Shown here one piece after another: positions 1 through 42,903 of a DNA stretch of 42,903 bases. The stretch is from a virus, in IMG/VR virus record IMGVR_UViG_3300045988_034633; one strand, given 5' to 3'. Each line of letters begins with the position of its first letter. Positions within the stretch are counted from its first letter, which is position 1. Both the position numbers and the translations under genes were made by a program. The notes below the pieces were generated by a model. That model was not told where the DNA came from and did no database searches. It was given only the letters and a program-made list of their open reading frames with translations.

Positions 1-119
1 ATCTCCCCTCCGGAGACGGACGAGTACCTTGTGCAGGTGCCCGGGTCGGATACGCTGCTCAACCTGACAAACGCACTGGACGGACGACCGCACTACAAAA
101 AGCGCACCATCACCATGGA
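1..119. repeat. Terminal overlap, copy 1 (identical to 42785-42903)
   Basis: Base-by-base comparison of atctcccctccggagacgg...caccatgga at both ends. It lies inside a CDS. Confidence 0.95.
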
Positions 120-657
120 GCTGCTGTGCACCGCACCGAAAAAGCAGTGGCCGGCCATCTACAGCGAGCTTGCCAACGCCATCCACGGCAAGTGGCTGCA
201 GTGCAAGTTTGACGATGACCCGAGTTTTTACTGGGAGGGGCTGTGGTCGGTAAACATGGATAAAGACCGGCTGTCCAGCACGGTCACGATCACCGGCACC
301 TGCAGCCCCTTCAAGCGCAGCGTTTACGACGGAACGGATGACTGGCTGTGGGACGACTTCAACTTTGAGACGGACACCGTGCGCAACTACACGGATCTCC
401 CGCTCAAGGCAAACGAAGACTACACCCTCACCGTCACCGGCGCACCCCGGGCAGCGGGCATCTACTTCAAGCGCAGCGAGGATACCGCTGACATCGCGGT
501 CTCCCTCAACGGCTTTGAGGTGGGAATCCTTGCCAAGTCCACCGAGTGGCAGTACATCGAAGGCCTGCACATGCCGGACGGCGTGGTGGGCACGCTGGTG
601 TTCGCCGCTTCGGCCGACTGCAGCATCAGCATCAAGTATCTGGGGGCCAGCTTATGA
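1..657 (+). CDS. Distal tail protein (Dit-like siphovirus tail family), 3' portion; the ORF starts at 42701 across the junction
   Basis: Position 1 is in phase with the ATG at 42701 (...KISPPETDEYLVQVPGSD...). It sits between the tape measure and Tal. The stop overlaps the next start (ATGA at 654-657). Confidence 0.75.
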   Translation: MSPPETDEYLVQVPGSDTLLNLTNALDGRPHYKKRTITMELLCTAPKKQWPAIYSELANAIHGKWLQCKFDDDPSFYWEGLWSVNMDKDRLSSTVTITGTCSPFKRSVYDGTDDWLWDDFNFETDTVRNYTDLPLKANEDYTLTVTGAPRAAGIYFKRSEDTADIAVSLNGFEVGILAKSTEWQYIEGLHMPDGVVGTLVFAASADCSISIKYLGASL

Positions 658-2312
658 GCTACAAGATCTATGCCGGCATCCAGACCGGCGTTGATACATG
701 GCAGACCAAGACCTGCATCTATGACCCGGCAGATTACTCCGAGACGAAAAAGCTCATCAGCCCCACCCTCACCCGGGAAGCGGGCAAGGCCGGGAGCCTT
801 GAGTTCACCATCCCGCTGGGCAATGTGGCGCACTCGGCGCTGCAGAAACTCCGCACCACCGTCTCGGTGGAGCAGGACGGCGAGGTCATCTGGGAAGGCC
901 GCCCCATGAGCCACGAGCAGGATTTTCTGCTCCGGCAGAAGGTCTACTGCGAGGGCGAGCTTGCCTATCTCAACGACAGCCAGCTTTCCCCGTACACCGC
1001 AAAGGGCGTGTCCATCGAAAACTTTCTCACCTTCCTGTGTGCGAACCACAACCAGCAGGTGGACGCATACAAGCGTTTCGCCTGCGGCAGCGTGAGCGCC
1101 GGCGAGCGCTATCTTGTGCCGGTGCAGGACGGCTGCTATTTCAAGCAGGGCGATTACAGCTACGATTCCGACGACAACCGCATCTATAAATGGGACCTCA
1201 TGTCCAGCGCCGGAAAGACGATGGTCGGCGCCTACTATGATGACGTCAAAGGGCAATCCGGAAAGCCGGACGCGCTGAGCTGGCCGGTCGGCGAAGATCA
1301 CTCCCACTCCGGCGGATATGAGGGCGGCATTGTCATCACCCGCACCGGGAACAACAAATTTTCGGTGCGGCTCAATGCCGTGTATTCCGCAGACGGAAAG
1401 ACCTTCCGCCCAAGCGTCTCCATCCAGACGGCTACCATCGAGAGCGCCCTGTGTACGATGAACTTCGGCACGCACGCGGCCTACTCCGTCACGGCGTCCA
1501 GTCTTTCTTCGCGGATCTCCATCCGGAAAAGCGGCAGCGGCTACACGGTGACGGTCAACGGCAGCGCTGACCCGAACTTTACCGTCCGGGAGTTCCCCGG
1601 CCTGTACGATTTCGGCGACGGCAAGAACTACGGCGGCACGTGGGACACCCTGCAGGATGAGCTGGTGGAAAAGTACGGCGGGTATCTGGTCGTGCGCCGC
1701 AGCAACGGCACCCGGTATCTGGACTATCTCAGCCAGATCACCGAAAAGAACCCTCAGCCTATCGTGTTCGGCACGAATCTGCTGGATCTGACCAGCTACG
1801 TCAAGGCCGAGGATATCGTCACCCGGGTCATTGCCGTGGGACGCAAAAAGAGCGGCTTTATGTTCTGGGAGCACGTGGACACCCTCACGGCCACTGCCAA
1901 CGACACGACGGCGCAAAAGCTGTTCGGCATCATCACCAAGGTGACCGTCATCGACGGCACCGAGAGCACGGCGCAGTCCCTGCAGGACGCAGCGGATGAA
2001 GAGCTGGCGAACAACCTGCGGTATCTGGACGGCATCACGGTGAAGGCCGTTGACCTGAAGGACGCCGGCATCGACATCGGCCGCATCGGCTTTTGCAGGA
2101 TGACACACATCTACTCCAATCCGCACGGGGTGGATACGTGGCTGCTGTGCTCCAAGCTGGTGGAACCGCTGGATGCGCCGGACAAGAAAGAATTTACACT
2201 GGGCGTCGAGTTTTCCAGCATCAGCGACCTGCAGGCGCTGAGCGCCCGGAAAGCCGGCGACGCCTACGACCTGAGCCGGACGCTCAAGGGCTATGTATCC
2301 GCAAAGGGGTGA
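654..2312 (+). CDS. Tail-associated protein (Tal / prophage tail endopeptidase-like)
   Basis: ATGA overlap with Dit. The N-terminus MSYKIYAG...SLEFTIP...GEVIWEGRP looks like the siphovirus Tal N-domain, and the position after Dit fits. Confidence 0.7.
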   Translation: MSYKIYAGIQTGVDTWQTKTCIYDPADYSETKKLISPTLTREAGKAGSLEFTIPLGNVAHSALQKLRTTVSVEQDGEVIWEGRPMSHEQDFLLRQKVYCEGELAYLNDSQLSPYTAKGVSIENFLTFLCANHNQQVDAYKRFACGSVSAGERYLVPVQDGCYFKQGDYSYDSDDNRIYKWDLMSSAGKTMVGAYYDDVKGQSGKPDALSWPVGEDHSHSGGYEGGIVITRTGNNKFSVRLNAVYSADGKTFRPSVSIQTATIESALCTMNFGTHAAYSVTASSLSSRISIRKSGSGYTVTVNGSADPNFTVREFPGLYDFGDGKNYGGTWDTLQDELVEKYGGYLVVRRSNGTRYLDYLSQITEKNPQPIVFGTNLLDLTSYVKAEDIVTRVIAVGRKKSGFMFWEHVDTLTATANDTTAQKLFGIITKVTVIDGTESTAQSLQDAADEELANNLRYLDGITVKAVDLKDAGIDIGRIGFCRMTHIYSNPHGVDTWLLCSKLVEPLDAPDKKEFTLGVEFSSISDLQALSARKAGDAYDLSRTLKGYVSAKG

Positions 2313-2316
2313 ACCG

Positions 2317-3144
2317 ATGGACAAAACATTTGACGAAGCCATTGCCGGCGTTCGCAAGGCAGAGCGCGGCGTGGAAGTCCGCGAGGACATCGCGCAGGGG
2401 ATGGAGTACGTCAAGCAGTACGCCGAGGAAGTGACAGGCCAGCAGCAGGCCGCTTTGCAGGCCGCTCAGACCGCCACCGGAGCAGCCAGCACCGCGACGG
2501 AAAAGGCCGCAGCAGCTGCAGAGAGCGAAAGAATGTCCAAGACTGCCGCCGCCAACGCGGGCAAAAGCGCACAGTCAGCGTCCGCAGACGCAAAGAGCGC
2601 GGGAAGTTCTGCCGCTTCTGCTGAAGAAAGCGCGAACAGGGCTGCGGCCATTGTGAGCACCGACAAGACGCTGAGCATTGAGGGCGCCCCGGCTGACGCA
2701 AAGGCCACCGGTGACGCGCTGGCCGAAAAAGTGGACAAGGATGTCATCCTCGACTCTGAGGGCAACGTGATTTTCTACAGCAAGAGCAAGGTGGACGCGC
2801 TTCTGAAGGCAATGCAAACCACGCTGCAGCAGCAGATCAGCGCGGCATCCGCGATCACCGCCAGCGGTAACGGTTATATCCGTTTCTCGGACGGCACGCA
2901 GATTTGCTGGAATACAGCGAAGCTGACCAACCGGAACACCTACCATGTTTTCGCGTTCCCCGTGCCGTTTGTCGATACTACTTATGCGGTTGCTGGCATG
3001 AAAACTGCATCAATCAGTGACACGAGTTCCAATGACTTTTACGTTAACAAAAAAACAACGGATAGAGTGGAAATCAAAGGTGCTTACAACCAATACAACA
3101 ATGACCCGTATAGTACCTTGATCGTAATCGGCCGCTGGAAATAA
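2317..3144 (+). CDS. Tail fibre / receptor-binding protein with a gp53-like C-terminal tip
   Basis: RBS aaaggggtga. The N-half is Ala/Ser-rich and helical. It carries an ADAKATGDA fibre motif and a C-terminal GNGYIRFSDGTQICW...FAFPVPF tip-like domain. Confidence 0.6.
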   Translation: MDKTFDEAIAGVRKAERGVEVREDIAQGMEYVKQYAEEVTGQQQAALQAAQTATGAASTATEKAAAAAESERMSKTAAANAGKSAQSASADAKSAGSSAASAEESANRAAAIVSTDKTLSIEGAPADAKATGDALAEKVDKDVILDSEGNVIFYSKSKVDALLKAMQTTLQQQISAASAITASGNGYIRFSDGTQICWNTAKLTNRNTYHVFAFPVPFVDTTYAVAGMKTASISDTSSNDFYVNKKTTDRVEIKGAYNQYNNDPYSTLIVIGRWK

Positions 3145-3156
3145 GGAGGTGCCTAC

Positions 3157-3513
3157 ATGGATATTACACTCGGGTATACCATTGCAAAGCCCGTTATGAC
3201 GCAGGACGAGTGCGACGCCTACACCGCCATGGCGCAGGCCGTGACAGCCCACAATGCCGCCTGCGTGGTGGGTGACGCCCTGTGGACGATCAAGGACGGC
3301 GCAGACTGTTACACCGTGGTCGAGGACGGCACAGTGCGTGAGCCGACTGCCGAAGAGCTGGCCGTGCAGGAGGAAGAGCACAAAAAGGCCGAAGCCCGGA
3401 AGAAGTTGCCGGAAACGGTGGCGGCGCTGCAGGAAGATAGCAAGACGCTGAAAAAAGAAAACGAGATGCTCAAACAATGCTTGCTTGAAATGAGCGAGAT
3501 TGTGTATGCATAA
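3157..3513 (+). CDS. Hypothetical protein (C-terminal coiled coil)
   Basis: Strong RBS aaggaggtg. Compact spacing within the tail/lysis operon. Confidence 0.55.
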   Translation: MDITLGYTIAKPVMTQDECDAYTAMAQAVTAHNAACVVGDALWTIKDGADCYTVVEDGTVREPTAEELAVQEEEHKKAEARKKLPETVAALQEDSKTLKKENEMLKQCLLEMSEIVYA

Positions 3514-3544
3514 AATCACACAAAAAATCGAAAGGATGGTATTT

Positions 3545-3691
3545 ATGATGGCGATGTTGTGGGCACAGGAAATTATGTCTGCTGAGACTATGGAGGATGC
3601 AAAGGCGCTGTACGAGCGCTGCCCCCGCCTGCTGAAGGAGAAGGTGAAGGCGATTCTTATCAAGAGCGGCTTTGAAGAGATCACGCAGTAA
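3545..3691 (+). CDS. Small XkdX-like protein (start uncertain: 3536, 3545 or 3548)
   Basis: RBS gaaagga upstream. The C-terminus ...LKEKVKAILIKSGFEEI resembles small XkdX-type proteins that precede lysis genes. Confidence 0.4.
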   Translation: MMAMLWAQEIMSAETMEDAKALYERCPRLLKEKVKAILIKSGFEEITQ

Positions 3692-3701
3692 GGAGGACAC
3701 T

Positions 3702-4379
3702 ATGGCTGAAATCATGGATGTGTCCCGGCATCAGGGCGCAATCAACTGGGAGAAGGTCAAGGCAAGCGGCAAGGTGGACGGCGTAATGATTCGCGCCATG
3801 GGCAACAGCGCAGCGGGCAAGCCCAGTGCCTCCTACACTGACCCGCAGTTTGCCCGCAACTACGCAGAATGCAAGCGTCTGGGCATCCCCTGCGGCGTGT
3901 ATGGCTACTTCAAGGCAGTCAACCGGGAGCAGGCCGACAAGGAGCTGGCCTATTTCAAGAAGTTGCTCACCGGCCGGAGCTTTGAGCTGCCGGTGGCGGT
4001 GGACGTTGAGGACGAGGTGCAACAGCCGCTGGGCAAGGCCGCGCTGACCGACCTGACAGCTTACATGCTGAGCACGGTGGAAAGCTGGGGCGTGTACGCT
4101 CTGCTGTACACCGGTCTGTGGTTCGGCAACACTTTCCTGTACATGGGCGGCGCGGCACTGAAGCCATACGACGTGTGGCTGGCGAGATACCCCAAAGACC
4201 AGCGCAAGACCAAGCCTGAGGATAAGCCCAAAACGGCGTTTGCCTTTGGCATGTGGCAGTACACCAGCACTGCCCGCGTGCCCGGCGTGAGCACCAATGT
4301 TGACATGAGCCACGCATACAAGGATTATGCGGGCATCATCAGCAAGAAGGGTCTGACCCGTCTCCGGGAGGGCAAATGA
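3702..4379 (+). CDS. Endolysin, GH25 muramidase-like
   Basis: RBS aggagga. MDVSRHQG.INWEKVKASGVDGVMIR...PCGVYGY...AVDVED pattern typical of GH25 lysozymes. Confidence 0.85.
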   Translation: MAEIMDVSRHQGAINWEKVKASGKVDGVMIRAMGNSAAGKPSASYTDPQFARNYAECKRLGIPCGVYGYFKAVNREQADKELAYFKKLLTGRSFELPVAVDVEDEVQQPLGKAALTDLTAYMLSTVESWGVYALLYTGLWFGNTFLYMGGAALKPYDVWLARYPKDQRKTKPEDKPKTAFAFGMWQYTSTARVPGVSTNVDMSHAYKDYAGIISKKGLTRLREGK

Positions 4380-4765
4380 CCGAAAAAGAAGCTTTACTGT
4401 GGGTGCTTGGCATCTTGGGTAGCCTGTGCGCTGCAGCCATCACCATCGACAAGGTGCTGGACATCATCCACAAGTACATCAAAAAGGCAAAAGCCCCTGA
4501 CGATGCGCAGAACAAACGCATTGACGCCATTGAAAAGCGACTGGATGCGGTAGAAGCCGTTTCCACGCAGCACGCCGCGGCCCTTAGACGCGACATGGCG
4601 CGATTTGGCGGCATCGATGAAGAAATTCGTCTCGTCCTTGTTGGCGTGCAGAATCTTCTGGATGCGCAACTATCCGGCAACAATCGCGAAGGTATGCAAA
4701 AAAGCAAATCCGATATCAACAACTACCTGCTGAAAGGAGTAACAAATCATGGAAACAATGTTTAA
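4376..4765 (+). CDS. Membrane protein with one N-terminal TM segment and a coiled coil (holin-associated?)
   Basis: ATGA overlap with the endolysin stop. Hydrophobic LLWVLGILGSLCAAAITI segment. Confidence 0.5.
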   Translation: MTEKEALLWVLGILGSLCAAAITIDKVLDIIHKYIKKAKAPDDAQNKRIDAIEKRLDAVEAVSTQHAAALRRDMARFGGIDEEIRLVLVGVQNLLDAQLSGNNREGMQKSKSDINNYLLKGVTNHGNNV

Positions 4766-5084
4766 CTTTATCCCCGCACCCATCGCACTGGTACTGATGC
4801 TCATCGGCTTTGCCGCGCTGGCCGTAGGTGCCATCCGGCTGGGGTACAAACAGTACGTCAAGGAATGGGCGGTGGAACTCGTGACCATCGCTGAGGACAG
4901 CATCATGGGCAGCGGTCAGGGTGCAAAGAAAAAGGCACAGGTCTTTGCCGCGCTGCGCGGCGCACTGCCGGACTGGCTGAAGCCTTTTATCACCGATGAA
5001 GTGCTGGACAGCGTGATTGAAAGGGCTGTCAGCATGATGAAAAAGGCACTGGCAGAAAAGAAGCCTACCATCAACAAGGAGTAA
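4749..5084 (+). CDS. Holin, LL-H-like
   Basis: RBS gaaaggag. N-terminal TM segment (IPAPIALVLMLIGFAALAVGAI) followed by an amphipathic tail, as in LL-H family holins. Confidence 0.6.
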   Translation: METMFNFIPAPIALVLMLIGFAALAVGAIRLGYKQYVKEWAVELVTIAEDSIMGSGQGAKKKAQVFAALRGALPDWLKPFITDEVLDSVIERAVSMMKKALAEKKPTINKE

Positions 5085-5087
5085 AGC

Positions 5088-6869
5088 ATGATTGAGCAAA
5101 GCGTATCTCTCGCATCCAATGGCGTCGTCAAAGTGCCGGGCTATGAGCAGCTGGTGCGCTTTGGCTACACCAAGAACCGGGGCGTGTACCGCCTTGCCGT
5201 CACCGCCACCGGCGAGTGGGCAGGGCTGGCTATCCGCTGCTTCTGGCACGTGCCGAACGGCAAAGACCCGGCATCCTCGCTGGTGGTAGACGGCTATGTG
5301 GACGTGCCCGCCAGCGTGACCGCCCAGCCCGGCAATGGGTGCATCACCTTTGAGGGCAGCGACGGCACAAAGACTGTGACCAGCGCAGATCTGCGGTATC
5401 GTGTCAGCGCCAACAGCGGCACGGAGGATGGCACCACGCCGGAACCGGGCACCCCTGCATGGCAGCAGCTGGTGGATGCCGTGCACACCGATGCCACCGC
5501 CGCAGAGCAGGCCAAGACCGATGCACAGACGGCAGCCAGTGAAGCCGCCACCAGTGCGGGCAGTGCAGACCAGAGCGCTCAGGAAGCCGCTGACAGCCTG
5601 CAGGAGCTGAAGGACGGCATCGAAAGCGGGAACTTCAAAGGTGAGAAAGGTGACAAGGGCGACACTGGCCCCATCGGGCCGGTTGGCCCGCAGGGTGAGC
5701 AAGGCCCTAAAGGCCCCACTGGTGCTACCGGAGCCACCGGCCCACAGGGCGAGACTGGGCCGCAAGGCAAGCAGGGTCCTCAGGGCATTCAGGGCGAGCG
5801 TGGCCCGCAGGGTACACAGGGGCCGCAGGGCGAAAAGGGTAATACCGGCCCGCAAGGCCCTAAAGGCGAGACCGGCCCTGCCGTAGCACTGGACACCTCC
5901 CTCACCCACGAGGGCGAAGCTGCTGACGCAAAAGCCACAGGTGACGCTATCAGCGCAGTCAAGGCACGGCAGAACGTCCTTGTTGGCACTGAGACGGGCA
6001 ACCCGCTCAGCGTTGACGACGCTTTCGCTGCACCGTTGTGCGGCCTGACCGTGTACGGTCGGAGCACGCAGTCCGGGACCCCCACGCCGGATGCACCCGT
6101 GCCTATCGTGAGCGCAGGGGATAGTGGGAACGTTGTGGTGAAAGTGACGGGGAAGAACCTGCTGAATCCAGCCCTGTTCCAAGACAATAAATATCAAAAT
6201 TTTGATGTCAGTAACAACTATTATGAAATTGCACCTATTGATTCGTATTGGATAACAGGCATTCAACCGTGCTTACCAAATACAACCTATCACTTTAATA
6301 AAAACACGGAAGGTGGTTGTTTTTATGATAAAAAGAAGAATGTAATCGGTATTGCCGGATTTGAGTATACAGTTAAAACGCCAGTGAAATGTGCGTATTA
6401 CTGTGTCAATTTTTCAAAATCGGCAGTGCCCTATGGCTCGCCAGTCATTGCAACAGTGAGTGAACCTGCCACCTACTCCCCCTACCGTGAGCAGCTCCTC
6501 ACGCTCCCCACTCCCACTGGTCTCCCCGGCATCCCTGTCACCTCTGGCGGCACCTACACTGACCAAAGCGGCCAGCAGTGGGTGTGCGACGAGGTGGACT
6601 TAGAAAGGGGGATACGGGTGCAGAGGGTGGATAAAGCGGCTTTCGACAGCACCAAGCCGTTGGCTGAGCAGAATGCAATACTCGCCACCCCCATCGAAAC
6701 CCCACTCACCCCTGCCGAAATCGCCGCCTACAAGGCCCTCACCACTTACGGCCCTGACACGGTGGTGCAGGCTGGTGACGGTGCGGGGTTGAAACTGGAC
6801 TATCAAAGAGACGTTAACATCGTTATCAAAAATCTTGAGGACGCAGTAGCGTCCATGACAACGACCTAA
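5088..6869 (+). CDS. Collagen-like repeat tail fibre protein
   Basis: RBS aaggag. 27 uninterrupted G-X-Y triplets, an ADAKATGDA motif, and a C-terminal beta-rich domain encoded by a lower-GC segment. Confidence 0.75.
5640..5882 (+). repeat. Collagen G-X-Y triplet region (coding)
   Basis: [26 protein letters not shown]...GETGPA in the ORF-track protein. Confidence 0.9.
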
Positions 6870-6882
6870 AGGAGGACTGACT

Positions 6883-7107
6883 ATGGCTGTCAAATCCAAA
6901 GCCAGGCACGACCTGACCCTGCGCTCCATCAAGCGGGAAATCGCCGTTGGCCACGATGTGGCCTATTGGCTGGATAAGGCGTATACCCATCTGGACAACG
7001 GCCTTTTGACCGAGGACGACATCGCGGAGGTGGAGCAACTGGCGCAGGCGTACTACGATGCGCTGGACGCAGAGGACAAGGCAGACGCTGAGGAAATCAC
7101 ACTGTAA
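6883..7107 (+). CDS. Hypothetical acidic protein
   Basis: RBS aaaggagga. 74-aa ORF. Confidence 0.5.
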   Translation: MAVKSKARHDLTLRSIKREIAVGHDVAYWLDKAYTHLDNGLLTEDDIAEVEQLAQAYYDALDAEDKADAEEITL

Positions 7108-7117
7108 GGAGGATATC

Positions 7118-7336
7118 ATGGCAAGCACTACATACGAGCATTTTGTTGACACCAACAAAATGTACGCCGCACAAGAGCAATTTCGTGAGGTCACGAAAAT
7201 GGTGACAAAACGTCACCGGTTTGCCGTGCTTGGCAATATGGTTCGCAACGCCGGACAGCTGCCGCAGCCTTTCTGGCTCGGTGCTGCCTGTGGCGGCGGC
7301 TCGTGTAGTGCTGCCAGCTGCGCTGCAAGGACTTGA
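7118..7336 (+). CDS. N-terminal part of a possibly frameshifted sigma/ArpU-like regulator
   Basis: RBS aaggagga then ATG at 7118. The C-terminal tail of this frame is low-complexity (GAACGGGSCSAASCAART). The overlapping frame continues into an HTH. Confidence 0.4.
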   Translation: MASTTYEHFVDTNKMYAAQEQFREVTKMVTKRHRFAVLGNMVRNAGQLPQPFWLGAACGGGSCSAASCAART

Positions 7337-7517
7337 CCGACAGCAGATGACCGCCGCCATCAAAAGCGCACCGCTTGGGAGGGTAGACCGTAAGATAGCT
7401 CTTTTGCGGTACGTTGAGCGGCTTCCGCTGCCGGACATTGCAGCACAAACACATTATAGCCGGACGGCGATTGGCTACCGGCTAAAAAGCATTGACAAAA
7501 TGCTGGATGTGTTGTAA
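7221..7517 (+). CDS. Sigma-70 region-4-like HTH segment (true start unclear; an ATG at 7347 is possible)
   Basis: ...ALQGLDRQQMTAAIKS..RKIALLRYVERLPLPDIAAQTHYSRTAIGYRLKSIDKML resembles phage ArpU/RinA/sigma r4 HTH. There is no convincing RBS. Confidence 0.45.
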   Translation: MPCLAIWFATPDSCRSLSGSVLPVAAARVVLPAALQGLDRQQMTAAIKSAPLGRVDRKIALLRYVERLPLPDIAAQTHYSRTAIGYRLKSIDKMLDVL

Positions 7518-7702
7518 AATAATACCAACAAAATCCACCCGGCCTCTCGAAGAAGCGCATTAGGGTGGATATCTGAACCCGTCAAGCCTCTCAACGATGC
7601 GTATCATGGCGGGTCTTTTAAGACGATGCAGTCTCTCGCCCGCCTACTTGCAGTGCGTACCATGCGGGAGACGTAATTTTGCCACTTCGGTGGCATAATA
7701 AA

Positions 7703-7740
7703 CCCCCGATGTTCCGTTTGGAGCATCGGGGGTTTCTTTA
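7703..7740. terminator. Bidirectional rho-independent terminator
   Basis: cccccgatg (7703-7711) pairs with catcggggg (7724-7732) and the stem can extend inward. T-runs follow on both strands. Confidence 0.75.
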
Positions 7741-8037
7741 TGCCAGTGCCAGCGCCTCCTTTATCGTCTTGCAGCGGCAGGACACACTGTGCATGAACCG
7801 GCTCGCTTCTTCGTAGGTGACAAAGCGAACGGTGGCGTCTGCACCGAGTTCACCTTTTTCCCGCAGGGCCACAGAGTATACCCTGCCTTCGGGGAAGTCA
7901 CTGTTGACTATTGGCTTCCTGTTCGGCATCATCGGAGACGGAATGGAGGTGAGCTCTCCGCTGAGGCTGGTGCAAAATTCGTCGTAATGGCTCATGCCAT
8001 CTTCCGTGATGAGATAGGGTTTTTTAATTTTATCCAT
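7738..8037 (-). CDS. Hypothetical protein (moron-like, opposite strand)
   Basis: 99-aa ORF ending at the bidirectional terminator. RBS aaggaagg upstream on the minus strand. Confidence 0.5.
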   Translation of the reverse strand: MDKIKKPYLITEDGMSHYDEFCTSLSGELTSIPSPMMPNRKPIVNSDFPEGRVYSVALREKGELGADATVRFVTYEEASRFMHSVSCRCKTIKEALALA

Positions 8038-8153
8038 AATGTAAACCTTCCTTTCGGTTATATATAGCCCACGGATTTCATCCGGTTAAAGCTATAGCAT
8101 ATTATAATAATCAGCCAGCTTTTTGTTTCCCTTGCTGTGATTAAAGTATAGCA

Positions 8154-8176
8154 CTATTTACAGTGTATGTAAATAG
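8154..8176. promoter_or_regulatory. 9-bp perfect inverted repeat (candidate operator)
   Basis: ctatttaca-gtgta-tgtaaatag in the divergent intergenic region. Confidence 0.4.
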
Positions 8177-8221
8177 GCATTTTCGACAATGTTTATAGTG
8201 CCATCTTGTGCACATTTGGAA

Positions 8222-8250
8222 TTGTAAACAGTGCTGTTTTTTGCTATACT
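8222..8250 (+). promoter_or_regulatory. Sigma-70-type promoter (TTGTAA-17-TATACT)
   Basis: Hexamers read directly with 17-nt spacing, about 28 nt upstream of the ATG at 8278. Confidence 0.55.
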
Positions 8251-8277
8251 AAGGCAAATGAAACGGGAGGTATTTTT

Positions 8278-8463
8278 ATGATTTCTGAAAAGAAAAAGGC
8301 ATCCAATGCCAAATGGGACAAAGAAAATATGACAAGCTTGGCCTGCCGCGTAAAAAAGGACTACGCGGAAAAGTTTAAGGCAGCGTGTGCAGAGGCCGAG
8401 ACGACCCCAAATGCCGTATTAAAGCAGGCAGTCGAAGAATTTTTGCAGGCGCATACAAAATAA
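8278..8463 (+). CDS. Ribbon-helix-helix (Arc/CopG-like) DNA-binding protein
   Basis: RBS gggagg. ...NMTSLACRVKKDYAEKFKAACAEAETTPNAVLKQAVEEFL fits a strand-helix-helix pattern. Confidence 0.5.
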   Translation: MISEKKKASNAKWDKENMTSLACRVKKDYAEKFKAACAEAETTPNAVLKQAVEEFLQAHTK

Positions 8464-8475
8464 CAGCTCAACCCC

Positions 8476-8518
8476 AAGCGCTCATGCGGATTTTTCCGTG
8501 TGGGCGCTTTTCTTTTTT
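8476..8518 (+). terminator. Rho-independent terminator (probable)
   Basis: aagcgc...gcgctt stem followed by ttcttttttg. Confidence 0.45.
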
Positions 8519-8592
8519 GTCCTTCGTTGTACATTCGTTGTCTCTCCCGCCGGGCGGCTCTGCTACACTGGGCGCAAAGGAGGGTGAGCGCC

Positions 8593-8970
8593 ATGTGGCA
8601 CAAGTTCAACCCGAACCCACACGGGAGCAGCGTCGGAGACTGTGCTGTGCGGGCGGTAGCAGCGGCCACCGGCCAGAGCTGGGAGCAAGCGTATATTGCG
8701 CTTGCGCTCACTGGTTACGCCCTCGGCGACATGCCCAGTGCCAACCGCACATGGGGAGTATACCTCCAAAAGCGGGGTTACAAGCGCCGCATGGTAGAAG
8801 CAGACTGCACCACCTGTTACACCGTGGCAGATTTTGCCCGGGAGTACCCGCGCGGCGTGTATGTACTGGGCTGCTCTGGCCACGTCCTGACCGTCATCGA
8901 CGGCAAGTGGTGGGACAGCTGGGACAGTGGCGCAGAATGCCCGATTTACTACTGGTATAAGGAGGAGTAA
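8593..8970 (+). CDS. Hypothetical protein with a possible papain-like Cys/His arrangement
   Basis: RBS aaggaggg. VGDCAVRAV ... CSGHVLTVIDGKWWDSWD suggests a Cys...His dyad (inference only). Confidence 0.35.
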   Translation: MWHKFNPNPHGSSVGDCAVRAVAAATGQSWEQAYIALALTGYALGDMPSANRTWGVYLQKRGYKRRMVEADCTTCYTVADFAREYPRGVYVLGCSGHVLTVIDGKWWDSWDSGAECPIYYWYKEE

Positions 8971-8973
8971 ACG

Positions 8974-9423
8974 ATGCCTTACAATCCGTATGCGTATCAG
9001 ATGCCGACATACTACGGCCAGCCAATGCCGGACAACCTCACTCAACTCAGGCAGGGAGTGGGCTATCAGTCTCCCATGATGCAGCAGCCGACAGCACAGA
9101 CAGCACAGGCTACGCCCTCCATCATCTGGGTGCAGGGAGAAGAGGGCGCAAAAGCCTATATGGTCGCCGCAGGCAACAGCGTACTACTGATGGACAGCGA
9201 AAACAGCGCTTTTTATATCAAAAGCACCGATGCAAGCGGTATGCCGCTTCCTCTCCGGGTGTTTGACTACAAGGAGCGCACCACGGCGACAAAAATGCCC
9301 CCTCAGACGGCGCAGCAGCCCGGCGGGGAGTTTGTCACCCGAGCAGAGTTTGACGCTCTGGCAGCCCGCTGTGCGGCGCTCGAGAAGCAAGAGCCTGCAA
9401 AACCTGAAACGGAGGTCAAATAA
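8974..9423 (+). CDS. Low-complexity P/Y/Q/M-rich protein with a small globular core
   Basis: RBS aaggagga. MPYNPYAYQMPTYYGQPMP... then IIWVQGEEGAKAYMVAAGNSVLLMDSE. Confidence 0.55.
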   Translation: MPYNPYAYQMPTYYGQPMPDNLTQLRQGVGYQSPMMQQPTAQTAQATPSIIWVQGEEGAKAYMVAAGNSVLLMDSENSAFYIKSTDASGMPLPLRVFDYKERTTATKMPPQTAQQPGGEFVTRAEFDALAARCAALEKQEPAKPETEVK

Positions 9424-9425
9424 GT

Positions 9426-9650
9426 ATGGCAAACCCTCTTTTTAACGCACTGGGCGGCGGTATGCCCGCCATGCCAAACCCTATGGGTCAGTTCGGGCAG
9501 ATGATGCAGCAGTTCCAGCAGTTCCGTGCAAACTTTCAAGGCGACCCGAAAGCAGAGGTGCAAAAGCTGCTGCAATCCGGCAAAATGTCACAAAACCAGC
9601 TGAACCAGCTGCAGGCGATGGCGCAGCAGTTTCAGCAGTTCCTCCATTAA
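9426..9650 (+). CDS. Small Q/M-rich protein
   Basis: RBS ggaggt. QFGQMMQQFQQF...QLQAMAQQFQQFL. Confidence 0.5.
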   Translation: MANPLFNALGGGMPAMPNPMGQFGQMMQQFQQFRANFQGDPKAEVQKLLQSGKMSQNQLNQLQAMAQQFQQFLH

Positions 9651-9713
9651 GTCGTAACCGTGGCCACGGTTCAAGCATAAAAATCATTCAAAACACACGA
9701 AAGGAGTACAAAA

Positions 9714-10490
9714 ATGTCTCTTTCTTCCGATTCTGCGGTTCTGACCATGCCTGTTCAGCCAGCAAACACCAATGGCGGCAACGGCTTTGGCTTTGGCAAT
9801 GATGGCGCATGGTGGATCATCATCCTGTTCCTGTTCGCCTTCTGCGGCGGCTGGGGCGGCAACTGGGGAGGCAATGGCAACACCGGTGCCGGTGTCGTTG
9901 ACGGCTACGTCCTGACCTCCGATTTTGCCAACATCGAGCGCAAGATGGATGGTATCAACAACGGCATGTGTGATGGCTTCTACCAGCAGGCGCAGCTTGT
10001 CAACGGCGTGCAGCAGACCGTGAACAACGGCTTTATGTCCGCAGAGATCAGCCGCGCAAACCAGCAGGCGGCGTTCATGCAGCAGCTGTTTGCCATGCAG
10101 ATGCAGCAGCAGGAGTGCTGCTGCGAGAACCGCTCTGCCATTCAGGGCGTCAACTACAATCTGGCCACCCAGTCCTGCGAGACCCGGAACACGGTGCAGA
10201 ACACCACCCGGGACATCATCGACAACCAGAACCAGAACGCCCGCGCCATCCTTGACGCCCTGACCGCACAGCGCATCGAGGCAAAGGACGCAAAGATCGC
10301 CGAGCAGGGGCAGCAGCTGTTCGCAGCACAGCTGGCGGCATCTCAGGCAGCCCAGAACGAAACGCTCAAGGCCTACATGAGCGGTCAGCTGGCCTACTAC
10401 AATCCGCGCCCCGTGCCCGCATTCCAGGTACCCGCACCCTACCAGTACGGTAACTGCGGCAACGGTTGCGGCTGCAACGGTTGCGGCTAA
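9714..10490 (+). CDS. Membrane-anchored Q/N-rich coiled-coil protein with G/N/W-rich N-terminus and Cys/Gly/Asn C-terminus
   Basis: RBS gaaaggag. NGGNGFGFGNDGAWWIIILFLFAFCGGWGGNWGGNGN, an internal CCCENRS, and a C-terminal YGNCGNGCGCNGCG. Confidence 0.6.
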   Translation: MSLSSDSAVLTMPVQPANTNGGNGFGFGNDGAWWIIILFLFAFCGGWGGNWGGNGNTGAGVVDGYVLTSDFANIERKMDGINNGMCDGFYQQAQLVNGVQQTVNNGFMSAEISRANQQAAFMQQLFAMQMQQQECCCENRSAIQGVNYNLATQSCETRNTVQNTTRDIIDNQNQNARAILDALTAQRIEAKDAKIAEQGQQLFAAQLAASQAAQNETLKAYMSGQLAYYNPRPVPAFQVPAPYQYGNCGNGCGCNGCG

Positions 10491-10604
10491 CCGAATAACG
10501 GCAACTGACTGCAAATTGTAGTCTGTTCAGCCCCTGAGCTGATTTTGCAAACCAGAGCGCCGGGGCAGTAGTCCCGGCGCTTTTCTATGAAAGGAGCCGA
10601 TAAA

Positions 10605-11027
10605 ATGGCTGAATTTAGCAACTCCAACACCGTCACTGTGGCGGCTGGTGAAAACCTCCCCCTGACCGAGACCGCAGTGAAAGCCCCCGCCTGCATCATG
10701 CACCGTGAGGGCAGCGGTCTCGTGACCCTGCGCGGTCTGACCAATCAATGCAAGGCGCGCTTCAAGGTAAGCTTTGGCGGCAATGTCGCCATTCCCACCG
10801 GCGGCACCGTGGGGCCAGTTTCCGTGGCGCTGGCTGTCGGCGGTGAGTCGCTGACCAGTGCGACAGCCATTGTCACCCCGGCGGCAGTCGAAAATTACTT
10901 CAATGTTTTCGTGGCCGCGTTCATCGAGGTGCCGCGCGGCTGCTGCGTAACCGTGGCGGTTAAAAACACCAGTACGCAGGCAGTCAGCATTGCAAACAGC
11001 AATTTGATCGTTGAGCGGGTAGCATAA
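10605..11027 (+). CDS. Beta-sandwich protein resembling BclA-C-terminal / C1q-TNF-like domains
   Basis: RBS aaaggag. Alternating beta pattern ...FKVSFGGNVAIPTGGTVGPVSVALAVGGESL...VTVAVKNTSTQAVSIANSNLIVERV. Confidence 0.4.
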   Translation: MAEFSNSNTVTVAAGENLPLTETAVKAPACIMHREGSGLVTLRGLTNQCKARFKVSFGGNVAIPTGGTVGPVSVALAVGGESLTSATAIVTPAAVENYFNVFVAAFIEVPRGCCVTVAVKNTSTQAVSIANSNLIVERVA

Positions 11028-11043
11028 GAAAGGAGATAAAGTC

Positions 11044-11445
11044 ATGCTGGATAAACTGAATCATCTGAAGGATGAGATGTGCGACGAGCTCATGGAGCTG
11101 ACCGACAAAAAGAACCGTTCCCCGGGTGATATCGAGATGATCGGCGAGATCGTGGATATCATTCTGGACATCCACCGCATCGAGGACTACTGCGAGGGCG
11201 GCGAGTACAGCCGTGCGGGCGAGTGGGAAGCTGACATGCGCGGGACCTTTGGCCATGATGCCGGAAACGGTTACAACCGGGGCAGCAGCTACGCCAACCG
11301 AGGCCGTCACTATGTGCGCGGGCACTACTCCCGCACGGATGGCCGTGAGCGCATGATCTCTGACATTGAGGAAATGATGCAGGACGCCACCGGCGCAGAG
11401 CGTGACGCCTACAAGCGGGCAGCTGACATCTTGCGCAATGCATAA
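11044..11445 (+). CDS. Hypothetical protein (helical ends, G/R/Y/S-rich centre)
   Basis: RBS gaaaggag. 133-aa ORF. Confidence 0.5.
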   Translation: MLDKLNHLKDEMCDELMELTDKKNRSPGDIEMIGEIVDIILDIHRIEDYCEGGEYSRAGEWEADMRGTFGHDAGNGYNRGSSYANRGRHYVRGHYSRTDGRERMISDIEEMMQDATGAERDAYKRAADILRNA

Positions 11446-11463
11446 GAAAGGGGGGCGGCAGGT

Positions 11464-11820
11464 ATGGATATTGACGAGATCAATGAGCACATCCGCAAGC
11501 TCAAGTGCGAGGAAACCAGCTGGCAGAGTGTCAACAAACTTGCCGCCCTCTGCACTGTGCGGGACGAGCTGGAAGAAAAGCAGGCACCTGAAACGCAGGC
11601 CCAATCGCCGCCTCCCACGTCGTACCCTGCGGCATACTCCACAAAAGCAAATCCGCAAAGCGAGTTCGTGGAAGCGGCCAGCGCCGCGCCCTTTGGAGGC
11701 TTGATGGAAGTGCTTGATGAGCACATGAGCGCCATAAAGCTTGCATACCCGAAAGAGTATGAGCTGGTCATGCGGAAGATTTCTGACGTGATAAGAAACC
11801 AACAAGCGACCAACTTATAA
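11464..11820 (+). CDS. Hypothetical protein
   Basis: RBS aagggggg. 118-aa ORF, last gene before attP. Confidence 0.5.
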   Translation: MDIDEINEHIRKLKCEETSWQSVNKLAALCTVRDELEEKQAPETQAQSPPPTSYPAAYSTKANPQSEFVEAASAAPFGGLMEVLDEHMSAIKLAYPKEYELVMRKISDVIRNQQATNL

Positions 11821-11847
11821 AAATAAATCGTTATATCGAATAAATAT

Positions 11848-11897
11848 ATTGATTTGTAATCAGTGGGTTGCAGGTTCAACTCCTGTCACCAGCTCCA
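11848..11897 (+). other. attP core candidate: 3' half of tRNA-Thr(UGU), from the anticodon loop to CCA
   Basis: tttgtaa loop, tcagt, T-arm gcagg-ttcaact-cctgt, acceptor caccagc, then t and cca. There is no 5' half. It is adjacent to the integrase. Confidence 0.7.
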
Positions 11898-11948
11898 AAA
11901 AATAACGCATAGACGATGAAAACAATTCGCCTATGCGTTATTTTTTGT
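11897..11948. terminator. Bidirectional terminator (12-bp stem)
   Basis: aataacgcatag (11901-11912) pairs with ctatgcgttatt (11931-11942). An A-run precedes it and a T-run follows. Confidence 0.65.
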
Positions 11949-12016
11949 GAAAAAGTGATGTAAAATGACCTGAAACCGTGTGATAAACTACCAAATAAGC
12001 TACCACGAAACTCCGC

Positions 12017-13222
12017 TCAGTCTTCCTCGTTTTCACGTTCCTCAAAAAGGCTTTCAGCTTTTTTCATCTCATCGGTGAGGAATTTCTGACGGTGGGCAAC
12101 GTAATATCTTGCAGTGGTGGAAAAATTTGTGTGTCCCATAATCTTTTTTGTTGCAGTAGGCGCCACATTTGCTTCAACGAGAAGGGTAGTTGCAGTGCGG
12201 CGCAAGGCGTGGGGGGTAATGCGGTCTCTAATCGGAGTGTCGGCTTGGTTTATTCCAAGATCAAGCATCAGCTTACGGAAAGAATGCTCAACATTGTTTT
12301 TGTCCTTTTTGTTTCCGCTTTCAGTGGGAAGAAGATATTTTTCTCCGATGCTCAACAACATCCATTCTGCAAGAATATTCTTGATCGGGTTTAAGATAGG
12401 AATAAAGCGTCCCTTTCCAGCAGCAGTCTTTTCGCCACCGGTCAGATTGCCGTTTTCTAAATCAACATTATCTCTAGGCAAAGAAAGAAGCTCGTCAATT
12501 CTCATTCCGGTGTATAAAAGAACCATTGCGATCTGCGCCGTTAAGTGCATTCCGTTTCTAGGATCGTCTGCAACGGCTCGGATTTTAGCTGTCTCTTCCG
12601 GCGTAAGGATCCTTTCCTTTGGGCCGGGCGCTGGCGGCAGCTCTAACCCATCAGCATAGTTTTGGTTGATAATATCTTGCTTCATGGCATATATGCATAG
12701 CTGCCGAAATAAACCTTTTTGCTTTTCGCATAGGCTTCGGGATTTTCCGTCTGCGGAAAGTTCATCAATAACTTTTTGATAATCTTCCGTTTTAAGAGTG
12801 CGCACTTCGACGTTCCAAAGTTTTTCAGCTTTGCTGTAAGCTCTTACATACCCGTCTTTTGTATCTTCACCGATGCTACTAAAGTGCGTAGCGCTCCATC
12901 TTTTGTAGATCTCCGCAAAAGTGGATTTTAAGCGCTCTGCCGGCGTCCTCTGAGCATTGTAAGTATCCAGGGCCTGAATGGCTTCTCCGGGAGATGCATA
13001 GTGCCCAAGAACTGTTTTGCCTCCATCCTCCGATGGAACAACGGCAACGTACGGTCTGCTTCTATTTCCGTCAGCCTTTTTATATACGCTGCCGCTGCCC
13101 TTTGGGCGGCGGCGCTTTTTTCTTTGCTGCGGGGCGGCTTCCGGCTGCTTCTTCCCGCACCACGGACAAAAAGAAGCACCATCCGGGATCTCTTTCCGGC
13201 AGCATGGTCTCACGCATTTCAT
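12017..13222 (-). CDS. int: Tyrosine integrase with an N-terminal zinc-ribbon
   Basis: CxxC...CPWCG N-terminus. C-terminal HALRRTA...GHTNFSTTARYY catalytic motifs. Confidence 0.9.
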   Translation of the reverse strand: MKCVRPCCRKEIPDGASFCPWCGKKQPEAAPQQRKKRRRPKGSGSVYKKADGNRSRPYVAVVPSEDGGKTVLGHYASPGEAIQALDTYNAQRTPAERLKSTFAEIYKRWSATHFSSIGEDTKDGYVRAYSKAEKLWNVEVRTLKTEDYQKVIDELSADGKSRSLCEKQKGLFRQLCIYAMKQDIINQNYADGLELPPAPGPKERILTPEETAKIRAVADDPRNGMHLTAQIAMVLLYTGMRIDELLSLPRDNVDLENGNLTGGEKTAAGKGRFIPILNPIKNILAEWMLLSIGEKYLLPTESGNKKDKNNVEHSFRKLMLDLGINQADTPIRDRITPHALRRTATTLLVEANVAPTATKKIMGHTNFSTTARYYVAHRQKFLTDEMKKAESLFEERENEED

Positions 13223-13225
13223 GGC

Positions 13226-13813
13226 TTACTCCTTTTTCTGCCCGATGTATCCGAAGGCACCATTTTCAGCAGCGGCCTTTCCGGCCTTGTAGTTGATCTT
13301 CAGGTCGTCAATGGGAGGTTGCGGATCGTCCGGGCATGGGTCAAGGCCCGCGATCTGCGCATAGGTATACTGGTCTATGATGGTTCCGCACACGCTGACC
13401 CGGTTATTGAGCGGGCAGTGCAGGTTTGCAGCTATCTCCGATATGACAGCAGGCGGGCTGCTGCCGTGACTGCCTTTCAGTATGAAGAGGAGTAACCTTT
13501 TCGTCAGCGACGGCAGATTTACCACGAGACGGCGCAACTCCGCGTTTAGCTCCTCGTCGGCCTTGCCGTCATCCGGCACTTTGTACAGATCCGGGTGGAG
13601 CATCTCCATGAACATCGTGATGGGTGACACCCCGCACGCCGTGCACCAGTCCATGATCTCGTCACTGTCCGGGCTGGTGCATCCTTTTTCCCAGCTCTGC
13701 ACGGTGCGCTCTCCTTTTTCGATGCGCCTTGCGATCTCCGCTTGGCTCAGGCCAGCAGACACCCGTGCTTTTGCAAGTGCTTTCCCGATTTGGCTCGCCG
13801 TAAAATAACTCAT
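13226..13813 (-). CDS. XRE-family HTH regulator (195 aa) upstream of int
   Basis: RBS gggggtgaaag then ATG at 13813. GLSQAEIARRIEKGERTVQSWEKG HTH. The stop is 3 nt from the int start. Confidence 0.75.
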   Translation of the reverse strand: MSYFTASQIGKALAKARVSAGLSQAEIARRIEKGERTVQSWEKGCTSPDSDEIMDWCTACGVSPITMFMEMLHPDLYKVPDDGKADEELNAELRRLVVNLPSLTKRLLLFILKGSHGSSPPAVISEIAANLHCPLNNRVSVCGTIIDQYTYAQIAGLDPCPDDPQPPIDDLKINYKAGKAAAENGAFGYIGQKKE

Positions 13814-13851
13814 ACTTTCACCCCCATAAAACCAGTGTGTTTTTAACAAAA

Positions 13852-13878
13852 AATGGCGCAGAAAAAGTCTGCGCCATT
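13852..13878. promoter_or_regulatory. Perfect 11-bp-arm inverted repeat (operator, or minus-strand terminator)
   Basis: aatggcgcaga-aaaag-tctgcgccatt. On the minus strand it is followed by a T-run. Confidence 0.45.
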
Positions 13879-13916
13879 CGACAAATTTTATCCGTATTTT
13901 GTTTTCCAACGGCGCA

Positions 13917-13925
13917 TGGTAAAAT
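13917..13925 (+). promoter_or_regulatory. Extended -10 element (TGgTAAAAT)
   Basis: Read directly, about 45 nt upstream of the ATG at 13972. The -35 is weak. Confidence 0.35.
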
Positions 13926-13971
13926 CTGGATTATAAATCGTAGATGTGCACAAAAGAAAGGAGAAAACAAA

Positions 13972-14082
13972 ATGGATTTTGAGCAAAGAAACGGCAAAGA
14001 AGCTGAAATGACCATCATCGACGGAATGCCCGCCAGCATCCTGACCGGAACCGACCACACCCCTGCACCCTGGGAGGAATGA
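13972..14082 (+). CDS. Small ORF (36 aa), divergent from the XRE regulator
   Basis: RBS aaaggaga with good spacing. Below the ORF-track size threshold when counted from this start. Confidence 0.35.
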   Translation: MDFEQRNGKEAEMTIIDGMPASILTGTDHTPAPWEE

Positions 14083-14085
14083 GTT

Positions 14086-14298
14086 ATGAAAAAGCTGTCA
14101 CACTTTCGCACACATGCCCGTTCCCTGCTGGCCTGCTATTTGGATATGACCCCGGAGCAGCAGCGCCTTGCTCGCGCTTACATTCAAGATAGGGCCCTGC
14201 CGGAGGTGCAAGCCCTTCGTAACGCCGCCGGTGAGCCAGGCGGGGCTGTAGCCGCTGACCTGTTGCAAAATTTGCAACAGCCTTGCAACCGCGAATAA
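14086..14298 (+). CDS. Hypothetical 70-aa protein
   Basis: RBS gggaggaa. Follows the small ORF. Confidence 0.45.
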   Translation: MKKLSHFRTHARSLLACYLDMTPEQQRLARAYIQDRALPEVQALRNAAGEPGGAVAADLLQNLQQPCNRE

Positions 14299-14367
14299 GC
14301 TGAAATGTCAGCGCAAATCCACGTTTTTCAGCGTATTTTTCCGCTGAAAGAAGTGCACGAATGGGGA

Positions 14368-14396
14368 TTGACAAATACAACCAACAGTTTTATAAT
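14368..14396 (+). promoter_or_regulatory. Perfect consensus sigma-70 promoter TTGACA-17-TATAAT, antisense to the downstream minus-strand gene
   Basis: Hexamers at 14368-14373 and 14391-14396 with a 17-nt spacer. Flanked by the inverted repeat acaacca/tggttgt. Confidence 0.5.
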
Positions 14397-14412
14397 ATGG
14401 TTGTAAACAGGT

Positions 14413-15129
14413 TTACAGGCCAAGCAGCTGAGATTTCTTTGTGTTGTACTCCGCTTCCGTGATGGCCCCCATATCCAGTAGCTGCTTAAACTTCAAAAGC
14501 TCATCGGCGGCGCTGGGGGCAGCCGGAGCGGCAGCCTGTGGCTTCTCCTGGCTGACTTTGCAGTTCTTGAGAAAATCGGTCATACCGCCTGGATAAACCG
14601 TTGTCGGCAAGTTGCTTTCGCCTAGTGGAAGCGCAAAGTGGATAGACACGCTCTCTTTACTGCGACCCTTGCGGGTCTCTGTTTTAGCGGTGGCAGCGCC
14701 CACGATCGCACCCACAGGCCCGGCAACGGCTGCACCGATCACGGCACGGCCAATACCACCCTTTGTCTCTGTCACCGTCAGATCGTCAGGCGCGTCAGAT
14801 TCATAACCGGCGACTTCATCAAAGCTGTAGATCATGCGAGGGCCTTTATCACCACTGCGGTGTCCAATGCAAAACAGCCGGTTGGGTTTGTCAATCGACA
14901 CAAAGAGTGCGTCACCATCATAGATGGAATCGGTTTCTTTGAACGCCTTCCGATGCTGTTCCAGTGTAGCCCAGTAGTCCGCAAGGGCAGCTGTCGGTTG
15001 CTTTGCTGCTCGGATGCCCAATTTTGAAAAGAAAAAGTTGCTGCAGCTGGCGCAAATCAAGCCGTCCGCGCTTTTCTCACGGTTCAGAAGACCCAGCTTG
15101 CCGCCGCAGACAGGGCAGGCATTTGCCAT
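14413..15129 (-). CDS. Zinc-ribbon / glycine-zipper / SHOCT-domain protein
   Basis: MANACPVCGGK...CASC N-terminus, GGIGRAVIGAAVAGPVGAIVGAATA segment, and C-terminal LLKFKQLLDMGAITEAEYNTKKSQLL (SHOCT-like). Confidence 0.65.
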   Translation of the reverse strand: MANACPVCGGKLGLLNREKSADGLICASCSNFFFSKLGIRAAKQPTAALADYWATLEQHRKAFKETDSIYDGDALFVSIDKPNRLFCIGHRSGDKGPRMIYSFDEVAGYESDAPDDLTVTETKGGIGRAVIGAAVAGPVGAIVGAATAKTETRKGRSKESVSIHFALPLGESNLPTTVYPGGMTDFLKNCKVSQEKPQAAAPAAPSAADELLKFKQLLDMGAITEAEYNTKKSQLLGL

Positions 15130-15218
15130 AATAAGCACCTCACATATACAAAAATAGGCAGCCAACCAGCTGCCGAAAAGCTAAATTATCAAGGAAAATG
15201 TCAAAGGAGGAAAATAAA

Positions 15219-15347
15219 GTGCAAGAAAATAGCACAAAATTGATGAAAGACACCCCGGAATGTGTTATACTTGAGAAAATCAAGCTTGCACTTTCCCTTG
15301 GCATCGACGTGGACAAACTTTTACAGGAGGTAAAAATATATGCTTAA
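15219..15347 (+). CDS. Small ORF (42 aa, GTG start)
   Basis: Strong RBS aaaggagga 8 nt upstream. My own translation is VQENSTKLMKDTPECVILEKIKLALSLGIDVDKLLQEVKIYA. Confidence 0.3.
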   Translation: MQENSTKLMKDTPECVILEKIKLALSLGIDVDKLLQEVKIYA

Positions 15348-15684
15348 TACTGCACTGCTTGTCATTTTAGTTGGCCTGATTATCTATATCGGCGCTATTC
15401 TGACATATGAATTTTTTGACTTGAACGATTTTGCTTTTCTTCACAAAAAGCCAAAATATACCGTCATTCCGGCAGAGTGTTTTCCTAAAAAGGTTACGCT
15501 GGGCGACCTCTGCGAACTCTGCCCTGAAACTATTTTCAAGGTGGTTGACGGAAATGGCGGATTTGCCATGATTAACCCGCAAGATATTGACAGCGAAAAA
15601 CTGAGCATTTACAAAACACTTTCTGCTTACAATCTGGACACGCAGAATCAAACGCTGGAAGTTTCCGACCCTTCGCTTCTTTGA
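15340..15684 (+). CDS. Membrane-anchored hypothetical protein (low GC)
   Basis: RBS aggaggt. N-terminal TM segment LLVILVGLIIYIGAIL. Confidence 0.5.
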   Translation: MLNTALLVILVGLIIYIGAILTYEFFDLNDFAFLHKKPKYTVIPAECFPKKVTLGDLCELCPETIFKVVDGNGGFAMINPQDIDSEKLSIYKTLSAYNLDTQNQTLEVSDPSLL

Positions 15685-16040
15685 GATACAAAAAGCGTCA
15701 ATACCGTACTCACGACAGCAGAGAGCACCGCAATGACAACACTCTGAGCAAATTGTTTGCGGCTGATTCTCTGCTGTCTTTGCTTTTCGATAAAATAAAG
15801 AACGCCCTTTTGAGTAAGAGAAATAGAAAAATTCTCAAAAATGCCATTTTCTGTAAAATCATATACCGTTATCAAGCCATCCGCCCACAAAGAGTCAATC
15901 AAAGACTTTGGATTTTTTATGCCATTTTTAATAAAAATGCTAGGCGTAAAATAATCGTCATCTTCATGGGTTTCGTAATAGTCACAAATTATTTTCATGC
16001 CTTTATGAATCTGGGCTTCGCTAACCATTCCCGTCACCAT
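15648..16040 (-). CDS. Hypothetical protein with a C-terminal TM segment, co-oriented with the repressor (low GC)
   Basis: Overlaps the repressor stop. C-terminal SVVIAVLSAVVSTVLTLFV. Confidence 0.55.
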   Translation of the reverse strand: MVTGMVSEAQIHKGMKIICDYYETHEDDDYFTPSIFIKNGIKNPKSLIDSLWADGLITVYDFTENGIFENFSISLTQKGVLYFIEKQRQQRISRKQFAQSVVIAVLSAVVSTVLTLFVSQRSEGSETSSV

Positions 16041-16383
16041 CCGGCATATTCAAAACGGCATCAATCGTAGTGTTCAGCATATCCCAAAATGCCGCCTGCT
16101 GCTCAGGCGAAAGCTTTTTCATCTTATTAAGAGTGGCCTGCGCCTTTGCATCCAGCCCATCACCCTCCGGGGTGCTGGGCTTTTCTTTTTGCTCGCTTTC
16201 GCCTGTGAGCTCCTCAGACGGAACATTAAAAAATGTGGCAATTTTTTCAATCGTCGCTTTTCTTGGCACTGATCCATTGCTCCATCTGGTAACGACAGAG
16301 CGCTGAAAGCCCATTTCTTCCGCAACGGCTGACGGAGATTTCCCAATCTTGTTACAAAGGCGCACAAAGTTCAAGTAAAACAA
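16021..16383 (-). CDS. XRE-family repressor (CI-like), TTG start
   Basis: RBS ggaggtg 5-7 nt before the TTG at 16383. NFVRLCNKIGKSPSAVAEEMGFQRSVVTRWSNG HTH. Faces an operator-rich region. Confidence 0.7.
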   Translation of the reverse strand: MFYLNFVRLCNKIGKSPSAVAEEMGFQRSVVTRWSNGSVPRKATIEKIATFFNVPSEELTGESEQKEKPSTPEGDGLDAKAQATLNKMKKLSPEQQAAFWDMLNTTIDAVLNMPDGDGNG

Positions 16384-16420
16384 AATGACACCTCCGTTTT
16401 TGTGCAAACACACAAAAGTG

Positions 16421-16533
16421 AACAAACGTAACAAAATGCCTTGACTGTTGCGTTTGTTTGCGCTATACTGTGCTTGTTGGATGTAAACAAACGCAACACA
16501 AGAGACACCCAAAACAATAGGCGTTTGCTTGTT
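16421..16533. promoter_or_regulatory. Operator array, AACAAACG(C/T)AAC-type half sites
   Basis: Sites at 16421-16432, 16447-16459 (inverted), 16485-16497 and 16521-16533 (degenerate, inverted). The 13-bp arms gttgcgtttgttt / aaacaaacgcaac are perfect. Confidence 0.6.
16441..16469 (+). promoter_or_regulatory. Rightward promoter TTGACT-17-TATACT
   Basis: Read directly. An operator arm occupies the spacer. Confidence 0.6.
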
Positions 16534-16557
16534 AGCTATTAAGTACTTCGCACCTAC

Positions 16558-16586
16558 ATAATAGCACGTTTTGTGAACATTTGCAA
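16558..16586 (-). promoter_or_regulatory. Leftward promoter TTGCAA-17-TATTAT
   Basis: Read on the reverse complement (ttgcaa 16581-16586, tattat = revcomp of 16558-16563). Points toward the repressor gene. Confidence 0.5.
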
Positions 16587-16818
16587 CAAGTATTTTTGAC
16601 ACGGTGACAAGAAAAAGCCCGCCTGCGGTTGTTTCACAGACGGACTTTTCACCGATTTGTAACCAGAACGCACTTGCTCGTGTCTGGAACTGGCTGGCTC
16701 AAAAGTTGGGTCAATGAAATCACCTTCCTTTTGAATCAGTTTAACTAGGAGCCTTGAACAGTATAGCAAATCGGTGCGCCGTTGTCAATTTATTAACCAA
16801 AAAAAGGGAGGTGGAAGA

Positions 16819-17022
16819 GTGCCTGAACCATGGACCGGAAGACTGATTGGCCGAATGCACAACAACGAAGTCACGCTGGACCAGCTTGCAGAACGTCTGG
16901 GATGGACGAAGAGCTATTGCTCGATGATCCTGAACAGCAAGCGCAAGCCGCGCGGCATCCGTGAAAAGATGGAAACTGCCGTCAGCGAGATCATCAAGGA
17001 AAAGGAGGACAAAACGGCATGA
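16819..17022 (+). CDS. Cro-like small HTH protein (GTG start)
   Basis: RBS gggaggtgg. VTLDQLAERLGWTKSYCSMILNSKRKP. Confidence 0.55.
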   Translation: MPEPWTGRLIGRMHNNEVTLDQLAERLGWTKSYCSMILNSKRKPRGIREKMETAVSEIIKEKEDKTA

Positions 17023-17822
17023 GCGAATTAAACAATCTCATCCCCATTAGCTACGATAACCCGGAGCGCCCCACTGTGAGCGGCCGGGAGCTGCACGAGT
17101 TTCTTGGTGTCAAATCCAGATATAATGACTGGTTTAACAACATGACTGCCTACGGATTTGCCGAAAATGTCGATTATGTGTCGCTTACTAAAAATTTAGT
17201 AAACGGTGGACGCAGCACCGACCACCAGCTGACCATCCCAATGGCCAAAGAGCTGTGCATGATCCAGCGCAACGAGCGTGGCAAGCAGGCCCGGCAGTAT
17301 TTCTTGGCCGTGGAGGCGCAGTGGAACAGCCCGGAAGCGGTCATGCGCCGTGCGGTGCTCATTGCAGACTGCAAAGTGAAAGAGCTGCAAAGCGTGAACC
17401 GCAGCCTGCTGGCCGAGAACAGCGACCTGAAGCCGGATGCAGAGTATGCCCGGGCGGTGTGCGTGGGCAAGAACTGCCGCACCACTACCAGCCTTGCCAA
17501 GGATTACGGCCTGAGCGCCGAGAAACTCAACAGCATCCTTCACGGCCTGAAGATCCAGTACAAGACCAGCGACGGGCAGTGGGTGTTATACGCAAAGTAT
17601 AGCGGCAAAGGTTACACCAAAAACCGCAAATCCACGCCGTTCCAGCACAAGAGCACCGGCGAGTGGGACACCAAGAACACCACCGTATGGACGGAAGCGG
17701 GCCAGCGGTTCATTTATGAGCAGCTCAAGGCCGTGGGAATGCTGCCCAGCGTGGAGCGCAAGCAGAGTGTGGAGCAGATGGAGCTTGCCGCCCGCCGGCA
17801 CAACCAGGACGGGGTGGCGTAA
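17019..17822 (+). CDS. ant: Antirepressor (AntA-like N-domain + KilAC/ANT C-domain)
   Basis: SGRELHEFLGVKSRYNDWF...QLTIPMAKELCMIQRNERGKQARQYF and a C-terminal KilAC-like segment. Confidence 0.8.
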   Translation: MSELNNLIPISYDNPERPTVSGRELHEFLGVKSRYNDWFNNMTAYGFAENVDYVSLTKNLVNGGRSTDHQLTIPMAKELCMIQRNERGKQARQYFLAVEAQWNSPEAVMRRAVLIADCKVKELQSVNRSLLAENSDLKPDAEYARAVCVGKNCRTTTSLAKDYGLSAEKLNSILHGLKIQYKTSDGQWVLYAKYSGKGYTKNRKSTPFQHKSTGEWDTKNTTVWTEAGQRFIYEQLKAVGMLPSVERKQSVEQMELAARRHNQDGVA

Positions 17823-17852
17823 GAACACAAACTTATTTTGGAGGTTACTATT

Positions 17853-18485
17853 ATGAAAAAGCTGCATGTGAAAGCTACGTTTATTGAGCCGGTGCTTGGC
17901 ACATGGCCCGCAAACTCCAATGTGGCCCGCGATTTCATCGCCAGCAAGTCGCCGGATGCTGCAACCATCGAGGATGAAGTGGCGGCTCTTGGCCCTGATG
18001 CGGTAGCCGACAAGGGCATGACCGTTTTCCCGCGTGACCCGGACGGCAATCCGATCTTTTACGATTACCAGATCAAAGGCATGTTTAAGGATGCTTGCGG
18101 TATGCTTTCCCGCATCGGCGGCAAGACCGAGACCGGCAAGAAGAAGGCCTTGAACGAAAGCGGCAAGCTGACTGCTTACAAGAAGGTCATTGACGGCCTG
18201 ATCTTTGTCCAGCCCCGCATGATTTCCATTCATGTGAACGGCGAGATTACCGACTGCCAGCGTCCGCTGCGTGCCCAGACCGCACAGGGAGAGCGCGTGA
18301 GCCTTGTGAACTCAGAGGAGATCCCTGCTGGCAGCACCTGCGAGTTTGACGTAACCCTCCTTGACGACAGCCACGAAAAGGTTGTGCGTGAGTGGCTGGA
18401 TTATGGCATTCTGCGCGGCATCGGCCAGTGGCGCAACAGCGGAAAGGGCCGCTTTACTTACATCGCCTATGAGGTGAAAGCCTGA
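17853..18485 (+). CDS. Cas7/RAMP-like protein (tentative), otherwise hypothetical
   Basis: RBS ggaggt. PIFYDYQIKGMFKDACGML, GLIFVQPRMIS and C-terminal RGIGQWRNSGKGRF (G-h-G-x5-G-x-G) resemble Csm3/Cmr4-type RAMP motifs. Confidence 0.35.
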   Translation: MKKLHVKATFIEPVLGTWPANSNVARDFIASKSPDAATIEDEVAALGPDAVADKGMTVFPRDPDGNPIFYDYQIKGMFKDACGMLSRIGGKTETGKKKALNESGKLTAYKKVIDGLIFVQPRMISIHVNGEITDCQRPLRAQTAQGERVSLVNSEEIPAGSTCEFDVTLLDDSHEKVVREWLDYGILRGIGQWRNSGKGRFTYIAYEVKA

Positions 18486-19030
18486 GAGCAAGGGCATGGC
18501 ATTGACGGCCCTGATTCGCGGAGGCGATGCGCGGCTTGGCAATGGCAAGGCTGAGTTCGATTGGCCGTGCGATGGCGGTGCAGCTCGAGGCGTGGCAAAG
18601 GAATTGAGTGGCAAGGCGTGGTTTGGCGAAGCAAGGCGCAGAATTGCGACGGAAAAGCTCTGCATTGAGTTGCAAAGGCAGAGCAAGGCGAAGAAATGCC
18701 CCGCAACGGCAAAGCTTGGCATTGACATGCTTAGCAACGGCAAAGCACAGTGAAAAATAGCATAGAAACGTTCGGAGCAGTGTACAGCAAAGGCAAAGGC
18801 TATGAGGTGAACTGCTGTGCAGTGGCACTGAGAAGCACAGACAGGCAAGGCAAAGGCGGAGCAGAGCATGGCGGTGCGAAGGAATGGCAGAGAAAAGCGC
18901 TGATGTGATTTGCGAAGGAAAAGTGGTGCACCGTAACGATTCGCTGCGGCAAGGTTTTGCTTCGGATGCATTGGCATGGCAGCGCGACACACTGCGACGG
19001 CAAAGCAAAGAGAAGGCGTTTTATTAAACA
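18486..19030 (+). repeat. Purine-rich degenerate repeat region (GCAA[AG]G array); coding status unclear
   Basis: I count 16 GCAA[AG]G hexamers. For example, 46 of 60 nt are purines in 18841-18900. ORFs are open in several frames on both strands. Confidence 0.6.
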
Positions 19031-19054
19031 TTTTATTAAAAGGAGTGAACGAGC

Positions 19055-19297
19055 ATGAAAAAAGTTATTGTTGGCGTAGCGTCCGTATTGGCAAGCGCTT
19101 TGCTGATGGCCGGATGCAATAAGCAGGTCATCGACCTGACCTATGAATACAGCTGGGCACAGCTGAAAATGCCCGACGGAACGATTGTCGAGGGGAAATT
19201 GAACAGTTGGGACGATTACGAGGGCGACCAGCTGCAAGTGAAGATTGACGGCGTGACATATCTGGTTCATTCGTCCAATGTTGTGCTGCGACATTGA
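19055..19297 (+). CDS. Small lipoprotein
   Basis: RBS aaaggag. Signal peptide with lipobox LLMAGC. Confidence 0.7.
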   Translation: MKKVIVGVASVLASALLMAGCNKQVIDLTYEYSWAQLKMPDGTIVEGKLNSWDDYEGDQLQVKIDGVTYLVHSSNVVLRH

Positions 19298-19317
19298 TAG
19301 AAAGGAGGACACCACCC

Positions 19318-20295
19318 ATGAGTGAAAAGATCATCGCCTACAAGGCCATGGACAAAAATATGCAGTGCCGTGGCAAGCAGTATGAGGTGGGCAAGACATA
19401 CACAGAGCCGGAGGCAGACTGCTGCCACGCTGGTATGCATGCCTGCGAGAACCCACTGGACGTGCTGCGCTACTACCCGCTGAAGGATAGCTCGCGCTTT
19501 TTTGAGGTCGAGTGCGGCGGGAACGTGGATAAAAGCGAAAATGGCAGTAAACTTGCCTGCACTGAGCTGACGGTGAAAGGCGAGGTGAATTTTGCAGGGC
19601 TGGTAAAAGCTACAGTGGTGAATGCCGTTTTTAATCGGGTGAAGGGCAAAGAACCTTTTTCCGGCGGCGATTACAGCACGGCGGGGTCCAGCGGCAATTC
19701 CAGCACGGCGGGTTCCAGCGGCGATTACAGCACGGCGGGGTCCAGCGGCGATTCCAGCACCGCGGGTTCCAGCGGCGATTCCAGCACCGCGGGTTCCAGC
19801 GGCGATTCCAGCACCGCGGGTTCCAGCGGCGATTCCAGCACGGCGGGTTCCAGCGGCGATTACAGCACCGCGGGGTCCAGCGGCTATTCCAGCACCGCGG
19901 GTTCCAGCGGCGATTACAGCACGGCGGGGTCCAGCGGCGATTCCAGCACCGCGGGTTCCAGCGGCGATTACAGCACGGCGGGTTCCAGCGGCGATTCCAG
20001 CACCGCGGGTTCCAGCGGCGATTACAGCACGGCGGGGTCCAGCGGCGATTCCAGCACCGCGGCAGCCACTGGGGCTTATTGCAACGCAAAAGCAGACGGA
20101 AAAGATAGCATTGCCGTTGTAAACGGTGCTTGCGGTAAGGCGCGCGGCGCACTGGGCTGCTATCTTGTGCTGACCGAGTACGACGATGACGGCCGCATGA
20201 TCTGTGCCAAAATGGCCCGCGTGGATGGTTCTGCCATCAGAGAAAGCGTTTACTATACCCTCAAAAATGGCGAGTTTGTGGAGGCCGAGCCATGA
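19318..20295 (+). CDS. Repeat protein: conserved N-domain + 15 x 9-aa SGD(Y/S)STAGS repeats + C-domain
   Basis: RBS aaggagga. The N-domain YKAMDKNMQCRGKQYEVGKTY...CHAGMHACENPLDVLRYY is of a type I recall as DUF7666-like (unverified). Confidence 0.6.
   Translation: MSEKIIAYKAMDKNMQCRGKQYEVGKTYTEPEADCCHAGMHACENPLDVLRYYPLKDSSRFFEVECGGNVDKSENGSKLACTELTVKGEVNFAGLVKATVVNAVFNRVKGKEPFSGGDYSTAGSSGNSSTAGSSGDYSTAGSSGDSSTAGSSGDSSTAGSSGDSSTAGSSGDSSTAGSSGDYSTAGSSGYSSTAGSSGDYSTAGSSGDSSTAGSSGDYSTAGSSGDSSTAGSSGDYSTAGSSGDSSTAAATGAYCNAKADGKDSIAVVNGACGKARGALGCYLVLTEYDDDGRMICAKMARVDGSAIRESVYYTLKNGEFVEAEP
19666..20063 (+). repeat. 27-bp tandem repeat, 14 full units plus a partial unit (in-frame, coding)
   Basis: ggcgattacagcacggcggggtccagc units with few substitutions. 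Confidence 0.9.
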
Positions 20296-20459
20296 GGAAG
20301 CATTACAGCAAGCGCTGGCTTGAACAGCGCTGGGATGCAAGGCGGCCGGAACGGTTGGAGCATATCCAGATGAAGCGGCAGCTGAGAGAAAAAAAGGAGG
20401 GATGCGGCAGTGATGAAGCCGAGCATGGGAATTGCAGAGTGCTGCCAGATCATGCGTGA
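20292..20459 (+). CDS. Small basic ORF (55 aa), uncertain
   Basis: ATGA overlap with the upstream stop. My own translation is MRKHYSKRWLEQRWDARRPERLEHIQMKRQL... It overlaps the next gene's start. Confidence 0.25.
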   Translation: MRKHYSKRWLEQRWDARRPERLEHIQMKRQLREKKEGCGSDEAEHGNCRVLPDHA

Positions 20460-20646
20460 TAACAACATTTCGGTGAGCGAGCCAATTTTTACTGGCATGA
20501 TTCAGGCCGGCAGCTTCCCGGCATGGTCGGTGCCGTCTATTGACACCAAAAGCGCTGCCCCTCTGATCTCCCGCGCCGGATTTATGGCGTGGGTGAAGGA
20601 CTTTTACAAACTTGAAAAGGTTTACACAAAGGAGGATCCCAAATGA
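20410..20646 (+). CDS. Hypothetical protein
   Basis: RBS aaggaggg 8 nt before the GTG at 20410. Confidence 0.5.
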   Translation: MMKPSMGIAECCQIMRDNNISVSEPIFTGMIQAGSFPAWSVPSIDTKSAAPLISRAGFMAWVKDFYKLEKVYTKEDPK

Positions 20647-20927
20647 AGATCAAATCCACTGTTTTGCACATCCTGGCCGCTGGCTGCGGCTGCTTGGGCC
20701 TGCTGTACGGCATGGGGCTGGAGGGCAACGCACAGGTGGGGGCACCCATCACAGACGGCCAGTTTATTACTGCCATGGTGCTGATCCTGGCAGCCATGGC
20801 CCTGATGCGGCTGGGCTTTGCGGCAGAGGACAGGGAGAGAGCCGCAAAGCGGCGCAAGTATGGCAAGATTAACCGCACCCACGCCCGTAACCCGGAGTAT
20901 CCGGAGAATCAGGAGCGTGGGGCATGA
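20643..20927 (+). CDS. Membrane protein (2 TM segments)
   Basis: RBS aaggagga. Two hydrophobic segments. Confidence 0.55.
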   Translation: MKIKSTVLHILAAGCGCLGLLYGMGLEGNAQVGAPITDGQFITAMVLILAAMALMRLGFAAEDRERAAKRRKYGKINRTHARNPEYPENQERGA

Positions 20928-21133
20928 TGACGGCCAAAGAATACGTTGAGGACAAAGTCAAATCTTACACGCGTCTTGCCAAACGCTGTTGGCGAAAAGC
21001 CGAAGCCTCAGACGATATTGTTGTCCGGGCTGAATACTCCGCGCGGGCAAATGTCTGGGAGATGTGCGCCGAAGAAATGGACAATGTGCGGGAGATGCTG
21101 CAAGAGGAATCCGGGGAGATCACGTATGCCTGA
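20924..21133 (+). CDS. Hypothetical protein
   Basis: Overlapping start/stop (ATGATGA). 69 aa. Confidence 0.5.
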   Translation: MMTAKEYVEDKVKSYTRLAKRCWRKAEASDDIVVRAEYSARANVWEMCAEEMDNVREMLQEESGEITYA

Positions 21134-21449
21134 CACTGTCCACCATGTCATGTGGTACACCGTGTACGATGCAAAAAAGAAGAGCCTGCCCGTGCGCCAA
21201 CACGGACAAGCCCAAAGGGTGATGAGTCTCGCCGACCATCACCACAAAAATAGCACAAAACAGGAGGTTTTACAAGTGGCGCTTTTAAGAATTTACGATG
21301 TGGGGCAAGAGCCGCCAGCGCTTGTTTCGCAGCAGCAATTTCCGGTTACTTCGGATGCAATTGTGATTGCCGATGAACTGGCAAAGAGAAAGCCCGAACG
21401 GCTGTACAAGGTGTTTGACGCCGATATGAACGTTGTGTATGCGAGGTGA
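21126..21449 (+). CDS. Hypothetical protein
   Basis: The ATG at 21126 overlaps the upstream gene end. 107 aa. Confidence 0.45.
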   Translation: MPDTVHHVMWYTVYDAKKKSLPVRQHGQAQRVMSLADHHHKNSTKQEVLQVALLRIYDVGQEPPALVSQQQFPVTSDAIVIADELAKRKPERLYKVFDADMNVVYAR

Positions 21450-21455
21450 ATATTT

Positions 21456-22094
21456 ATGCAAGACGAAAGCAAGAAGCACATTGCCAAGCGCGAACGCATC
21501 AAAGATCTTTCAAACAAGGCGGAGGGGATTTACTACTACATTGGCCCGCAGCACATGCTCTTCCGGCTTATCAACGCAGGAAATGAGTTGGCGAGCGAAA
21601 TCAACCACGCCGTCGCTTACTTTACAGCTTTTGCCCAGAGCGGGACGCTGTACGATGACGGTGCGGGTGGAAGCCGGTCTGTCATTGATTGCATTTACCG
21701 TAAGGTAGGAAGCTTGATGTGCGATATCGACATCATTCATGCCGCAGCCGGCGCGGAGATCATGCCGGAGCCTTTCGATAGCATCGACCGTTGCTATGGT
21801 ATTGAGTATCATTTTCTGTTGCGCGAAGCGGTTATAAAAGGACTACCTTCTGACTACAAAGGCCCACATCAAAATCCATATGTCGTAAATGTGGTCAGGC
21901 CATCCGTTGCTTACGATGTCAATTCATACAGAGACGCTTACGACGATGATTTCTTTGACAATTTCACCCGTGAAGAAGAGGCTCGCGATCGAAAAATCGT
22001 GTTTCACTGCACAAAATCCGACCTCTACGCTATTAAGCGCTATGCACATATCATCGATGTAAAATACACTGAGGAGGAAATTCATCATGCCTGA
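21456..22094 (+). CDS. Hypothetical protein
   Basis: RBS gaggtga. 212 aa, immediately upstream of RecT. Confidence 0.55.
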   Translation: MQDESKKHIAKRERIKDLSNKAEGIYYYIGPQHMLFRLINAGNELASEINHAVAYFTAFAQSGTLYDDGAGGSRSVIDCIYRKVGSLMCDIDIIHAAAGAEIMPEPFDSIDRCYGIEYHFLLREAVIKGLPSDYKGPHQNPYVVNVVRPSVAYDVNSYRDAYDDDFFDNFTREEEARDRKIVFHCTKSDLYAIKRYAHIIDVKYTEEEIHHA

Positions 22095-22794
22095 GACCAA
22101 AAACGAAAAGACTCCCGTTGAAATGCTTCAGAATCCCGCTCCTGCAGCAGAAACGATTGCCGCTGCTCCCGCTGCTCCCGCTGCTCCCACTGCGGCGCTG
22201 GCACAGCGCCCGCAGAGTTACGCGGAAAAGGTGCAGGGCTTGACCGCCGATGAGCGAATCTGGCAGCTCGCGAAGTCCAAGGCAGTCGCGATGGCGAACC
22301 TGCCGGACGGGATGCTCCCGCAGACATACGCCGGGAACATTGGCGCTTGCGCTATTGCCTGTGACATGGCCCAGCGCATGGGCGTATCGTATCTGTTCGT
22401 TATGCAGAATTTGTATGTCGTTTATGGCCAGCCCACATGGAGCGGCAAGAGCTGCAAGGCGCTGATCGACAACAGCGGCGAGTTTGCCGGGCGCACCCGC
22501 TACCGCATGGAAGGACAGGAAGGAACGGATAGCTGGGGCTGCCGTCTGATCGGTGTAGACAAGCTCACCGGTGAAAAGGTCGAAGGCCCAAAAGTCACTG
22601 TCAAGATGGCGAAAGACGCCGGGTGGTGGAGCAAGAATGGCAGCTACTGGCCCAAGATGACCGAAATGATGCTCAAGTACCGCGCCGCCGCCTATTTTGC
22701 CCGCGCCGAGTGCCCGGAAGTGCTGATGGGCGCAAACATCGACTATGAATCCGGCACAGGTGATAGTGCTGAGGAAGAGGCGCGGCATGCTTAA
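22087..22794 (+). CDS. recT: RecT-family single-strand annealing protein
   Basis: RBS gaggagga. ...MGVSYLFVMQNLYVVYGQPTWSGKSCKALIDNSG...WPKMTEMMLKYRAAAYFAR pattern. Confidence 0.7.
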   Translation: MPETKNEKTPVEMLQNPAPAAETIAAAPAAPAAPTAALAQRPQSYAEKVQGLTADERIWQLAKSKAVAMANLPDGMLPQTYAGNIGACAIACDMAQRMGVSYLFVMQNLYVVYGQPTWSGKSCKALIDNSGEFAGRTRYRMEGQEGTDSWGCRLIGVDKLTGEKVEGPKVTVKMAKDAGWWSKNGSYWPKMTEMMLKYRAAAYFARAECPEVLMGANIDYESGTGDSAEEEARHA

Positions 22795-23266
22795 CGTTGT
22801 AGCGATCATGGGCCGGTTGGTTGCCGACCCGGAACTCAAGACCACCCAGCAGGGCACCAGCGTCTGCCGCTTCCGCATTGCCTGTGACCGCAACTTTTCC
22901 CGGCAGGGCGAGCAGCGGCAGGCAGACTTTATCGATATCGTGGCATGGCGTGCACAGGCCGAGTTTGTGTGCAAGTATTTCCAGAAGGGCAGCCTGATTG
23001 CCATTGAAGGCAACCTGCAGACCCGTCAGTATCAGGACAAGAACGGCAGCAACCGCACCGCCGTGGAGGTCGTGACCAGCAATGTGAGCTTTGCGGGCTC
23101 CAAGACGGCAGACAAGCCTGCCACGGCGTCCTACGAGCAACAGACGGCAAATCATGTGCGGGAAGCAAACGCCGCGCACAGTGCCCTGCCGGCGGCTCCC
23201 TCGTATGAGCAGGGAAATATGGACGACTTTGCCACGATCCCGGACGATGGAGATCTCCCCTTCTGA
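22787..23266 (+). CDS. ssb: Single-stranded DNA-binding protein
   Basis: OB-fold pattern MLNVVAIMGRLVADPELK...ADFIDIVAWR and an acidic tail DDGDLPF. Confidence 0.9.
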   Translation: MLNVVAIMGRLVADPELKTTQQGTSVCRFRIACDRNFSRQGEQRQADFIDIVAWRAQAEFVCKYFQKGSLIAIEGNLQTRQYQDKNGSNRTAVEVVTSNVSFAGSKTADKPATASYEQQTANHVREANAAHSALPAAPSYEQGNMDDFATIPDDGDLPF

Positions 23267-23322
23267 TTTCGCAAGCTGCGCTATCTGGCTATACGGGCTG
23301 GCAAAGAAGGAGGTGAAAGCGG

Positions 23323-24114
23323 TTGAAAGAGGAAGAACAGAAAAGCATAGTCATTTACAAATCATGGAAAAAGCCGTTGCGGAAATTGTCTCTGGAGCAA
23401 AAAGGCAGGATTTTTGACGCGCTGCTTGATTTCCCCGATATGCCGAATTTTGAGGACGACCAGAAGCTCGAAATGGCGTGGGATTTTATGTCCGAGGCGG
23501 TGGAATCAAATTCTAAAAAATGGAACGAAAGACGAGAAAAGAGAGCTGCTGCAGGGCGTAAAGGCGCAGAAGTTACAAACGGCAAGCGTCAGCAAAACGC
23601 GGCAAATCCGGCAAATGCCGACTTTGACGAGCAAAAACAGCAAAACGCGGCAAATCCAGCTGTAAATGGTAATGGTAATGTAAATGGTAATGGTAATGTA
23701 AATGGTAATGGTAATGTAAATGGTAATGGTATATCACCTAACGGTGGTGTATATAATAGCGCCGCCGCCGTTGACGTAGAACTTTCCAAGATCGTCCAAC
23801 ATTATCAGCAGGCCGTTGGGGACTTCCCGCGCTCTGCACTGGACAAGCTGCAGAAGTGGAGGCAGGAGTACAGCACAGAGATGATCTTGCTGGCGATTGA
23901 CAAATCCACAGAAGCCGGAAAGCGCTCGTGGAGTTACATCAACGGCATATTGTCCGGGTGGAAGCGGGACGGACTGCGCACGCCGGGGGACGTGGAAGCC
24001 AACGAACAAAGCCGACAAGCCAGGCCGCGAGGCAAGCAGCCAACCGAGACCGTAGACGACCAGCTTGCCCGGGTGCTGGCGAAGATGGACAGAGAAAGAG
24101 GGTTTGAGACATGA
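23323..24114 (+). CDS. Replisome organizer / DnaD-domain replication initiator (TTG start)
   Basis: RBS gaaggaggtg. The C-terminal ...RSWSYINGILSGWKRDGLRTPGDV is DnaD-like. The central linker is low complexity. Confidence 0.7.
   Translation: MKEEEQKSIVIYKSWKKPLRKLSLEQKGRIFDALLDFPDMPNFEDDQKLEMAWDFMSEAVESNSKKWNERREKRAAAGRKGAEVTNGKRQQNAANPANADFDEQKQQNAANPAVNGNGNVNGNGNVNGNGNVNGNGISPNGGVYNSAAAVDVELSKIVQHYQQAVGDFPRSALDKLQKWRQEYSTEMILLAIDKSTEAGKRSWSYINGILSGWKRDGLRTPGDVEANEQSRQARPRGKQPTETVDDQLARVLAKMDRERGFET
23590..23730 (+). repeat. Iteron-like repeats inside the initiator gene
   Basis: 20-bp direct repeat cagcaaaacgcggcaaatcc at 23590-23609 and 23638-23657, followed by the 18-bp unit gtaaatggtaatggtaat x about 3.8 (23662-23730). 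Confidence 0.85.
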
Positions 24115-24680
24115 CGCGGGAAGACGTGGCAAAGCTGATCCGCATGAATTTTGTGCTGTACAAGCTGGGTTCCAAGCCTCTGACCGATGAGGAGATGCAG
24201 ACCACCATCGATGTGTGGACGTACCAGTTTGGCGACTATGACGGCGATACTGTCAAGCGGGCTTTTCTGGCGGCGAACCGGGTATGCGTTTATCCGGTCA
24301 CGGTGGCAGATATCTTCAAGCAGCTTTCCCAGTGTCTTGACCCGTCCGCTGAGTGGGAAGCTCTGGCTGTAGCGGCACGCAAGGCACAGACATTTTTGAG
24401 CTGGCGCAAGTTCCCGATGGTGACCGGGATTGACGAAAAGGGCGGGCTGCTGCGTAGTGACGGACAGAAAGAGCTGCAAGCCCTGTATGACCAACTTCCC
24501 CCGGCGGCAAAATCCTATGCCGGGAGCGTGGGAGGGCTTGCAGAGCTGGCTGAAATGCCAGACCTTACATACCGCCGTGCCGAGTTTTTGAAGCAGGCGC
24601 AGGCAGATATCACCACCGCCCCGCGTGAAGCTGCAAGGCTGCGGGCGAGCGAGCCGACAAGGAAGGAAATTGAAAAATGA
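24111..24680 (+). CDS. Helicase loader-like protein (G39P-like)
   Basis: ATGA overlap. N-terminal pattern ...IDVWTYQFGDYDGDTVKRAFLAANRVCVYPVTVADI resembles the SPP1 G39P family. Confidence 0.5.
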   Translation: MTREDVAKLIRMNFVLYKLGSKPLTDEEMQTTIDVWTYQFGDYDGDTVKRAFLAANRVCVYPVTVADIFKQLSQCLDPSAEWEALAVAARKAQTFLSWRKFPMVTGIDEKGGLLRSDGQKELQALYDQLPPAAKSYAGSVGGLAELAEMPDLTYRRAEFLKQAQADITTAPREAARLRASEPTRKEIEK

Positions 24681-25012
24681 GCGAATTTATCGACCGCGAA
24701 AAAGCCATCGCAAACATTAAAGCGGCATATTGCTGTGGCTGCGAAAATTACAACGGCGTAATATGCCGTGCGTGTCAGATTATGGACGCGATGGATGTGC
24801 TGGAAGACGAACCGGCAGTACCTGTGATTGATGCGAAATCCATGGAAAAGTACCTGACCGGCTGGAAAGACGGACTGGCCGGGAGCGGAAATTGGGGGTA
24901 CTCATACGCAATCAGGGCAGAGCAAACGGTTCAGATGCTGGATACCATACTGACCCGCATTGGTTACATGCTCGAGGAAAACAGCGGGGTGCAGACCGAT
25001 GGTAAAACTTGA
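24677..25012 (+). CDS. Cys-rich hypothetical protein
   Basis: ATGA overlap. IDREKAIANI...CCGCENYNGVICRAC. Confidence 0.5.
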   Translation: MSEFIDREKAIANIKAAYCCGCENYNGVICRACQIMDAMDVLEDEPAVPVIDAKSMEKYLTGWKDGLAGSGNWGYSYAIRAEQTVQMLDTILTRIGYMLEENSGVQTDGKT

Positions 25013-25190
25013 GCCCTGCTTTCACTGCCCCGACCGGCACCCGATCTGCCACGACAGCTGCCCACGGTACGCCGAGTACAAGCGTCAGCTGAAGGAGCAA
25101 CGTGCATACACGAAAACCAGGAATGCGCTAGAGTGCATCAGCAAGAACGCATTCAATCAGGAATTTTGGATGGGAGGAAGAAAGCGATGA
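24999..25190 (+). CDS. Small Cys-rich (zinc-binding-like) protein
   Basis: CFHCPDRHPICHDSCPRY. Overlaps the neighbouring genes. Confidence 0.45.
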   Translation: MVKLEPCFHCPDRHPICHDSCPRYAEYKRQLKEQRAYTKTRNALECISKNAFNQEFWMGGRKR

Positions 25191-25818
25191 AGGTGCTGAT
25201 CGCTTGCGAGGAATCGCAGGAAGTCTGTAAGGCGTTCCGGGCAAAAGGTCACGAAGCTTACTCATGCGACATCCAAGAACCGTCCGGCAGGCATCCTGAG
25301 TGGCACATCCTCGGGGATGCTCTCAAGGCTATTGAGGGGGGCAAGTCGTGACGATGGACGGCGTAACGCATGACGTTGGCAAGTGGGACTTGCTTATTGC
25401 ACACCCGCCTTGCACATACCTGTCGAACGCTGGCGCACGGTTCCTTTACCCGAAAGGCGTTCTGAACGAACAGCGATTGCGTAAAGGTTTGATGGCAAAG
25501 GATTTCTTTCTGCGCTTCTTGTGGGCTGATATTCCGAAGATTGCGGTTGAGAATCCGATTCCGTCATCCGTTTACTGCTTGCCAAAATACACGCAGACCA
25601 TTCAGCCGTACCAGTTCGGACACCCGTTCAAAAAGAAAACGTGCCTTTGGTTGAAAGGTCTGCCGGAGCTTGAACCAACCGATGAAATTCCGCTAGAACA
25701 ATGCGAAAGCACGAAGGTTGCCGGGAACTGGTTCAATCATGGCGGTAAAGACCGACAAGCGAACAGAGCAAAAACATTTCCTGGCATTGCAAAAGCAATG
25801 GCCGAACAATGGGGGTGA
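25187..25818 (+). pseudogene. C5 cytosine methyltransferase-like gene split into two frames at a G6 tract
   Basis: ORF1 is MKVLIACEESQ...LKAIEGGKS* (stop at 25349-25351). ORF2 carries WDLLIAHPPCTYLS and IAVENP motifs. One extra G in 25336-25341 would fuse them. Confidence 0.65.
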
Positions 25819-25822
25819 GCAG

Positions 25823-26311
25823 ATGAAGCCGAAAACGAAATCTGAGCTGATGGCCGAATGGGCCAGCCAGCCCGACCAGCTCAAAAGAGAGCGGGAGGTC
25901 AAGGCTGTCCGCAAGGCGATGGACGACGCCCGCGCCGCGATGCAGGACGGCCTGACCCGGTACGTCAAGAAAAAGACCAAAGCCCGCAGCATGGCAAAGG
26001 CTGAAGCTGACCCCTTTGCTGAGCTGGAAGGCTGGGAAAGCATGGAGCAAATCCAGGATGCCTACGGCTATGGCGAGATCACCGCCGACAAGCGGGACAA
26101 ACTCACCGACCTGTGGGAAGCCCGGGAAGCTGCCAGGAGCAGCCGCAAGGGCGTGGACAAGTACCACGACCTTGTGACGGAGATGCTGGAAACGGCCATC
26201 CGCCGGGTGGGCAATGAGTACGCAGATATGCTGTTTGAGTATGACCAGCAGCGCAGGGAAGCAGAAAAGCAGTGCGAGCAGCTGGCAATGGAAGGGATGA
26301 TGAAGAAATGA
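25823..26311 (+). CDS. Hypothetical helical protein
   Basis: RBS gggggtga then the ATG at 25823. Confidence 0.5.
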   Translation: MKPKTKSELMAEWASQPDQLKREREVKAVRKAMDDARAAMQDGLTRYVKKKTKARSMAKAEADPFAELEGWESMEQIQDAYGYGEITADKRDKLTDLWEAREAARSSRKGVDKYHDLVTEMLETAIRRVGNEYADMLFEYDQQRREAEKQCEQLAMEGMMKK

Positions 26312-26886
26312 GCAGTTCCGTAGAATATGCAAAGTCCGAACTAGCCCGCATCTCAAAAGATGGAGACGGGATGCAAGACACAATCAACAAGAACATCATT
26401 GACATTGTTGAGCTTTTCGCAAGTCAAGGACATAGCGGATTTACCGCTGGATATGCGCTGTCTATCCTGGAGCGACTTTTGCGTTTCAAGCCGATTACTC
26501 CGCTTACTGGCGAAGATGATGAATGGACTAATATGTCGGACGAAATGGGGCAAAGATGTTTCCAAAATAAACGATGCTCAAGTGTGTTCAAGACCACTGA
26601 TGCACAAGGCAACACGATTGAGGTACACGACATTGACGCAATCGCTTATTCCGACAACGGTGGCCTTACATGGTTTACAAGTAGCCGCTTTCGCCAAAAC
26701 GTGACGTTCCCCTATGAGCCACCTACGCACCCGGAAAAAATCTATATCGAATACACGGAAGATGTTCCGCTTGGCTGGTCTAGCGACAAGTATGAGATTA
26801 TCACTGACGACAAGGAACGTATTAAAGCGTTGAGAACCAAGATGCAGAAGAAGCTTGATAAAGCTGAGGAGTCATCATGCACCTGA
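26308..26886 (+). CDS. Hypothetical protein (lower GC)
   Basis: ATGA overlap. 192 aa. Confidence 0.5.
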   Translation: MSSSVEYAKSELARISKDGDGMQDTINKNIIDIVELFASQGHSGFTAGYALSILERLLRFKPITPLTGEDDEWTNMSDEMGQRCFQNKRCSSVFKTTDAQGNTIEVHDIDAIAYSDNGGLTWFTSSRFRQNVTFPYEPPTHPEKIYIEYTEDVPLGWSSDKYEIITDDKERIKALRTKMQKKLDKAEESSCT

Positions 26887-27260
26887 CCCTCTACGGCAAC
26901 CCGGTCACCAAGAAAAACAGCCAGCGTATCCTGTACAAGTTCACAAAGTTCGACAGAAATACCCCATTCATAGCCCCTAGCAAGGCCTACGTGGATTATG
27001 AGACGGACTGCCTGCGGCAAATCAAAAGGCCGCACAGCCCCATTTCTGCCCGCGTGAACGTGAGGTGCGTTTACTACATGAAAACCGCCCGCCGGGTCGA
27101 TCTGGCAAACCTCATCGAGGCGACCACGGACATTCTGGTGAAAGCCCGGGTTCTGGAGGACGACAACAGCAAGATCGTCGCCGCCCACGATGGCAGCCGG
27201 GCGGAGCTTGACCGGAAGAACCCAAGGGTGGAAATTGAGATTGAAGAAATGGAGGAGTAA
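26877..27260 (+). CDS. rusA: RusA-family Holliday junction resolvase
   Basis: TLYGNPVTKKNSQRI...DLANLIEATTDILVKARVLEDDNSKIV...PRVEIEIEE. Confidence 0.8.
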   Translation: MHLTLYGNPVTKKNSQRILYKFTKFDRNTPFIAPSKAYVDYETDCLRQIKRPHSPISARVNVRCVYYMKTARRVDLANLIEATTDILVKARVLEDDNSKIVAAHDGSRAELDRKNPRVEIEIEEMEE

Positions 27261-27261
27261 A

Positions 27262-27561
27262 ATGCTTGATATGCTATTTGAAGTTGCAAGCACGCTGTTC
27301 ATGGCAACACTTGCAGGATTTTTCATCTGGTTTGTTCTTAGCGATGGCAACCCAATTGAATATTTCAAGCGGTGGCTCAACCGCAACAAACCTTGCCTTT
27401 GCGACCGGTGCGTTTTCTTAAATCAAAAATTTGGGGCGTCAGAATCCGGATATCACTATATCTGCCGGAGAAGTGACAAAGACGAAGGATACATAAATCC
27501 GCCCGAATATTGCCACGATTTTGAAGAAAGGAGCAACAATGACCCGCACATGGATACCTGA
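27262..27561 (+). CDS. Membrane-anchored Cys-containing hypothetical protein
   Basis: RBS ggaggag. N-terminal TM segment. Confidence 0.5.
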   Translation: MLDMLFEVASTLFMATLAGFFIWFVLSDGNPIEYFKRWLNRNKPCLCDRCVFLNQKFGASESGYHYICRRSDKDEGYINPPEYCHDFEERSNNDPHMDT

Positions 27562-27994
27562 CACCGACACGACGAAGCCGGACAAAACCGATTTCCGCAC
27601 TGTTAAGGCGTGGCTGAACCGCTACCGCGAAGCAGAGAAAAGATACTACTTGCTGTCTGACCGTCTGGCCGAAGCACAGGAGGCCACCCGGCACATTACC
27701 CAGAGCCTCAGCGCGGCCCCCGGCGGCAGCAAAGATGGCCAGAGCCTTGCCCGGGCGGTGGAACGCGAGGAGGAAGCGGAGCGCCGCGCTTATGAGCAAA
27801 GAGCGGTCTGCGACAGGCTGTTTCTCGAAATCAGAAACGCGCTCGCCCAGATCCAGAACGAGAAAGCATACACGGTGCTGTACAAGTACTATCTCGATTG
27901 CCTTACGTGGGACAGGGTCGCAAAAGATATGAATTATTCTCTGCGCATGGTCTATGTCTTGCGGCGCAAAGCAATGGAGGAACTGAGCCTTTAA
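27539..27994 (+). CDS. Late transcriptional activator (DUF1492/ArpU/RinA-like, sigma r4-type HTH)
   Basis: RBS gaaaggag. C-terminal YTVLYKYYLDCLTWDRVAKDMNYSLRMVYVLRRKAMEEL. Position upstream of the terminase genes. Confidence 0.65.
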   Translation: MTRTWIPDTDTTKPDKTDFRTVKAWLNRYREAEKRYYLLSDRLAEAQEATRHITQSLSAAPGGSKDGQSLARAVEREEEAERRAYEQRAVCDRLFLEIRNALAQIQNEKAYTVLYKYYLDCLTWDRVAKDMNYSLRMVYVLRRKAMEELSL

Positions 27995-28178
27995 AAACAT
28001 TGCACTGTCATTACATTGCGGTTTCACTATTACATGGTGTAAAATTGTATCATCGGAAAAGCCAAAAGGCAAACCGATGCACGCAGCCTCCGAAACGTGT
28101 CCCTTCTTGGCATTTTCCTCCTTTTCTGCTTGCAGGTACCGGGCTTTGCTCTCTTCACGTTTCGCGGGCTGCTTCTAT

Positions 28179-28249
28179 GCGATGCACTGACACAAAGGCA
28201 GCCTGCCGCTCATGAGAGACAGGAGGCGGTTCGATTCCGCCGTATCGCA
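28179..28249 (+). ncRNA. tRNA-like element 1 (good acceptor and T arms, aberrant D/anticodon region)
   Basis: gcgatgc pairs with gtatcgc (7 bp including one GU). T-arm ggcgg-ttcgatt-ccgcc. No canonical anticodon stem. Confidence 0.35.
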
Positions 28250-28366
28250 CCGTATGGCGCATGGACTAGACGACCCGCAAGGCCGCACGTGCAACCTCCC
28301 GTGCCAAGAAAAGGCCTTAGAATCCTTGCCAAGGTGTAGCTTTCCTGACAGGATGTGCGCCAACCA

Positions 28367-28397
28367 ACAGCCCCGGCGGCGAACCGGAGCTGTTTTT
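28367..28397 (+). terminator. Rho-independent terminator inside the tRNA-like array
   Basis: acagc-c-ccgg / ccgg-a-gctgt stem, 7-nt loop, then tttta. Confidence 0.6.
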
Positions 28398-28401
28398 ATA
28401 T

Positions 28402-28472
28402 GGCCGCCTGAGCGCAGTTTGGAGCGCGGCGCGTGTGTGTAGACACGGCTGGTTCGATTCCAAGAGCGGCTT
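28402..28472 (+). ncRNA. tRNA-like element 2 (degenerate)
   Basis: D-arm gcgc-agtttgga-gcgc and a ttcgatt T-loop, but only a 3-bp T stem and an imperfect acceptor and anticodon stem. Confidence 0.25.
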
Positions 28473-28476
28473 TTAT

Positions 28477-28549
28477 ACTCCGGTAGCTCAAGTGGTAGAG
28501 CAGCGGTCTCCAAAACCGCATGTTGCAGGTTCGAGTCCTGCCGGGAGTG
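28477..28549 (+). tRNA. trnW: tRNA-Trp (anticodon CCA)
   Basis: Hand-folded cloverleaf with A1-U72, G73, anticodon arm gcggt-CTCCAAA-accgc and T-arm gcagg-ttcgagt-cctgc. There is one G6-G67 mismatch. Confidence 0.8.
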
Positions 28550-28671
28550 CTTGCGTGCCCTATGAGGGGGCCGCGCAATAGCGGGGCATCCGGCCGCGAA
28601 AGTTCCGGATGCAGCAGCGCCCACCGTTTGACGCCTGTCCAACAAACTGAATGCACGGGCGCTGCTTATAT

Positions 28672-28807
28672 GCCGTCATAGCTCAATTGGAAGAGCGCCG
28701 CCCATTTAAGGCGGGACAACGTTGGTGACACCACGGGAACATCACTGCACAGCCAACCACTGCGCACATCCATTCCATGGGTGCTGGTTCAAACCCAGCT
28801 GGCGGCA
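28672..28807 (+). ncRNA. tRNA-shaped element with a ~68-nt insertion between the anticodon stem and T arm; anticodon loop CATTTAA
   Basis: Acceptor gccgtca/tggcggc (7 bp), canonical D arm, ccgcc/ggcgg anticodon stem, and T-arm gctgg-ttcaaac-ccagc. Total length 136 nt. Confidence 0.4.
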
Positions 28808-28822
28808 CATTCGATATTTTGA

Positions 28823-28852
28823 CCGTTCGGATTTCCGGGCGGTTTTTCTTTT
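28823..28852 (+). terminator. Rho-independent terminator just upstream of terS
   Basis: ccgttcgg-attt-ccgggcgg (two GU pairs) followed by tttttctttt. Confidence 0.55.
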
Positions 28853-28877
28853 GCATGAGTTTAGAGAGGTGGTGGCT

Positions 28878-29342
28878 GTGGGGGCAAAACTGACAGACCG
28901 ACAGAAAAAGAAAATCATTGCGGACTATGTGCAGCTCCACAATTACCGTAAAACTGCCAAGCTGAACAACGTCGCCGAAAGCACTGTGCGCAAGGTTGTG
29001 AGCGAAAATCCGGTATGTGCAGATTTGTGCGCCTTAAAAAAAGAGCAGAACACGCAGGACATGCTTTCCTACTTAGGCAGCAAGCGCGTGGAAGCGCAGG
29101 ATCTTCTCGGGCTGTACCTTCAGGCGATGGCAGACCCTGACAAAATCGCAGAAGCGACGCTGCCGCAGCTGTCCACGGCGTTTGGGACCATCGTGGACAA
29201 GTTCGCTATGCTGGGAGACCAGAGCGACATAGAAGCCCCGGACGATGGTCTGCTCGAGGCTCTGAGCGCTGCCGCTGACCTCAGCCCGCCGGATGATGTA
29301 GACATGCTGCCAGAGGAAGAGGACGACCATGCGGAAAAGTAA
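28878..29342 (+). CDS. terS: Terminase small subunit (GTG start; 28869 or 28872 also possible)
   Basis: RBS gagaggtgg. HTH-like YRKTAKLNNVAESTVRKVV and an acidic C-terminus. Overlaps the terL start. Confidence 0.65.
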   Translation: MGAKLTDRQKKKIIADYVQLHNYRKTAKLNNVAESTVRKVVSENPVCADLCALKKEQNTQDMLSYLGSKRVEAQDLLGLYLQAMADPDKIAEATLPQLSTAFGTIVDKFAMLGDQSDIEAPDDGLLEALSAAADLSPPDDVDMLPEEEDDHAEK

Positions 29343-30576
29343 CGGATTCCGTTGGAAAGCCCTCAGCCAGCGGCAAAAGCAGGTCTTGAGCTGGTGGACA
29401 TCGCAGAGTGCATACAGCGGTTACAACGGCATCATTGCAGATGGCGCTATCCGCTCGGGCAAGACCTTTGCCATGAGCTTTTCTTTTGTCCAGTGGGCTA
29501 TGACCTGCTACAGCGGCCAACAGTTTGCCATGTGCGGCAAGACCATTGCCAGCTTCCGGCGCAACGTGCTGGGCACGCTCAAGCAGCAGCTTGCAGCCCG
29601 TGGCTACAACGTCAAGGAGCATCGGGCAGAAAACTGCATGACAGTCAGCAAGGGCGGCAGAACCAACGAGTTTTACTTTTTCGGCGGCAAAGACGAGAGC
29701 AGTCAAGACCTGATCCAGGGCATCACCCTTGCCGGAGCGTTCTTCGACGAGGTGGCCCTGATGCCGCAGAGCTTCGTCAATCAGGCCACAGCCCGTTGCT
29801 CTGTCACCGGGTCAAAGTTCTGGTTCAACTGCAACCCGGGCAGCCCGCAGCACTGGTTTTATCTGGAATGGGTACGCAAGTGCCGTTCCCGCAAGATGAT
29901 GTATCTCCATTTCACGATGGACGACAACCTTTCGCTTTCCGAGGACATCAAGGCCAGATACCGCAGCCAGTACAGCGGCGTTTTCTATCAGCGCTACATT
30001 CTGGGCCTGTGGACAGTGGCTGAGGGCCTTGTATATGACATGTTCGACCGCAAGAAGCACGTTGTTGATGTGCTTCCAGCGCTGTCTCCAAAGAGCGCTT
30101 ATGTGGCGTGCGACTTCGGCACCCAGAACGCAACGGTTTTTTTGCTGTTCCAGAAGCAGGCAGATGCAGACTGCTGGATTGTCACCCGGGAGTACTACTA
30201 CAGCGGCCGGGAACAGAAGCGGCAAAAGACCGTGGGCGAGTATGTCACAGACCTCAAAGCGTGGCTGAACGGCCTCAAGCCGGAGAGGATCATTGTGGAC
30301 CCATCTGCTCTGCCCCTGATTACGGAACTACGCAAGAATGGCTTTACCAAGACCCCCGCAAATAACGACGTCCTGAGCGGCATTCTGGACGTGCAGACCA
30401 TGCTGCAGACCGGACGGCTAAAGATCCACAAAGACTGCAAGCACACGCTGGAAGAGTTCGGCGTGTACGCTTGGGACCCGGACAAAGACGATACCGTTCT
30501 AAAGGTCAACGACCACTGCATGGACGCTATCCGCTATTTCGTGCGCACAAAGCGCCTTGTAAAACTGAGGGATTGA
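29329..30576 (+). CDS. terL: Terminase large subunit
   Basis: Walker A GAIRSGKT, ...FFDEVALM (Walker B-like), and a C-terminal nuclease-like region. Confidence 0.9.
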   Translation: MRKSNGFRWKALSQRQKQVLSWWTSQSAYSGYNGIIADGAIRSGKTFAMSFSFVQWAMTCYSGQQFAMCGKTIASFRRNVLGTLKQQLAARGYNVKEHRAENCMTVSKGGRTNEFYFFGGKDESSQDLIQGITLAGAFFDEVALMPQSFVNQATARCSVTGSKFWFNCNPGSPQHWFYLEWVRKCRSRKMMYLHFTMDDNLSLSEDIKARYRSQYSGVFYQRYILGLWTVAEGLVYDMFDRKKHVVDVLPALSPKSAYVACDFGTQNATVFLLFQKQADADCWIVTREYYYSGREQKRQKTVGEYVTDLKAWLNGLKPERIIVDPSALPLITELRKNGFTKTPANNDVLSGILDVQTMLQTGRLKIHKDCKHTLEEFGVYAWDPDKDDTVLKVNDHCMDAIRYFVRTKRLVKLRD

Positions 30577-30578
30577 TT

Positions 30579-31952
30579 TTGAGCACTACATACACATTCC
30601 AGACTTTCCAGCAGGCGCAAGCCGCCGGGGAACAGCCTGATTTCATCCGGCGCTTTGTGCAGCAGCACTGCGCTTCCGAGCCCTACAAGATGGCGCTGGA
30701 CGCCGACCTGTACGACGCACAGAAAAACCCGGGGGCTGAACGCTTCGCAAAGGCTTACGCTTTGATGCTGCAACGCCTATCCAAAAACACCAAGCAAGAC
30801 ATCCTACACCCCGATATGGTCAAGAGCAATCTTTTCCGGCGTCTCAACAAGCAGCGGGCGACCTACTCCCTCGGCAACGGCGTTGTCTTTGCGGGCGATG
30901 GCGTGGACAAGGACAGGCTGGGGCAGAACTTTGATGAGCAGATCCAGAAGGCCGGATATTTCGCCCTGATCCACGGCGAGAGCTTTGGCTTCTGGAACAA
31001 CGACCACTTGGTGGTTTTCAAGTTGACCGAGTTTGCGCCCCTGTACGATGAGAAGACAAGCCTTTTGCAGGCGGGTGTGCGCTTCTGGCGGCTGAACCCG
31101 GACACAGATATGCACTATATCCTGTACGAGTTGGACGGCTTCACTGAGTACACGGAAAGCAAAATCGGCAATGTGATGCAGGAGACAACGCCGAAGCAGG
31201 CATACAAGAGCGTGACCGTCACCACACCCGGCGGCGGGCTGGAAAGCGTGGAGGGCGAAAACTACAGCGCTCTTCCCATTGTTCCGCTGTGGGGTTCAGA
31301 CCTGCATCAGAGCACCCTTGTGGGGCTGAAAGCCTACATTGACAACACCGATCTGGTGATGTCTGGCTTCTGCAATGACCTGCAGGACTTTTCGCAGATC
31401 TACTGGCTGTGCGAGAACTTCAACGGCATGACCGATGACGAGCTGCAAGAGTTCCTTGTAAAGCTGAATCTGTACCACATTGCAGGCGCAGACACCAGCG
31501 AGGGCGGCAAGATCACCCCCTACACCACCGAGATCCCTGTGACGGCACGGCAGGCTCTGTTGGAGCTGCTCCACACCCGGGTGTATGAGGACTTCGGCGG
31601 TTTGGACGTGCATTGTGTGAGCGCGGACAGCACCAACGACCATCTGGATGCAGCCTATGAGCCGCTAAACCAGAACGCGGACGACTTCGAGGCGCAGGTC
31701 AAGCCGTTCATCCGGCAGATCTGCGCACTGGCTGGCTTTGACAACGCTATGCCGGCATTCAACCGCAGCAAGATCACCAACACGGCTGAGCAGGTCGCAA
31801 CGGTGATTTCTGAGGCACCCATCATCGGGCAGGACGTGGCCATTGACCTGCTGCCAAACCTGACCCCGGAACAAAAGGAGCAGGCCAAGGCCGCGCTGAT
31901 GGCCGAGAGCGCAGCACGGGAGACCGTGGGCGAAGGGGGAGAACGACGGTGA
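30579..31952 (+). CDS. Portal protein (TTG start; 30573 possible)
   Basis: Directly after terL. RBS gaggga. 457 aa, followed by a MuF-like gene. Confidence 0.75.
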   Translation: MSTTYTFQTFQQAQAAGEQPDFIRRFVQQHCASEPYKMALDADLYDAQKNPGAERFAKAYALMLQRLSKNTKQDILHPDMVKSNLFRRLNKQRATYSLGNGVVFAGDGVDKDRLGQNFDEQIQKAGYFALIHGESFGFWNNDHLVVFKLTEFAPLYDEKTSLLQAGVRFWRLNPDTDMHYILYELDGFTEYTESKIGNVMQETTPKQAYKSVTVTTPGGGLESVEGENYSALPIVPLWGSDLHQSTLVGLKAYIDNTDLVMSGFCNDLQDFSQIYWLCENFNGMTDDELQEFLVKLNLYHIAGADTSEGGKITPYTTEIPVTARQALLELLHTRVYEDFGGLDVHCVSADSTNDHLDAAYEPLNQNADDFEAQVKPFIRQICALAGFDNAMPAFNRSKITNTAEQVATVISEAPIIGQDVAIDLLPNLTPEQKEQAKAALMAESAARETVGEGGERR

Positions 31953-31958
31953 TGAAAC

Positions 31959-32993
31959 GTGATTTCTGACCGTGACCGCATCTCTACCCGTCAACTGAAC
32001 CGCCTGCGCCGCCGTATCCTGCGGGTGTACGGCACTGCCCGCCGGGAGATGCAGAAGCAGCTGACCGAATTTCTGGCAAAGTACAAAGCGCTGGACGAGC
32101 GAAAGCGGGCGCAGCTGGATGCAGGCGAGATCACCGAGGACGACTACCGCATCTGGCTGCAAAATCAGGTCTTTCAGTCCGATTTGATGCACGCCAAGCT
32201 GGACGGAATCACGCAGACGTGCACCACAGCCCAAGAGACGGCCTACAAGCTGGCCCGGGACGAGCAGTACAATATCTTTTCCTTTGGCGCAAACTGGGCT
32301 TTCTACGAGCTGGAACAGGCCGCAGGCGTGACGTTCGGGCTGACCCTGTACAACACCGAAGCGGTCAAGCTGCTGCTGAAGAAGAACCCCCGCATGGTGC
32401 CCAACAAGCGCATCAAGAGCGAGAGCAACCGCACCTATGATGCCCGGGTGTTCAACCGCTACGTCATGCAGGGCATCGTGCAGGGCAAGAGCGTCCACGA
32501 CATCGCCGTGCAGGCCGTCAACGGCATGGCAGACACGGAGATTCACTGGGCCATGAACAACGCCATCACAGCCCTTACCAGTGCCCAGAACGCCGGGGCT
32601 TTGCAGCAGATGCGAAACGCCCAGGCTTTGGGCATCGAGGTCAAAAAGCGGTGGAACTCCACCCACGACTACCGCACCCGTGAGATGCACCGCCTGCTTG
32701 ACCAGCAGACGGCAGAACTTGACGAGCCGTTCAAGGTCATGGGATACGAGATTCAGCGCCCCGGCGACCCCAACGCAGCGCCGGAGATGGTCTACCACTG
32801 CCGCTGTGTGCTGTCCTCTGCACTTGGCAAGTATCCCCGGCAGAACGCCATGCAGCGGGACAATGTGACCAAAGAGACCACCCCCGTCATGGATTACACC
32901 GAGTGGTATAAATCCAAGGGCGGCAAAGAGAAAGAGCAAATGTGGTGGGCGGAAGAGCGAAAACGCAGAAAGGAGAACGCCAAGAATGAGTAA
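31959..32993 (+). CDS. Head morphogenesis protein (SPP1 gp7 / Mu F-like)
   Basis: ...WNSTHDYRTREMHRLLDQQ...PGDPNAAPEMVYHCRCVL pattern of the MuF family. Position after the portal. Confidence 0.8.
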   Translation: MISDRDRISTRQLNRLRRRILRVYGTARREMQKQLTEFLAKYKALDERKRAQLDAGEITEDDYRIWLQNQVFQSDLMHAKLDGITQTCTTAQETAYKLARDEQYNIFSFGANWAFYELEQAAGVTFGLTLYNTEAVKLLLKKNPRMVPNKRIKSESNRTYDARVFNRYVMQGIVQGKSVHDIAVQAVNGMADTEIHWAMNNAITALTSAQNAGALQQMRNAQALGIEVKKRWNSTHDYRTREMHRLLDQQTAELDEPFKVMGYEIQRPGDPNAAPEMVYHCRCVLSSALGKYPRQNAMQRDNVTKETTPVMDYTEWYKSKGGKEKEQMWWAEERKRRKENAKNE

Positions 32994-33411
32994 ACGTGGC
33001 TCTGGAAGTTCGACAAGGGCAAGCGTTGGGACCGCCAACGAGCACGAGTTTGAATCTTTTGTAAATGGAAAATGGGTCACCGATTACAGCAAAATTGCGG
33101 CAGCAGAGACGAAGAAAGCCGCCGTTGTTGTGGACGGTTCGAGATACAAGAAAACGCATAACGATGTTGTGTCTTTTGTGAAAGAGCAAGTTGGCGTTGA
33201 CCTCAACAAATATCGAAGTGGCGATGGTTCCTCTCCGTCTCACACCACATATTGGGACAAGAGTGGCCCAAAAGTTGCATTTGATCTAAAAGGGATGTCG
33301 TCGAGCGACCGCACAAAGCTTATGCAGCTTGCACAAAAGCCGTTTGGAGTGACGGTCGAACAAGGCGGCGCATGGATTGGCTTTGTTTCGAGAAAAAAGA
33401 AGAAAAAGTAA
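32986..33411 (+). CDS. Leader-sharing cargo protein 1 (MSKRGSGSSTRA...)
   Basis: RBS aaaggaga. The N-terminus is shared with 34046 and 34444. The C-terminus is unrelated and ends in KKKKK. Confidence 0.6.
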   Translation: MSKRGSGSSTRASVGTANEHEFESFVNGKWVTDYSKIAAAETKKAAVVVDGSRYKKTHNDVVSFVKEQVGVDLNKYRSGDGSSPSHTTYWDKSGPKVAFDLKGMSSSDRTKLMQLAQKPFGVTVEQGGAWIGFVSRKKKKK

Positions 33412-33429
33412 GGTTTGGAGGGATGAACC

Positions 33430-34053
33430 GTGATTCTGCCGATGGAAAACACCGAGAAGATGATTTTTCCGGGCGTGGGCAAGTATGGCATCCCTGAAAT
33501 CAAGCCAGAAACGGACATCCGCATCGACAAGCTGGAATGGATCCCGGTCAATTATGCGCTGACGGCCAAAGACAAGGCCACAAAAGGCGTGCATTTTTAC
33601 AAGGACGATTACCAGTTTGAACGGTTCTGGAACAACCCTGACAAATACATTCCGCTTTTGCAGCAGTTCGGCGCGGTATGCTCGCCTGATTTTTCGCTTT
33701 ACAGCGATATGCCGCTTGCGGTGCAGCTTTTCATGCACTACAAAAAGCACTGGCTTGCGGCATACTGGCAGGCGCACGGCATCCACGTCATTCCAACGCT
33801 CTGCTGGTGCGGCGAGCAAAGTTATGAATGGTGCTTTGACGGCGAGCCCAGAAACGCCATCGTGAGCATTTCAAGCCACGGCACACAATCTGACCCATAC
33901 GAAGCAGAGTGCTTTGCCAAACACTGCCGCAAGGCGCTGGAAGTGCTGCAACCAAGCAGTATTTTGTGGTATGGCAAGTGTCCGGCAGAATTTGACTGGA
34001 ACGTGACCAAAATCAAGCCATTTCAATATGAAAGGAGGCACTACCGTGAGTAA
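33430..34053 (+). CDS. DUF4417-like protein
   Basis: RBS ggaggg 7 nt before the GTG. ...GVHFYKDDYQFERFWNNPDKY...SPDFSLYSDMP...HWLAAYWQ pattern that I recall for DUF4417. Confidence 0.5.
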   Translation: MILPMENTEKMIFPGVGKYGIPEIKPETDIRIDKLEWIPVNYALTAKDKATKGVHFYKDDYQFERFWNNPDKYIPLLQQFGAVCSPDFSLYSDMPLAVQLFMHYKKHWLAAYWQAHGIHVIPTLCWCGEQSYEWCFDGEPRNAIVSISSHGTQSDPYEAECFAKHCRKALEVLQPSSILWYGKCPAEFDWNVTKIKPFQYERRHYRE

Positions 34054-34089
34054 AAGAGGTTCGGGCAGCTCCGCAAGAGCTGGCGGCGG
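34031..34089 (+). repeat. 59-bp direct repeat, copy 1 (RBS + first 14 codons)
   Basis: Identical to 34429-34487 except at 34038/34436. Confidence 0.9.
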
Positions 34090-34429
34090 CATGGCAACGC
34101 TCAAAGGAACTGAAAAACAGGTTGAATGGGCTGCAAAAATTCGGGAAACCACAAACAATGCGCTTGACGATTCCATTGCATTTGCAAAAACGCAAACCGC
34201 AAAAATGGGCAAAGACCGCGTGAATGCAGCAGTAGAATGGGCAGAAAAGGCCAAAAGAGAAATCAATTCGACCTCAAGCGCAAGCGAATTGATAGACACC
34301 ATCGGCGCATACATCGGCAGCAAAACAGGAGAATCCGCAAAACAGTCCGCGCTTCTCGGAATCACAAGAACGCTCCAAAGCGGAACGGGAGACCTTGCCA
34401 AGAGACTAAAAAAGGCAAGAGGACTGTAA
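34046..34429 (+). CDS. Leader-sharing cargo protein 2 (VSKRGSGSSARAGGG...)
   Basis: RBS aaaggagg 7 nt before the GTG. Helical C-terminal part. Confidence 0.6.
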   Translation: MSKRGSGSSARAGGGMATLKGTEKQVEWAAKIRETTNNALDDSIAFAKTQTAKMGKDRVNAAVEWAEKAKREINSTSSASELIDTIGAYIGSKTGESAKQSALLGITRTLQSGTGDLAKRLKKARGL

Positions 34430-34487
34430 AAGGAGACACTACCGTGAGTAAAAGAGGTTCGGGCAGCTCCGCAAGAGCTGGCGGCGG
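34429..34487 (+). repeat. 59-bp direct repeat, copy 2
   Basis: See copy 1. Confidence 0.9.
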
Positions 34488-34962
34488 TGGAGCTGGCGCA
34501 GGCGCAAAAGAAAAAGAGCTTTTTACTGTGGGAAAAGATGGTGTGCGGACATACGATGATTCGCAGAAAGAGCCAGGAAAGGAGTGGATGCTTTCTAAAC
34601 ATAGCAACGAAGCTATGAAAGCATTTAGAAGCCTGAGCGATGTTCATTGTGTGTGGAATAAAGGATTTGACGTGCTTGAGGGTGATAAAAAGCCCGTAGG
34701 CATGAAAAGAAGCCAGCAGTGGGACTATCTAAAAAACCACAACATAAACTCTTTTATTCTCAGAGTTCCAGAGGGACAAACAAAAAGAGCGCTCAAGCAA
34801 ATGGAAGACTACGGCTATCATGTTGTTGCAAAACTGGCATCAAATTCAAAAGATAAGCGAATTTTTGATGATAACGAGTTTTATATGTCCAAAAAGAAAA
34901 TGCAGCGGCTTGGATTGGATTTCAAGGTGGAAACCTACTGGAAAAAAGGATGGAAAGGCTGA
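34444..34962 (+). CDS. Leader-sharing cargo protein 3 (VSKRGSGSSARAGGGG...)
   Basis: RBS aaaggaga 7 nt before the GTG. The C-terminal part is encoded by a lower-GC segment. Confidence 0.6.
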   Translation: MSKRGSGSSARAGGGGAGAGAKEKELFTVGKDGVRTYDDSQKEPGKEWMLSKHSNEAMKAFRSLSDVHCVWNKGFDVLEGDKKPVGMKRSQQWDYLKNHNINSFILRVPEGQTKRALKQMEDYGYHVVAKLASNSKDKRIFDDNEFYMSKKKMQRLGLDFKVETYWKKGWKG

Positions 34963-34968
34963 TGCATC

Positions 34969-35421
34969 GTGAACTTTAACTACGACATCAAATTTACCGA
35001 CAACACCCCACGGCTGCTTGAGGCGTTGGACTCATGGGCAAAGCGGGTGCTGACCCTCTGGGGAATGACGGTGCATGACTACGCCCAACTGCTTGTGCCC
35101 ACCGGCACGGCAGACAGCACGGGCATTGAGGGCTATGTGGGCGGTGCGCTCAAGCAGAGCCTGACCTTTGCCCTCGACCTTGCAAAAAAGACCGTGACTA
35201 TTGGCAGCGACCTGTTTTACAGCCTGCTTGTTGAGCTGGGCACGGGAATCTTTGCCGAGAAAGGAAACGGACGCAAAACGCCGTGGGTCTGGAAGGACTT
35301 CAACGGCAAGTGGCACTTTACCCGGGGCATGGCTCCCCGTCCGTTCCTCCGCCCGGCGGTGGAGGATCACATTGACGAGCTGCGAGAGATCGCAGTGGAA
35401 GAAGCGAACAAGGAGGCGTAA
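34969..35421 (+). CDS. HK97 gp10-family protein (unusual position before the scaffold)
   Basis: ...LVELGTGIFAEKGNGRKTPW...APRPFLRPAVE pattern. GTG start. Confidence 0.55.
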   Translation: MNFNYDIKFTDNTPRLLEALDSWAKRVLTLWGMTVHDYAQLLVPTGTADSTGIEGYVGGALKQSLTFALDLAKKTVTIGSDLFYSLLVELGTGIFAEKGNGRKTPWVWKDFNGKWHFTRGMAPRPFLRPAVEDHIDELREIAVEEANKEA

Positions 35422-35424
35422 TTC

Positions 35425-35640
35425 ATGAATTTGGAGAAAATGTTCAAAACGCCAAAAGAAAAGTTCCTGCCCGATGATGTGAAAACTGCGCACTGTGAGG
35501 CAGAAGACCTTTTCCTTGAGCTTGCAACGCAGCTTGACGCACTTCCTGAAAGCCGAGAAAAAAGTCTGTGTATGACAAAATTACAGGAAGCGAAGTTTTG
35601 GGCGGTCGAATGTATCACCAAAGTTGCGCGCAAAAACTAA
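35425..35640 (+). CDS. Small helical protein
   Basis: RBS aaggagg. ...SREKSLCMTKLQEAKFWAVECI motif. Confidence 0.5.
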   Translation: MNLEKMFKTPKEKFLPDDVKTAHCEAEDLFLELATQLDALPESREKSLCMTKLQEAKFWAVECITKVARKN

Positions 35641-35680
35641 ATACTCAGCGGTTGGCGCACAGCGTCAGCCGCTTTTTTAT

Positions 35681-35753
35681 GCCGCTTTTGCACAACTGGC
35701 AGTGCTCCTGGCTCATAACCGGGGAGTTGCAGGTTCGACCCCTGCAAGCGGCA
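35681..35753 (+). tRNA. tRNA with CAT anticodon (Met elongator, or Ile2 type)
   Basis: Perfect 7-bp acceptor gccgctt/aagcggc, D arm gcac/gtgc, anticodon arm cctgg-CTCATAA-ccggg, and T arm gcagg-ttcgacc-cctgc. Confidence 0.85.
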
Positions 35754-35831
35754 CCGCACCGGCAGCACGTCCGGCAAATAAACCTTATTGCCAAGCATGG
35801 CAGCCCGAGCAAGGGCAGAAAGGACTATCAC

Positions 35832-36422
35832 ATGGCACTCGAACGCAAGACTCTCCGGGCGATTCTGGAAGATGAAACGACTGACACCAGCGGCAAGCTC
35901 AAGAAAATTCTGGACGTGCTGCATGAGGAAACGGACACTTTGCAGAACCAGCTCGATGAGAAGAACGCAGCCCTCGCCAAAGCCGAAAAGGACCGCGACG
36001 CAGCCAACGGCGGCAAGCAGGCCGCTGAAAAGGCACTGACCGACTACAAGGCCAAGCAGACAGCAGCAGCCAGCAAGGCGGCCAAGACCGCTGCGTTTAA
36101 GCAGCTGCTCAAGCAGGCGGGCGTTCTGGAAAAGTACATCGACGACATTGCCGACGACTCCAAGAAGGGCGACGAATTTGCCGCCGGTCTGGAACTGGAC
36201 GCCGACGGCAAGGTGAAAGACGCCGAAAAGCAGCTTTCCAGCATCAAAAACACATGGGGCGGCAAAATTGCCACCACCAAAACCACCGGCGCAAAGGTGG
36301 ACAACCCTCCCACCAGTTACGCCGGGACTTCTCCCGAGGATTTCAAAAAGATGAGCCTTGATGACCGCATCAAGCTCAAGAACAGCAACCCTGAACTGTA
36401 CCAGCAGCTCCGGGCAAAGTAA
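35832..36422 (+). CDS. Scaffolding protein
   Basis: Highly helical K/E/A-rich 196-aa protein immediately upstream of the capsid gene. Confidence 0.7.
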   Translation: MALERKTLRAILEDETTDTSGKLKKILDVLHEETDTLQNQLDEKNAALAKAEKDRDAANGGKQAAEKALTDYKAKQTAAASKAAKTAAFKQLLKQAGVLEKYIDDIADDSKKGDEFAAGLELDADGKVKDAEKQLSSIKNTWGGKIATTKTTGAKVDNPPTSYAGTSPEDFKKMSLDDRIKLKNSNPELYQQLRAK

Positions 36423-36439
36423 GAAAGTGAGGCTATTAT

Positions 36440-37465
36440 ATGGCACAGACTGGCACTTTTGGCGGCTTCGACTTCGACGTTGAGGTGTTTGGCGACTACA
36501 TGGCCGAGCAGAACACCATCGACACCAGCATCGAGGCCTCCGGCATCATCAAGGACGACCCCTCCATCATGGGCCTGATCGGCGAAAAGGGCAACGTTGC
36601 AACCATCCCGTTCTACACCGAGCTGGACGCCACGGCGGATAAGCCCCTGAACAACGACGGCAAGACCGACAACACCCCCGCTGAGGTCACTGGAAACAAG
36701 CAGACCACCATGCTCATCCAGCGCATGAAGGCGTGGAAGTCTCAGGACTTCACCAAAGAGCTGACTGGCGCAAACCCGATGCAGCACATCGCAAATCAGG
36801 TCACACACTACTATCAGCAGGTCTGGCAGAATGTGCTTATGACCATCACGGACGCTGTGCTGTCTACTACCGATCTCAAGAAGCACATCTACGACATCAC
36901 CAAGGTTGGCGATGGCAAAGTTACGCCGGAATCCCTGATCTATGCGCAGGAAGCCGCTTTCGGCGACCACGCAATGAGCGGGGGCCTGCTCATCATGCAT
37001 TCCACTGTCTTTGCAAAGTATCAGGCAGCAAATCTCGTCGAGTTTGAAAAGTACACCACTCCGGGCGCTCTGTCTCAGGCTTCTCCGCTGGCACGCATCG
37101 GTGGGATGGTCGTGATCGTAAACAACGCCGTCACTTCCGCATCCATCACCGATGCTTCCATCAACGGCGGCAAGGCCACGACTGCATACAAGACCTATGT
37201 TCTGGGTGAAGGCTCTTTTGTGGGCTGCCGTAAGACCAACTACGAGAATCCCTACTACACCGACTACGACCCTGAAAGCAAGGCCGGCGTCCAGAAGCTG
37301 TACACCAAAGAGGGCCGAGTCATTCACCCCAACGGCATGAGCTTCAAGGTGGACAACGTTGCCGAAGCGTCCCCCAACGACACCGAGCTGAGTGCAAAGG
37401 CCAACTGGGAACGCCGCATGAAGCTGGAGAACATCCGCATCGGCCAGATGCTTTCTCTGGGCTAA
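36440..37465 (+). CDS. Major capsid protein
   Basis: RBS aagtgagg. 341 aa after the scaffold. No protease gene is present. Confidence 0.8.
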   Translation: MAQTGTFGGFDFDVEVFGDYMAEQNTIDTSIEASGIIKDDPSIMGLIGEKGNVATIPFYTELDATADKPLNNDGKTDNTPAEVTGNKQTTMLIQRMKAWKSQDFTKELTGANPMQHIANQVTHYYQQVWQNVLMTITDAVLSTTDLKKHIYDITKVGDGKVTPESLIYAQEAAFGDHAMSGGLLIMHSTVFAKYQAANLVEFEKYTTPGALSQASPLARIGGMVVIVNNAVTSASITDASINGGKATTAYKTYVLGEGSFVGCRKTNYENPYYTDYDPESKAGVQKLYTKEGRVIHPNGMSFKVDNVAEASPNDTELSAKANWERRMKLENIRIGQMLSLG

Positions 37466-37485
37466 AAATTCGGGGGTGACTTTGC

Positions 37486-37896
37486 ATGACCGTCCCTGAA
37501 CTGTGCGTTTACACGCACAATTTTTTTGACCGGGCGGACGACCCAATTGCCGGGGAGTTCATCTTTGAGCCGGATACCGTGCCTGCCGGGGTAGTGCCGG
37601 GGCAGTATTTCCTTGTGTGCGGATCTATCTTCAACGACGGTGTGCACAAGGCCGGGGACGGTGATCTGACTGCCGAGACCTTCAACGGCACGGTGCAGCC
37701 CATGCGTGTGCCGCCTGACTTCGTGGCGCTGGCTGAAAAAATCGACGCATACGACAAGGCACTCCCGGCCGGAGGCGTGTATGTGTCCCAGTCCTTTGCC
37801 GGGTGGTCCGGCACGATGGCTACCGGCACGGACGGCCTTCCCGCAGACGGCAAGACCCGCTATAAATCCGAGATCAATCAGTGGAGGAAGATGTGA
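37486..37896 (+). CDS. Head-tail connector candidate
   Basis: RBS gggggtga. Position after the capsid gene. Confidence 0.45.
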   Translation: MTVPELCVYTHNFFDRADDPIAGEFIFEPDTVPAGVVPGQYFLVCGSIFNDGVHKAGDGDLTAETFNGTVQPMRVPPDFVALAEKIDAYDKALPAGGVYVSQSFAGWSGTMATGTDGLPADGKTRYKSEINQWRKM

Positions 37897-37897
37897 C

Positions 37898-38266
37898 ATG
37901 GTCAACGCGTTCACTGCATCCACCGTGATGCAGAGCTTTACCCAAAAATACCGCTTTCAGACCCGCAGCTATGAACCGGACGGCGTGGGCGGCTTTGTTT
38001 CCAGCTGGCAGGACGGCCCGAAGTTTGAGGCCGTGGAGCGCCACGACACCACCGTGGAAGCTCAGGTAGCAGAGCAGGCTGACACCGCATCCACCTATAC
38101 CCTGCTGGTCAACACCGGTGTGCCGCTGACCTTCCCGGACTACATCAAGCGGGTAAGTGATGGGCAGACTTTCCAGATCACCAGCGCAGCAGACGAAACC
38201 AAGGCCCCGCCGGAATCCGGCATGGGGCTGCGGGCCGTCAAGTGCAAAAAGGCGGTGCTGCCTTGA
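37898..38266 (+). CDS. Head closure / head-tail adaptor (SPP1 gp16-like)
   Basis: ...YRFQTRSYEPDGVGGFVSSWQDG...YTLLVNTG...DYIKRVSDGQTFQI pattern. Confidence 0.6.
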   Translation: MVNAFTASTVMQSFTQKYRFQTRSYEPDGVGGFVSSWQDGPKFEAVERHDTTVEAQVAEQADTASTYTLLVNTGVPLTFPDYIKRVSDGQTFQITSAADETKAPPESGMGLRAVKCKKAVLP

Positions 38267-38643
38267 TGGGACCGTCTGAGAGCATCAACCGGGCGCTGAA
38301 CGCTTTTTTCAACGGCTTTGGCATCCCGGGCTATCTGGAAGATAACATCCCTCCTGCCGCTTCACTGCCTTACCTGACCTACAAGCCAACTATCCCCGGC
38401 GGGTGGAACGAGACGGCATCCTTCCACGCCCGGCTGTGGTACCCAAGCAAGGGCGGCAGAGCCCCCATTCTGCAAACCGAAGATACGATCAGCGCAGCCC
38501 TCGAGGACAGCACAACGCTTTCCTGTGAGGGCGGCGCTATTCTTTTGCACAAAGGCACTCCGTGGGCGCAGCCGCTCGACAACCCGCCCGAGGGTTATTT
38601 GTGCGAATACCTCAATTTTGAACTCACACGGTTTATACCGTGA
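38266..38643 (+). CDS. Tail completion / terminator-like protein
   Basis: TGATG overlap. Position before the major tail protein. Confidence 0.45.
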   Translation: MGPSESINRALNAFFNGFGIPGYLEDNIPPAASLPYLTYKPTIPGGWNETASFHARLWYPSKGGRAPILQTEDTISAALEDSTTLSCEGGAILLHKGTPWAQPLDNPPEGYLCEYLNFELTRFIP

Positions 38644-38656
38644 GTAAAGGAGCAAT

Positions 38657-39232
38657 ATGGCAAGAAAATTTTCCAAAATTTCGCAGAAAGCGTTCGAATC
38701 CATGCAGTTCAACGCAGGCATCGTGGTCAACAAGTTTGATGTAACCGGCGAGACCGAAGTTCAGGACGCAGACATTATCACCGCCACCACCGGCGGCATC
38801 ACCGCGACCTGCAAGGCAAACTTCACCGATCTGGGCGCGGACGTGGACAACGCCCAGAAGAACACCGCAGAGCTGATGCAGATCGAGGACTACGACTGCA
38901 CGCTGGCCTTTACGGCCCTGAATGCCACAACGGACGTTATCAAGCTGGCGCTGGGCGCTGCGGATGTGAGTGACAAGAAGGTCACGCCCCGTATGACTCT
39001 CGACCCCACCGCCAGCACCGGCGACTTTAAGGACATCTGGTGGGTTGGAGACACGCTGGATGGCGGTATGGTTGCAGTCCGGCTGATGAATGCACTGTCC
39101 ACCGGCGGTTTGACCCTGAAGACGACCGACAAGGGCAAGGGCAACATTGCAGTCACCCTGACCGGCTGCCCCCGTCTGGGCAGTGATACCGTGCCTATGG
39201 AGTGGTACTACAGCCCCAAGGCCGCAGCATAA
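38657..39232 (+). CDS. Major tail protein
   Basis: RBS aaaggag. 191 aa and beta-rich. Directly precedes the chaperone pair and the tape measure. Confidence 0.7.
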   Translation: MARKFSKISQKAFESMQFNAGIVVNKFDVTGETEVQDADIITATTGGITATCKANFTDLGADVDNAQKNTAELMQIEDYDCTLAFTALNATTDVIKLALGAADVSDKKVTPRMTLDPTASTGDFKDIWWVGDTLDGGMVAVRLMNALSTGGLTLKTTDKGKGNIAVTLTGCPRLGSDTVPMEWYYSPKAAA

Positions 39233-39244
39233 GGAGGACGCCGC

Positions 39245-39649
39245 ATGAAATTTTTGACAGAGCTGTCCGATGAAGATTTTCTGCGCCACTGCTGGCAGAT
39301 TGCCGATGTGGCAGAGGAGGTCTTGGAAAAATCCAAGATCATGGAGCTGTGCAAGGTTCTGCCGGTCTTGACCGGCGAGGAAACGCCAGAGGAGCTGGAA
39401 CAGAAGAAGAAGGAACAGGCAAAAAAGAACATTCAGGCTATGGCAAAAAGCTTGCTGTTCGACAATGCCGCTGCCACCGCAAAGCTGCTTCCGCTGCTCT
39501 ATGAGCCGGACGTGGATGAAAACGGGGTGGTCGAAAATATCGGCCCGTTCAAGAAGATGCGCGCGGTGAAAGAGCTGCTGAACAACGATGATGTGATGGA
39601 TTTTTTGCTCTGGTGTCTGCCGTTGGTGCTGGCGGGTACAGACGCCTGA
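39245..39649 (+). CDS. Tail assembly chaperone (gpG-like)
   Basis: RBS aaggagga. Acidic 134-aa protein upstream of the tape measure. Confidence 0.75.
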   Translation: MKFLTELSDEDFLRHCWQIADVAEEVLEKSKIMELCKVLPVLTGEETPEELEQKKKEQAKKNIQAMAKSLLFDNAAATAKLLPLLYEPDVDENGVVENIGPFKKMRAVKELLNNDDVMDFLLWCLPLVLAGTDA

Positions 39650-39915
39650 TTTCTTCCATCAGCCCGGACGCGCTGCGGCTGTTTGGCAGGCCGTACATTT
39701 TGCAGCACTGCCTGAACACTTTGCGGCAAGAGCGCATCACACTCAGCTATCAGGCGTACATGACGGACGCTCTGGCGAACCTTATAGGCGCGGAAGAGCG
39801 GTGGTACGACATGGTGTCCGGGCTTGTGGAAAACCGCCCACAACCGCCGCAGCCGTCCGCTGATGAAGTGATAGCACGCATTAAAAATGGCTTGAACGGG
39901 GGTGATGGAACCTGA
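39245..39915 (+). CDS. Tail assembly chaperone, -1 frameshift fusion (gpGT-like)
   Basis: The -1 frame stays open from the slippery site to 39915 (…FFALVSAVGAGGYRRLISSISPDALRLF…). Confidence 0.65.
39601..39607 (+). promoter_or_regulatory. -1 programmed frameshift slippery heptamer T_TTT_TTG
   Basis: In the zero frame the codons are gaT TTT TTG. Position near the 3' end of the gpG-like ORF. Confidence 0.65.
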
Positions 39916-39926
39916 AACTTTTTGAA

Positions 39927-42701
39927 TTGAGCGCCACCCTCGGGCTGGACGACAGTGCCTACCGGCAGGGCGTGGAAGAGACGAAGTCTCAGACTAAGGC
40001 CGCTGTCTCCACCATGATGAAGGATTATAACCGGCTGTACAGTGAGGTCATTCACCTTACGGCAGCCTATCAGAAATCACGGAAAGAGACCGGGGAAACC
40101 TCCGAAAAAACTAAGGAATTTGCCCAGAAGCTGAAAGAAGCTCAGGCCCAACTCAATACCACGGCACAGGGGTTAAAGACTGCGGAAGGGTACATGAACA
40201 GCTTTGGGGATGCCGCATCGGGGTCCAGCAAGTCTCTGGCCGGTGCCATTGCGCAGGGCACGATCATGGCGGGCGTCTTCTCGAAGCTTTACGCCGCTGC
40301 ACTCAGTGCCGCAAAGGGCTTTATCCAGAGCGGAATTGACTATAACGCCCAGATCGAGAGCTACACCGTTGGTTTTACCAATATGCTTGGCAGTGCAGAA
40401 GCTGCACAACAGGCAATTGACCAGATCCAGCAGGATGCAGCACGCACACCGTTCAGCGTGGAAGCTCTTACACAGGCAAATCAGCTGCTGATCGGCGCAG
40501 GTGAAAACGCCACCTACGCTGAAAAAACGATCATGGCATTGGGAAATGCCGTATCGGCTACAGGCGGAAGCAATGCGGAGCTGTCCCGTATGGCAGCCAA
40601 CTTACAGCAGATTGCCAATGTCGGCAAAGCCTCCGCAATCGACATCAAGCAGTTTGCTTATGCAGGCATCAATATTTACGGTCTGCTGGCCGACTACACA
40701 GGCAAGTCCACAGCCGAAGTGCAGAAAATGACCATCAGTTATGATCTGCTGACGCAGGCTTTGCAGGCCGCATCCGAAGAGGGCGGGCGCTACTACAACA
40801 GCATGGACACCCAGAGCCAGACCATGAATGGCCGCGTGTCTACCCTGCAGGACAATGTAAAGCAGCTGGCGGGATTGCTGACCGGCGATTTATCCAGCGG
40901 CGTCGGCGTTGTAATCGGAAATCTGAATGATCTGATCGTAAAGGCGCAGGAAGCCTACAAAACGGACGGCTGGATTGGTCTCGCAGGCGCGATCACCGGC
41001 CTGACGGAGCCTATCAACACGGCAAAAAACGCTTTCAAGGACTTCGCGAGCAAAGCCACCACATGGCTGGATCAGCTGAGCTATAAACTCAACCGTTTTC
41101 TCGGAAAAGCGGCCACGGCTGACTTCGATACCTACGAAGAGTACGCGGATGCAAATAACCGGAAGAGTAACCGTAACCGTTTACGGCAGAATGCTCTTTC
41201 CGGCAAAAGCGTAAGCAATAAAAGCTGGTCTGAGCGTCAGGCAGAGCTGGCGGCAGCCAATGGCAGTGGGGGCAGCTCTATCGTCACCACAGGCGGTGGC
41301 GACGGCAAAAAATCCACAGGTAAAAAATCCACCACCGAAACGGTCATTTCGTCCATCTCCAGCACGGTTACAACCACCGCGCAGAATGCGCTGGGCGCTG
41401 TGACCACCAGCATCCAAACCCTTACCGAGAAGGTCAAGGACAGCGCGGGCAAAATTAAAGACCGCATCACCGAGACCACCACAACGACCGGCAAGGAGAT
41501 GGTGAACGGCGTTGCCACGACCTTTAAACAGGTCGAGACCAAAGTCAACGGAACGGTCACAAAGGTCACAAAGACCTATGACGACATGTCAAAAACGCTG
41601 CTTGGCACCTTGACCAACGTCTCGGAAACCACCTTTGACGGCATCACCACAAAGGTGCAGCAGGCGGTGGAGAAGTACGCAGACGGAAGCGAGCATACCA
41701 AGAAGACCGTCACAGAAACCGGCGAGCGCATCGTGAACGGCGCAGCGGAGACCTACGAGAAGGTCGTCACCTATGTGGACGGCGTCAAGGATAAGGTCAC
41801 AGAGACCGCAACCGCTATTGACAACAGCGTCAAGGGCGTGCAGAGCCGCATCGAGCAGTATCTGTCCGGCGCTTCCGAAGAGTCCGGCAAGGGCATTTTC
41901 GGCATTATCAAAAACATCGTGAATGATGCCAAAAATCAGGACTGGGGCGGCATCGCGCTGGATGTCACAAACCTAATCTGGGGCGAAGTGTCGCAGGGTC
42001 AGCGCGAAGTGATCTCCAAGTGGTTTGTTGACGCCATGGGCGCTGTCAACGAAGCCTATTCCGGCGGCGGTCTGAGCAATGCTTTTGATGCGGTCAAGGC
42101 CATTTTCGGCAACGGCATCACCAAGAATGCAGACGGTGTGACCATGGCAATCAAGGGCGTCACGACCGAAGTAAAGTCTCTGGGTGAGATCGTCAACGGC
42201 CTTGCCGGTTCCGGCGGCGTGGGCGGTGCGATCGGCTCGATCATCCAGAGCTTTTCCGGCATGGCAAGCGGCATCACGTCCGAACTGGGCGGTATCGTGT
42301 CCTTTGTCGCCGCGAACCCCATCCTTGCGCTGATCTTAGGCTTGGGCGCGGTCGCTGGCGGCATCGGCATTGCCGCGTGGGCAAACAGCCGGAAGAACAA
42401 ATCCCCGGTCAGCCACTACCAGAGTCCCTTTGACAAGACCGGCGTGTATGACAGCCTGGGCACCTTTTCCACCCGCGCAGCCCTGCAGTACCGCGTTACT
42501 GGCCAGCAGTCCATTGTTGACCGGCAGACCAGCATTCTGGAGCGCATCGAGGGGATGCTGGACGAGCATCTGCCAGACATCGGCAAGGGTCAGGTGGTCA
42601 TGGACTCCGGTGAGCTGGTGGGTGTGCTGTCGCCCCGCATGGCGACCAACGTAGATGCACGCATCGGCGTGACAGTGGAACGGAAAGCGAGGGGTGTGTA
42701 A
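39927..42701 (+). CDS. Tape measure protein (TTG start; CTG at 39912 possible)
   Basis: 924 aa, helical, with C-terminal TM-like segments. Position is canonical. Confidence 0.9.
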   Translation: MSATLGLDDSAYRQGVEETKSQTKAAVSTMMKDYNRLYSEVIHLTAAYQKSRKETGETSEKTKEFAQKLKEAQAQLNTTAQGLKTAEGYMNSFGDAASGSSKSLAGAIAQGTIMAGVFSKLYAAALSAAKGFIQSGIDYNAQIESYTVGFTNMLGSAEAAQQAIDQIQQDAARTPFSVEALTQANQLLIGAGENATYAEKTIMALGNAVSATGGSNAELSRMAANLQQIANVGKASAIDIKQFAYAGINIYGLLADYTGKSTAEVQKMTISYDLLTQALQAASEEGGRYYNSMDTQSQTMNGRVSTLQDNVKQLAGLLTGDLSSGVGVVIGNLNDLIVKAQEAYKTDGWIGLAGAITGLTEPINTAKNAFKDFASKATTWLDQLSYKLNRFLGKAATADFDTYEEYADANNRKSNRNRLRQNALSGKSVSNKSWSERQAELAAANGSGGSSIVTTGGGDGKKSTGKKSTTETVISSISSTVTTTAQNALGAVTTSIQTLTEKVKDSAGKIKDRITETTTTTGKEMVNGVATTFKQVETKVNGTVTKVTKTYDDMSKTLLGTLTNVSETTFDGITTKVQQAVEKYADGSEHTKKTVTETGERIVNGAAETYEKVVTYVDGVKDKVTETATAIDNSVKGVQSRIEQYLSGASEESGKGIFGIIKNIVNDAKNQDWGGIALDVTNLIWGEVSQGQREVISKWFVDAMGAVNEAYSGGGLSNAFDAVKAIFGNGITKNADGVTMAIKGVTTEVKSLGEIVNGLAGSGGVGGAIGSIIQSFSGMASGITSELGGIVSFVAANPILALILGLGAVAGGIGIAAWANSRKNKSPVSHYQSPFDKTGVYDSLGTFSTRAALQYRVTGQQSIVDRQTSILERIEGMLDEHLPDIGKGQVVMDSGELVGVLSPRMATNVDARIGVTVERKARGV

Positions 42702-42903
42702 TGGCAAAGCTTCTGGGGGCAAAAATCGGCAATTTTCACACCCTGACAGATTGGGCCCTGTACCTCAAAGTCGGCAGCCCGAAAATCTCCCCTCCGGAGA
42801 CGGACGAGTACCTTGTGCAGGTGCCCGGGTCGGATACGCTGCTCAACCTGACAAACGCACTGGACGGACGACCGCACTACAAAAAGCGCACCATCACCAT
42901 GGA
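42701..42903 (+). CDS. Distal tail protein, 5' portion (continues at 1-657 via the circular junction)
   Basis: TAATG overlap with the tape measure stop. MAKLLGAKIGNFHTLTDWALYLKVGSPKISPPETDEY... Confidence 0.75.
   Translation, partial: MAKLLGAKIGNFHTLTDWALYLKVGSPKISPPETDEYLVQVPGSDTLLNLTNALDGRPHYKKRTITM
42785..42903. repeat. Terminal overlap, copy 2 (identical to 1-119)
   Basis: Same 119-nt string as the window start. Confidence 0.95.

What the first reader, a model, noticed from the sequence alone, without database searches (positions are those of the whole stretch)
17853..18485. Stand-alone Cas7/RAMP-like protein in the early operon
The 210-aa protein shows three motifs in the order seen in Csm3/Cmr4-type Cas7 proteins:
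- PIFYDYQIKGMFKDACGML (compare IPGSSLKGxxR);
- GLIFVQPRMIS followed by ...RPLRAQTAQGERVSLVNSEEIPAGSTCEFDVTLL;
- a C-terminal RGIGQWRNSGKGRF that matches the RAMP glycine-rich loop G-h-G-x5-G-x-G.
No other cas genes and no CRISPR array are present. A lone RNA-binding RAMP in a phage early region, directly upstream of a repeat-rich non-coding-looking stretch, could be an RNA-guided or RNA-sequestering module, or an anti-CRISPR-type decoy. This assignment is from memory of motif patterns only.
Basis: inference. Interest (0 to 1): 0.65.

Follow-up and report, generated by a model that had tools for sequence, protein, structure and literature searches.

The report
Phage Cas7-like protein plus repeat tract
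An early gene of a gut phage encodes a lone, very diverged relative of the CRISPR backbone protein Cas7, and in phages of many bacterial groups this gene sits next to a same-strand, non-coding tract of 5-6-base GCAAAG-type repeats, which points to an undescribed CRISPR-independent protein-RNA module.

Summary
The ORF is real: 17853-18485, 210 aa, with a GGAGG ribosome-binding site. The RAMP reading holds. Pfam, PHROGs, NCBIfam and PADLOC find nothing. A family profile, however, hits the 200-aa type VII CRISPR Cas7 (E=2e-5) and Csm4 through the glycine-rich loop. A confident AlphaFold model (pLDDT 90.5) hits only Cas7-family chains in the PDB (top 50, E~1e-8).

The family is very large (1,687 clusters at 50% identity) and lies in prophage early regions. 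It has no cas genes, no CRISPR arrays and no conserved protein neighbour.

The new result concerns the repeat-rich stretch 18486-19054. It is non-coding, has a 5.2-nt period and carries 16 co-oriented GCAARG motifs. Similar tracts flank the gene in most divergent loci: in 52 of the 54 loci with a dense tract it lies next to the gene (12.3 expected, P=3e-33). The tract is always on the gene's strand, on either side of it.

Two relatives are tandem Cas7-like fusions. Their model superposes on gRAMP/Cas7-11.

Best reading (inferred, about 0.5): the protein polymerises on its own co-transcribed repeat RNA to form a crRNA-independent Cas7-type filament. Its role is unknown; early counter-defence or host takeover is my guess. 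Binding has not been shown.

The parts
17840..17844 (+). Ribosome-binding site GGAGG, 8 nt before the ATG of the Cas7-like gene
   Evidence: Read directly from the sequence.
17853..18485 (+). Cas7-like (RAMP superfamily) protein gene, 210 aa. It is the third gene of the early rightward operon, after the cro-like HTH gene and ant.
   Evidence: Translation. Profile hit to type VII Cas7 and Csm4. AlphaFold model pLDDT 90.5. Foldseek top 50 all Cas7-family. Family of 1,687 clusters at 50% identity.
18066..18089 (+). Codons for Y72-K79 (YQIKGMFK), the start of helix alpha1. This is the counterpart of the Cas7 'S/L-KG-xx-R/K' motif.
   Evidence: G76 and K79 are invariant and Y72 is 92% conserved in 62 diverse members. 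Helix 71-85 in the model.
18249..18323 (+). Codons for residues 133-157, a long beta-hairpin (Cas7 'thumb' position) carrying RPLRAQTAQGERVSLVNSE, the most conserved block of the family.
   Evidence: Strands 133-143 and 146-157 in the model. R137 and S154 invariant; R140, G146, R148 and E155 at 95% or more.
18417..18455 (+). Codons for G189-F201 (GIGQWRNSGKGRF), the RAMP glycine-rich loop before the last beta-strand.
   Evidence: HMM alignment to the loops of type VII Cas7 and Csm4. Conservation.
18486..19054 (+). Non-coding repeat tract: about 110 degenerate 5-6-nt units (GCNNN / GCAAAG), 16 exact GCAARG motifs (first at 18488, last at 19005) and none of the reverse complement. It is purine-rich (A .29, G .34, C .19, T .17). 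It lies inside the early operon, between the Cas7-like stop codon and the next gene.
   Evidence: k-mer counts. Spectral peak at 5.13-5.22 nt (11.9x the mean) and no 3-nt coding signal. No terminator between gene and tract. No Rfam family. Folding z=-0.11. Equivalent tracts occur next to homologues.
17019..17822 (+). Context: Ant anti-repressor (AntA + KilAC), immediately upstream in the same operon.
   Evidence: Pfam 3e-25 and 2e-23; PHROG 63.
16774..17022 (+). Context: cro-like HTH gene, first gene of the early rightward operon. The divergent CI-like repressor is at 16021-16602 (-).
   Evidence: Pfam HTH_3. Divergent promoter-like sites at 16558-16788.
19055..19297 (+). Context: next gene after the tract, an 80-aa protein with a lipoprotein-like N-terminus and its own AGGAG ribosome-binding site. 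It is not conserved next to homologues.
   Evidence: Sequence. No Pfam hit. Neighbours vary between loci.

Best explanation
The finding is one half of a two-part phage module.

Part 1 is a small, very diverged Cas7-type RAMP protein that probably has no RNase activity. Part 2 is a 300-600-nt untranslated tract of degenerate 5-6-nt repeats (GCAAAG/GCAAGG among GCNNN units). The tract lies on the same strand, directly beside the gene, and is transcribed with it early in infection.

Proposed mechanism (inferred, not shown): the protein nucleates on the GCAARG units and polymerises head-to-tail along the tract, one subunit per 5-6 nt. It would use the glycine-rich loop (QWRN), the N-terminus of helix alpha1 (KGxxK) and the conserved thumb hairpin (RPLRA..QGER), as Cas7 subunits do on crRNA. 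The product would be a crRNA-independent, Cas5/Cas10-independent Cas7-type ribonucleoprotein filament that acts in trans.

Its biological role is not established. My best guess is early counter-defence or host takeover, for example a decoy or sequestering particle, or shielding of early RNA. This guess rests on three things: the module sits among variable accessory genes of early operons, the same operon encodes a Thoeris inhibitor, and in at least one locus the gene plus tract form a self-contained transcription unit.
For: SHOWN
1. Cas7 fold. The family profile hits type VII Cas7 at E=2.1e-5 and Csm4 at E=0.0027. The model has pLDDT 90.5. The 50 best PDB matches are all Cas7-family.
2. Gene-tract linkage.
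- In 80 genomic loci sharing 46-83% protein identity, 54 have a window of 400 nt with at least 6 GCAARG motifs. In 52 of these it lies within 700 nt of the gene (12.3 expected, P=3e-33).
- The flanks hold 628 forward motifs and 59 reverse-complement motifs.
- Most of the 'exception' loci inspected carry variant purine-rich tracts.
- 63 of 79 close viral loci have the tract.
- In the reverse test, 37 of 119 viral stretches chosen only by the DNA pattern carry the gene, always adjacent and co-oriented. Twelve dense-tract stretches without the gene were inspected. Most were unrelated coding low-complexity repeats, largely Ala-Lys. Several other dense tracts lay at locus ends.
3. The tract lies downstream in 20 of those viral loci and upstream in 17, yet it is never inverted. 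This points to a constraint at the transcript level.
4. The tract is non-coding with a period of 5.2 nt. It is structure-neutral: z=-0.11 in the window and a median of -0.10 over 41 tracts. No terminator separates it from the gene.
5. Oligomerisation hint. Natural tandem fusions of two Cas7-like domains exist. The model of one (pTM 0.78) matches gRAMP/Cas7-11 and type III-D multi-Cas7 fusions over 500-575 columns, with TMq 0.42-0.47 against about 0.28 for single-Cas7 hits. Both fusion loci also have a tract. In L290 the gene, the tract and a terminator form a closed unit followed by a convergent gene.
6. Setting. The gene lies in the early operon after cro and ant, and Tad3 lies in the same operon.

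INFERRED: binding of the protein to the tract, the stoichiometry, trans action and the biological role.
Against: - No experiment or computation here shows binding.
- The period is about 5.2 nt, not the 6 nt of every solved Cas7-crRNA backbone.
- Canonical Cas7 subunits bind RNA without sequence specificity and need Cas5 to nucleate.
- In the window the tract is an internal intergenic segment, so a cis role cannot be excluded.
- Of the 80 genomic loci, 54 reach the exact-motif density threshold, and one AT-rich locus (L162) shows no obvious tract.
- Co-variation between repeat unit and protein residues could not be tested, because the genome scan selected on the QWRNS loop.
- Linkage could partly reflect common descent of a module rather than function, although rapid tract turnover among relatives of 94% identity or more and the relocations argue against pure inertia.
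Confidence: 0.5

Rival explanations
1. Anti-CRISPR by subunit mimicry. The lone Cas7 homologue inserts into, or titrates components of, the host's type III (or type I/IV) effector and yields a defective complex, as shown for viral Cas homologues in Listeria. The repeat tract would be irrelevant or an RNA decoy of the Racr type.
For: Orphan viral cas genes are common and some are proven Acrs that assemble into defective complexes (bioRxiv 10.1101/2023.06.24.545427, read). The protein has a Cas7 fold. It is expressed early, and the same operon carries a Thoeris inhibitor.
Against: Identity to any solved Cas7 is only 8-16%, and no Cas model in PADLOC or Pfam detects the protein. Known Cas-derived Acrs, by contrast, keep recognisable similarity to the host protein they mimic. 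The family is conserved in phages of hosts from several phyla, whose CRISPR types differ. It keeps its own conserved RNA-like partner. No acr or aca genes were recognised among the neighbours, which were not scanned with Acr/Aca models.
Confidence: 0.15
2. Cis-acting RNA switch of the TRAP or HutP kind. The oligomeric protein binds the 5-6-nt repeats in the nascent early transcript and thereby controls its own translation (upstream tracts) or the read-through, stability or polarity of downstream early genes (downstream tracts).
For: The tract lies inside the operon with no terminator before it. It lies in the 5' leader of the gene in 17 of 37 viral loci. From established knowledge, TRAP reads 11 (G/U)AG triplets spaced 2-3 nt apart, which gives the same 5-6-nt periodicity. 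A G-rich, C-poor tract would resist Rho loading on 570 nt of untranslated RNA (composition).
Against: Downstream genes differ from locus to locus. In L290 the tract is followed by a strong terminator and a convergent gene, so nothing lies downstream to regulate. Tracts of 300-600 nt with about 60-110 units are far longer than a switch needs. Only 3 of 25 tracts are followed by a terminator, which is the background rate.
Confidence: 0.15
3. DNA-level element. The tract is a binding array on single- or double-stranded phage DNA (origin, recombination hot spot or strand-specific loading zone), and the RAMP protein is an ssDNA/DNA-binding accessory of the replication-recombination module.
For: Recurrent genes within 6 kb are SSB (22 of 81 loci), RusA, Erf-like and Gp157-like proteins, and YqaJ or PD-(D/E)XK exonucleases. 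A period of 5.2 nt equals half a B-DNA turn.
Against: The tract keeps the gene's strand although it has moved from one side of the gene to the other, which a duplex site need not do. The window has a better origin candidate, a perfect 18-nt x3.9 iteron inside the DnaB_2 initiator gene. All structural relatives are RNA binders. Adjacency is to the RAMP gene, not to replication genes.
Confidence: 0.1
4. No direct protein-tract interaction. The tract is a sponge for a host RNA-binding factor, or a slippage-prone spacer that hitch-hikes with the gene. The protein acts alone on other RNAs.
For: The tract turns over quickly by indels even among relatives of 94% identity or more. Units are degenerate and differ between lineages. 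Only partial Shine-Dalgarno-like AAGG/AAAGGA strings are frequent.
Against: Linkage at P=3e-33 across about 50% protein divergence and several host phyla is hard to keep without a functional tie. Motif identity (GCAAAG) is conserved across phyla, whereas host factors and their motifs would differ. The non-coding tract was seen only next to this gene.
Confidence: 0.1

Closest known systems
Type VII CRISPR-Cas Cas7 (PDB 8yhd, 8yhe, 8z4j, 9j9e)
   Same: It gives the best sequence-profile hit (E=2.1e-5) and the best structural hits (E=1e-8, TM about 0.55). The size is the same (about 200 aa). It has a single RRM/RAMP core, a glycine-rich loop of the form G-h-G-x-W-x-N-x-G-x-G-R, and is described as catalytically inactive (PMC13069675).
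   Different: Type VII Cas7 works with Cas5, the Cas14 nuclease and crRNA from a CRISPR array. Here there is no Cas5 or Cas14, no array and no conserved protein partner. Identity is 13-16%. There is an extra helical insertion at residues 24-54. The partner nucleic acid is a 5-6-nt micro-repeat, not a spacer-bearing crRNA.
Csm3 / Cmr4 (type III Cas7 backbone RNases)
   Same: Same fold and topology, about 200-290 aa. The motif order is KG-xx-K/R helix start, thumb hairpin, then glycine-rich loop.
   Different: No invariant Asp/Glu occurs in the beta1-alpha1 loop, where Csm3 and Cmr4 carry their catalytic Asp (the position is inferred from knowledge of Csm3). There are no cas10/csm/cmr neighbours. 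The N-terminal half alone has no detectable sequence similarity.
gRAMP / Cas7-11 (type III-E) and type III-D multi-Cas7 fusions
   Same: Two family members are natural fusions of two Cas7-like domains. The model of one superposes over both domains on these proteins.
   Different: There are two domains rather than four or five. No Cas11 insertion, no CRISPR array and no TPR-CHAT partner are present.
Orphan viral cas genes acting as anti-CRISPRs (AcrIB3, AcrIB4, AcrVIA2; Katz et al., bioRxiv 10.1101/2023.06.24.545427)
   Same: A Cas-derived gene stands alone in a phage, without an array or operon. It is expressed from an early or accessory region, and an anti-defence gene lies nearby.
   Different: Those genes keep recognisable sequence similarity to a specific host Cas protein and need no RNA of their own. 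This family is missed by Cas HMMs, spans many host phyla and carries its own repeat tract.
Array-less derived class 1 modules (type IV-B; haloarchaeal HRAMP)
   Same: Cas7-family proteins that work without a CRISPR array (PMC8730458).
   Different: Those modules keep Cas5 plus further conserved genes (Csf1/Cas11/CysH-like, or nucleases). They are cellular or plasmid-borne. No dedicated micro-repeat tract is described for them.
TRAP (trp RNA-binding attenuation protein) and type III toxin-antitoxin pairs such as ToxIN. These are functional analogues only, cited from established knowledge.
   Same: TRAP is an oligomer that reads many short repeats spaced 5-6 nt apart on single-stranded RNA. ToxIN is a protein gene next to a tandem-repeat RNA that it binds.
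   Different: The folds are unrelated (TRAP is a beta-sandwich ring; ToxN has a Kid/MazF-like fold). ToxI repeats are 36 nt long and lie upstream behind a terminator. TRAP sites number 11, not about 100.

Membership tests
RAMP superfamily / Cas7 family (fold level) | RRM (ferredoxin-like) core beta1-alpha1-beta2-beta3-alpha2-beta4 | tested here: met
   The model (pLDDT 90.5) has the elements in this order. 192 PDB matches have E<=1e-3, and the top 50 are all Cas7-family chains aligned over 218-264 columns, with one at 349.
RAMP superfamily / Cas7 family (fold level) | Glycine-rich loop between alpha2 and the last beta-strand | tested here: met
   GIGQWRNSGKGRF (residues 189-201) aligns to the loops of type VII Cas7 and Csm4 in a profile search (E=2.1e-5 and 0.0027). 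G189 and G199 are 98-100% conserved.
RAMP superfamily / Cas7 family (fold level) | Thumb-like beta-hairpin inserted in the core | tested here: met
   A long hairpin (133-143 / 146-157) is present in the model. Equivalence with the Cas7 thumb rests on the Foldseek alignments and was not checked by explicit superposition.
Cas7 backbone (functional) | Head-to-tail oligomerisation along RNA | tested here: inconclusive
   The only evidence is indirect: tandem two-domain relatives whose model matches gRAMP and type III-D fusions over both domains. No multimer or RNA-complex prediction was available.
Type III Csm3/Cmr4 | Catalytic Asp in the beta1-alpha1 loop | tested here: inconclusive
   No invariant acidic residue lies just before T57-x-F59-x-R61. 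The conserved acidic positions lie elsewhere (E42, D114, E155, E180). A sequence alignment of the N-terminal half to solved Csm3/Cmr4 failed.
Type III / type VII CRISPR-Cas system | Neighbouring cas10/csm/cmr, or cas5 + cas14 | tested here: not met
   No recurrent neighbour other than phage early genes in 81 loci. No Cas Pfam domains in the called genes of 9 contigs.
CRISPR-Cas system (any type) | CRISPR array (repeats of 23-50 nt with unique spacers) | tested here: not met
   TRF on the window. A repeat-spacer scan of the window and 289 loci finds only coding 27-nt repeats. The tract has 5-6-nt units and no spacers.
Cas-derived anti-CRISPR (viral cas gene) | Inhibits a CRISPR-Cas system; usually shows recognisable similarity to the host Cas subunit it mimics; often sits in an acr/aca or anti-defence cluster | not testable with these tools
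   Inhibition cannot be tested here. Similarity to any Cas7 is 8-16%. No Acr or Aca was recognised nearby; neighbours were not scanned with Acr/Aca models. Tad3 lies 7.8 kb downstream in the same operon.
Type III toxin-antitoxin (ToxIN-like) | Endoribonuclease toxin of Kid/MazF-like fold, preceded by an array of ~36-nt repeats and a terminator | tested here: not met
   The fold is RAMP. Units are 5-6 nt. The tract lies on either side of the gene with no terminator between them.
Described RNA families (Rfam 15) | Match of the tract to a curated covariance model | tested here: not met
   The window gives only tRNAs at gathering score. Region 17700-19400 at E<=1 gives only a spurious miRNA hit.

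The most novel reading that the evidence does not exclude
The gene and the tract together form an autonomous, CRISPR-independent ribonucleoprotein system of phages. A Cas7-type RAMP reads a 5-6-nt repeat code (GCAAAG among GCNNN units, with a frequent 31-nt super-period of one hexamer plus five pentamers) and builds a filament on a dedicated co-transcribed RNA. This would be a new class of 'repeat-associated' protein-RNA effector, used early in infection by thousands of temperate phages of gut Clostridia and other phyla. It could be either an exaptation of a type III/VII backbone subunit or a relic of a simpler association between RAMPs and repeats.
Probability: 0.4. Interest if true: 0.9.

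Novelty: new variant of a known kind. Interest (0 to 1): 0.8.

Why it matters
Cas7 proteins are known as non-specific backbone subunits that need Cas5, a crRNA and partner nucleases. Here a Cas7-type protein is a lone gene that is extremely common in gut prophages: 1,687 clusters at 50% identity, more than 584 IMG/VR loci, and unnamed by the public sources checked apart from one automatic RAMP label. It is tied to its own micro-repeat tract.

If the two form an RNP, this would:
- show that RAMP-RNA recognition can be sequence-coded and independent of CRISPR;
- add a new kind of phage early effector, either counter-defence or regulatory;
- bear on how RAMPs and repeats became associated;
- offer a compact, self-assembling RNA-coating module.

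The prediction can be tested directly with one protein and one synthetic RNA.

Tried and rejected
1. Single-sequence searches of Pfam, PHROGs, NCBIfam, PADLOC and PDB sequences found nothing. Only a 62-member profile reached Cas7.
2. Scanning all 62 members against Pfam gave only scattered noise.
3. A profile of the N-terminal half alone, meant to align the Csm3/Cmr4 catalytic loop, hit no Cas protein. The catalytic question stays open.
4. The search for a conserved protein partner failed. Clustering ORFs of 81 loci gave only antisense shadows of the gene and generic early genes, and the immediate neighbours are mostly singletons.
5. Domain fusions gave no functional clue beyond the tandem duplication. 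The extras were a Big_2 domain in one protein and K/R-rich tails in two.
6. The tract is not a structured ncRNA. There is no Rfam hit and folding z-scores are near zero.
7. The tract is not a 3' end closed by a terminator. Terminators after tracts are at the background rate.
8. A 6-nt register was tested and rejected. Motif spacings show no enrichment at multiples of 6. The ladder has a period of about 5.2 nt.
9. The tract is not a CRISPR-like array.
10. The tract is not coding. There is no 3-nt periodicity, and the ORFs called in it (for example 18496-18753) are composition artefacts.
11. Ideas considered from memory and set aside as unsupported: CsrA GGA sites, sigma-54 TGGCA boxes, anti-Shine-Dalgarno pairing, pairing with the tRNA-Ala anticodon loop, and Chi-site clusters. 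The motif is conserved across phyla, unlike host-specific signals.
12. Four literature searches found no description of this family or tract. Source names are 'hypothetical protein'. The one exception is an automatic label, 'Cas system-associated RAMP superfamily protein', on a 71%-identical virome protein.
13. The first genome-collection scan with the 62-member alignment failed for lack of a conserved stretch. It was repeated with 8 members. That biases the genomic set towards the QWRNS loop and prevented a co-variation test.
Full report
OBSERVATION

A GGAGG lies 8 nt upstream of the ATG. The ORF listing extends the frame to a TTG at 17838, but homologues begin at the MKK position.

The window is a complete, circularly permuted temperate siphovirus genome:
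- tail genes, 0.5-7 kb;
- integrase, 12017-13222 (-);
- CI-like repressor, 16021-16602 (-);
- an early rightward operon: cro-like HTH 16774-17022, Ant 17019-17822, the target gene, ... SSB 22745-23266, DnaB_2 initiator 23323-24114, Tad3 26272-26886;
- terminase, portal, capsid and tape-measure genes.

The target is therefore the third gene of the early lytic operon.

IS IT A RAMP?

Single-sequence searches were empty in Pfam, PHROGs, NCBIfam, PADLOC and the PDB sequence set.

The protein belongs to a very large, unannotated family. A word-indexed search saturated at about 8,000 hits. An exhaustive HMMER search found 1,687 clusters at 50% identity. Sources call the proteins 'hypothetical'.

G76, K79, R137, S154 and G199 are invariant. 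L15, G16, T57, F59, Y72, D114, R140, G146, R148, E155, E180, G189, Q192, W193 and R194 are 92% conserved or more.

A profile from this alignment hits the 200-aa Cas7 of type VII CRISPR-Cas (E=2.1e-5). It then hits Csm4 (E=0.0027) and, weakly, Cmr4. The alignment runs through the glycine-rich loop: GLGQWRNaGkGRF against GIGGWLNKGYGRVSF and GIGGKRNSGYGKFKF. The PDB codes belong to type VII complexes.

An AlphaFold2 model built on the alignment is confident (pLDDT 90.5, pTM 0.83). It has the RRM order, a helical insertion (residues 24-54), a long hairpin (133-157) and a loop before the last strand.

Foldseek against the PDB gives 192 matches at E<=1e-3. The top 50 are all Cas7-family chains: type VII Cas7, Csm3 of several species, Cas7-11, Csf2 and type III-D, with E from 1e-8 to 6e-6 and TM 0.43-0.60.

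In the viral structure library the nearest protein (71% identical) already carries an automatic label, 'Cas system-associated RAMP superfamily protein'. The fold assignment is therefore solid and not entirely unnoticed. I found no functional description of the family.

WHAT KIND OF CAS7?

No invariant acidic residue sits just before T57-x-F59-x-R61. From my knowledge of Csm3 (GxxD-x-PV-x-RD...P-x-IPGSS-x-KG), that is where the catalytic Asp would lie. An attempt to align the N-terminal half to solved Csm3/Cmr4 by sequence failed. RNase activity is therefore unsupported but not excluded. The closest relative, type VII Cas7, is itself described as inactive.

CONTEXT

The exact protein occurs on 34-43-kb phage contigs with the same layout as the window. 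An 83%-identical relative sits in a different, ~100-kb phage among unrelated small genes.

IMG/VR holds at least 584 loci.

In GTDB genomes, 80 loci sharing 46-83% identity were retrieved. The nearest are Faecalibacterium. Most are Oscillospiraceae or other Clostridia. Some are Coriobacteriia, and a few come from Planctomycetota, Chloroflexota and Acidobacteriota MAGs.

I clustered all ORFs of 81 loci. No protein partner is conserved next to the gene. Recurrent genes within 6 kb are XRE repressors (30 loci), SSB (22), integrase (17), Ant, RusA, Gp157-like, Erf-like, and YqaJ or PD-(D/E)XK exonucleases. This is a phage early module.

No cas gene or CRISPR array was seen anywhere.

THE REPEAT TRACT

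The 569 nt between the stop codon and the next gene (18486-19054) contain 16 GCAARG motifs and none of the reverse complement. The composition is A .29, G .34, C .19, T .17.

The Fourier spectrum has one sharp peak at 5.13-5.22 nt (11.9x the mean) and no 3-nt signal. The flanking coding sequences show the reverse pattern. The GC-to-GC lag ladder scores 170, against 16.7 +/- 5.2 in shuffles.

The stretch is therefore non-coding. It is made of about 110 degenerate 5-6-nt units (GCNNN and GCAAAG).

It matches no Rfam family. It has no selected secondary structure (z=-0.11). No terminator separates it from the gene.

THE TRACT IS CONSERVED WITH THE GENE

Counting GCAARG within 600 nt of the gene in the 80 divergent loci gives 5-22 copies in most of them, against a background of about 1-1.5 per 600 nt.
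- 54 loci have a 400-nt window with at least 6 motifs.
- In 52 of these it lies within 700 nt of the gene (12.3 expected; Poisson-binomial P=3e-33).
- No locus reaches 6 motifs on the other strand.
- The flanks hold 628 forward and 59 reverse-complement motifs.

Tracts from Lachnospiraceae, Pirellulales, Dehalococcoidia and Phycisphaerae MAGs look alike.

Spacings between motifs in 43 tracts form a ladder: 5/6, 10/11, 15/16, 20/21, 26, 31, 36, 41... The mode is 31 nt, that is one hexamer plus five pentamers. The median span is 342 nt.

Most of the 'exception' loci inspected carry variant purine-rich tracts with units such as GGAATAG, GAAACG, GCGACG, GCAATG and GCATAG. One AT-rich locus shows none.

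Among close relatives the tract is present in 63 of 79 viral loci. It turns over quickly by indels.

REVERSE TEST

I scanned IMG/VR with GCAAAGGCAAAG-N-GCAAAG-N-GCAAAG alone. This returned 119 stretches, and 37 carry a family member, always adjacent and always on the tract's strand. I inspected twelve dense-tract stretches without the gene. Most were unrelated coding low-complexity repeats, largely Ala-Lys and partly from giant-virus contigs. Several other dense tracts lay at locus ends.

In the 37 loci the tract is downstream in 20 and upstream in 17. One locus has a dense tract on both sides. The tract is never inverted. Movement from one side of the gene to the other with the strand preserved is what a transcript-level constraint predicts. 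A duplex-DNA site would not require it.

Across 41 tracts the folding z-scores centre on zero (median -0.10). Strict terminators after tracts occur at the background rate, and none lies between gene and tract.

OLIGOMERISATION HINT

Two family members (458 and 432 aa) are tandem fusions of two Cas7-like domains. The AlphaFold model of one has pTM 0.78. Its best PDB matches are no longer single Cas7 subunits. They are natural multi-Cas7 fusions, gRAMP/Cas7-11 and a type III-D subunit. The alignments span 500-575 columns with TMq 0.42-0.47, against about 0.28 for single-domain hits. The two domains thus appear to be placed roughly as consecutive backbone subunits.

Both fusion genes are also followed by a short-repeat tract. 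In L290 the order is: terminator, promoter region, gene, tract, strong terminator, convergent gene. That is a self-contained unit.

INTERPRETATION

Shown:
- the Cas7-type fold;
- stand-alone status;
- placement in the early operon;
- a conserved, co-oriented, non-coding 5-6-nt repeat tract;
- the existence of tandem fusions.

Inferred:
- the protein binds the tract RNA and polymerises on it;
- the particle acts in trans.

I commit to this RNP model at about 0.5. The role (counter-defence or takeover) is a guess. It rests on the accessory, variable neighbourhood, on the Tad3 gene in the same operon and on the closed unit in L290.

Rivals:
- Anti-CRISPR by subunit mimicry, as shown for viral Cas homologues. 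Against it: 8-16% identity to any solved Cas7, the spread across host phyla, and the family's own RNA partner.
- A TRAP-like cis switch. Against it: variable downstream genes, L290, and tract length.
- A DNA-level site. Against it: strand preservation, and a better origin candidate, the 18-nt iteron inside the initiator gene.
- No direct interaction between protein and tract. Against it: the strength and breadth of the linkage.

The main weakness of my model is the period of 5.2 nt, where solved Cas7 backbones use 6 nt. The lack of any binding data is the other.

NOVELTY

Already known:
- the RAMP fold;
- the idea of orphan viral cas genes;
- array-less Cas7 derivatives.

New, as far as these searches can tell:
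- this specific, very abundant family;
- above all its obligatory micro-repeat partner.

I file it as a new variant of a known kind. There is a substantial chance (about 0.4) that the pair is a new type of RNP system.

Noticed in passing
window 26272-26886 (+): A homologue of Tad3, the type I Thoeris inhibitor (PF25185, E=4.6e-36), lies in the same early operon about 7.8 kb downstream of the Cas7-like gene. The phage therefore carries at least one recognised anti-defence gene.
   Followed up: partly
window 23661-23731, inside ORF 23323-24114 (+): A perfect 18-nt x3.9 direct repeat (TGTAAATGGTAATGGTAA) lies between the DUF6291 and DnaB_2 domains of the replication-initiator gene. It looks like origin iterons inside the initiator gene.
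   Followed up: partly
window 19294-20295 (+), repeats 19659-20062: A DUF7666 protein with 15 copies of a 27-nt (9-aa, GDSSTAGSS-like) repeat. Copy number differs between otherwise identical contigs (271 aa in L001 against 333 aa here).
   Followed up: no
window 28672-28807 (+): Rfam's tRNA model matches end to end (47 bits) over 136 nt, but ARAGORN does not call it. It may be an interrupted or intron-bearing tRNA, next to tRNA-Trp (28477-28550). tRNA-Met is at 35681-35755.
   Followed up: no
window 14413-15165 (-): A DUF4428 / PH_gly_zipper / SHOCT protein lies between the integrase and the repressor, in the lysogeny-expressed region. It is a candidate prophage-encoded membrane or exclusion factor.
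   Followed up: no
L092, L104, L123, L128, L141, L153 (GTDB loci): Phage contigs carrying the family are binned into Bacteroides, Prevotella, Muribaculaceae and Alloprevotella MAGs, although their nearest relatives are in Faecalibacterium and Clostridia. This is probably mis-binning of phage contigs.
   Followed up: no
family members P0125, P0127, P0129: Some members carry C-terminal extras: a Big_2 Ig-like domain (P0125) or long Lys/Arg-rich disordered tails (P0127, P0129).
   Followed up: partly
L185 (IMG/VR), gene 2648-3298 (-): One viral locus has dense GCAARG tracts on both sides of the gene (30 and 25 motifs within 700 nt).
   Followed up: no
L289 1440-1470; L290 4308-4338: In both tandem-fusion loci a strong hairpin without a T-run lies between the stop codon and the repeat tract. 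It could be a processing or stability element.
   Followed up: no

What the first reader, a model, noticed from the sequence alone, without database searches (positions are those of the whole stretch)
18486..19030. 545-bp purine-rich array of GCAA[AG]G motifs with ambiguous coding status
Immediately after the RAMP-like gene the + strand becomes strongly purine-rich (46 of 60 purines in 18841-18900). By my count it contains 16 copies of GCAA[AG]G, where well under one would be expected by chance. Longer recurring units are also present: gc(a/g)acggcaaagc at 18703, 18734 and 18994, and attgagt(g/t)gcaa(g/a)gg at 18602 and 18663. ORFs are open in several frames on both strands, which is a sign of composition rather than selection.

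Alternatively, three short + strand ORFs could be chained by GTGA overlaps: 18496-18753, 18750-18908 and 18905-19027. They lack convincing RBSs.

Possible roles are a protein-binding site array (ori, partition or sponge), a structured or sponge RNA, or a partner RNA for the adjacent RAMP-like protein.
Basis: partly seen in the sequence, partly recalled or inferred. Interest (0 to 1): 0.65.

Follow-up and report, generated by a model that had tools for sequence, protein, structure and literature searches.

The report
Phage VIPR guide-RNA array beside Vipr
The purine-rich stretch is most likely not a gene or a replication origin but an array of five-base guide-RNA repeats next to a small Cas7-like protein, the two parts of a VIPR system, a phage-borne RNA-guided DNA-silencing system first described in 2026 preprints.

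Summary
In detail: 16 GCAA[AG]G on the + strand against about 1.1 expected, and 64% purine. But GCAARG is a by-product of a deeper pattern. Window 18486-19015 consists of about 100 pentamers of the form N-G-Y-N-N (mostly xGCNN). They run in tracts of 5-8 units that start GG(C/A) and end GC(A/G)A. Single nucleotides separate the tracts, which gives a 5.15-nt GC periodicity unique in the window.

The upstream 210-aa gene (17853-18485) is a minimal Cas7-family RAMP. Three results support this: a PDB profile hit, an AlphaFold model with pLDDT 90.8, and Foldseek matches to type VII Cas7 and Csm3. It also aligns to the Vipr candidate of phage SUSP1, and the W-R residues of the glycine-rich loop are conserved.

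In 67 of 82 diverse homologous loci, an array with the same period lies next to the gene on its coding strand. Among 46 near-identical phages the array is a mosaic of 239 distinct tracts, with no frame conservation, no excess RNA folding and no Rfam match.

This fits VIPR (bioRxiv 10.64898/2026.04.26.720920 and .720927): Vipr plus a vrRNA array, here a variant with relaxed G1 ("YNNNG") and staggered tracts. I found no targets. It is a new member of a known kind.

The parts
17853..18485 (+). vipr gene: a 210-aa minimal Cas7-family RAMP with an RRM core, a helical bundle around residues 22-51, a long beta-hairpin thumb at 133-157, and the glycine-rich loop G189-I-G-Q-W-R-N-S-G-K-G-R-F201.
   Evidence: A profile of 65 homologs hits type VII Cas7 (8yhd and related entries) at E=2.3e-5 and Csm4 at 2.5e-3. 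The AF2 model has pLDDT 90.8 and pTM 0.86. Foldseek against PDB gives type VII Cas7, Csm3 and Cas7-11 at probability 1.0 and TM about 0.55. hhalign to the inferred SUSP1 Vipr (KT454805 28474-29061, minus strand) gives E=2.3e-4 over 174 columns, with GQWRN aligned to GDWRP. There are no Pfam, PHROG or NCBIfam hits.
18486..19015 (+). vrRNA array: about 100 pentamer units N-G-Y-N-N arranged in about 19 tracts. The tracts are mostly separated by a single nucleotide.
   Evidence: The segmentation gives G at position 2 in 96 of 102 units and C or T at position 3 in 84 of 102. The GC autocorrelation peaks at lags 5, 10/11, 15/16, 21, 26, 31 and onward to 103. Power at a 5.1-5.2 nt period is the window maximum.
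18486..18745 (+). Sub-array A, which has a coherent phase. Its first ~40 nt are shared by 30-40 of 45 close relatives, so they behave like a leader-proximal conserved segment. The interior tracts are unique to this phage.
   Evidence: The local phase is about -75 degrees throughout.
18746..18812 (+). Weakly periodic linker where the phase jumps by about 165 degrees. At 18800-18811 it contains an exact 12-nt copy of the last codons of vipr (18467-18478, CTATGAGGTGAA).
   Evidence: (repeat D10). Reading this as a recombination scar that joined two arrays is an inference.
18813..19015 (+). Sub-array B. Its tracts at 18881-18972 are shared with 23-37 relatives, so this part behaves like a conserved trailer.
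   Evidence: The local phase is about +80 to +95 degrees.
18600..18650 (+). The longest uninterrupted tract, with 10 units: GGAAT TGAGT GGCAA GGCGT GGTTT GGCGA AGCAA GGCGC AGAAT TGCGA, followed by the spacer c. I used it for the target searches.
16441..16469 (+). Promoter-like site (TTGACT-17-TATACT) upstream of the early rightward operon that runs cro-like, ant, vipr, array. It is a candidate source of the array transcript.
   Evidence: This is a consensus match only. No + strand promoter-like or terminator-like site lies between 17853 and 19055. That the array is co-transcribed from this promoter is inferred.

Best explanation
Window 17853-19015 is a VIPR (Viral Interference Programmable Repeat) locus of a temperate gut phage, probably one infecting Faecalibacterium or other Oscillospiraceae.

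**Proposed mechanism.** The 210-aa gene encodes Vipr, a minimal RAMP. The purine-rich stretch is its vrRNA array, transcribed with vipr from the early operon. The mechanism below is taken from the SUSP1 and P. fulva work. One Vipr protomer binds each pentamer and the protomers form a helical filament. The conserved G-Y bases are flipped out and held by the thumb and the glycine-rich loop (W193 and R194 here). The variable bases are presented for gapped base-pairing with double-stranded DNA, in which every third target base is skipped. Binding silences transcription of the target, typically a competing phage or satellite.

**What is shown here:**
- The RAMP fold and the conserved G-loop and thumb residues.
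- The pentamer grammar of the array.
- Its strict association and co-orientation with the gene across a very large family.
- Its spacer-like modular hypervariability.
- Its lack of coding or folding signal.

**What is inferred:** transcription and processing of the array, filament formation, DNA targeting, the skip rule for this clade, and the identity of the targets.

**How this clade differs from the characterised type II systems:**
- Position 1 of the pentamer is not conserved, which corresponds to the 'YNNNG' repeat in the preprint's register.
- Tracts are short (5-8 units) and staggered by one nucleotide.
- There are no 3' tails.
- There is no conserved accessory (vap) gene.
For: **Protein.**
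- Profile hit to type VII Cas7 and Csm4 through the G-rich loop.
- AF2 model with pLDDT 90.8.
- Foldseek matches to Cas7, Csm3 and Cas7-11 at probability 1.0.
- hhalign to the inferred SUSP1 Vipr ORF at E=2.3e-4.
- Q192-W193-R194 are nearly invariant and R137 is invariant in 65 homologs. They correspond to D177-W178-R179 and R138, the GGY-binding residues reported in 10.64898/2026.04.26.720927.

**Array.**
- About 100 N-G-Y-N-N units.
- A 5.15-nt periodicity in the window, in L001 and L002, and in all 45 measurable close relatives.
- In 67 of 82 diverse loci (46-83% protein identity; Clostridia, Coriobacteriia, Negativicutes, Chloroflexota, Synergistota) an array passes the periodicity threshold. 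In most loci the strongest periodic stretch lies immediately downstream of the gene, and in about 9 immediately upstream.
- All 159 detected arrays are on the vipr coding strand.

**Variability.**
- 239 distinct tracts among 46 phages whose Vipr is 93-98% identical; 120 of them are seen in only one phage.
- The shuffling of modules is visible.
- Within homologous modules, G2 varies at 12% of positions and Y3 at 26%, against 37% for N4 and 35% for N5 (Fisher p=6e-4).

**Context.**
- Temperate phage early region with no cas genes and no CRISPR array.
- The locus matches the published description of VIPR.
Against: - I have no expression or binding data.
- Homology to the characterised SUSP1 Vipr is weak overall (hhalign probability 44.5%).
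- No conserved 3' tail or pseudoknot, no hammerhead, and no internal promoters were found. The array is therefore unlike the type II arrays that were tested experimentally.
- Tracts of 5-8 units would give only 10-16 specified bases under the published code. That is short compared with the 9-16 repeats of SUSP1.
- No natural target was found. The 1-nt-skip patterns showed no enrichment over shuffles in about 1 Mb of related loci. The 10-unit tract had no exact hit in IMG/VR. Its 17 exact metagenome hits look like chance peptide-level matches.
- No conserved vap-like neighbour exists.
- The G2 and Y3 frequencies from my segmentation are partly circular, because the parser rewards them.
Confidence: 0.85

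Rival explanations
1. The region encodes three small overlapping proteins (18496-18753, 18750-18908, 18905-19027) chained by GTGA overlaps.
For: The ORFs are open and the GTGA overlaps exist.
Against: - No Pfam or PHROG hits.
- No convincing ribosome-binding sites (reading of the sequence).
- ORFs are open in several frames on both strands, including a 239-aa ORF on the minus strand. That points to a composition effect.
- Element lengths in 45 close relatives range from 369 to 605 nt and show no preference mod 3 (13/18/14).
- Modules are shuffled, duplicated or deleted while the flanking Vipr stays 93-98% identical.
- The periodicity is 5.15 nt, not 3 nt.
Confidence: 0.02
2. The region is a double-stranded DNA array of protein-binding sites, such as a phage replication origin with iterons, a partition centromere, or a packaging site.
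For: It is a non-coding region dense in direct repeats, inside the early/replication half of the genome.
Against: - The repeat is 5 nt with 1-nt staggers. No motif shows a 10-11 bp or 20-22 bp helical phasing.
- All 159 arrays are asymmetric on the strand of the RAMP gene.
- The element travels with the RAMP gene, not with replication or terminase genes, across unrelated genomic neighbourhoods.
- Iterons are normally conserved between near-identical phages, whereas this array is hypervariable.
Confidence: 0.03
3. The region makes an RNA decoy or sponge. The Vipr-like protein plus repeat RNA would sequester a host factor, for example subunits of a host type III CRISPR complex or an RNA-binding regulator, rather than guide DNA recognition.
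For: - The protein is Csm3-like.
- The phage carries at least one other anti-defence gene, Tad3.
- The RNA is unstructured and repetitive.
- No targets were found.
Against: - A sponge needs conserved binding motifs only. It does not explain the spacer-like turnover of 239 distinct tracts among 46 near-identical phages, nor the concentration of substitutions at the N positions.
- The characterised relatives act as guides.
Confidence: 0.06
4. It is a VIPR locus, but its guides regulate the phage's own or the host's genes (lysis-lysogeny control or host takeover) rather than rival phages.
For: - It sits just downstream of the lysogeny switch region (HTH repressors, cro-like gene, ant) in the early operon.
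- A tract from this window matches the RBS and start region of a leftward gene in 10 related phages. The match is only 12 specified bases and the site is purine-rich.
Against: - There is no self-match above chance in the window: one 10-nt match against a shuffle mean of 7 for the whole tract set.
- The preprint found no self-targeting and found mainly rival-element targets.
Confidence: 0.1

Closest known systems
Type II VIPR systems of Escherichia phage SUSP1 and a Pseudomonas fulva prophage (bioRxiv 10.64898/2026.04.26.720920; cryo-EM in 10.64898/2026.04.26.720927)
   Same: - A small stand-alone RAMP of about 20 kDa with thumb, G-loop and helical bundle.
- Phage-encoded.
- An adjacent non-coding array of pentanucleotide repeats with conserved G-Y and hypervariable N positions.
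- The G-loop W-R and the thumb Arg are conserved.
- No cas genes and no CRISPR repeats.
   Different: - **SUSP1 arrays.** I read them from KT454805 27500-28030, minus strand. They are GGT-NN repeats with both Gs conserved. The vrRNAs are discrete, about 100 nt with 9-16 repeats. Each is followed by a hairpin/pseudoknot tail and separated from the next by AT-rich spacers.
- **This array.** G1 is relaxed (36-41% G). Tracts have 5-8 units and abut one another with a single-nucleotide spacer. There are no tails.
- **Accessory gene.** SUSP1 has a vap1 gene, whereas no conserved neighbour exists here.
- **G1 contacts.** The SUSP1 G1-contact residues H17 and D177 correspond to T17 and Q192 here.
VIPR 'staggered arrays' and alternative 'YNNNG' repeat classes, mentioned but not characterised in the same preprint (Methods and fig. 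S18 legend)
   Same: - A repeat consensus in which only G2 and Y3 are fixed corresponds to YNNNG in the preprint's register.
- Contiguous vrRNAs whose ends coincide or overlap by 1 nt resemble the single-nucleotide staggers between tracts here.
   Different: I could not see the figures or the data tables. The equivalence, and the VIPR type (I-VII) of this clade, are therefore unverified. According to the text, the staggered arrays were not confirmed experimentally.
Cas7 backbone filaments of type III (Csm3/Cmr4) and type VII CRISPR-Cas effectors
   Same: These are the best structural matches. They share the RRM, thumb and G-loop RNA-binding mode, and form a helical protein filament on a guide RNA with periodic base flipping.
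   Different: - CRISPR Cas7 binds RNA without sequence specificity, with a 6-nt period.
- It works with Cas5, Cas10 or Cas11 partners and repeat-spacer arrays.
- Here the period is 5 nt with sequence-specific G-Y anchors, the protein stands alone, and there are no CRISPR repeats.

Membership tests
VIPR system | Vipr protein: a small minimal RAMP (single RRM core, thumb, glycine-rich loop) in a non-CRISPR context | tested here: met
   The protein is 210 aa. A profile hit to type VII Cas7 and Csm4 runs through the G-loop. The AF2 model has pLDDT 90.8, a beta-hairpin at 133-157 and a helical bundle at 22-51. Foldseek gives Cas7 and Csm3 at probability 1.0. No cas genes were found nearby.
VIPR system | Sequence relationship to an experimentally characterised Vipr (SUSP1), including the GGY-binding residues | tested here: met
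   hhalign of A1 against the inferred SUSP1 Vipr ORF gives E=2.3e-4, but probability is only 44.5%, over 174 columns. GQWRN aligns with GDWRP. W193, R194 and R137 are invariant or nearly so and correspond to W178, R179 and R138. I identified the SUSP1 ORF myself from the locus layout, not from an annotation.
VIPR system | Adjacent non-coding tandem pentanucleotide repeats alternating conserved GGY with variable NN (or a related consensus: NNNGG, YNNNG, NNNNG) | tested here: met
   There are about 100 N-G-Y-N-N units and a 5.15-nt periodicity. The consensus fits the YNNNG variant, since G1 is G in only 36-41% of units. In 67 of 82 diverse loci an array passes the periodicity threshold, and one search places the strongest periodic stretch beside the gene in most loci.
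VIPR system | N positions hypervariable between closely related systems while the G-Y anchor is conserved | tested here: met
   Substitutions within homologous modules affect 12% of G2 positions, 26% of Y3, 37% of N4, 35% of N5 and 37% of position 1 (p=6e-4). There are 239 distinct tracts in 46 phages.
VIPR system | Predominantly phage or prophage encoded | tested here: met
   The window is a temperate phage genome with integrase, repressors, Ant, SSB, DnaD-like initiator and RusA. Relatives are IMG/VR viral contigs and MAG prophages.
VIPR system | vrRNAs are expressed and co-purify with Vipr as an RNP | not testable with these tools
   This needs small-RNA sequencing and a pull-down. The only indirect evidence is that all 159 arrays are co-oriented with vipr and that there is no terminator between the gene and the array.
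VIPR system | Guides match natural dsDNA targets under the 1-nt-skip rule (typically rival phages or satellites), with no self-targets | tested here: inconclusive
   There is no self-match above chance. There is no enrichment over unit-order shuffles in about 1 Mb of related loci: 41 against 35.8 +/- 3.6. The 10-unit tract has 0 exact hits in IMG/VR. Its 17 metagenome hits are mostly in-frame I-V-K-V-L-E-K-A-I-E-like helices in unrelated genes. No host pangenome was available to search.
VIPR system | Accessory vap gene next to vipr (typical, but not universal) | tested here: not met
   No neighbouring gene family is shared by more than 13 of 83 loci: a small HTH protein, SSB, and Ant in 8 loci. 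The preprint also reports stand-alone vipr genes, so this does not exclude membership.
VIPR type II (SUSP1-like) specifically | Discrete vrRNAs of about 100 nt with 9-16 GGY-NN repeats, each capped by a conserved structured 3' tail (pseudoknot) | tested here: not met
   Tract lengths peak at 5-6 units and tracts are separated by 1 nt. There is no excess folding and no Rfam hit. The SUSP1 array, read for comparison, clearly has tails. The locus should not be filed as type II.
CRISPR-Cas (type III / VII) | A CRISPR repeat-spacer array plus further cas genes (Cas5, Cas10, Cas11, Cas6) | tested here: not met
   There are no tandem or interspaced 25-40 nt repeats. The neighbours are Ant, a lipoprotein and a DUF7666/collagen-like protein. 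The period is 5 nt, not 6 nt.
Iteron-type replication origin or partition centromere | Direct repeats phased with the DNA helix (about 10.5 or 21 bp), conserved among close relatives, and linked to an initiator or partition gene | tested here: not met
   There is no peak at 9.5-11.5 nt for any mono- or dinucleotide comparable with the 5.1-5.2 nt peak. The array is hypervariable among near-identical phages. It is linked to the RAMP gene, not to DnaD or SSB.
Structured non-coding RNA (Rfam families) | A match to a covariance model, or folding energy below that of shuffled sequence | tested here: not met
   There are no gathering-threshold hits other than tRNAs, and only chance-level hits at E<=10. 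Folding z-scores are -0.27 and +1.25.

The most novel reading that the evidence does not exclude
This very large gut-phage clade of VIPR may use a recognition grammar different from the characterised one. Only G2 and Y3 are anchored, and position 1 varies as much as N4 and N5. The SUSP1 residues that read G1 (H17, D177) are replaced by T17 and Q192. Guides are 5-8-unit tracts staggered by one nucleotide, with conserved GG(C/A) starts and GC(A/G)A ends, and with no tails, ribozymes or vap gene. If so, each pentamer might present three bases rather than two, or the guides might work cooperatively as a chain of short staggered units. In either case the '1-nt skip' code would not transfer unchanged, and the way the array is processed would be new.
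Probability: 0.3. Interest if true: 0.7.

Novelty: new member of a known kind. Interest (0 to 1): 0.5.

Why it matters
VIPR was described only in 2026 preprints, as an RNA-guided DNA-binding system that may predate CRISPR. Experiments so far cover E. coli and Pseudomonas type II systems.

This window shows a natural VIPR locus in a temperate phage of abundant human-gut Clostridia. The protein family has at least 1687 clusters at 50% identity. The arrays turn over like CRISPR spacers between phages that are otherwise nearly identical.

That makes the clade useful in three ways:
- As a record of phage-phage conflict in the gut.
- As a test of whether the published 2-of-5 'skip' code holds when G1 is not conserved.
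- As a case for working out how tail-less, staggered arrays are processed.

For annotation, it also explains a class of 'purine-rich junk with spurious ORFs' next to an unannotated 200-aa gene in thousands of gut virome contigs.

Tried and rejected
**Known RNA families.** I suspected ROOL or GOLLD at first because of the size and phage context. Rfam gave nothing.

**Tandem-repeat detection.** TRF found nothing because the units are degenerate and staggered.

**Half-helical-turn DNA signal (5.15 x 2 = 10.3 bp) and wrapping of DNA.** I rejected this. No motif shows a fundamental at about 10.3 nt. The non-integer mean is fully explained by 5-nt units plus 1-nt spacers every 5-8 units.

**TRAP-like ring binding, CsrA or Hfq sponges, chi-site clusters.** I considered these from memory only. 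I dropped them once the RAMP identity and the VIPR papers were found.

**crRNA 5'-handle decoys.** 'ATTGCGAC' occurs at 18643-18650. I noted it but did not pursue it. It falls in register with the pentamer units (AGAAT TGCGA c).

**Target searches.**
- The 1-nt-skip rule with skip 0/1/2 controls, applied to the window and to 163 loci, showed no enrichment.
- A three-base-per-unit model showed no clear enrichment. Its apparent skip-2 signal is an artefact of unmasked arrays.
- IMG/VR gave 0 hits with 20 specified bases and 94 scattered, background-like hits with 16.
- The metagenome scan gave 17 hits. These are peptide-level coincidences, for example an AAA ATPase in the L259 group and a dnaX-like ORF in L272 (inferred from its motif).
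- A 12-base match of one window tract to the RBS region of a leftward gene in 10 related phages is too short and too purine-rich to count.

**A conserved accessory gene.** None was found.

**First array-masking criterion.** It was too strict and I redid the analysis.

**VIPR type (I-VII).** I could not assign one, because the figures and supplementary data are not held.
Full report
**Observation.** I read 17700-19500.
- There are 16 GCAA[AG]G between 18488 and 19010, all on the + strand. The rest of the window gives 1.09 per 545 nt on that strand.
- 46 of 60 bases in 18841-18900 are purines. The region is 63.7% purine against a window mean of 54%.
- The 13-nt unit is at 18703, 18734 and 18994. 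The 'attgagt' units are one base later than stated.
- The ORFs and GTGA overlaps exist.

Tandem Repeats Finder sees nothing. The repeat finder gives only loose families, spaced 31, 52, 57 and 62 nt apart.

**The real pattern.** The autocorrelation of the GC dinucleotide peaks at lags 5, 10/11, 15/16, 21, 26, 31, 36 and on to 103. That is a period of about 5.15 nt, and it is the strongest such signal in the window (power 2.5 against a median of 0.15).

Cutting the sequence at each GC, and then a dynamic-programming segmentation, show about 100 pentamers N-G-Y-N-N. Position 2 is G in 96 of 102 units and position 3 is C or T in 84 of 102. The units run in tracts, and the tracts are separated mostly by one nucleotide. 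Tracts typically start GG(C/A) and end GC(A/G)A.

GCAA[AG]G is simply a tract end plus the spacer plus the next G. The 5.15 mean is five-base units with one extra base every 5-8 units.

The window's array has two phase-coherent halves, 18486-18745 and about 18813-19015. A weakly periodic linker joins them. The linker holds an exact 12-nt copy of the end of the upstream gene.

**Not coding, not a folded RNA, not a helical-phase DNA array.**
- The three ORFs and the 239-aa antisense ORF have no Pfam or PHROG match.
- In 45 close relatives the element is 369-605 nt long, with lengths spread evenly mod 3.
- Folding energy equals that of shuffles on both strands, and Rfam gives nothing.
- No mono- or dinucleotide shows a 10-11 nt fundamental.
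- No promoter-like or terminator-like site on the + strand lies between the upstream gene and the next gene.

**The neighbour.** The 210-aa protein (17853-18485) has no Pfam, PHROG, NCBIfam or direct PDB sequence match. It belongs to a huge family: at least 7978 word-sharing hits and 1687 clusters at 50% identity.
- A profile of 65 diverse members (A1) hits the type VII CRISPR Cas7 (8yhd and related entries; E=2.3e-5) and Csm4 through the C-terminal glycine-rich loop. The entries were identified through PMC13069675.
- The AlphaFold model is confident (pLDDT 90.8).
- Foldseek places it with type VII Cas7, Csm3 and Cas7-11 (probability 1.0, TM about 0.55).

**Association.**
- In two distant phage records (gene 67% identical in nucleotides) the gene is again followed by 400-550 nt of the same kind of sequence, with the same 5.15 period.
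- In 80 IMG/VR relatives (Vipr 91-98% identical) the element is a mosaic of shuffled, duplicated and deleted modules. The 5.15 period is kept in each of the 45 short arrays measured.
- In 80 species-representative genome loci at 46-83% identity, the strongest 5.15-nt region usually lies right after the gene, or in about 9 cases right before it. The loci come mostly from Oscillospiraceae, Faecalibacterium and other Clostridia, and also from Coriobacteriia, Megasphaera, Chloroflexota and Synergistota.
- In those loci plus L001 and L002, 67 of 82 pass an array threshold. Tract lengths peak at 5-6 units, and 1000 of 1295 spacers are single nucleotides.
- All 159 arrays detected are purine-rich on the gene's coding strand.

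**Variability.**
- Among 46 near-identical phages there are 239 distinct tracts, of which 120 are unique to one phage. The array ends are conserved and the interior turns over.
- Within homologous modules, substitutions hit 12% of G2 and 26% of Y3 positions, but 37% of N4, 35% of N5 and 37% of position 1 (Fisher p=6e-4 for G2+Y3 against N4+N5).

**Identification.** A literature search found two 2026 bioRxiv preprints from one laboratory, 10.64898/2026.04.26.720920 and 10.64898/2026.04.26.720927. They describe VIPR systems as follows:
- A small phage-encoded RAMP, Vipr.
- vrRNAs made of tandem YNNGG (GGY/NN) pentamers.
- One protomer per repeat in a helical filament, with the GGY bases flipped out and held by the thumb and G-loop.
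- The NN bases pair with dsDNA while every third target base is skipped.
- Transcriptional silencing of rival phages and satellites.
- Seven types, with array variants: staggered or overlapping arrays, hammerhead-interspersed arrays, and single vrRNAs.
- Alternative repeat consensuses NNNGG, YNNNG and NNNNG.

The library holds no other paper on VIPR.

**Comparison with SUSP1.** I fetched phage SUSP1 and located its locus from the layout: a 195-aa ORF, a 146-aa ORF and flanking arrays.
- Its downstream array reads as GGT-NN repeats, each run followed by a hairpin tail.
- The 195-aa ORF aligns with profile A1 at E=2.3e-4 over 174 columns, with GDWRP aligned on GQWRN.
- The published GGY contacts W178, R179 and R138 correspond to W193, R194 and R137, which are nearly invariant or invariant here.
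- The G1 contacts H17 and D177 correspond to T17 and Q192. That fits the relaxed position 1 of these arrays. This last link is my inference.

**What differs from the characterised type II systems.** Position 1 is not conserved, tracts are short and staggered by 1 nt, there are no tails, and there is no conserved accessory gene. The commonest neighbours are a small HTH protein and SSB, each in 13 of 83 loci. I cannot assign a VIPR type, because the figures and data tables are not held.

**Targets.** The search was inconclusive.
- No self-match in the window exceeds chance.
- No skip model is enriched over unit-order shuffles in about 1 Mb of related loci.
- The 10-unit tract has no exact 1-nt-skip hit in IMG/VR, and a 16-base version gives only background-like hits.
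- Its 17 exact metagenome hits are mostly in-frame matches to I-V-K-V-L-E-K-A-I-E-like helices in unrelated genes. This also shows that wobble-skipping patterns match at the peptide level by chance.

**Genome context.** The window is a temperate phage genome. It carries:
- an integrase (12017-13222, minus strand) and HTH repressors;
- a cro-like gene (16774), Ant (17019), vipr, the array, and a small lipoprotein (19055);
- a DUF7666/collagen-like protein (19318);
- SSB (22745), a DnaD-like initiator (23323), Tad3 (26272) and RusA (26877);
- tRNAs.

Vipr and its array therefore sit early in the rightward early operon, a usual place for inter-phage and anti-defence functions.

**Verdict.** The finding is a real, non-random feature. 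It is best explained as the vrRNA array of a VIPR system, with the adjacent gene as its Vipr protein (confidence about 0.85). It is a new member of a kind described in 2026, with a distinct array grammar that deserves experimental follow-up. It is not a categorically new element.

Noticed in passing
window 28672-28807 (+): Rfam's tRNA model matches at 47 bits, with an insertion of about 65 nt after model position 44. ARAGORN does not call this tRNA. It lies next to tRNA-Trp (28477-28550). It could be an interrupted or intron-bearing tRNA, or a long-arm variant.
   Followed up: no
window 26272-26886 (+): A 204-aa protein matches Pfam Tad3 (type I Thoeris inhibitor) at E=4.6e-36. The phage therefore also carries a known anti-defence gene.
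   Followed up: no
window 19318-20295 (+), and the ends of many loci among L004-L083: This is a DUF7666 protein with a long collagen-like G-S-S-G-D-(S/Y)-S-T-A repeat. Many IMG/VR contigs of related phages end 1.1-1.4 kb after vipr, inside this repeat. These are most likely assembly breaks rather than genome termini.
   Followed up: partly
window 18467-18478 and 18800-18811: The last codons of vipr (CTATGAGGTGAA) are repeated exactly inside the array, at the point where the pentamer phase jumps by about 165 degrees. This looks like a scar from a recombination that joined two arrays.
   Followed up: partly
L108, L111, L120, L121, L129, L143, L146, L148, L160: In these homologous loci the strongest 5.15-nt periodic stretch lies about 900-1100 nt before the vipr stop, which is immediately upstream of vipr rather than downstream. 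No array detected in any of the 164 sequences was purine-rich on the opposite strand.
   Followed up: partly
L011, L012, L015, L019, L023, L030, L040, L051, L055, L064 (about 1.5-2 kb upstream of vipr, minus strand): The window's tract at 18677-18706 (NN string AG.AA.GA.AA.CC.AA) matches the RBS and start region (AGgAAgGAaAAcCCcAAtg) of a leftward gene in 10 related phages, but has no match in the window itself. The match has only 12 specified bases and the site is purine-rich, so it may be chance.
   Followed up: partly
L259, L260, L263, L266, L268, L270 (metagenome contigs): The 10-unit tract pattern matches exactly, in frame, a conserved E-I-V-K-V-L-E-N-A-I-D segment. In L259, the locus whose ORFs I read, this segment lies in a 347-aa AAA-type ATPase gene in a non-phage neighbourhood, judged from the neighbouring ORFs without a family search. 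I take this to be a chance peptide-level match.
   Followed up: partly

Follow-up and report, generated by a model that had tools for sequence, protein, structure and literature searches.

The window, by which we mean the whole stretch of 42,903 nucleotides analysed here, comes from a temperate Clostridia phage and shows the gene order TerL-portal-MuF-cassette-scaffold-MCP; with the scaffold and major capsid genes downstream, the cassette therefore lies inside the head module (Table 1). Within it, three ORFs starting at 32986 (ATG), 34046 (GTG) and 34444 (GTG) encode proteins that begin with MSKRGSGSSTRASVG..., (V)SKRGSGSSARAGGGMATLK... and (V)SKRGSGSSARAGGGGAGAG..., respectively, i.e., with a leader of the consensus (M/V)SKRGSGSS(T/A)RA, and then continue into unrelated bodies that share no BLAST similarity past residue 16 (best E about 5). 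The window holds three exact matches to the degenerate back-translation of this leader, against none expected (100 shuffles). In addition, a direct repeat of 59 nt (98% identical, one mismatch) covers the starts of the second and third ORFs, the first part of copy A being the last 23 nt of the DUF4417 gene. The shared leader on diverged bodies and the repeated block had both been pointed out in a sequence-only reading of this DNA, and translations and BLAST bear them out.

Table 1. Genes and sequence features of the cassette and its surroundings
Feature	Position	Strand	Details
Short MuF (SPP1 gp7-like) minor head protein gene	31959..32993	+	Pfam PF04233, E 7e-15; PHROG 2468 head morphogenesis, E 2e-26
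Leader ORF 1 (slot 1, body family F1)	32986..33411	+	141 aa, pI 9.9, C-terminal KKKKK
Leader of ORF 1	32986-33024 (codons)		MSKRGSGSSTRAS
DUF4417 gene (cassette anchor and conserved partner)	33430..34053	+	207 aa; Pfam PF14386
59-nt module, copy A	34031..34089	+	DUF4417 3' end with AGGAGG, GTG start, 14 leader codons
Leader ORF 2 (slot 2, body family F9)	34046..34429	+	127 aa, pI 10.0, GTEKQVEWAAKIRE motif
Leader of ORF 2			(V)SKRGSGSSARAGGG
59-nt module, copy B	34429..34487	+	Intergenic and start of ORF 3
Leader ORF 3 (slot 2 tandem, body family F6)	34444..34962	+	172 aa, pI 9.7
HK97-gp10-like / tail-completion-like gene	34969..35421	+	PHROG 5, E 5e-13; PF04883 weak
Acb2/Tad1 hairpin-domain protein gene	35425..35640	+	71 aa; Pfam PF24729, E 9.4e-11, 42 bits (cut-off 27)
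Scaffold gene	35832..36422	+	Pfam, PHROG
Major capsid protein gene	36440..37465	+	Pfam, PHROG

The ORF listing gives longer frames from ATGs at 34028 and 34237. These ATGs are absent in related contigs, where the leader always comes directly after a start codon (GTG or ATG) that has an AGGAGG about 9 nt before it, and we therefore take translation to begin at the GTGs. In each case the stop of the preceding gene and the start of the leader ORF overlap in the form xTGAGTAA, the upstream proteins ending in NE (MuF) and RE (DUF4417). The MuF gene, whose stop overlaps the first leader start in ATGAGTAA, forms the 5' flank of slot 1, and the gp10-like gene is the constant 3' flank, following the cassette in most related loci. 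The next gene after a leader ORF, where MuF polymorphic toxins have a small immunity ORF, is DUF4417, the gp10-like gene or a further leader ORF; none of these obviously varies with the body, and no immunity-like gene is evident around the cassette.

As for the three bodies themselves, Pfam and PHROG scans recognised no known toxin or anti-defence domain and no MuF domain within the leader ORFs, MuF being a separate short gene. In the AF2 model of ORF 1 the leader is disordered (pLDDT below 50, residues 1-21) and the F1 body gave no structural match; its homologues bear other G/S/K/R-rich leaders. Members of the F9 family begin with MSKRGSGSS, MSGGGRASGR... or MGGRGGSGG..., and ORF 3 has no Pfam domain and only 12 homologue clusters. 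Further downstream, the Acb2/Tad1 hairpin-domain protein is likely a sponge for defence signalling nucleotides, encoded by a neighbouring accessory gene that has no leader tag.

The leader and its bodies in related phages

Searching other phages for SKRGSGSS-type N-termini, as the sequence-only reading had proposed, returned at least 119 IMG/VR contigs, most of them from one metagenome dataset; all loci were ascertained via the leader or DUF4417, so these and the following counts should not be read as unbiased frequencies. Of 188 leader-like peptides, 186 stand immediately after an ATG or GTG, and 136 unique leader proteins yield 12 multi-member body families, mutually unrelated by BLAST and composed of small proteins of pI 9.6-10.9 with basic, K/R-rich C-terminal tails (KKKKK, WKRKK, RRKKKK). 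A common N-terminal peptide on variable bodies, at least 12 of them, is thus widespread in IMG/VR, and comparison at this level establishes the leader as modular. The literature, in agreement with the earlier statement that no leader of this sequence was known, offered no description either of the leader or of a function for DUF4417.

Cargo evidently moves between positions. Bodies of families F1, F2, F5, F6 and F7 occur in both slots, each time with the leader version of the slot, namely ATG..SSTRAS after MuF and GTG..SSARAGGG after DUF4417; across these loci DUF4417 is 84-99% identical although the cargo differs. Since the leader version tracks the genomic slot and not the body, cargo is swapped at the leader/body junction, and the identical DNA module does serve as a recombination handle, as had been suggested. 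The copy A block also stands in front of slot-2 cargo from many body families in related contigs, and other samples have alternative occupants between DUF4417 and the 34444 gene. In independent samples the identical 172-aa protein is found in three arrangements, preceded directly by DUF4417, by the 127-aa gene as in the window, or by a different 134-aa gene; the GTG block is likewise present as a tandem copy in seven other contigs, and copy B in the window is the footprint of a tandem cassette insertion.

Leader copies 1 and 2 differ at 15 of 45 nt and in only 3 residues. Among 75 distinct 36-nt leader versions, pairwise differences over codons 2-9 amount to 10,435 synonymous versus 584 non-synonymous (about 18 to 1, in a set ascertained on the peptide), including switches between Ser TCN and AGY and between Arg CGN and AGA. 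This synonymous variation shows that selection acts on the peptide itself.

On comparison, SKRGSGSS proves to be this lineage's form of a more widespread N-terminal leader, MGGRG(S/A/G)xSG, which is found on dozens of bodies, with freely varying codons, an invariant Arg-Gly and several Ser residues. Its relatives carry domains of toxin type (ADPrib_exo_Tox, E 4e-32; Gln_amidase/Tox-PL1, E 1.2e-16; DUF6883, E 1.2e-14) and include HExxH proteins, and many of the enzyme-type relatives are without basic tails. PHROG 595, which matches MuF in its N-terminal part, aligns in its C-terminal part with the ADP-ribosyltransferase and Tox-PL1 bodies, and these also align to Alt-like ADP-ribosyltransferase PHROGs. 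With such bodies in its relatives, the logic of a polymorphic-toxin cassette that had been attributed to the window finds support.

We take the leader to resemble the mature N-terminus of L27. As in Prp-processed phage proteins and ribosomal protein L27 of Firmicutes, the Prp cleavage motif (NLQFF|A; PMC5744158, PMC12324487) stands directly before the GGRG motif in Roseburia phage Jekyll and in L218, where host Prp could, judging from this motif, expose the leader. GGRG motifs directly follow the start codon in 109 of 122 cases, and both observations indicate that N-terminal exposure matters. In certain members a Prp cleavage site or a 75-aa N-terminal domain precedes the motif, and two others have a Prp-like motif after the leader; unlike Prp substrates, the three window leaders lack the motif.

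DUF4417, the constant partner

The gene previously called DUF4417-like matches PF14386 over profile positions 4-182 of 183 (E 1.5e-53, 181 bits, cut-off 28.9) and has 1,413 homologues at E <= 1e-5. Ten residues (H55, D60, D87, S89, Q114, T123, C135, D137, S148 and Y181) are invariant, and with His, Asp, Cys and Ser among them the protein looks like an enzyme and not a simple adaptor. Its AF2 model (pLDDT 89) has an alpha/beta fold, for which the best Foldseek matches in the two libraries were PDB TGT (E about 0.1, TM 0.36-0.41) and BFVD phage 'queuine tRNA-ribosyltransferase' entries (E 0.007-0.02, TM 0.45-0.52), both below significance; the model thus hints only faintly at tRNA-guanine transglycosylase and phage DpdA-like proteins as the nearest fold. 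Unlike TGT/DpdA, DUF4417 is about half the size and without sequence similarity; it has no sequence match to the PDB, and no 7-deazaguanine synthesis genes were noticed beside it. TGT/DpdA enzymes have catalytic Asp residues in a TIM barrel, to which the invariant Asp residues of DUF4417 may or may not correspond. The ParB-like DpdB works with DpdA, a pairing that ParB-DUF4417 fusions would parallel.

Among IMG/VR loci selected by the leader, 105 of 109 have a leader ORF as the next gene after DUF4417, and of 186 leader ORFs, 169 are no more than two genes away from it. Where DUF4417 is divergent (43-76% identity), an MGGRG-type ORF stands at or near its stop in 58 of 86 loci. Conversely, of 102 ORFs with the MGGRG pattern, 69 have a same-strand DUF4417 gene no more than 3 kb away; some 15 of the other 33 look like chance matches in GC-rich DNA, and a few genuine-looking leader ORFs without DUF4417 within 3 kb follow TerL or lie elsewhere. 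Comparison thus establishes the linkage, and while the gene does stand interleaved between the leader ORFs, as had been noticed, the bystander role implied by that description does not hold.

The pair of DUF4417 and leader ORF occupies four different packaging-module positions, i.e., after MuF (window), in the orders portal-DUF4417-leader-MuF and TerS-DUF4417-leader-TerL, and before TerS or TerL (Dorea phage DO134P1, Roseburia phage Jekyll), always within the late packaging/head block. The position between MuF and scaffold, which the sequence-only reading had stressed, is therefore correct for the window and does not define the cassette, the pair often lying elsewhere; by these comparisons the constant, near-invariant partner is DUF4417, not MuF. 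DUF4417 is also gene 1 of L5-like mycobacteriophages, the next gene there having no such leader, so its core activity need not be leader-specific. Fusions of DUF4417 to ParB-type domains occur in Streptococcus and Lactococcus phages (bioRxiv 10.1101/2025.10.10.680097).

A tagged-cargo interpretation and its competitors

Taken together, we favour, with a probability of about one half, the view that the region is a polymorphic effector (cargo) cassette whose N-terminal tag is probably read by DUF4417, routing the cargo into the virion. In this view, each cargo gene consists of a short, disordered, Gly/Ser/Arg-rich N-terminal leader and an interchangeable body. The 5' homology arm is formed by the leader DNA plus the 3' end of the preceding gene (MuF in slot 1, DUF4417 in slot 2) and the 3' flank by the gp10-like gene, and through these arms bodies are swapped between phages or stacked in tandem. 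The leader peptide most likely acts as a routing tag that the translationally coupled DUF4417 protein recognises, whether directly or indirectly, and effectors expressed late would thereby enter the head, or be loaded onto DNA under packaging, and reach the next host, as free-standing counterparts of the effector domains fused to MuF in other phages. Recognition by DUF4417, packaging and delivery are the steps that we infer. Against this view speak the three window bodies, with no recognisable toxin or anti-defence domain, the enzyme-like look of DUF4417, its presence next to leaderless genes in L5-like mycobacteriophages and the few leader ORFs that stand apart from it; the literature yielded no virion proteomics for a carrier phage, the Jekyll paper included. 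A bolder version, which we consider highly improbable, makes DUF4417 an enzyme that covalently couples leader-tagged effectors, by their exposed N-terminus or their invariant Arg, to a packaged partner, be it phage DNA (transglycosylase-like chemistry) or a head protein (Cys/His transpeptidase-like chemistry); if true, the outcome would match that of MuF-toxin fusions but arise post-translationally and by mix-and-match, with effectors drawn into the next host together with the genome.

The tagged-cargo reading has several precedents. In T4, the internal proteins, which are unrelated, small, basic and injected, and the ADP-ribosyltransferase Alt carry a short N-terminal capsid targeting sequence that the prohead protease gp21 removes, and their packaging has been demonstrated. 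The present leader is likewise a short common N-terminal peptide on the products of late genes, whose packaging is here presumed; it has no sequence similarity to the T4 sequence, T4 has no DUF4417 partner, and, unlike in T4, no prohead protease gene is evident among the head module genes scanned with Pfam and PHROG. Type VI secretion (T6SS) effectors have dedicated upstream adaptor or chaperone genes (DUF4123, DUF1795/Eag, DUF2169). Here, too, a conserved accessory gene lies immediately upstream of effectors with a conserved N-terminal and a variable C-terminal part (toxic in T6SS effectors) and may be used as a marker for new effectors; unlike there, the apparatus is a phage head and not a contractile secretion system, and DUF4417 is unrelated to those adaptors and enzymatic-looking. 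With polymorphic toxin and effector systems generally, the cassette shares a conserved N-terminal part on many unrelated C-terminal parts (at least 12 families) and C-terminal replacement by recombination at the conserved/variable junction. A parallel in context is offered by the MuF polymorphic toxins of temperate Firmicutes phages (Jamet et al. 2017, PMC5576092), which are likewise encoded just downstream of portal, in the portal-MuF head module, and in which variable effector domains such as ADP-ribosyltransferase and papain-fold deamidase, here seen in relatives, are C-terminal to MuF and polymorphism likewise arises via recombination. Unlike those toxins, the effectors here are separate genes without a MuF domain, bearing a leader of 12-15 residues instead, and their constant partner is DUF4417, the pair often being away from MuF; Jamet et al. 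2017 describes neither such a leader nor free-standing cargo.

Among the competing explanations, the one that survives best, though we think it unlikely, is that DUF4417 has an enzymatic activity inside the producing cell for which the leader serves as substrate or recognition signal, without packaging; its purpose would be modification, processing, or keeping the effectors inactive or stable. The tight, translationally coupled linkage, the enzyme-like conservation and confident fold model of DUF4417, and the invariant Arg-Gly and several potentially modifiable Ser residues of the leader would all suit it. Such a role just before lysis is harder to rationalise, given genes that are always in the late packaging/head block and bodies of the kinds fused to the virion protein MuF or found as T4 Alt-like injected enzymes; moreover, modification could itself be the loading step, which makes the idea compatible with packaging.

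It is more doubtful that the window proteins are simply small, basic, histone-like DNA-binding internal proteins with disordered G/S/R- and K/R-rich arms, co-packaged non-specifically with DNA next to an unrelated DNA-modifying DUF4417 enzyme. The pI range and K/R-rich tails of the 12 families fit this picture, as do the ParB-type fusions of DUF4417 in Streptococcus and Lactococcus phages and its best fold matches to nucleic-acid transglycosylases. Non-specific arms, however, need no invariant, position-specific extreme N-terminus, the leader relatives include ADP-ribosyltransferase, deamidase and HExxH proteins, many of them without basic tails, and adjacency to DUF4417 holds across all four genomic positions.

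Slightly less credible still, in our view, is a purely DNA-level device, in which the shared 5' end is a portable RBS, start, translational coupling and recombination site and the peptide is functionless. In its favour, the block extends 15 nt beyond the GTG on the 5' side and has been duplicated together with the cargo, the stop/start overlap fixes codons 2-3 as AGT AAA (68 of 75 and 75 of 75 versions), and recombination breakpoints fall at the leader end. Against this, at least four widely differing nucleotide versions (those of slot 1 and slot 2, the F10 type and the F2b type) all code for this one peptide, synonymous changes in codons 2-9 prevail by the ratio given above, M-G-G-R-G is kept with free codon drift across DUF4417 partners only 43-65% identical, and in certain members the motif lies behind a Prp site or a 75-aa N-terminal domain. 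Finally, an assembly artefact or chimeric contig is hardly conceivable: exact 59-nt repeats can mislead short-read assemblers and the related contigs are mostly metagenomic, but the order 141 aa, DUF4417, 127 aa, 172 aa recurs in an independent ENA assembly, two other samples hold the identical 172-aa gene in alternative arrangements, and tandem GTG-block cargo genes appear in seven further contigs, with all ORFs intact.

The leader, apparently undescribed, would by these comparisons mark swappable effector genes beside DUF4417 in the packaging region of gut-bacterial phages. If it is a loading tag, it would provide a simple, widespread rule for the proteins that gut Firmicutes phages bring into the next cell, a means of searching, by DUF4417 together with an MGGRG/SKRG start, for candidate effectors, toxins and anti-defence proteins that are uncharacterised and number in the hundreds, a functional context for DUF4417, including gene 1 of L5/D29-like mycobacteriophages and the ParB fusions of streptococcal prophages, and a short tag with which to load foreign proteins into phage particles. 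If it is not, the leader-delimited exchange of cargo is still a clear example of accessory-gene shuffling by phages. The module has culturable carriers in Roseburia intestinalis L1-82 phage Jekyll, Dorea phage DO134P1 and Streptococcus mitis KLC11.

Leader and bodies in the window and in related viruses

The sequence-only reading had claimed that three ORFs share an N-terminal leader, (M/V)SKRGSGSS(T/A)RA, in front of unrelated bodies, and this was confirmed: the degenerate DNA leader pattern matched three times in the window, always at a leader ORF (shuffles expect 0), and the three bodies are unrelated beyond residue 16 (best BLAST E about 5). The near-identical 5' module noted on the last two genes was likewise recovered, as a direct repeat of 59 nt with one mismatch (34031-34089 and 34429-34487). 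Between leader copies 1 and 2, 15 of 45 nt differ and only three residues do so; at each of the three genes, leader start and upstream stop overlap (xTGAGTAA). The scaffold and then the major capsid protein are encoded 3' of the Acb2/Tad1-like gene.

Features located in the window
Feature	Position	Strand	Remarks
Putative C5 cytosine DNA methyltransferase ORF	25348-25818	+	motif AHPPCTYLSNAG, by eye from the ORF list
tRNA-Trp (CCA)	28477-28550	+	upstream of putative small terminase
MuF gene, short	31959-32993	+	5' of leader ORF 1
Leader ORF 1, 141 aa	from ATG 32986	+	N-terminus MSKRGSGSSTRASVG
DUF4417 gene	33430-34053	+	between leader ORFs 1 and 2
Leader ORF 2, 127 aa	from GTG 34046	+	N-terminus (V)SKRGSGSSARAGGGM
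Leader ORF 3, 172 aa	from GTG 34444	+	N-terminus (V)SKRGSGSSARAGGGG
HK97-gp10-like / tail-completion-like gene	34969-35421	+	3' of cassette, 5' of scaffold
Acb2/Tad1-like gene, 71 aa	35425-35640	+	Acb2/Tad1 hairpin domain, Pfam E 9.4e-11
tRNA-Met (CAT)	35681-35755	+	between Acb2-like and scaffold genes

SKRGSGSS-type N-termini, which the same reading had proposed be sought in other phages, were indeed found there, as a scan of IMG/VR with a degenerate leader pattern matched at least 119 stretches. Among the matches listed, 186 of 188 leader-like peptides stood directly after an ATG or GTG, leader positions 2-9 (SKRGSGSS) were essentially invariant, and the 136 distinct proteins fell into at least 12 multi-member body families that BLAST does not connect. 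All 12 families listed comprise proteins of 100-190 aa with a pI of 9.6-10.9 and Lys/Arg-rich tails at most C-termini; that the leader proteins are non-specific DNA-binding internal proteins was considered.

The F9 body of leader ORF 2 (34046-34429) opens with the motif L-K/E-G-S/T-E-K-Q-V/I-x-W-A-x-x-I-R, a recurrent module common to body families F3 and F8 and to many proteins with the MGGRG leader described below, and present in three copies in one related protein of 398 aa (P0146). Where the site between MuF and DUF4417 lacks a leader ORF, it is often filled by a small ORF of 61-77 aa that is rich in Cys (zinc-ribbon-like) and has a basic tail (...CPECGRILKKKREPRDEP; ...RTMEGFRKRKKG), e.g., in loci L013, L018, L042, and L048; such untagged cargo is of another kind.

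Comparison of the 75 distinct 36-nt leader versions among the matches listed indicates that the N-terminal tag is under selection as a peptide. Over codons 2-9, pairwise differences in this set, which was found through the peptide, comprised 10,435 synonymous and 584 non-synonymous changes, the former including Ser TCN/AGY and Arg CGN/AGA switches. Codons 2-3 (AGT AAA) are pinned too by the overlapping upstream stop, and this overlap may explain why Ser-Lys is found here and Gly-Gly elsewhere; a purely DNA-level module is nevertheless disfavoured, the codon evidence standing against it. A secretion signal was rejected, the hydrophobic segment being absent. No relevant use of MGGRG, GGRGSS, or SKRGSGSS was retrieved from the literature searched, in agreement with the earlier remark that no such leader had been described.

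DUF4417 as constant neighbour of a broader leader

The usual gene order is portal, MuF, a leader ORF or other small ORF, DUF4417, one or two leader ORFs, gp10-like gene, and scaffold. Among the IMG/VR matches listed, 169 of 186 leader ORFs lay within two genes of DUF4417, and of the 109 genes directly 3' of DUF4417, 105 were leader ORFs. The idea of a MuF-associated cargo cassette was partly supported, with its centre moved from MuF to DUF4417. In a second phage group, the unit of leader ORF, DUF4417, and leader ORF lies upstream of TerS/TerL and not 3' of MuF; Dorea phage DO134P1 and Roseburia phage Jekyll carry DUF4417 and a leader ORF before TerS or TerL. The orders portal-DUF4417-leader ORF-MuF and TerS-DUF4417-leader ORF-TerL were found as well. 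Comparison places the cassette always inside the late packaging/head block.

The search of IMG/VR with a DUF4417 alignment yielded close relatives only (84-99% identity, among loci with differing cargo), and distant homologues (43-76% identity) were taken from genome contigs, through exact-protein look-ups plus 80 bacterial genome loci, mostly of Oscillospiraceae, Ruminococcaceae, and Lachnospiraceae. In 58 of 86 such loci, the ORF that starts at or near the DUF4417 stop opened with M-G-G-R-G-(S/A/G)-x-S-G, where M, G2, G3, and R4 hardly vary; SKRGSGSS is a lineage variant of this broader leader. At the distant DUF4417 loci the GGRG motif stood directly after the start codon in 109 of 122 instances, and its codons varied freely (GGC/GGA/GGT in about equal shares; Arg as AGA, CGC, or CGA). 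Leaders within the F9 body family alone comprise MSKRGSGSS, MSGGGRASGRAGSSSARAGGG, MGGRGGSGG, and MGGGGSK, and family F1 also has several variants.

In the reverse test, a genome-wide scan with one MGGRG nucleotide pattern found 102 ORFs (70 aa or longer), and for 69 of them a DUF4417 gene lay within 3 kb on the same strand (directly upstream for 49, directly downstream for 7). About 15 of the other 33 were evident chance matches in GC-rich non-phage DNA, and several more were cut at the locus end or lay just 3' of TerL. On these counts the linkage between MGGRG and DUF4417 is strong but not absolute. Cultured carrier strains include Streptococcus mitis KLC11, Bifidobacterium parmae, and Pseudoruminococcus massiliensis.

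As for DUF4417 itself, the papers listed by the literature search mention it only in passing, with no function assigned in any paper found, and it is often fused to ParB-CTPase-fold domains in phages (bioRxiv 10.1101/2025.10.10.680097). Residues H55, D60, D87, S89, Q114, T123, C135, D137, S148, and Y181 are invariant, including in mycobacteriophage L5 gp1 and a ParB-DUF4417 fusion, a pattern that looks enzyme-like. The AF2 model, a confident one (pLDDT 89), has an alpha/beta fold with parallel strands. Sequence comparison with the PDB gave no match; the best PDB fold match, sub-significant, was tRNA-guanine transglycosylase (TIM-barrel; E about 0.1, TM 0.36-0.41), and in BFVD, after true homologues, phage 'queuine tRNA-ribosyltransferase' (DpdA-like; E 0.007-0.02, TM 0.45-0.52); the modelled likeness to TGT/DpdA is suggestive only. 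DUF4417 is also the first or second gene at the left end of L5/D29-like actinobacteriophage genomes (about 420 Mycobacterium/Gordonia phage records; L5 gene 1 at L121 411-1100), annotated there as 'nuclease' or hypothetical. Since no leader-type gene was found after these copies, the family need not rely on the leader for its core activity. An immunity protein was rejected, DUF4417 being constant while bodies vary, and no in-frame fusion with cargo occurred among the longer DUF4417 homologues.

Exchange of bodies at the leader junction

Bodies F1, F2, F5, F6, and F7 were found both after MuF, with an ATG...SSTRAS leader and the MuF 3' end upstream, and after DUF4417, with a GTG...SSARAGGG leader and the DUF4417 3' end upstream. 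The leader version tracks the site and not the body, which puts the exchange junction at the end of the leader and agrees with the earlier suggestion of a recombination handle. Where a second cargo gene stands in tandem, the GTG block is duplicated together with 15-20 nt of DUF4417 3' sequence, which is exactly the 59-nt repeat of the window. That this repeat is an assembly artefact is excluded, because the identical 172-aa protein is encoded in three contexts: immediately 3' of DUF4417, 3' of the 127-aa gene (in an ENA assembly, 42,923 bp long and independent of the window), and 3' of another gene, of 134 aa.

Nature and proposed routing of the tagged proteins

The three window bodies gave no recognisable domain (nothing convincing in Pfam or PHROGs), and the NCBIfam scan matched neither the leader ORFs nor DUF4417. 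The F1 model (pLDDT 65; disordered leader, moderately confident alpha/beta core) had no meaningful fold match in the PDB, and F6 has just 12 homologue clusters, in none of which is it joined to another domain. Among MGGRG-tagged proteins, Pfam recognised an ADP-ribosyltransferase exoenzyme (E 4e-32), a glutamine deamidase of the Tox-PL1 type (E 1.2e-16), and DUF6883 (E 1.2e-14); signals for Ntox24 and a zinc peptidase were weaker. On the phrog_595 profile, the ADP-ribosyltransferase and deamidase bodies cover the C-terminal third and the window MuF the N-terminal two thirds; the tagged proteins therefore appear to be free-standing versions of domains fused to MuF in other phages. The ADP-ribosyltransferase body also matches Alt-like ADP-ribosyltransferase PHROG families.

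Met is removed more readily when Gly or Ser follows it. That the leader mimics the mature N-terminus of ribosomal protein L27 was also considered, on a low-complexity similarity. Roseburia phage Jekyll (L408 5103-5375; VVVNLQFF|GGRGGSSG) and locus L218 (MVINLQFF|GGRGASFG) have NLQFF just before the leader. This motif is recognised by Prp, a ribosomal protease of the host whose substrates include L27 and, in staphylococcal phages, capsid and scaffold proteins (PMC12324487; PMC5744158). In L237 and L282 a Prp-like motif follows the leader instead (INMQFFG, INIQLFA). In a minority class, GGRG (GGRGSGSG) is internal, the N-terminus being formed by a conserved domain of some 75 aa (...GKTLExRIxxWxEIxF...|GGRG), in the second or third ORF after DUF4417 (L255, L263, L264, L268, L273, and L283); Streptococcus phage IPP52 gp29 (L122 3563-4309), encoded after a ParB-DUF4417 fusion and with a body of the JAB-like HNHPxG type, belongs here. 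The internal position may reflect processing, or use of the motif away from the terminus. Together, Met removal, NLQFF before the leader, and internal GGRG after the 75-aa domain suggest an exposed N-terminal G/S-x-R-G as the working form.

Comparison across loci shows that the cassette is polymorphic and its N-terminal tag selected, that bodies are exchanged at the tag boundary, that linkage to DUF4417 is tight, and that relatives have effector-type bodies. We infer that the tag would route its proteins to the head interior, or to DNA during packaging, and that DUF4417 would read or process it; a tag that serves solely inside the cell, as a substrate of DUF4417, was considered as well. The preprint on Roseburia phage Jekyll reports no virion proteomics. 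The MuF toxin paper (PMC5576092) describes no separate cargo tagged by a leader. The cassette would belong with polymorphic, trafficked effectors, a known kind; its module, not described in the literature searched, is widespread and testable in cultured phages.

Upstream of the scaffold, the HK97-gp10-like gene stands at an odd site for a neck/tail-completion gene, yet one constant in related loci. The Acb2/Tad1-like protein is likely a sponge for CBASS or Thoeris signalling nucleotides, and its gene is found at the same site in about 15 related loci. In Dorea phage DO134P1, a tRNA-Met lies directly 3' of the DUF4417 and leader-ORF pair (L409 5615-5686).
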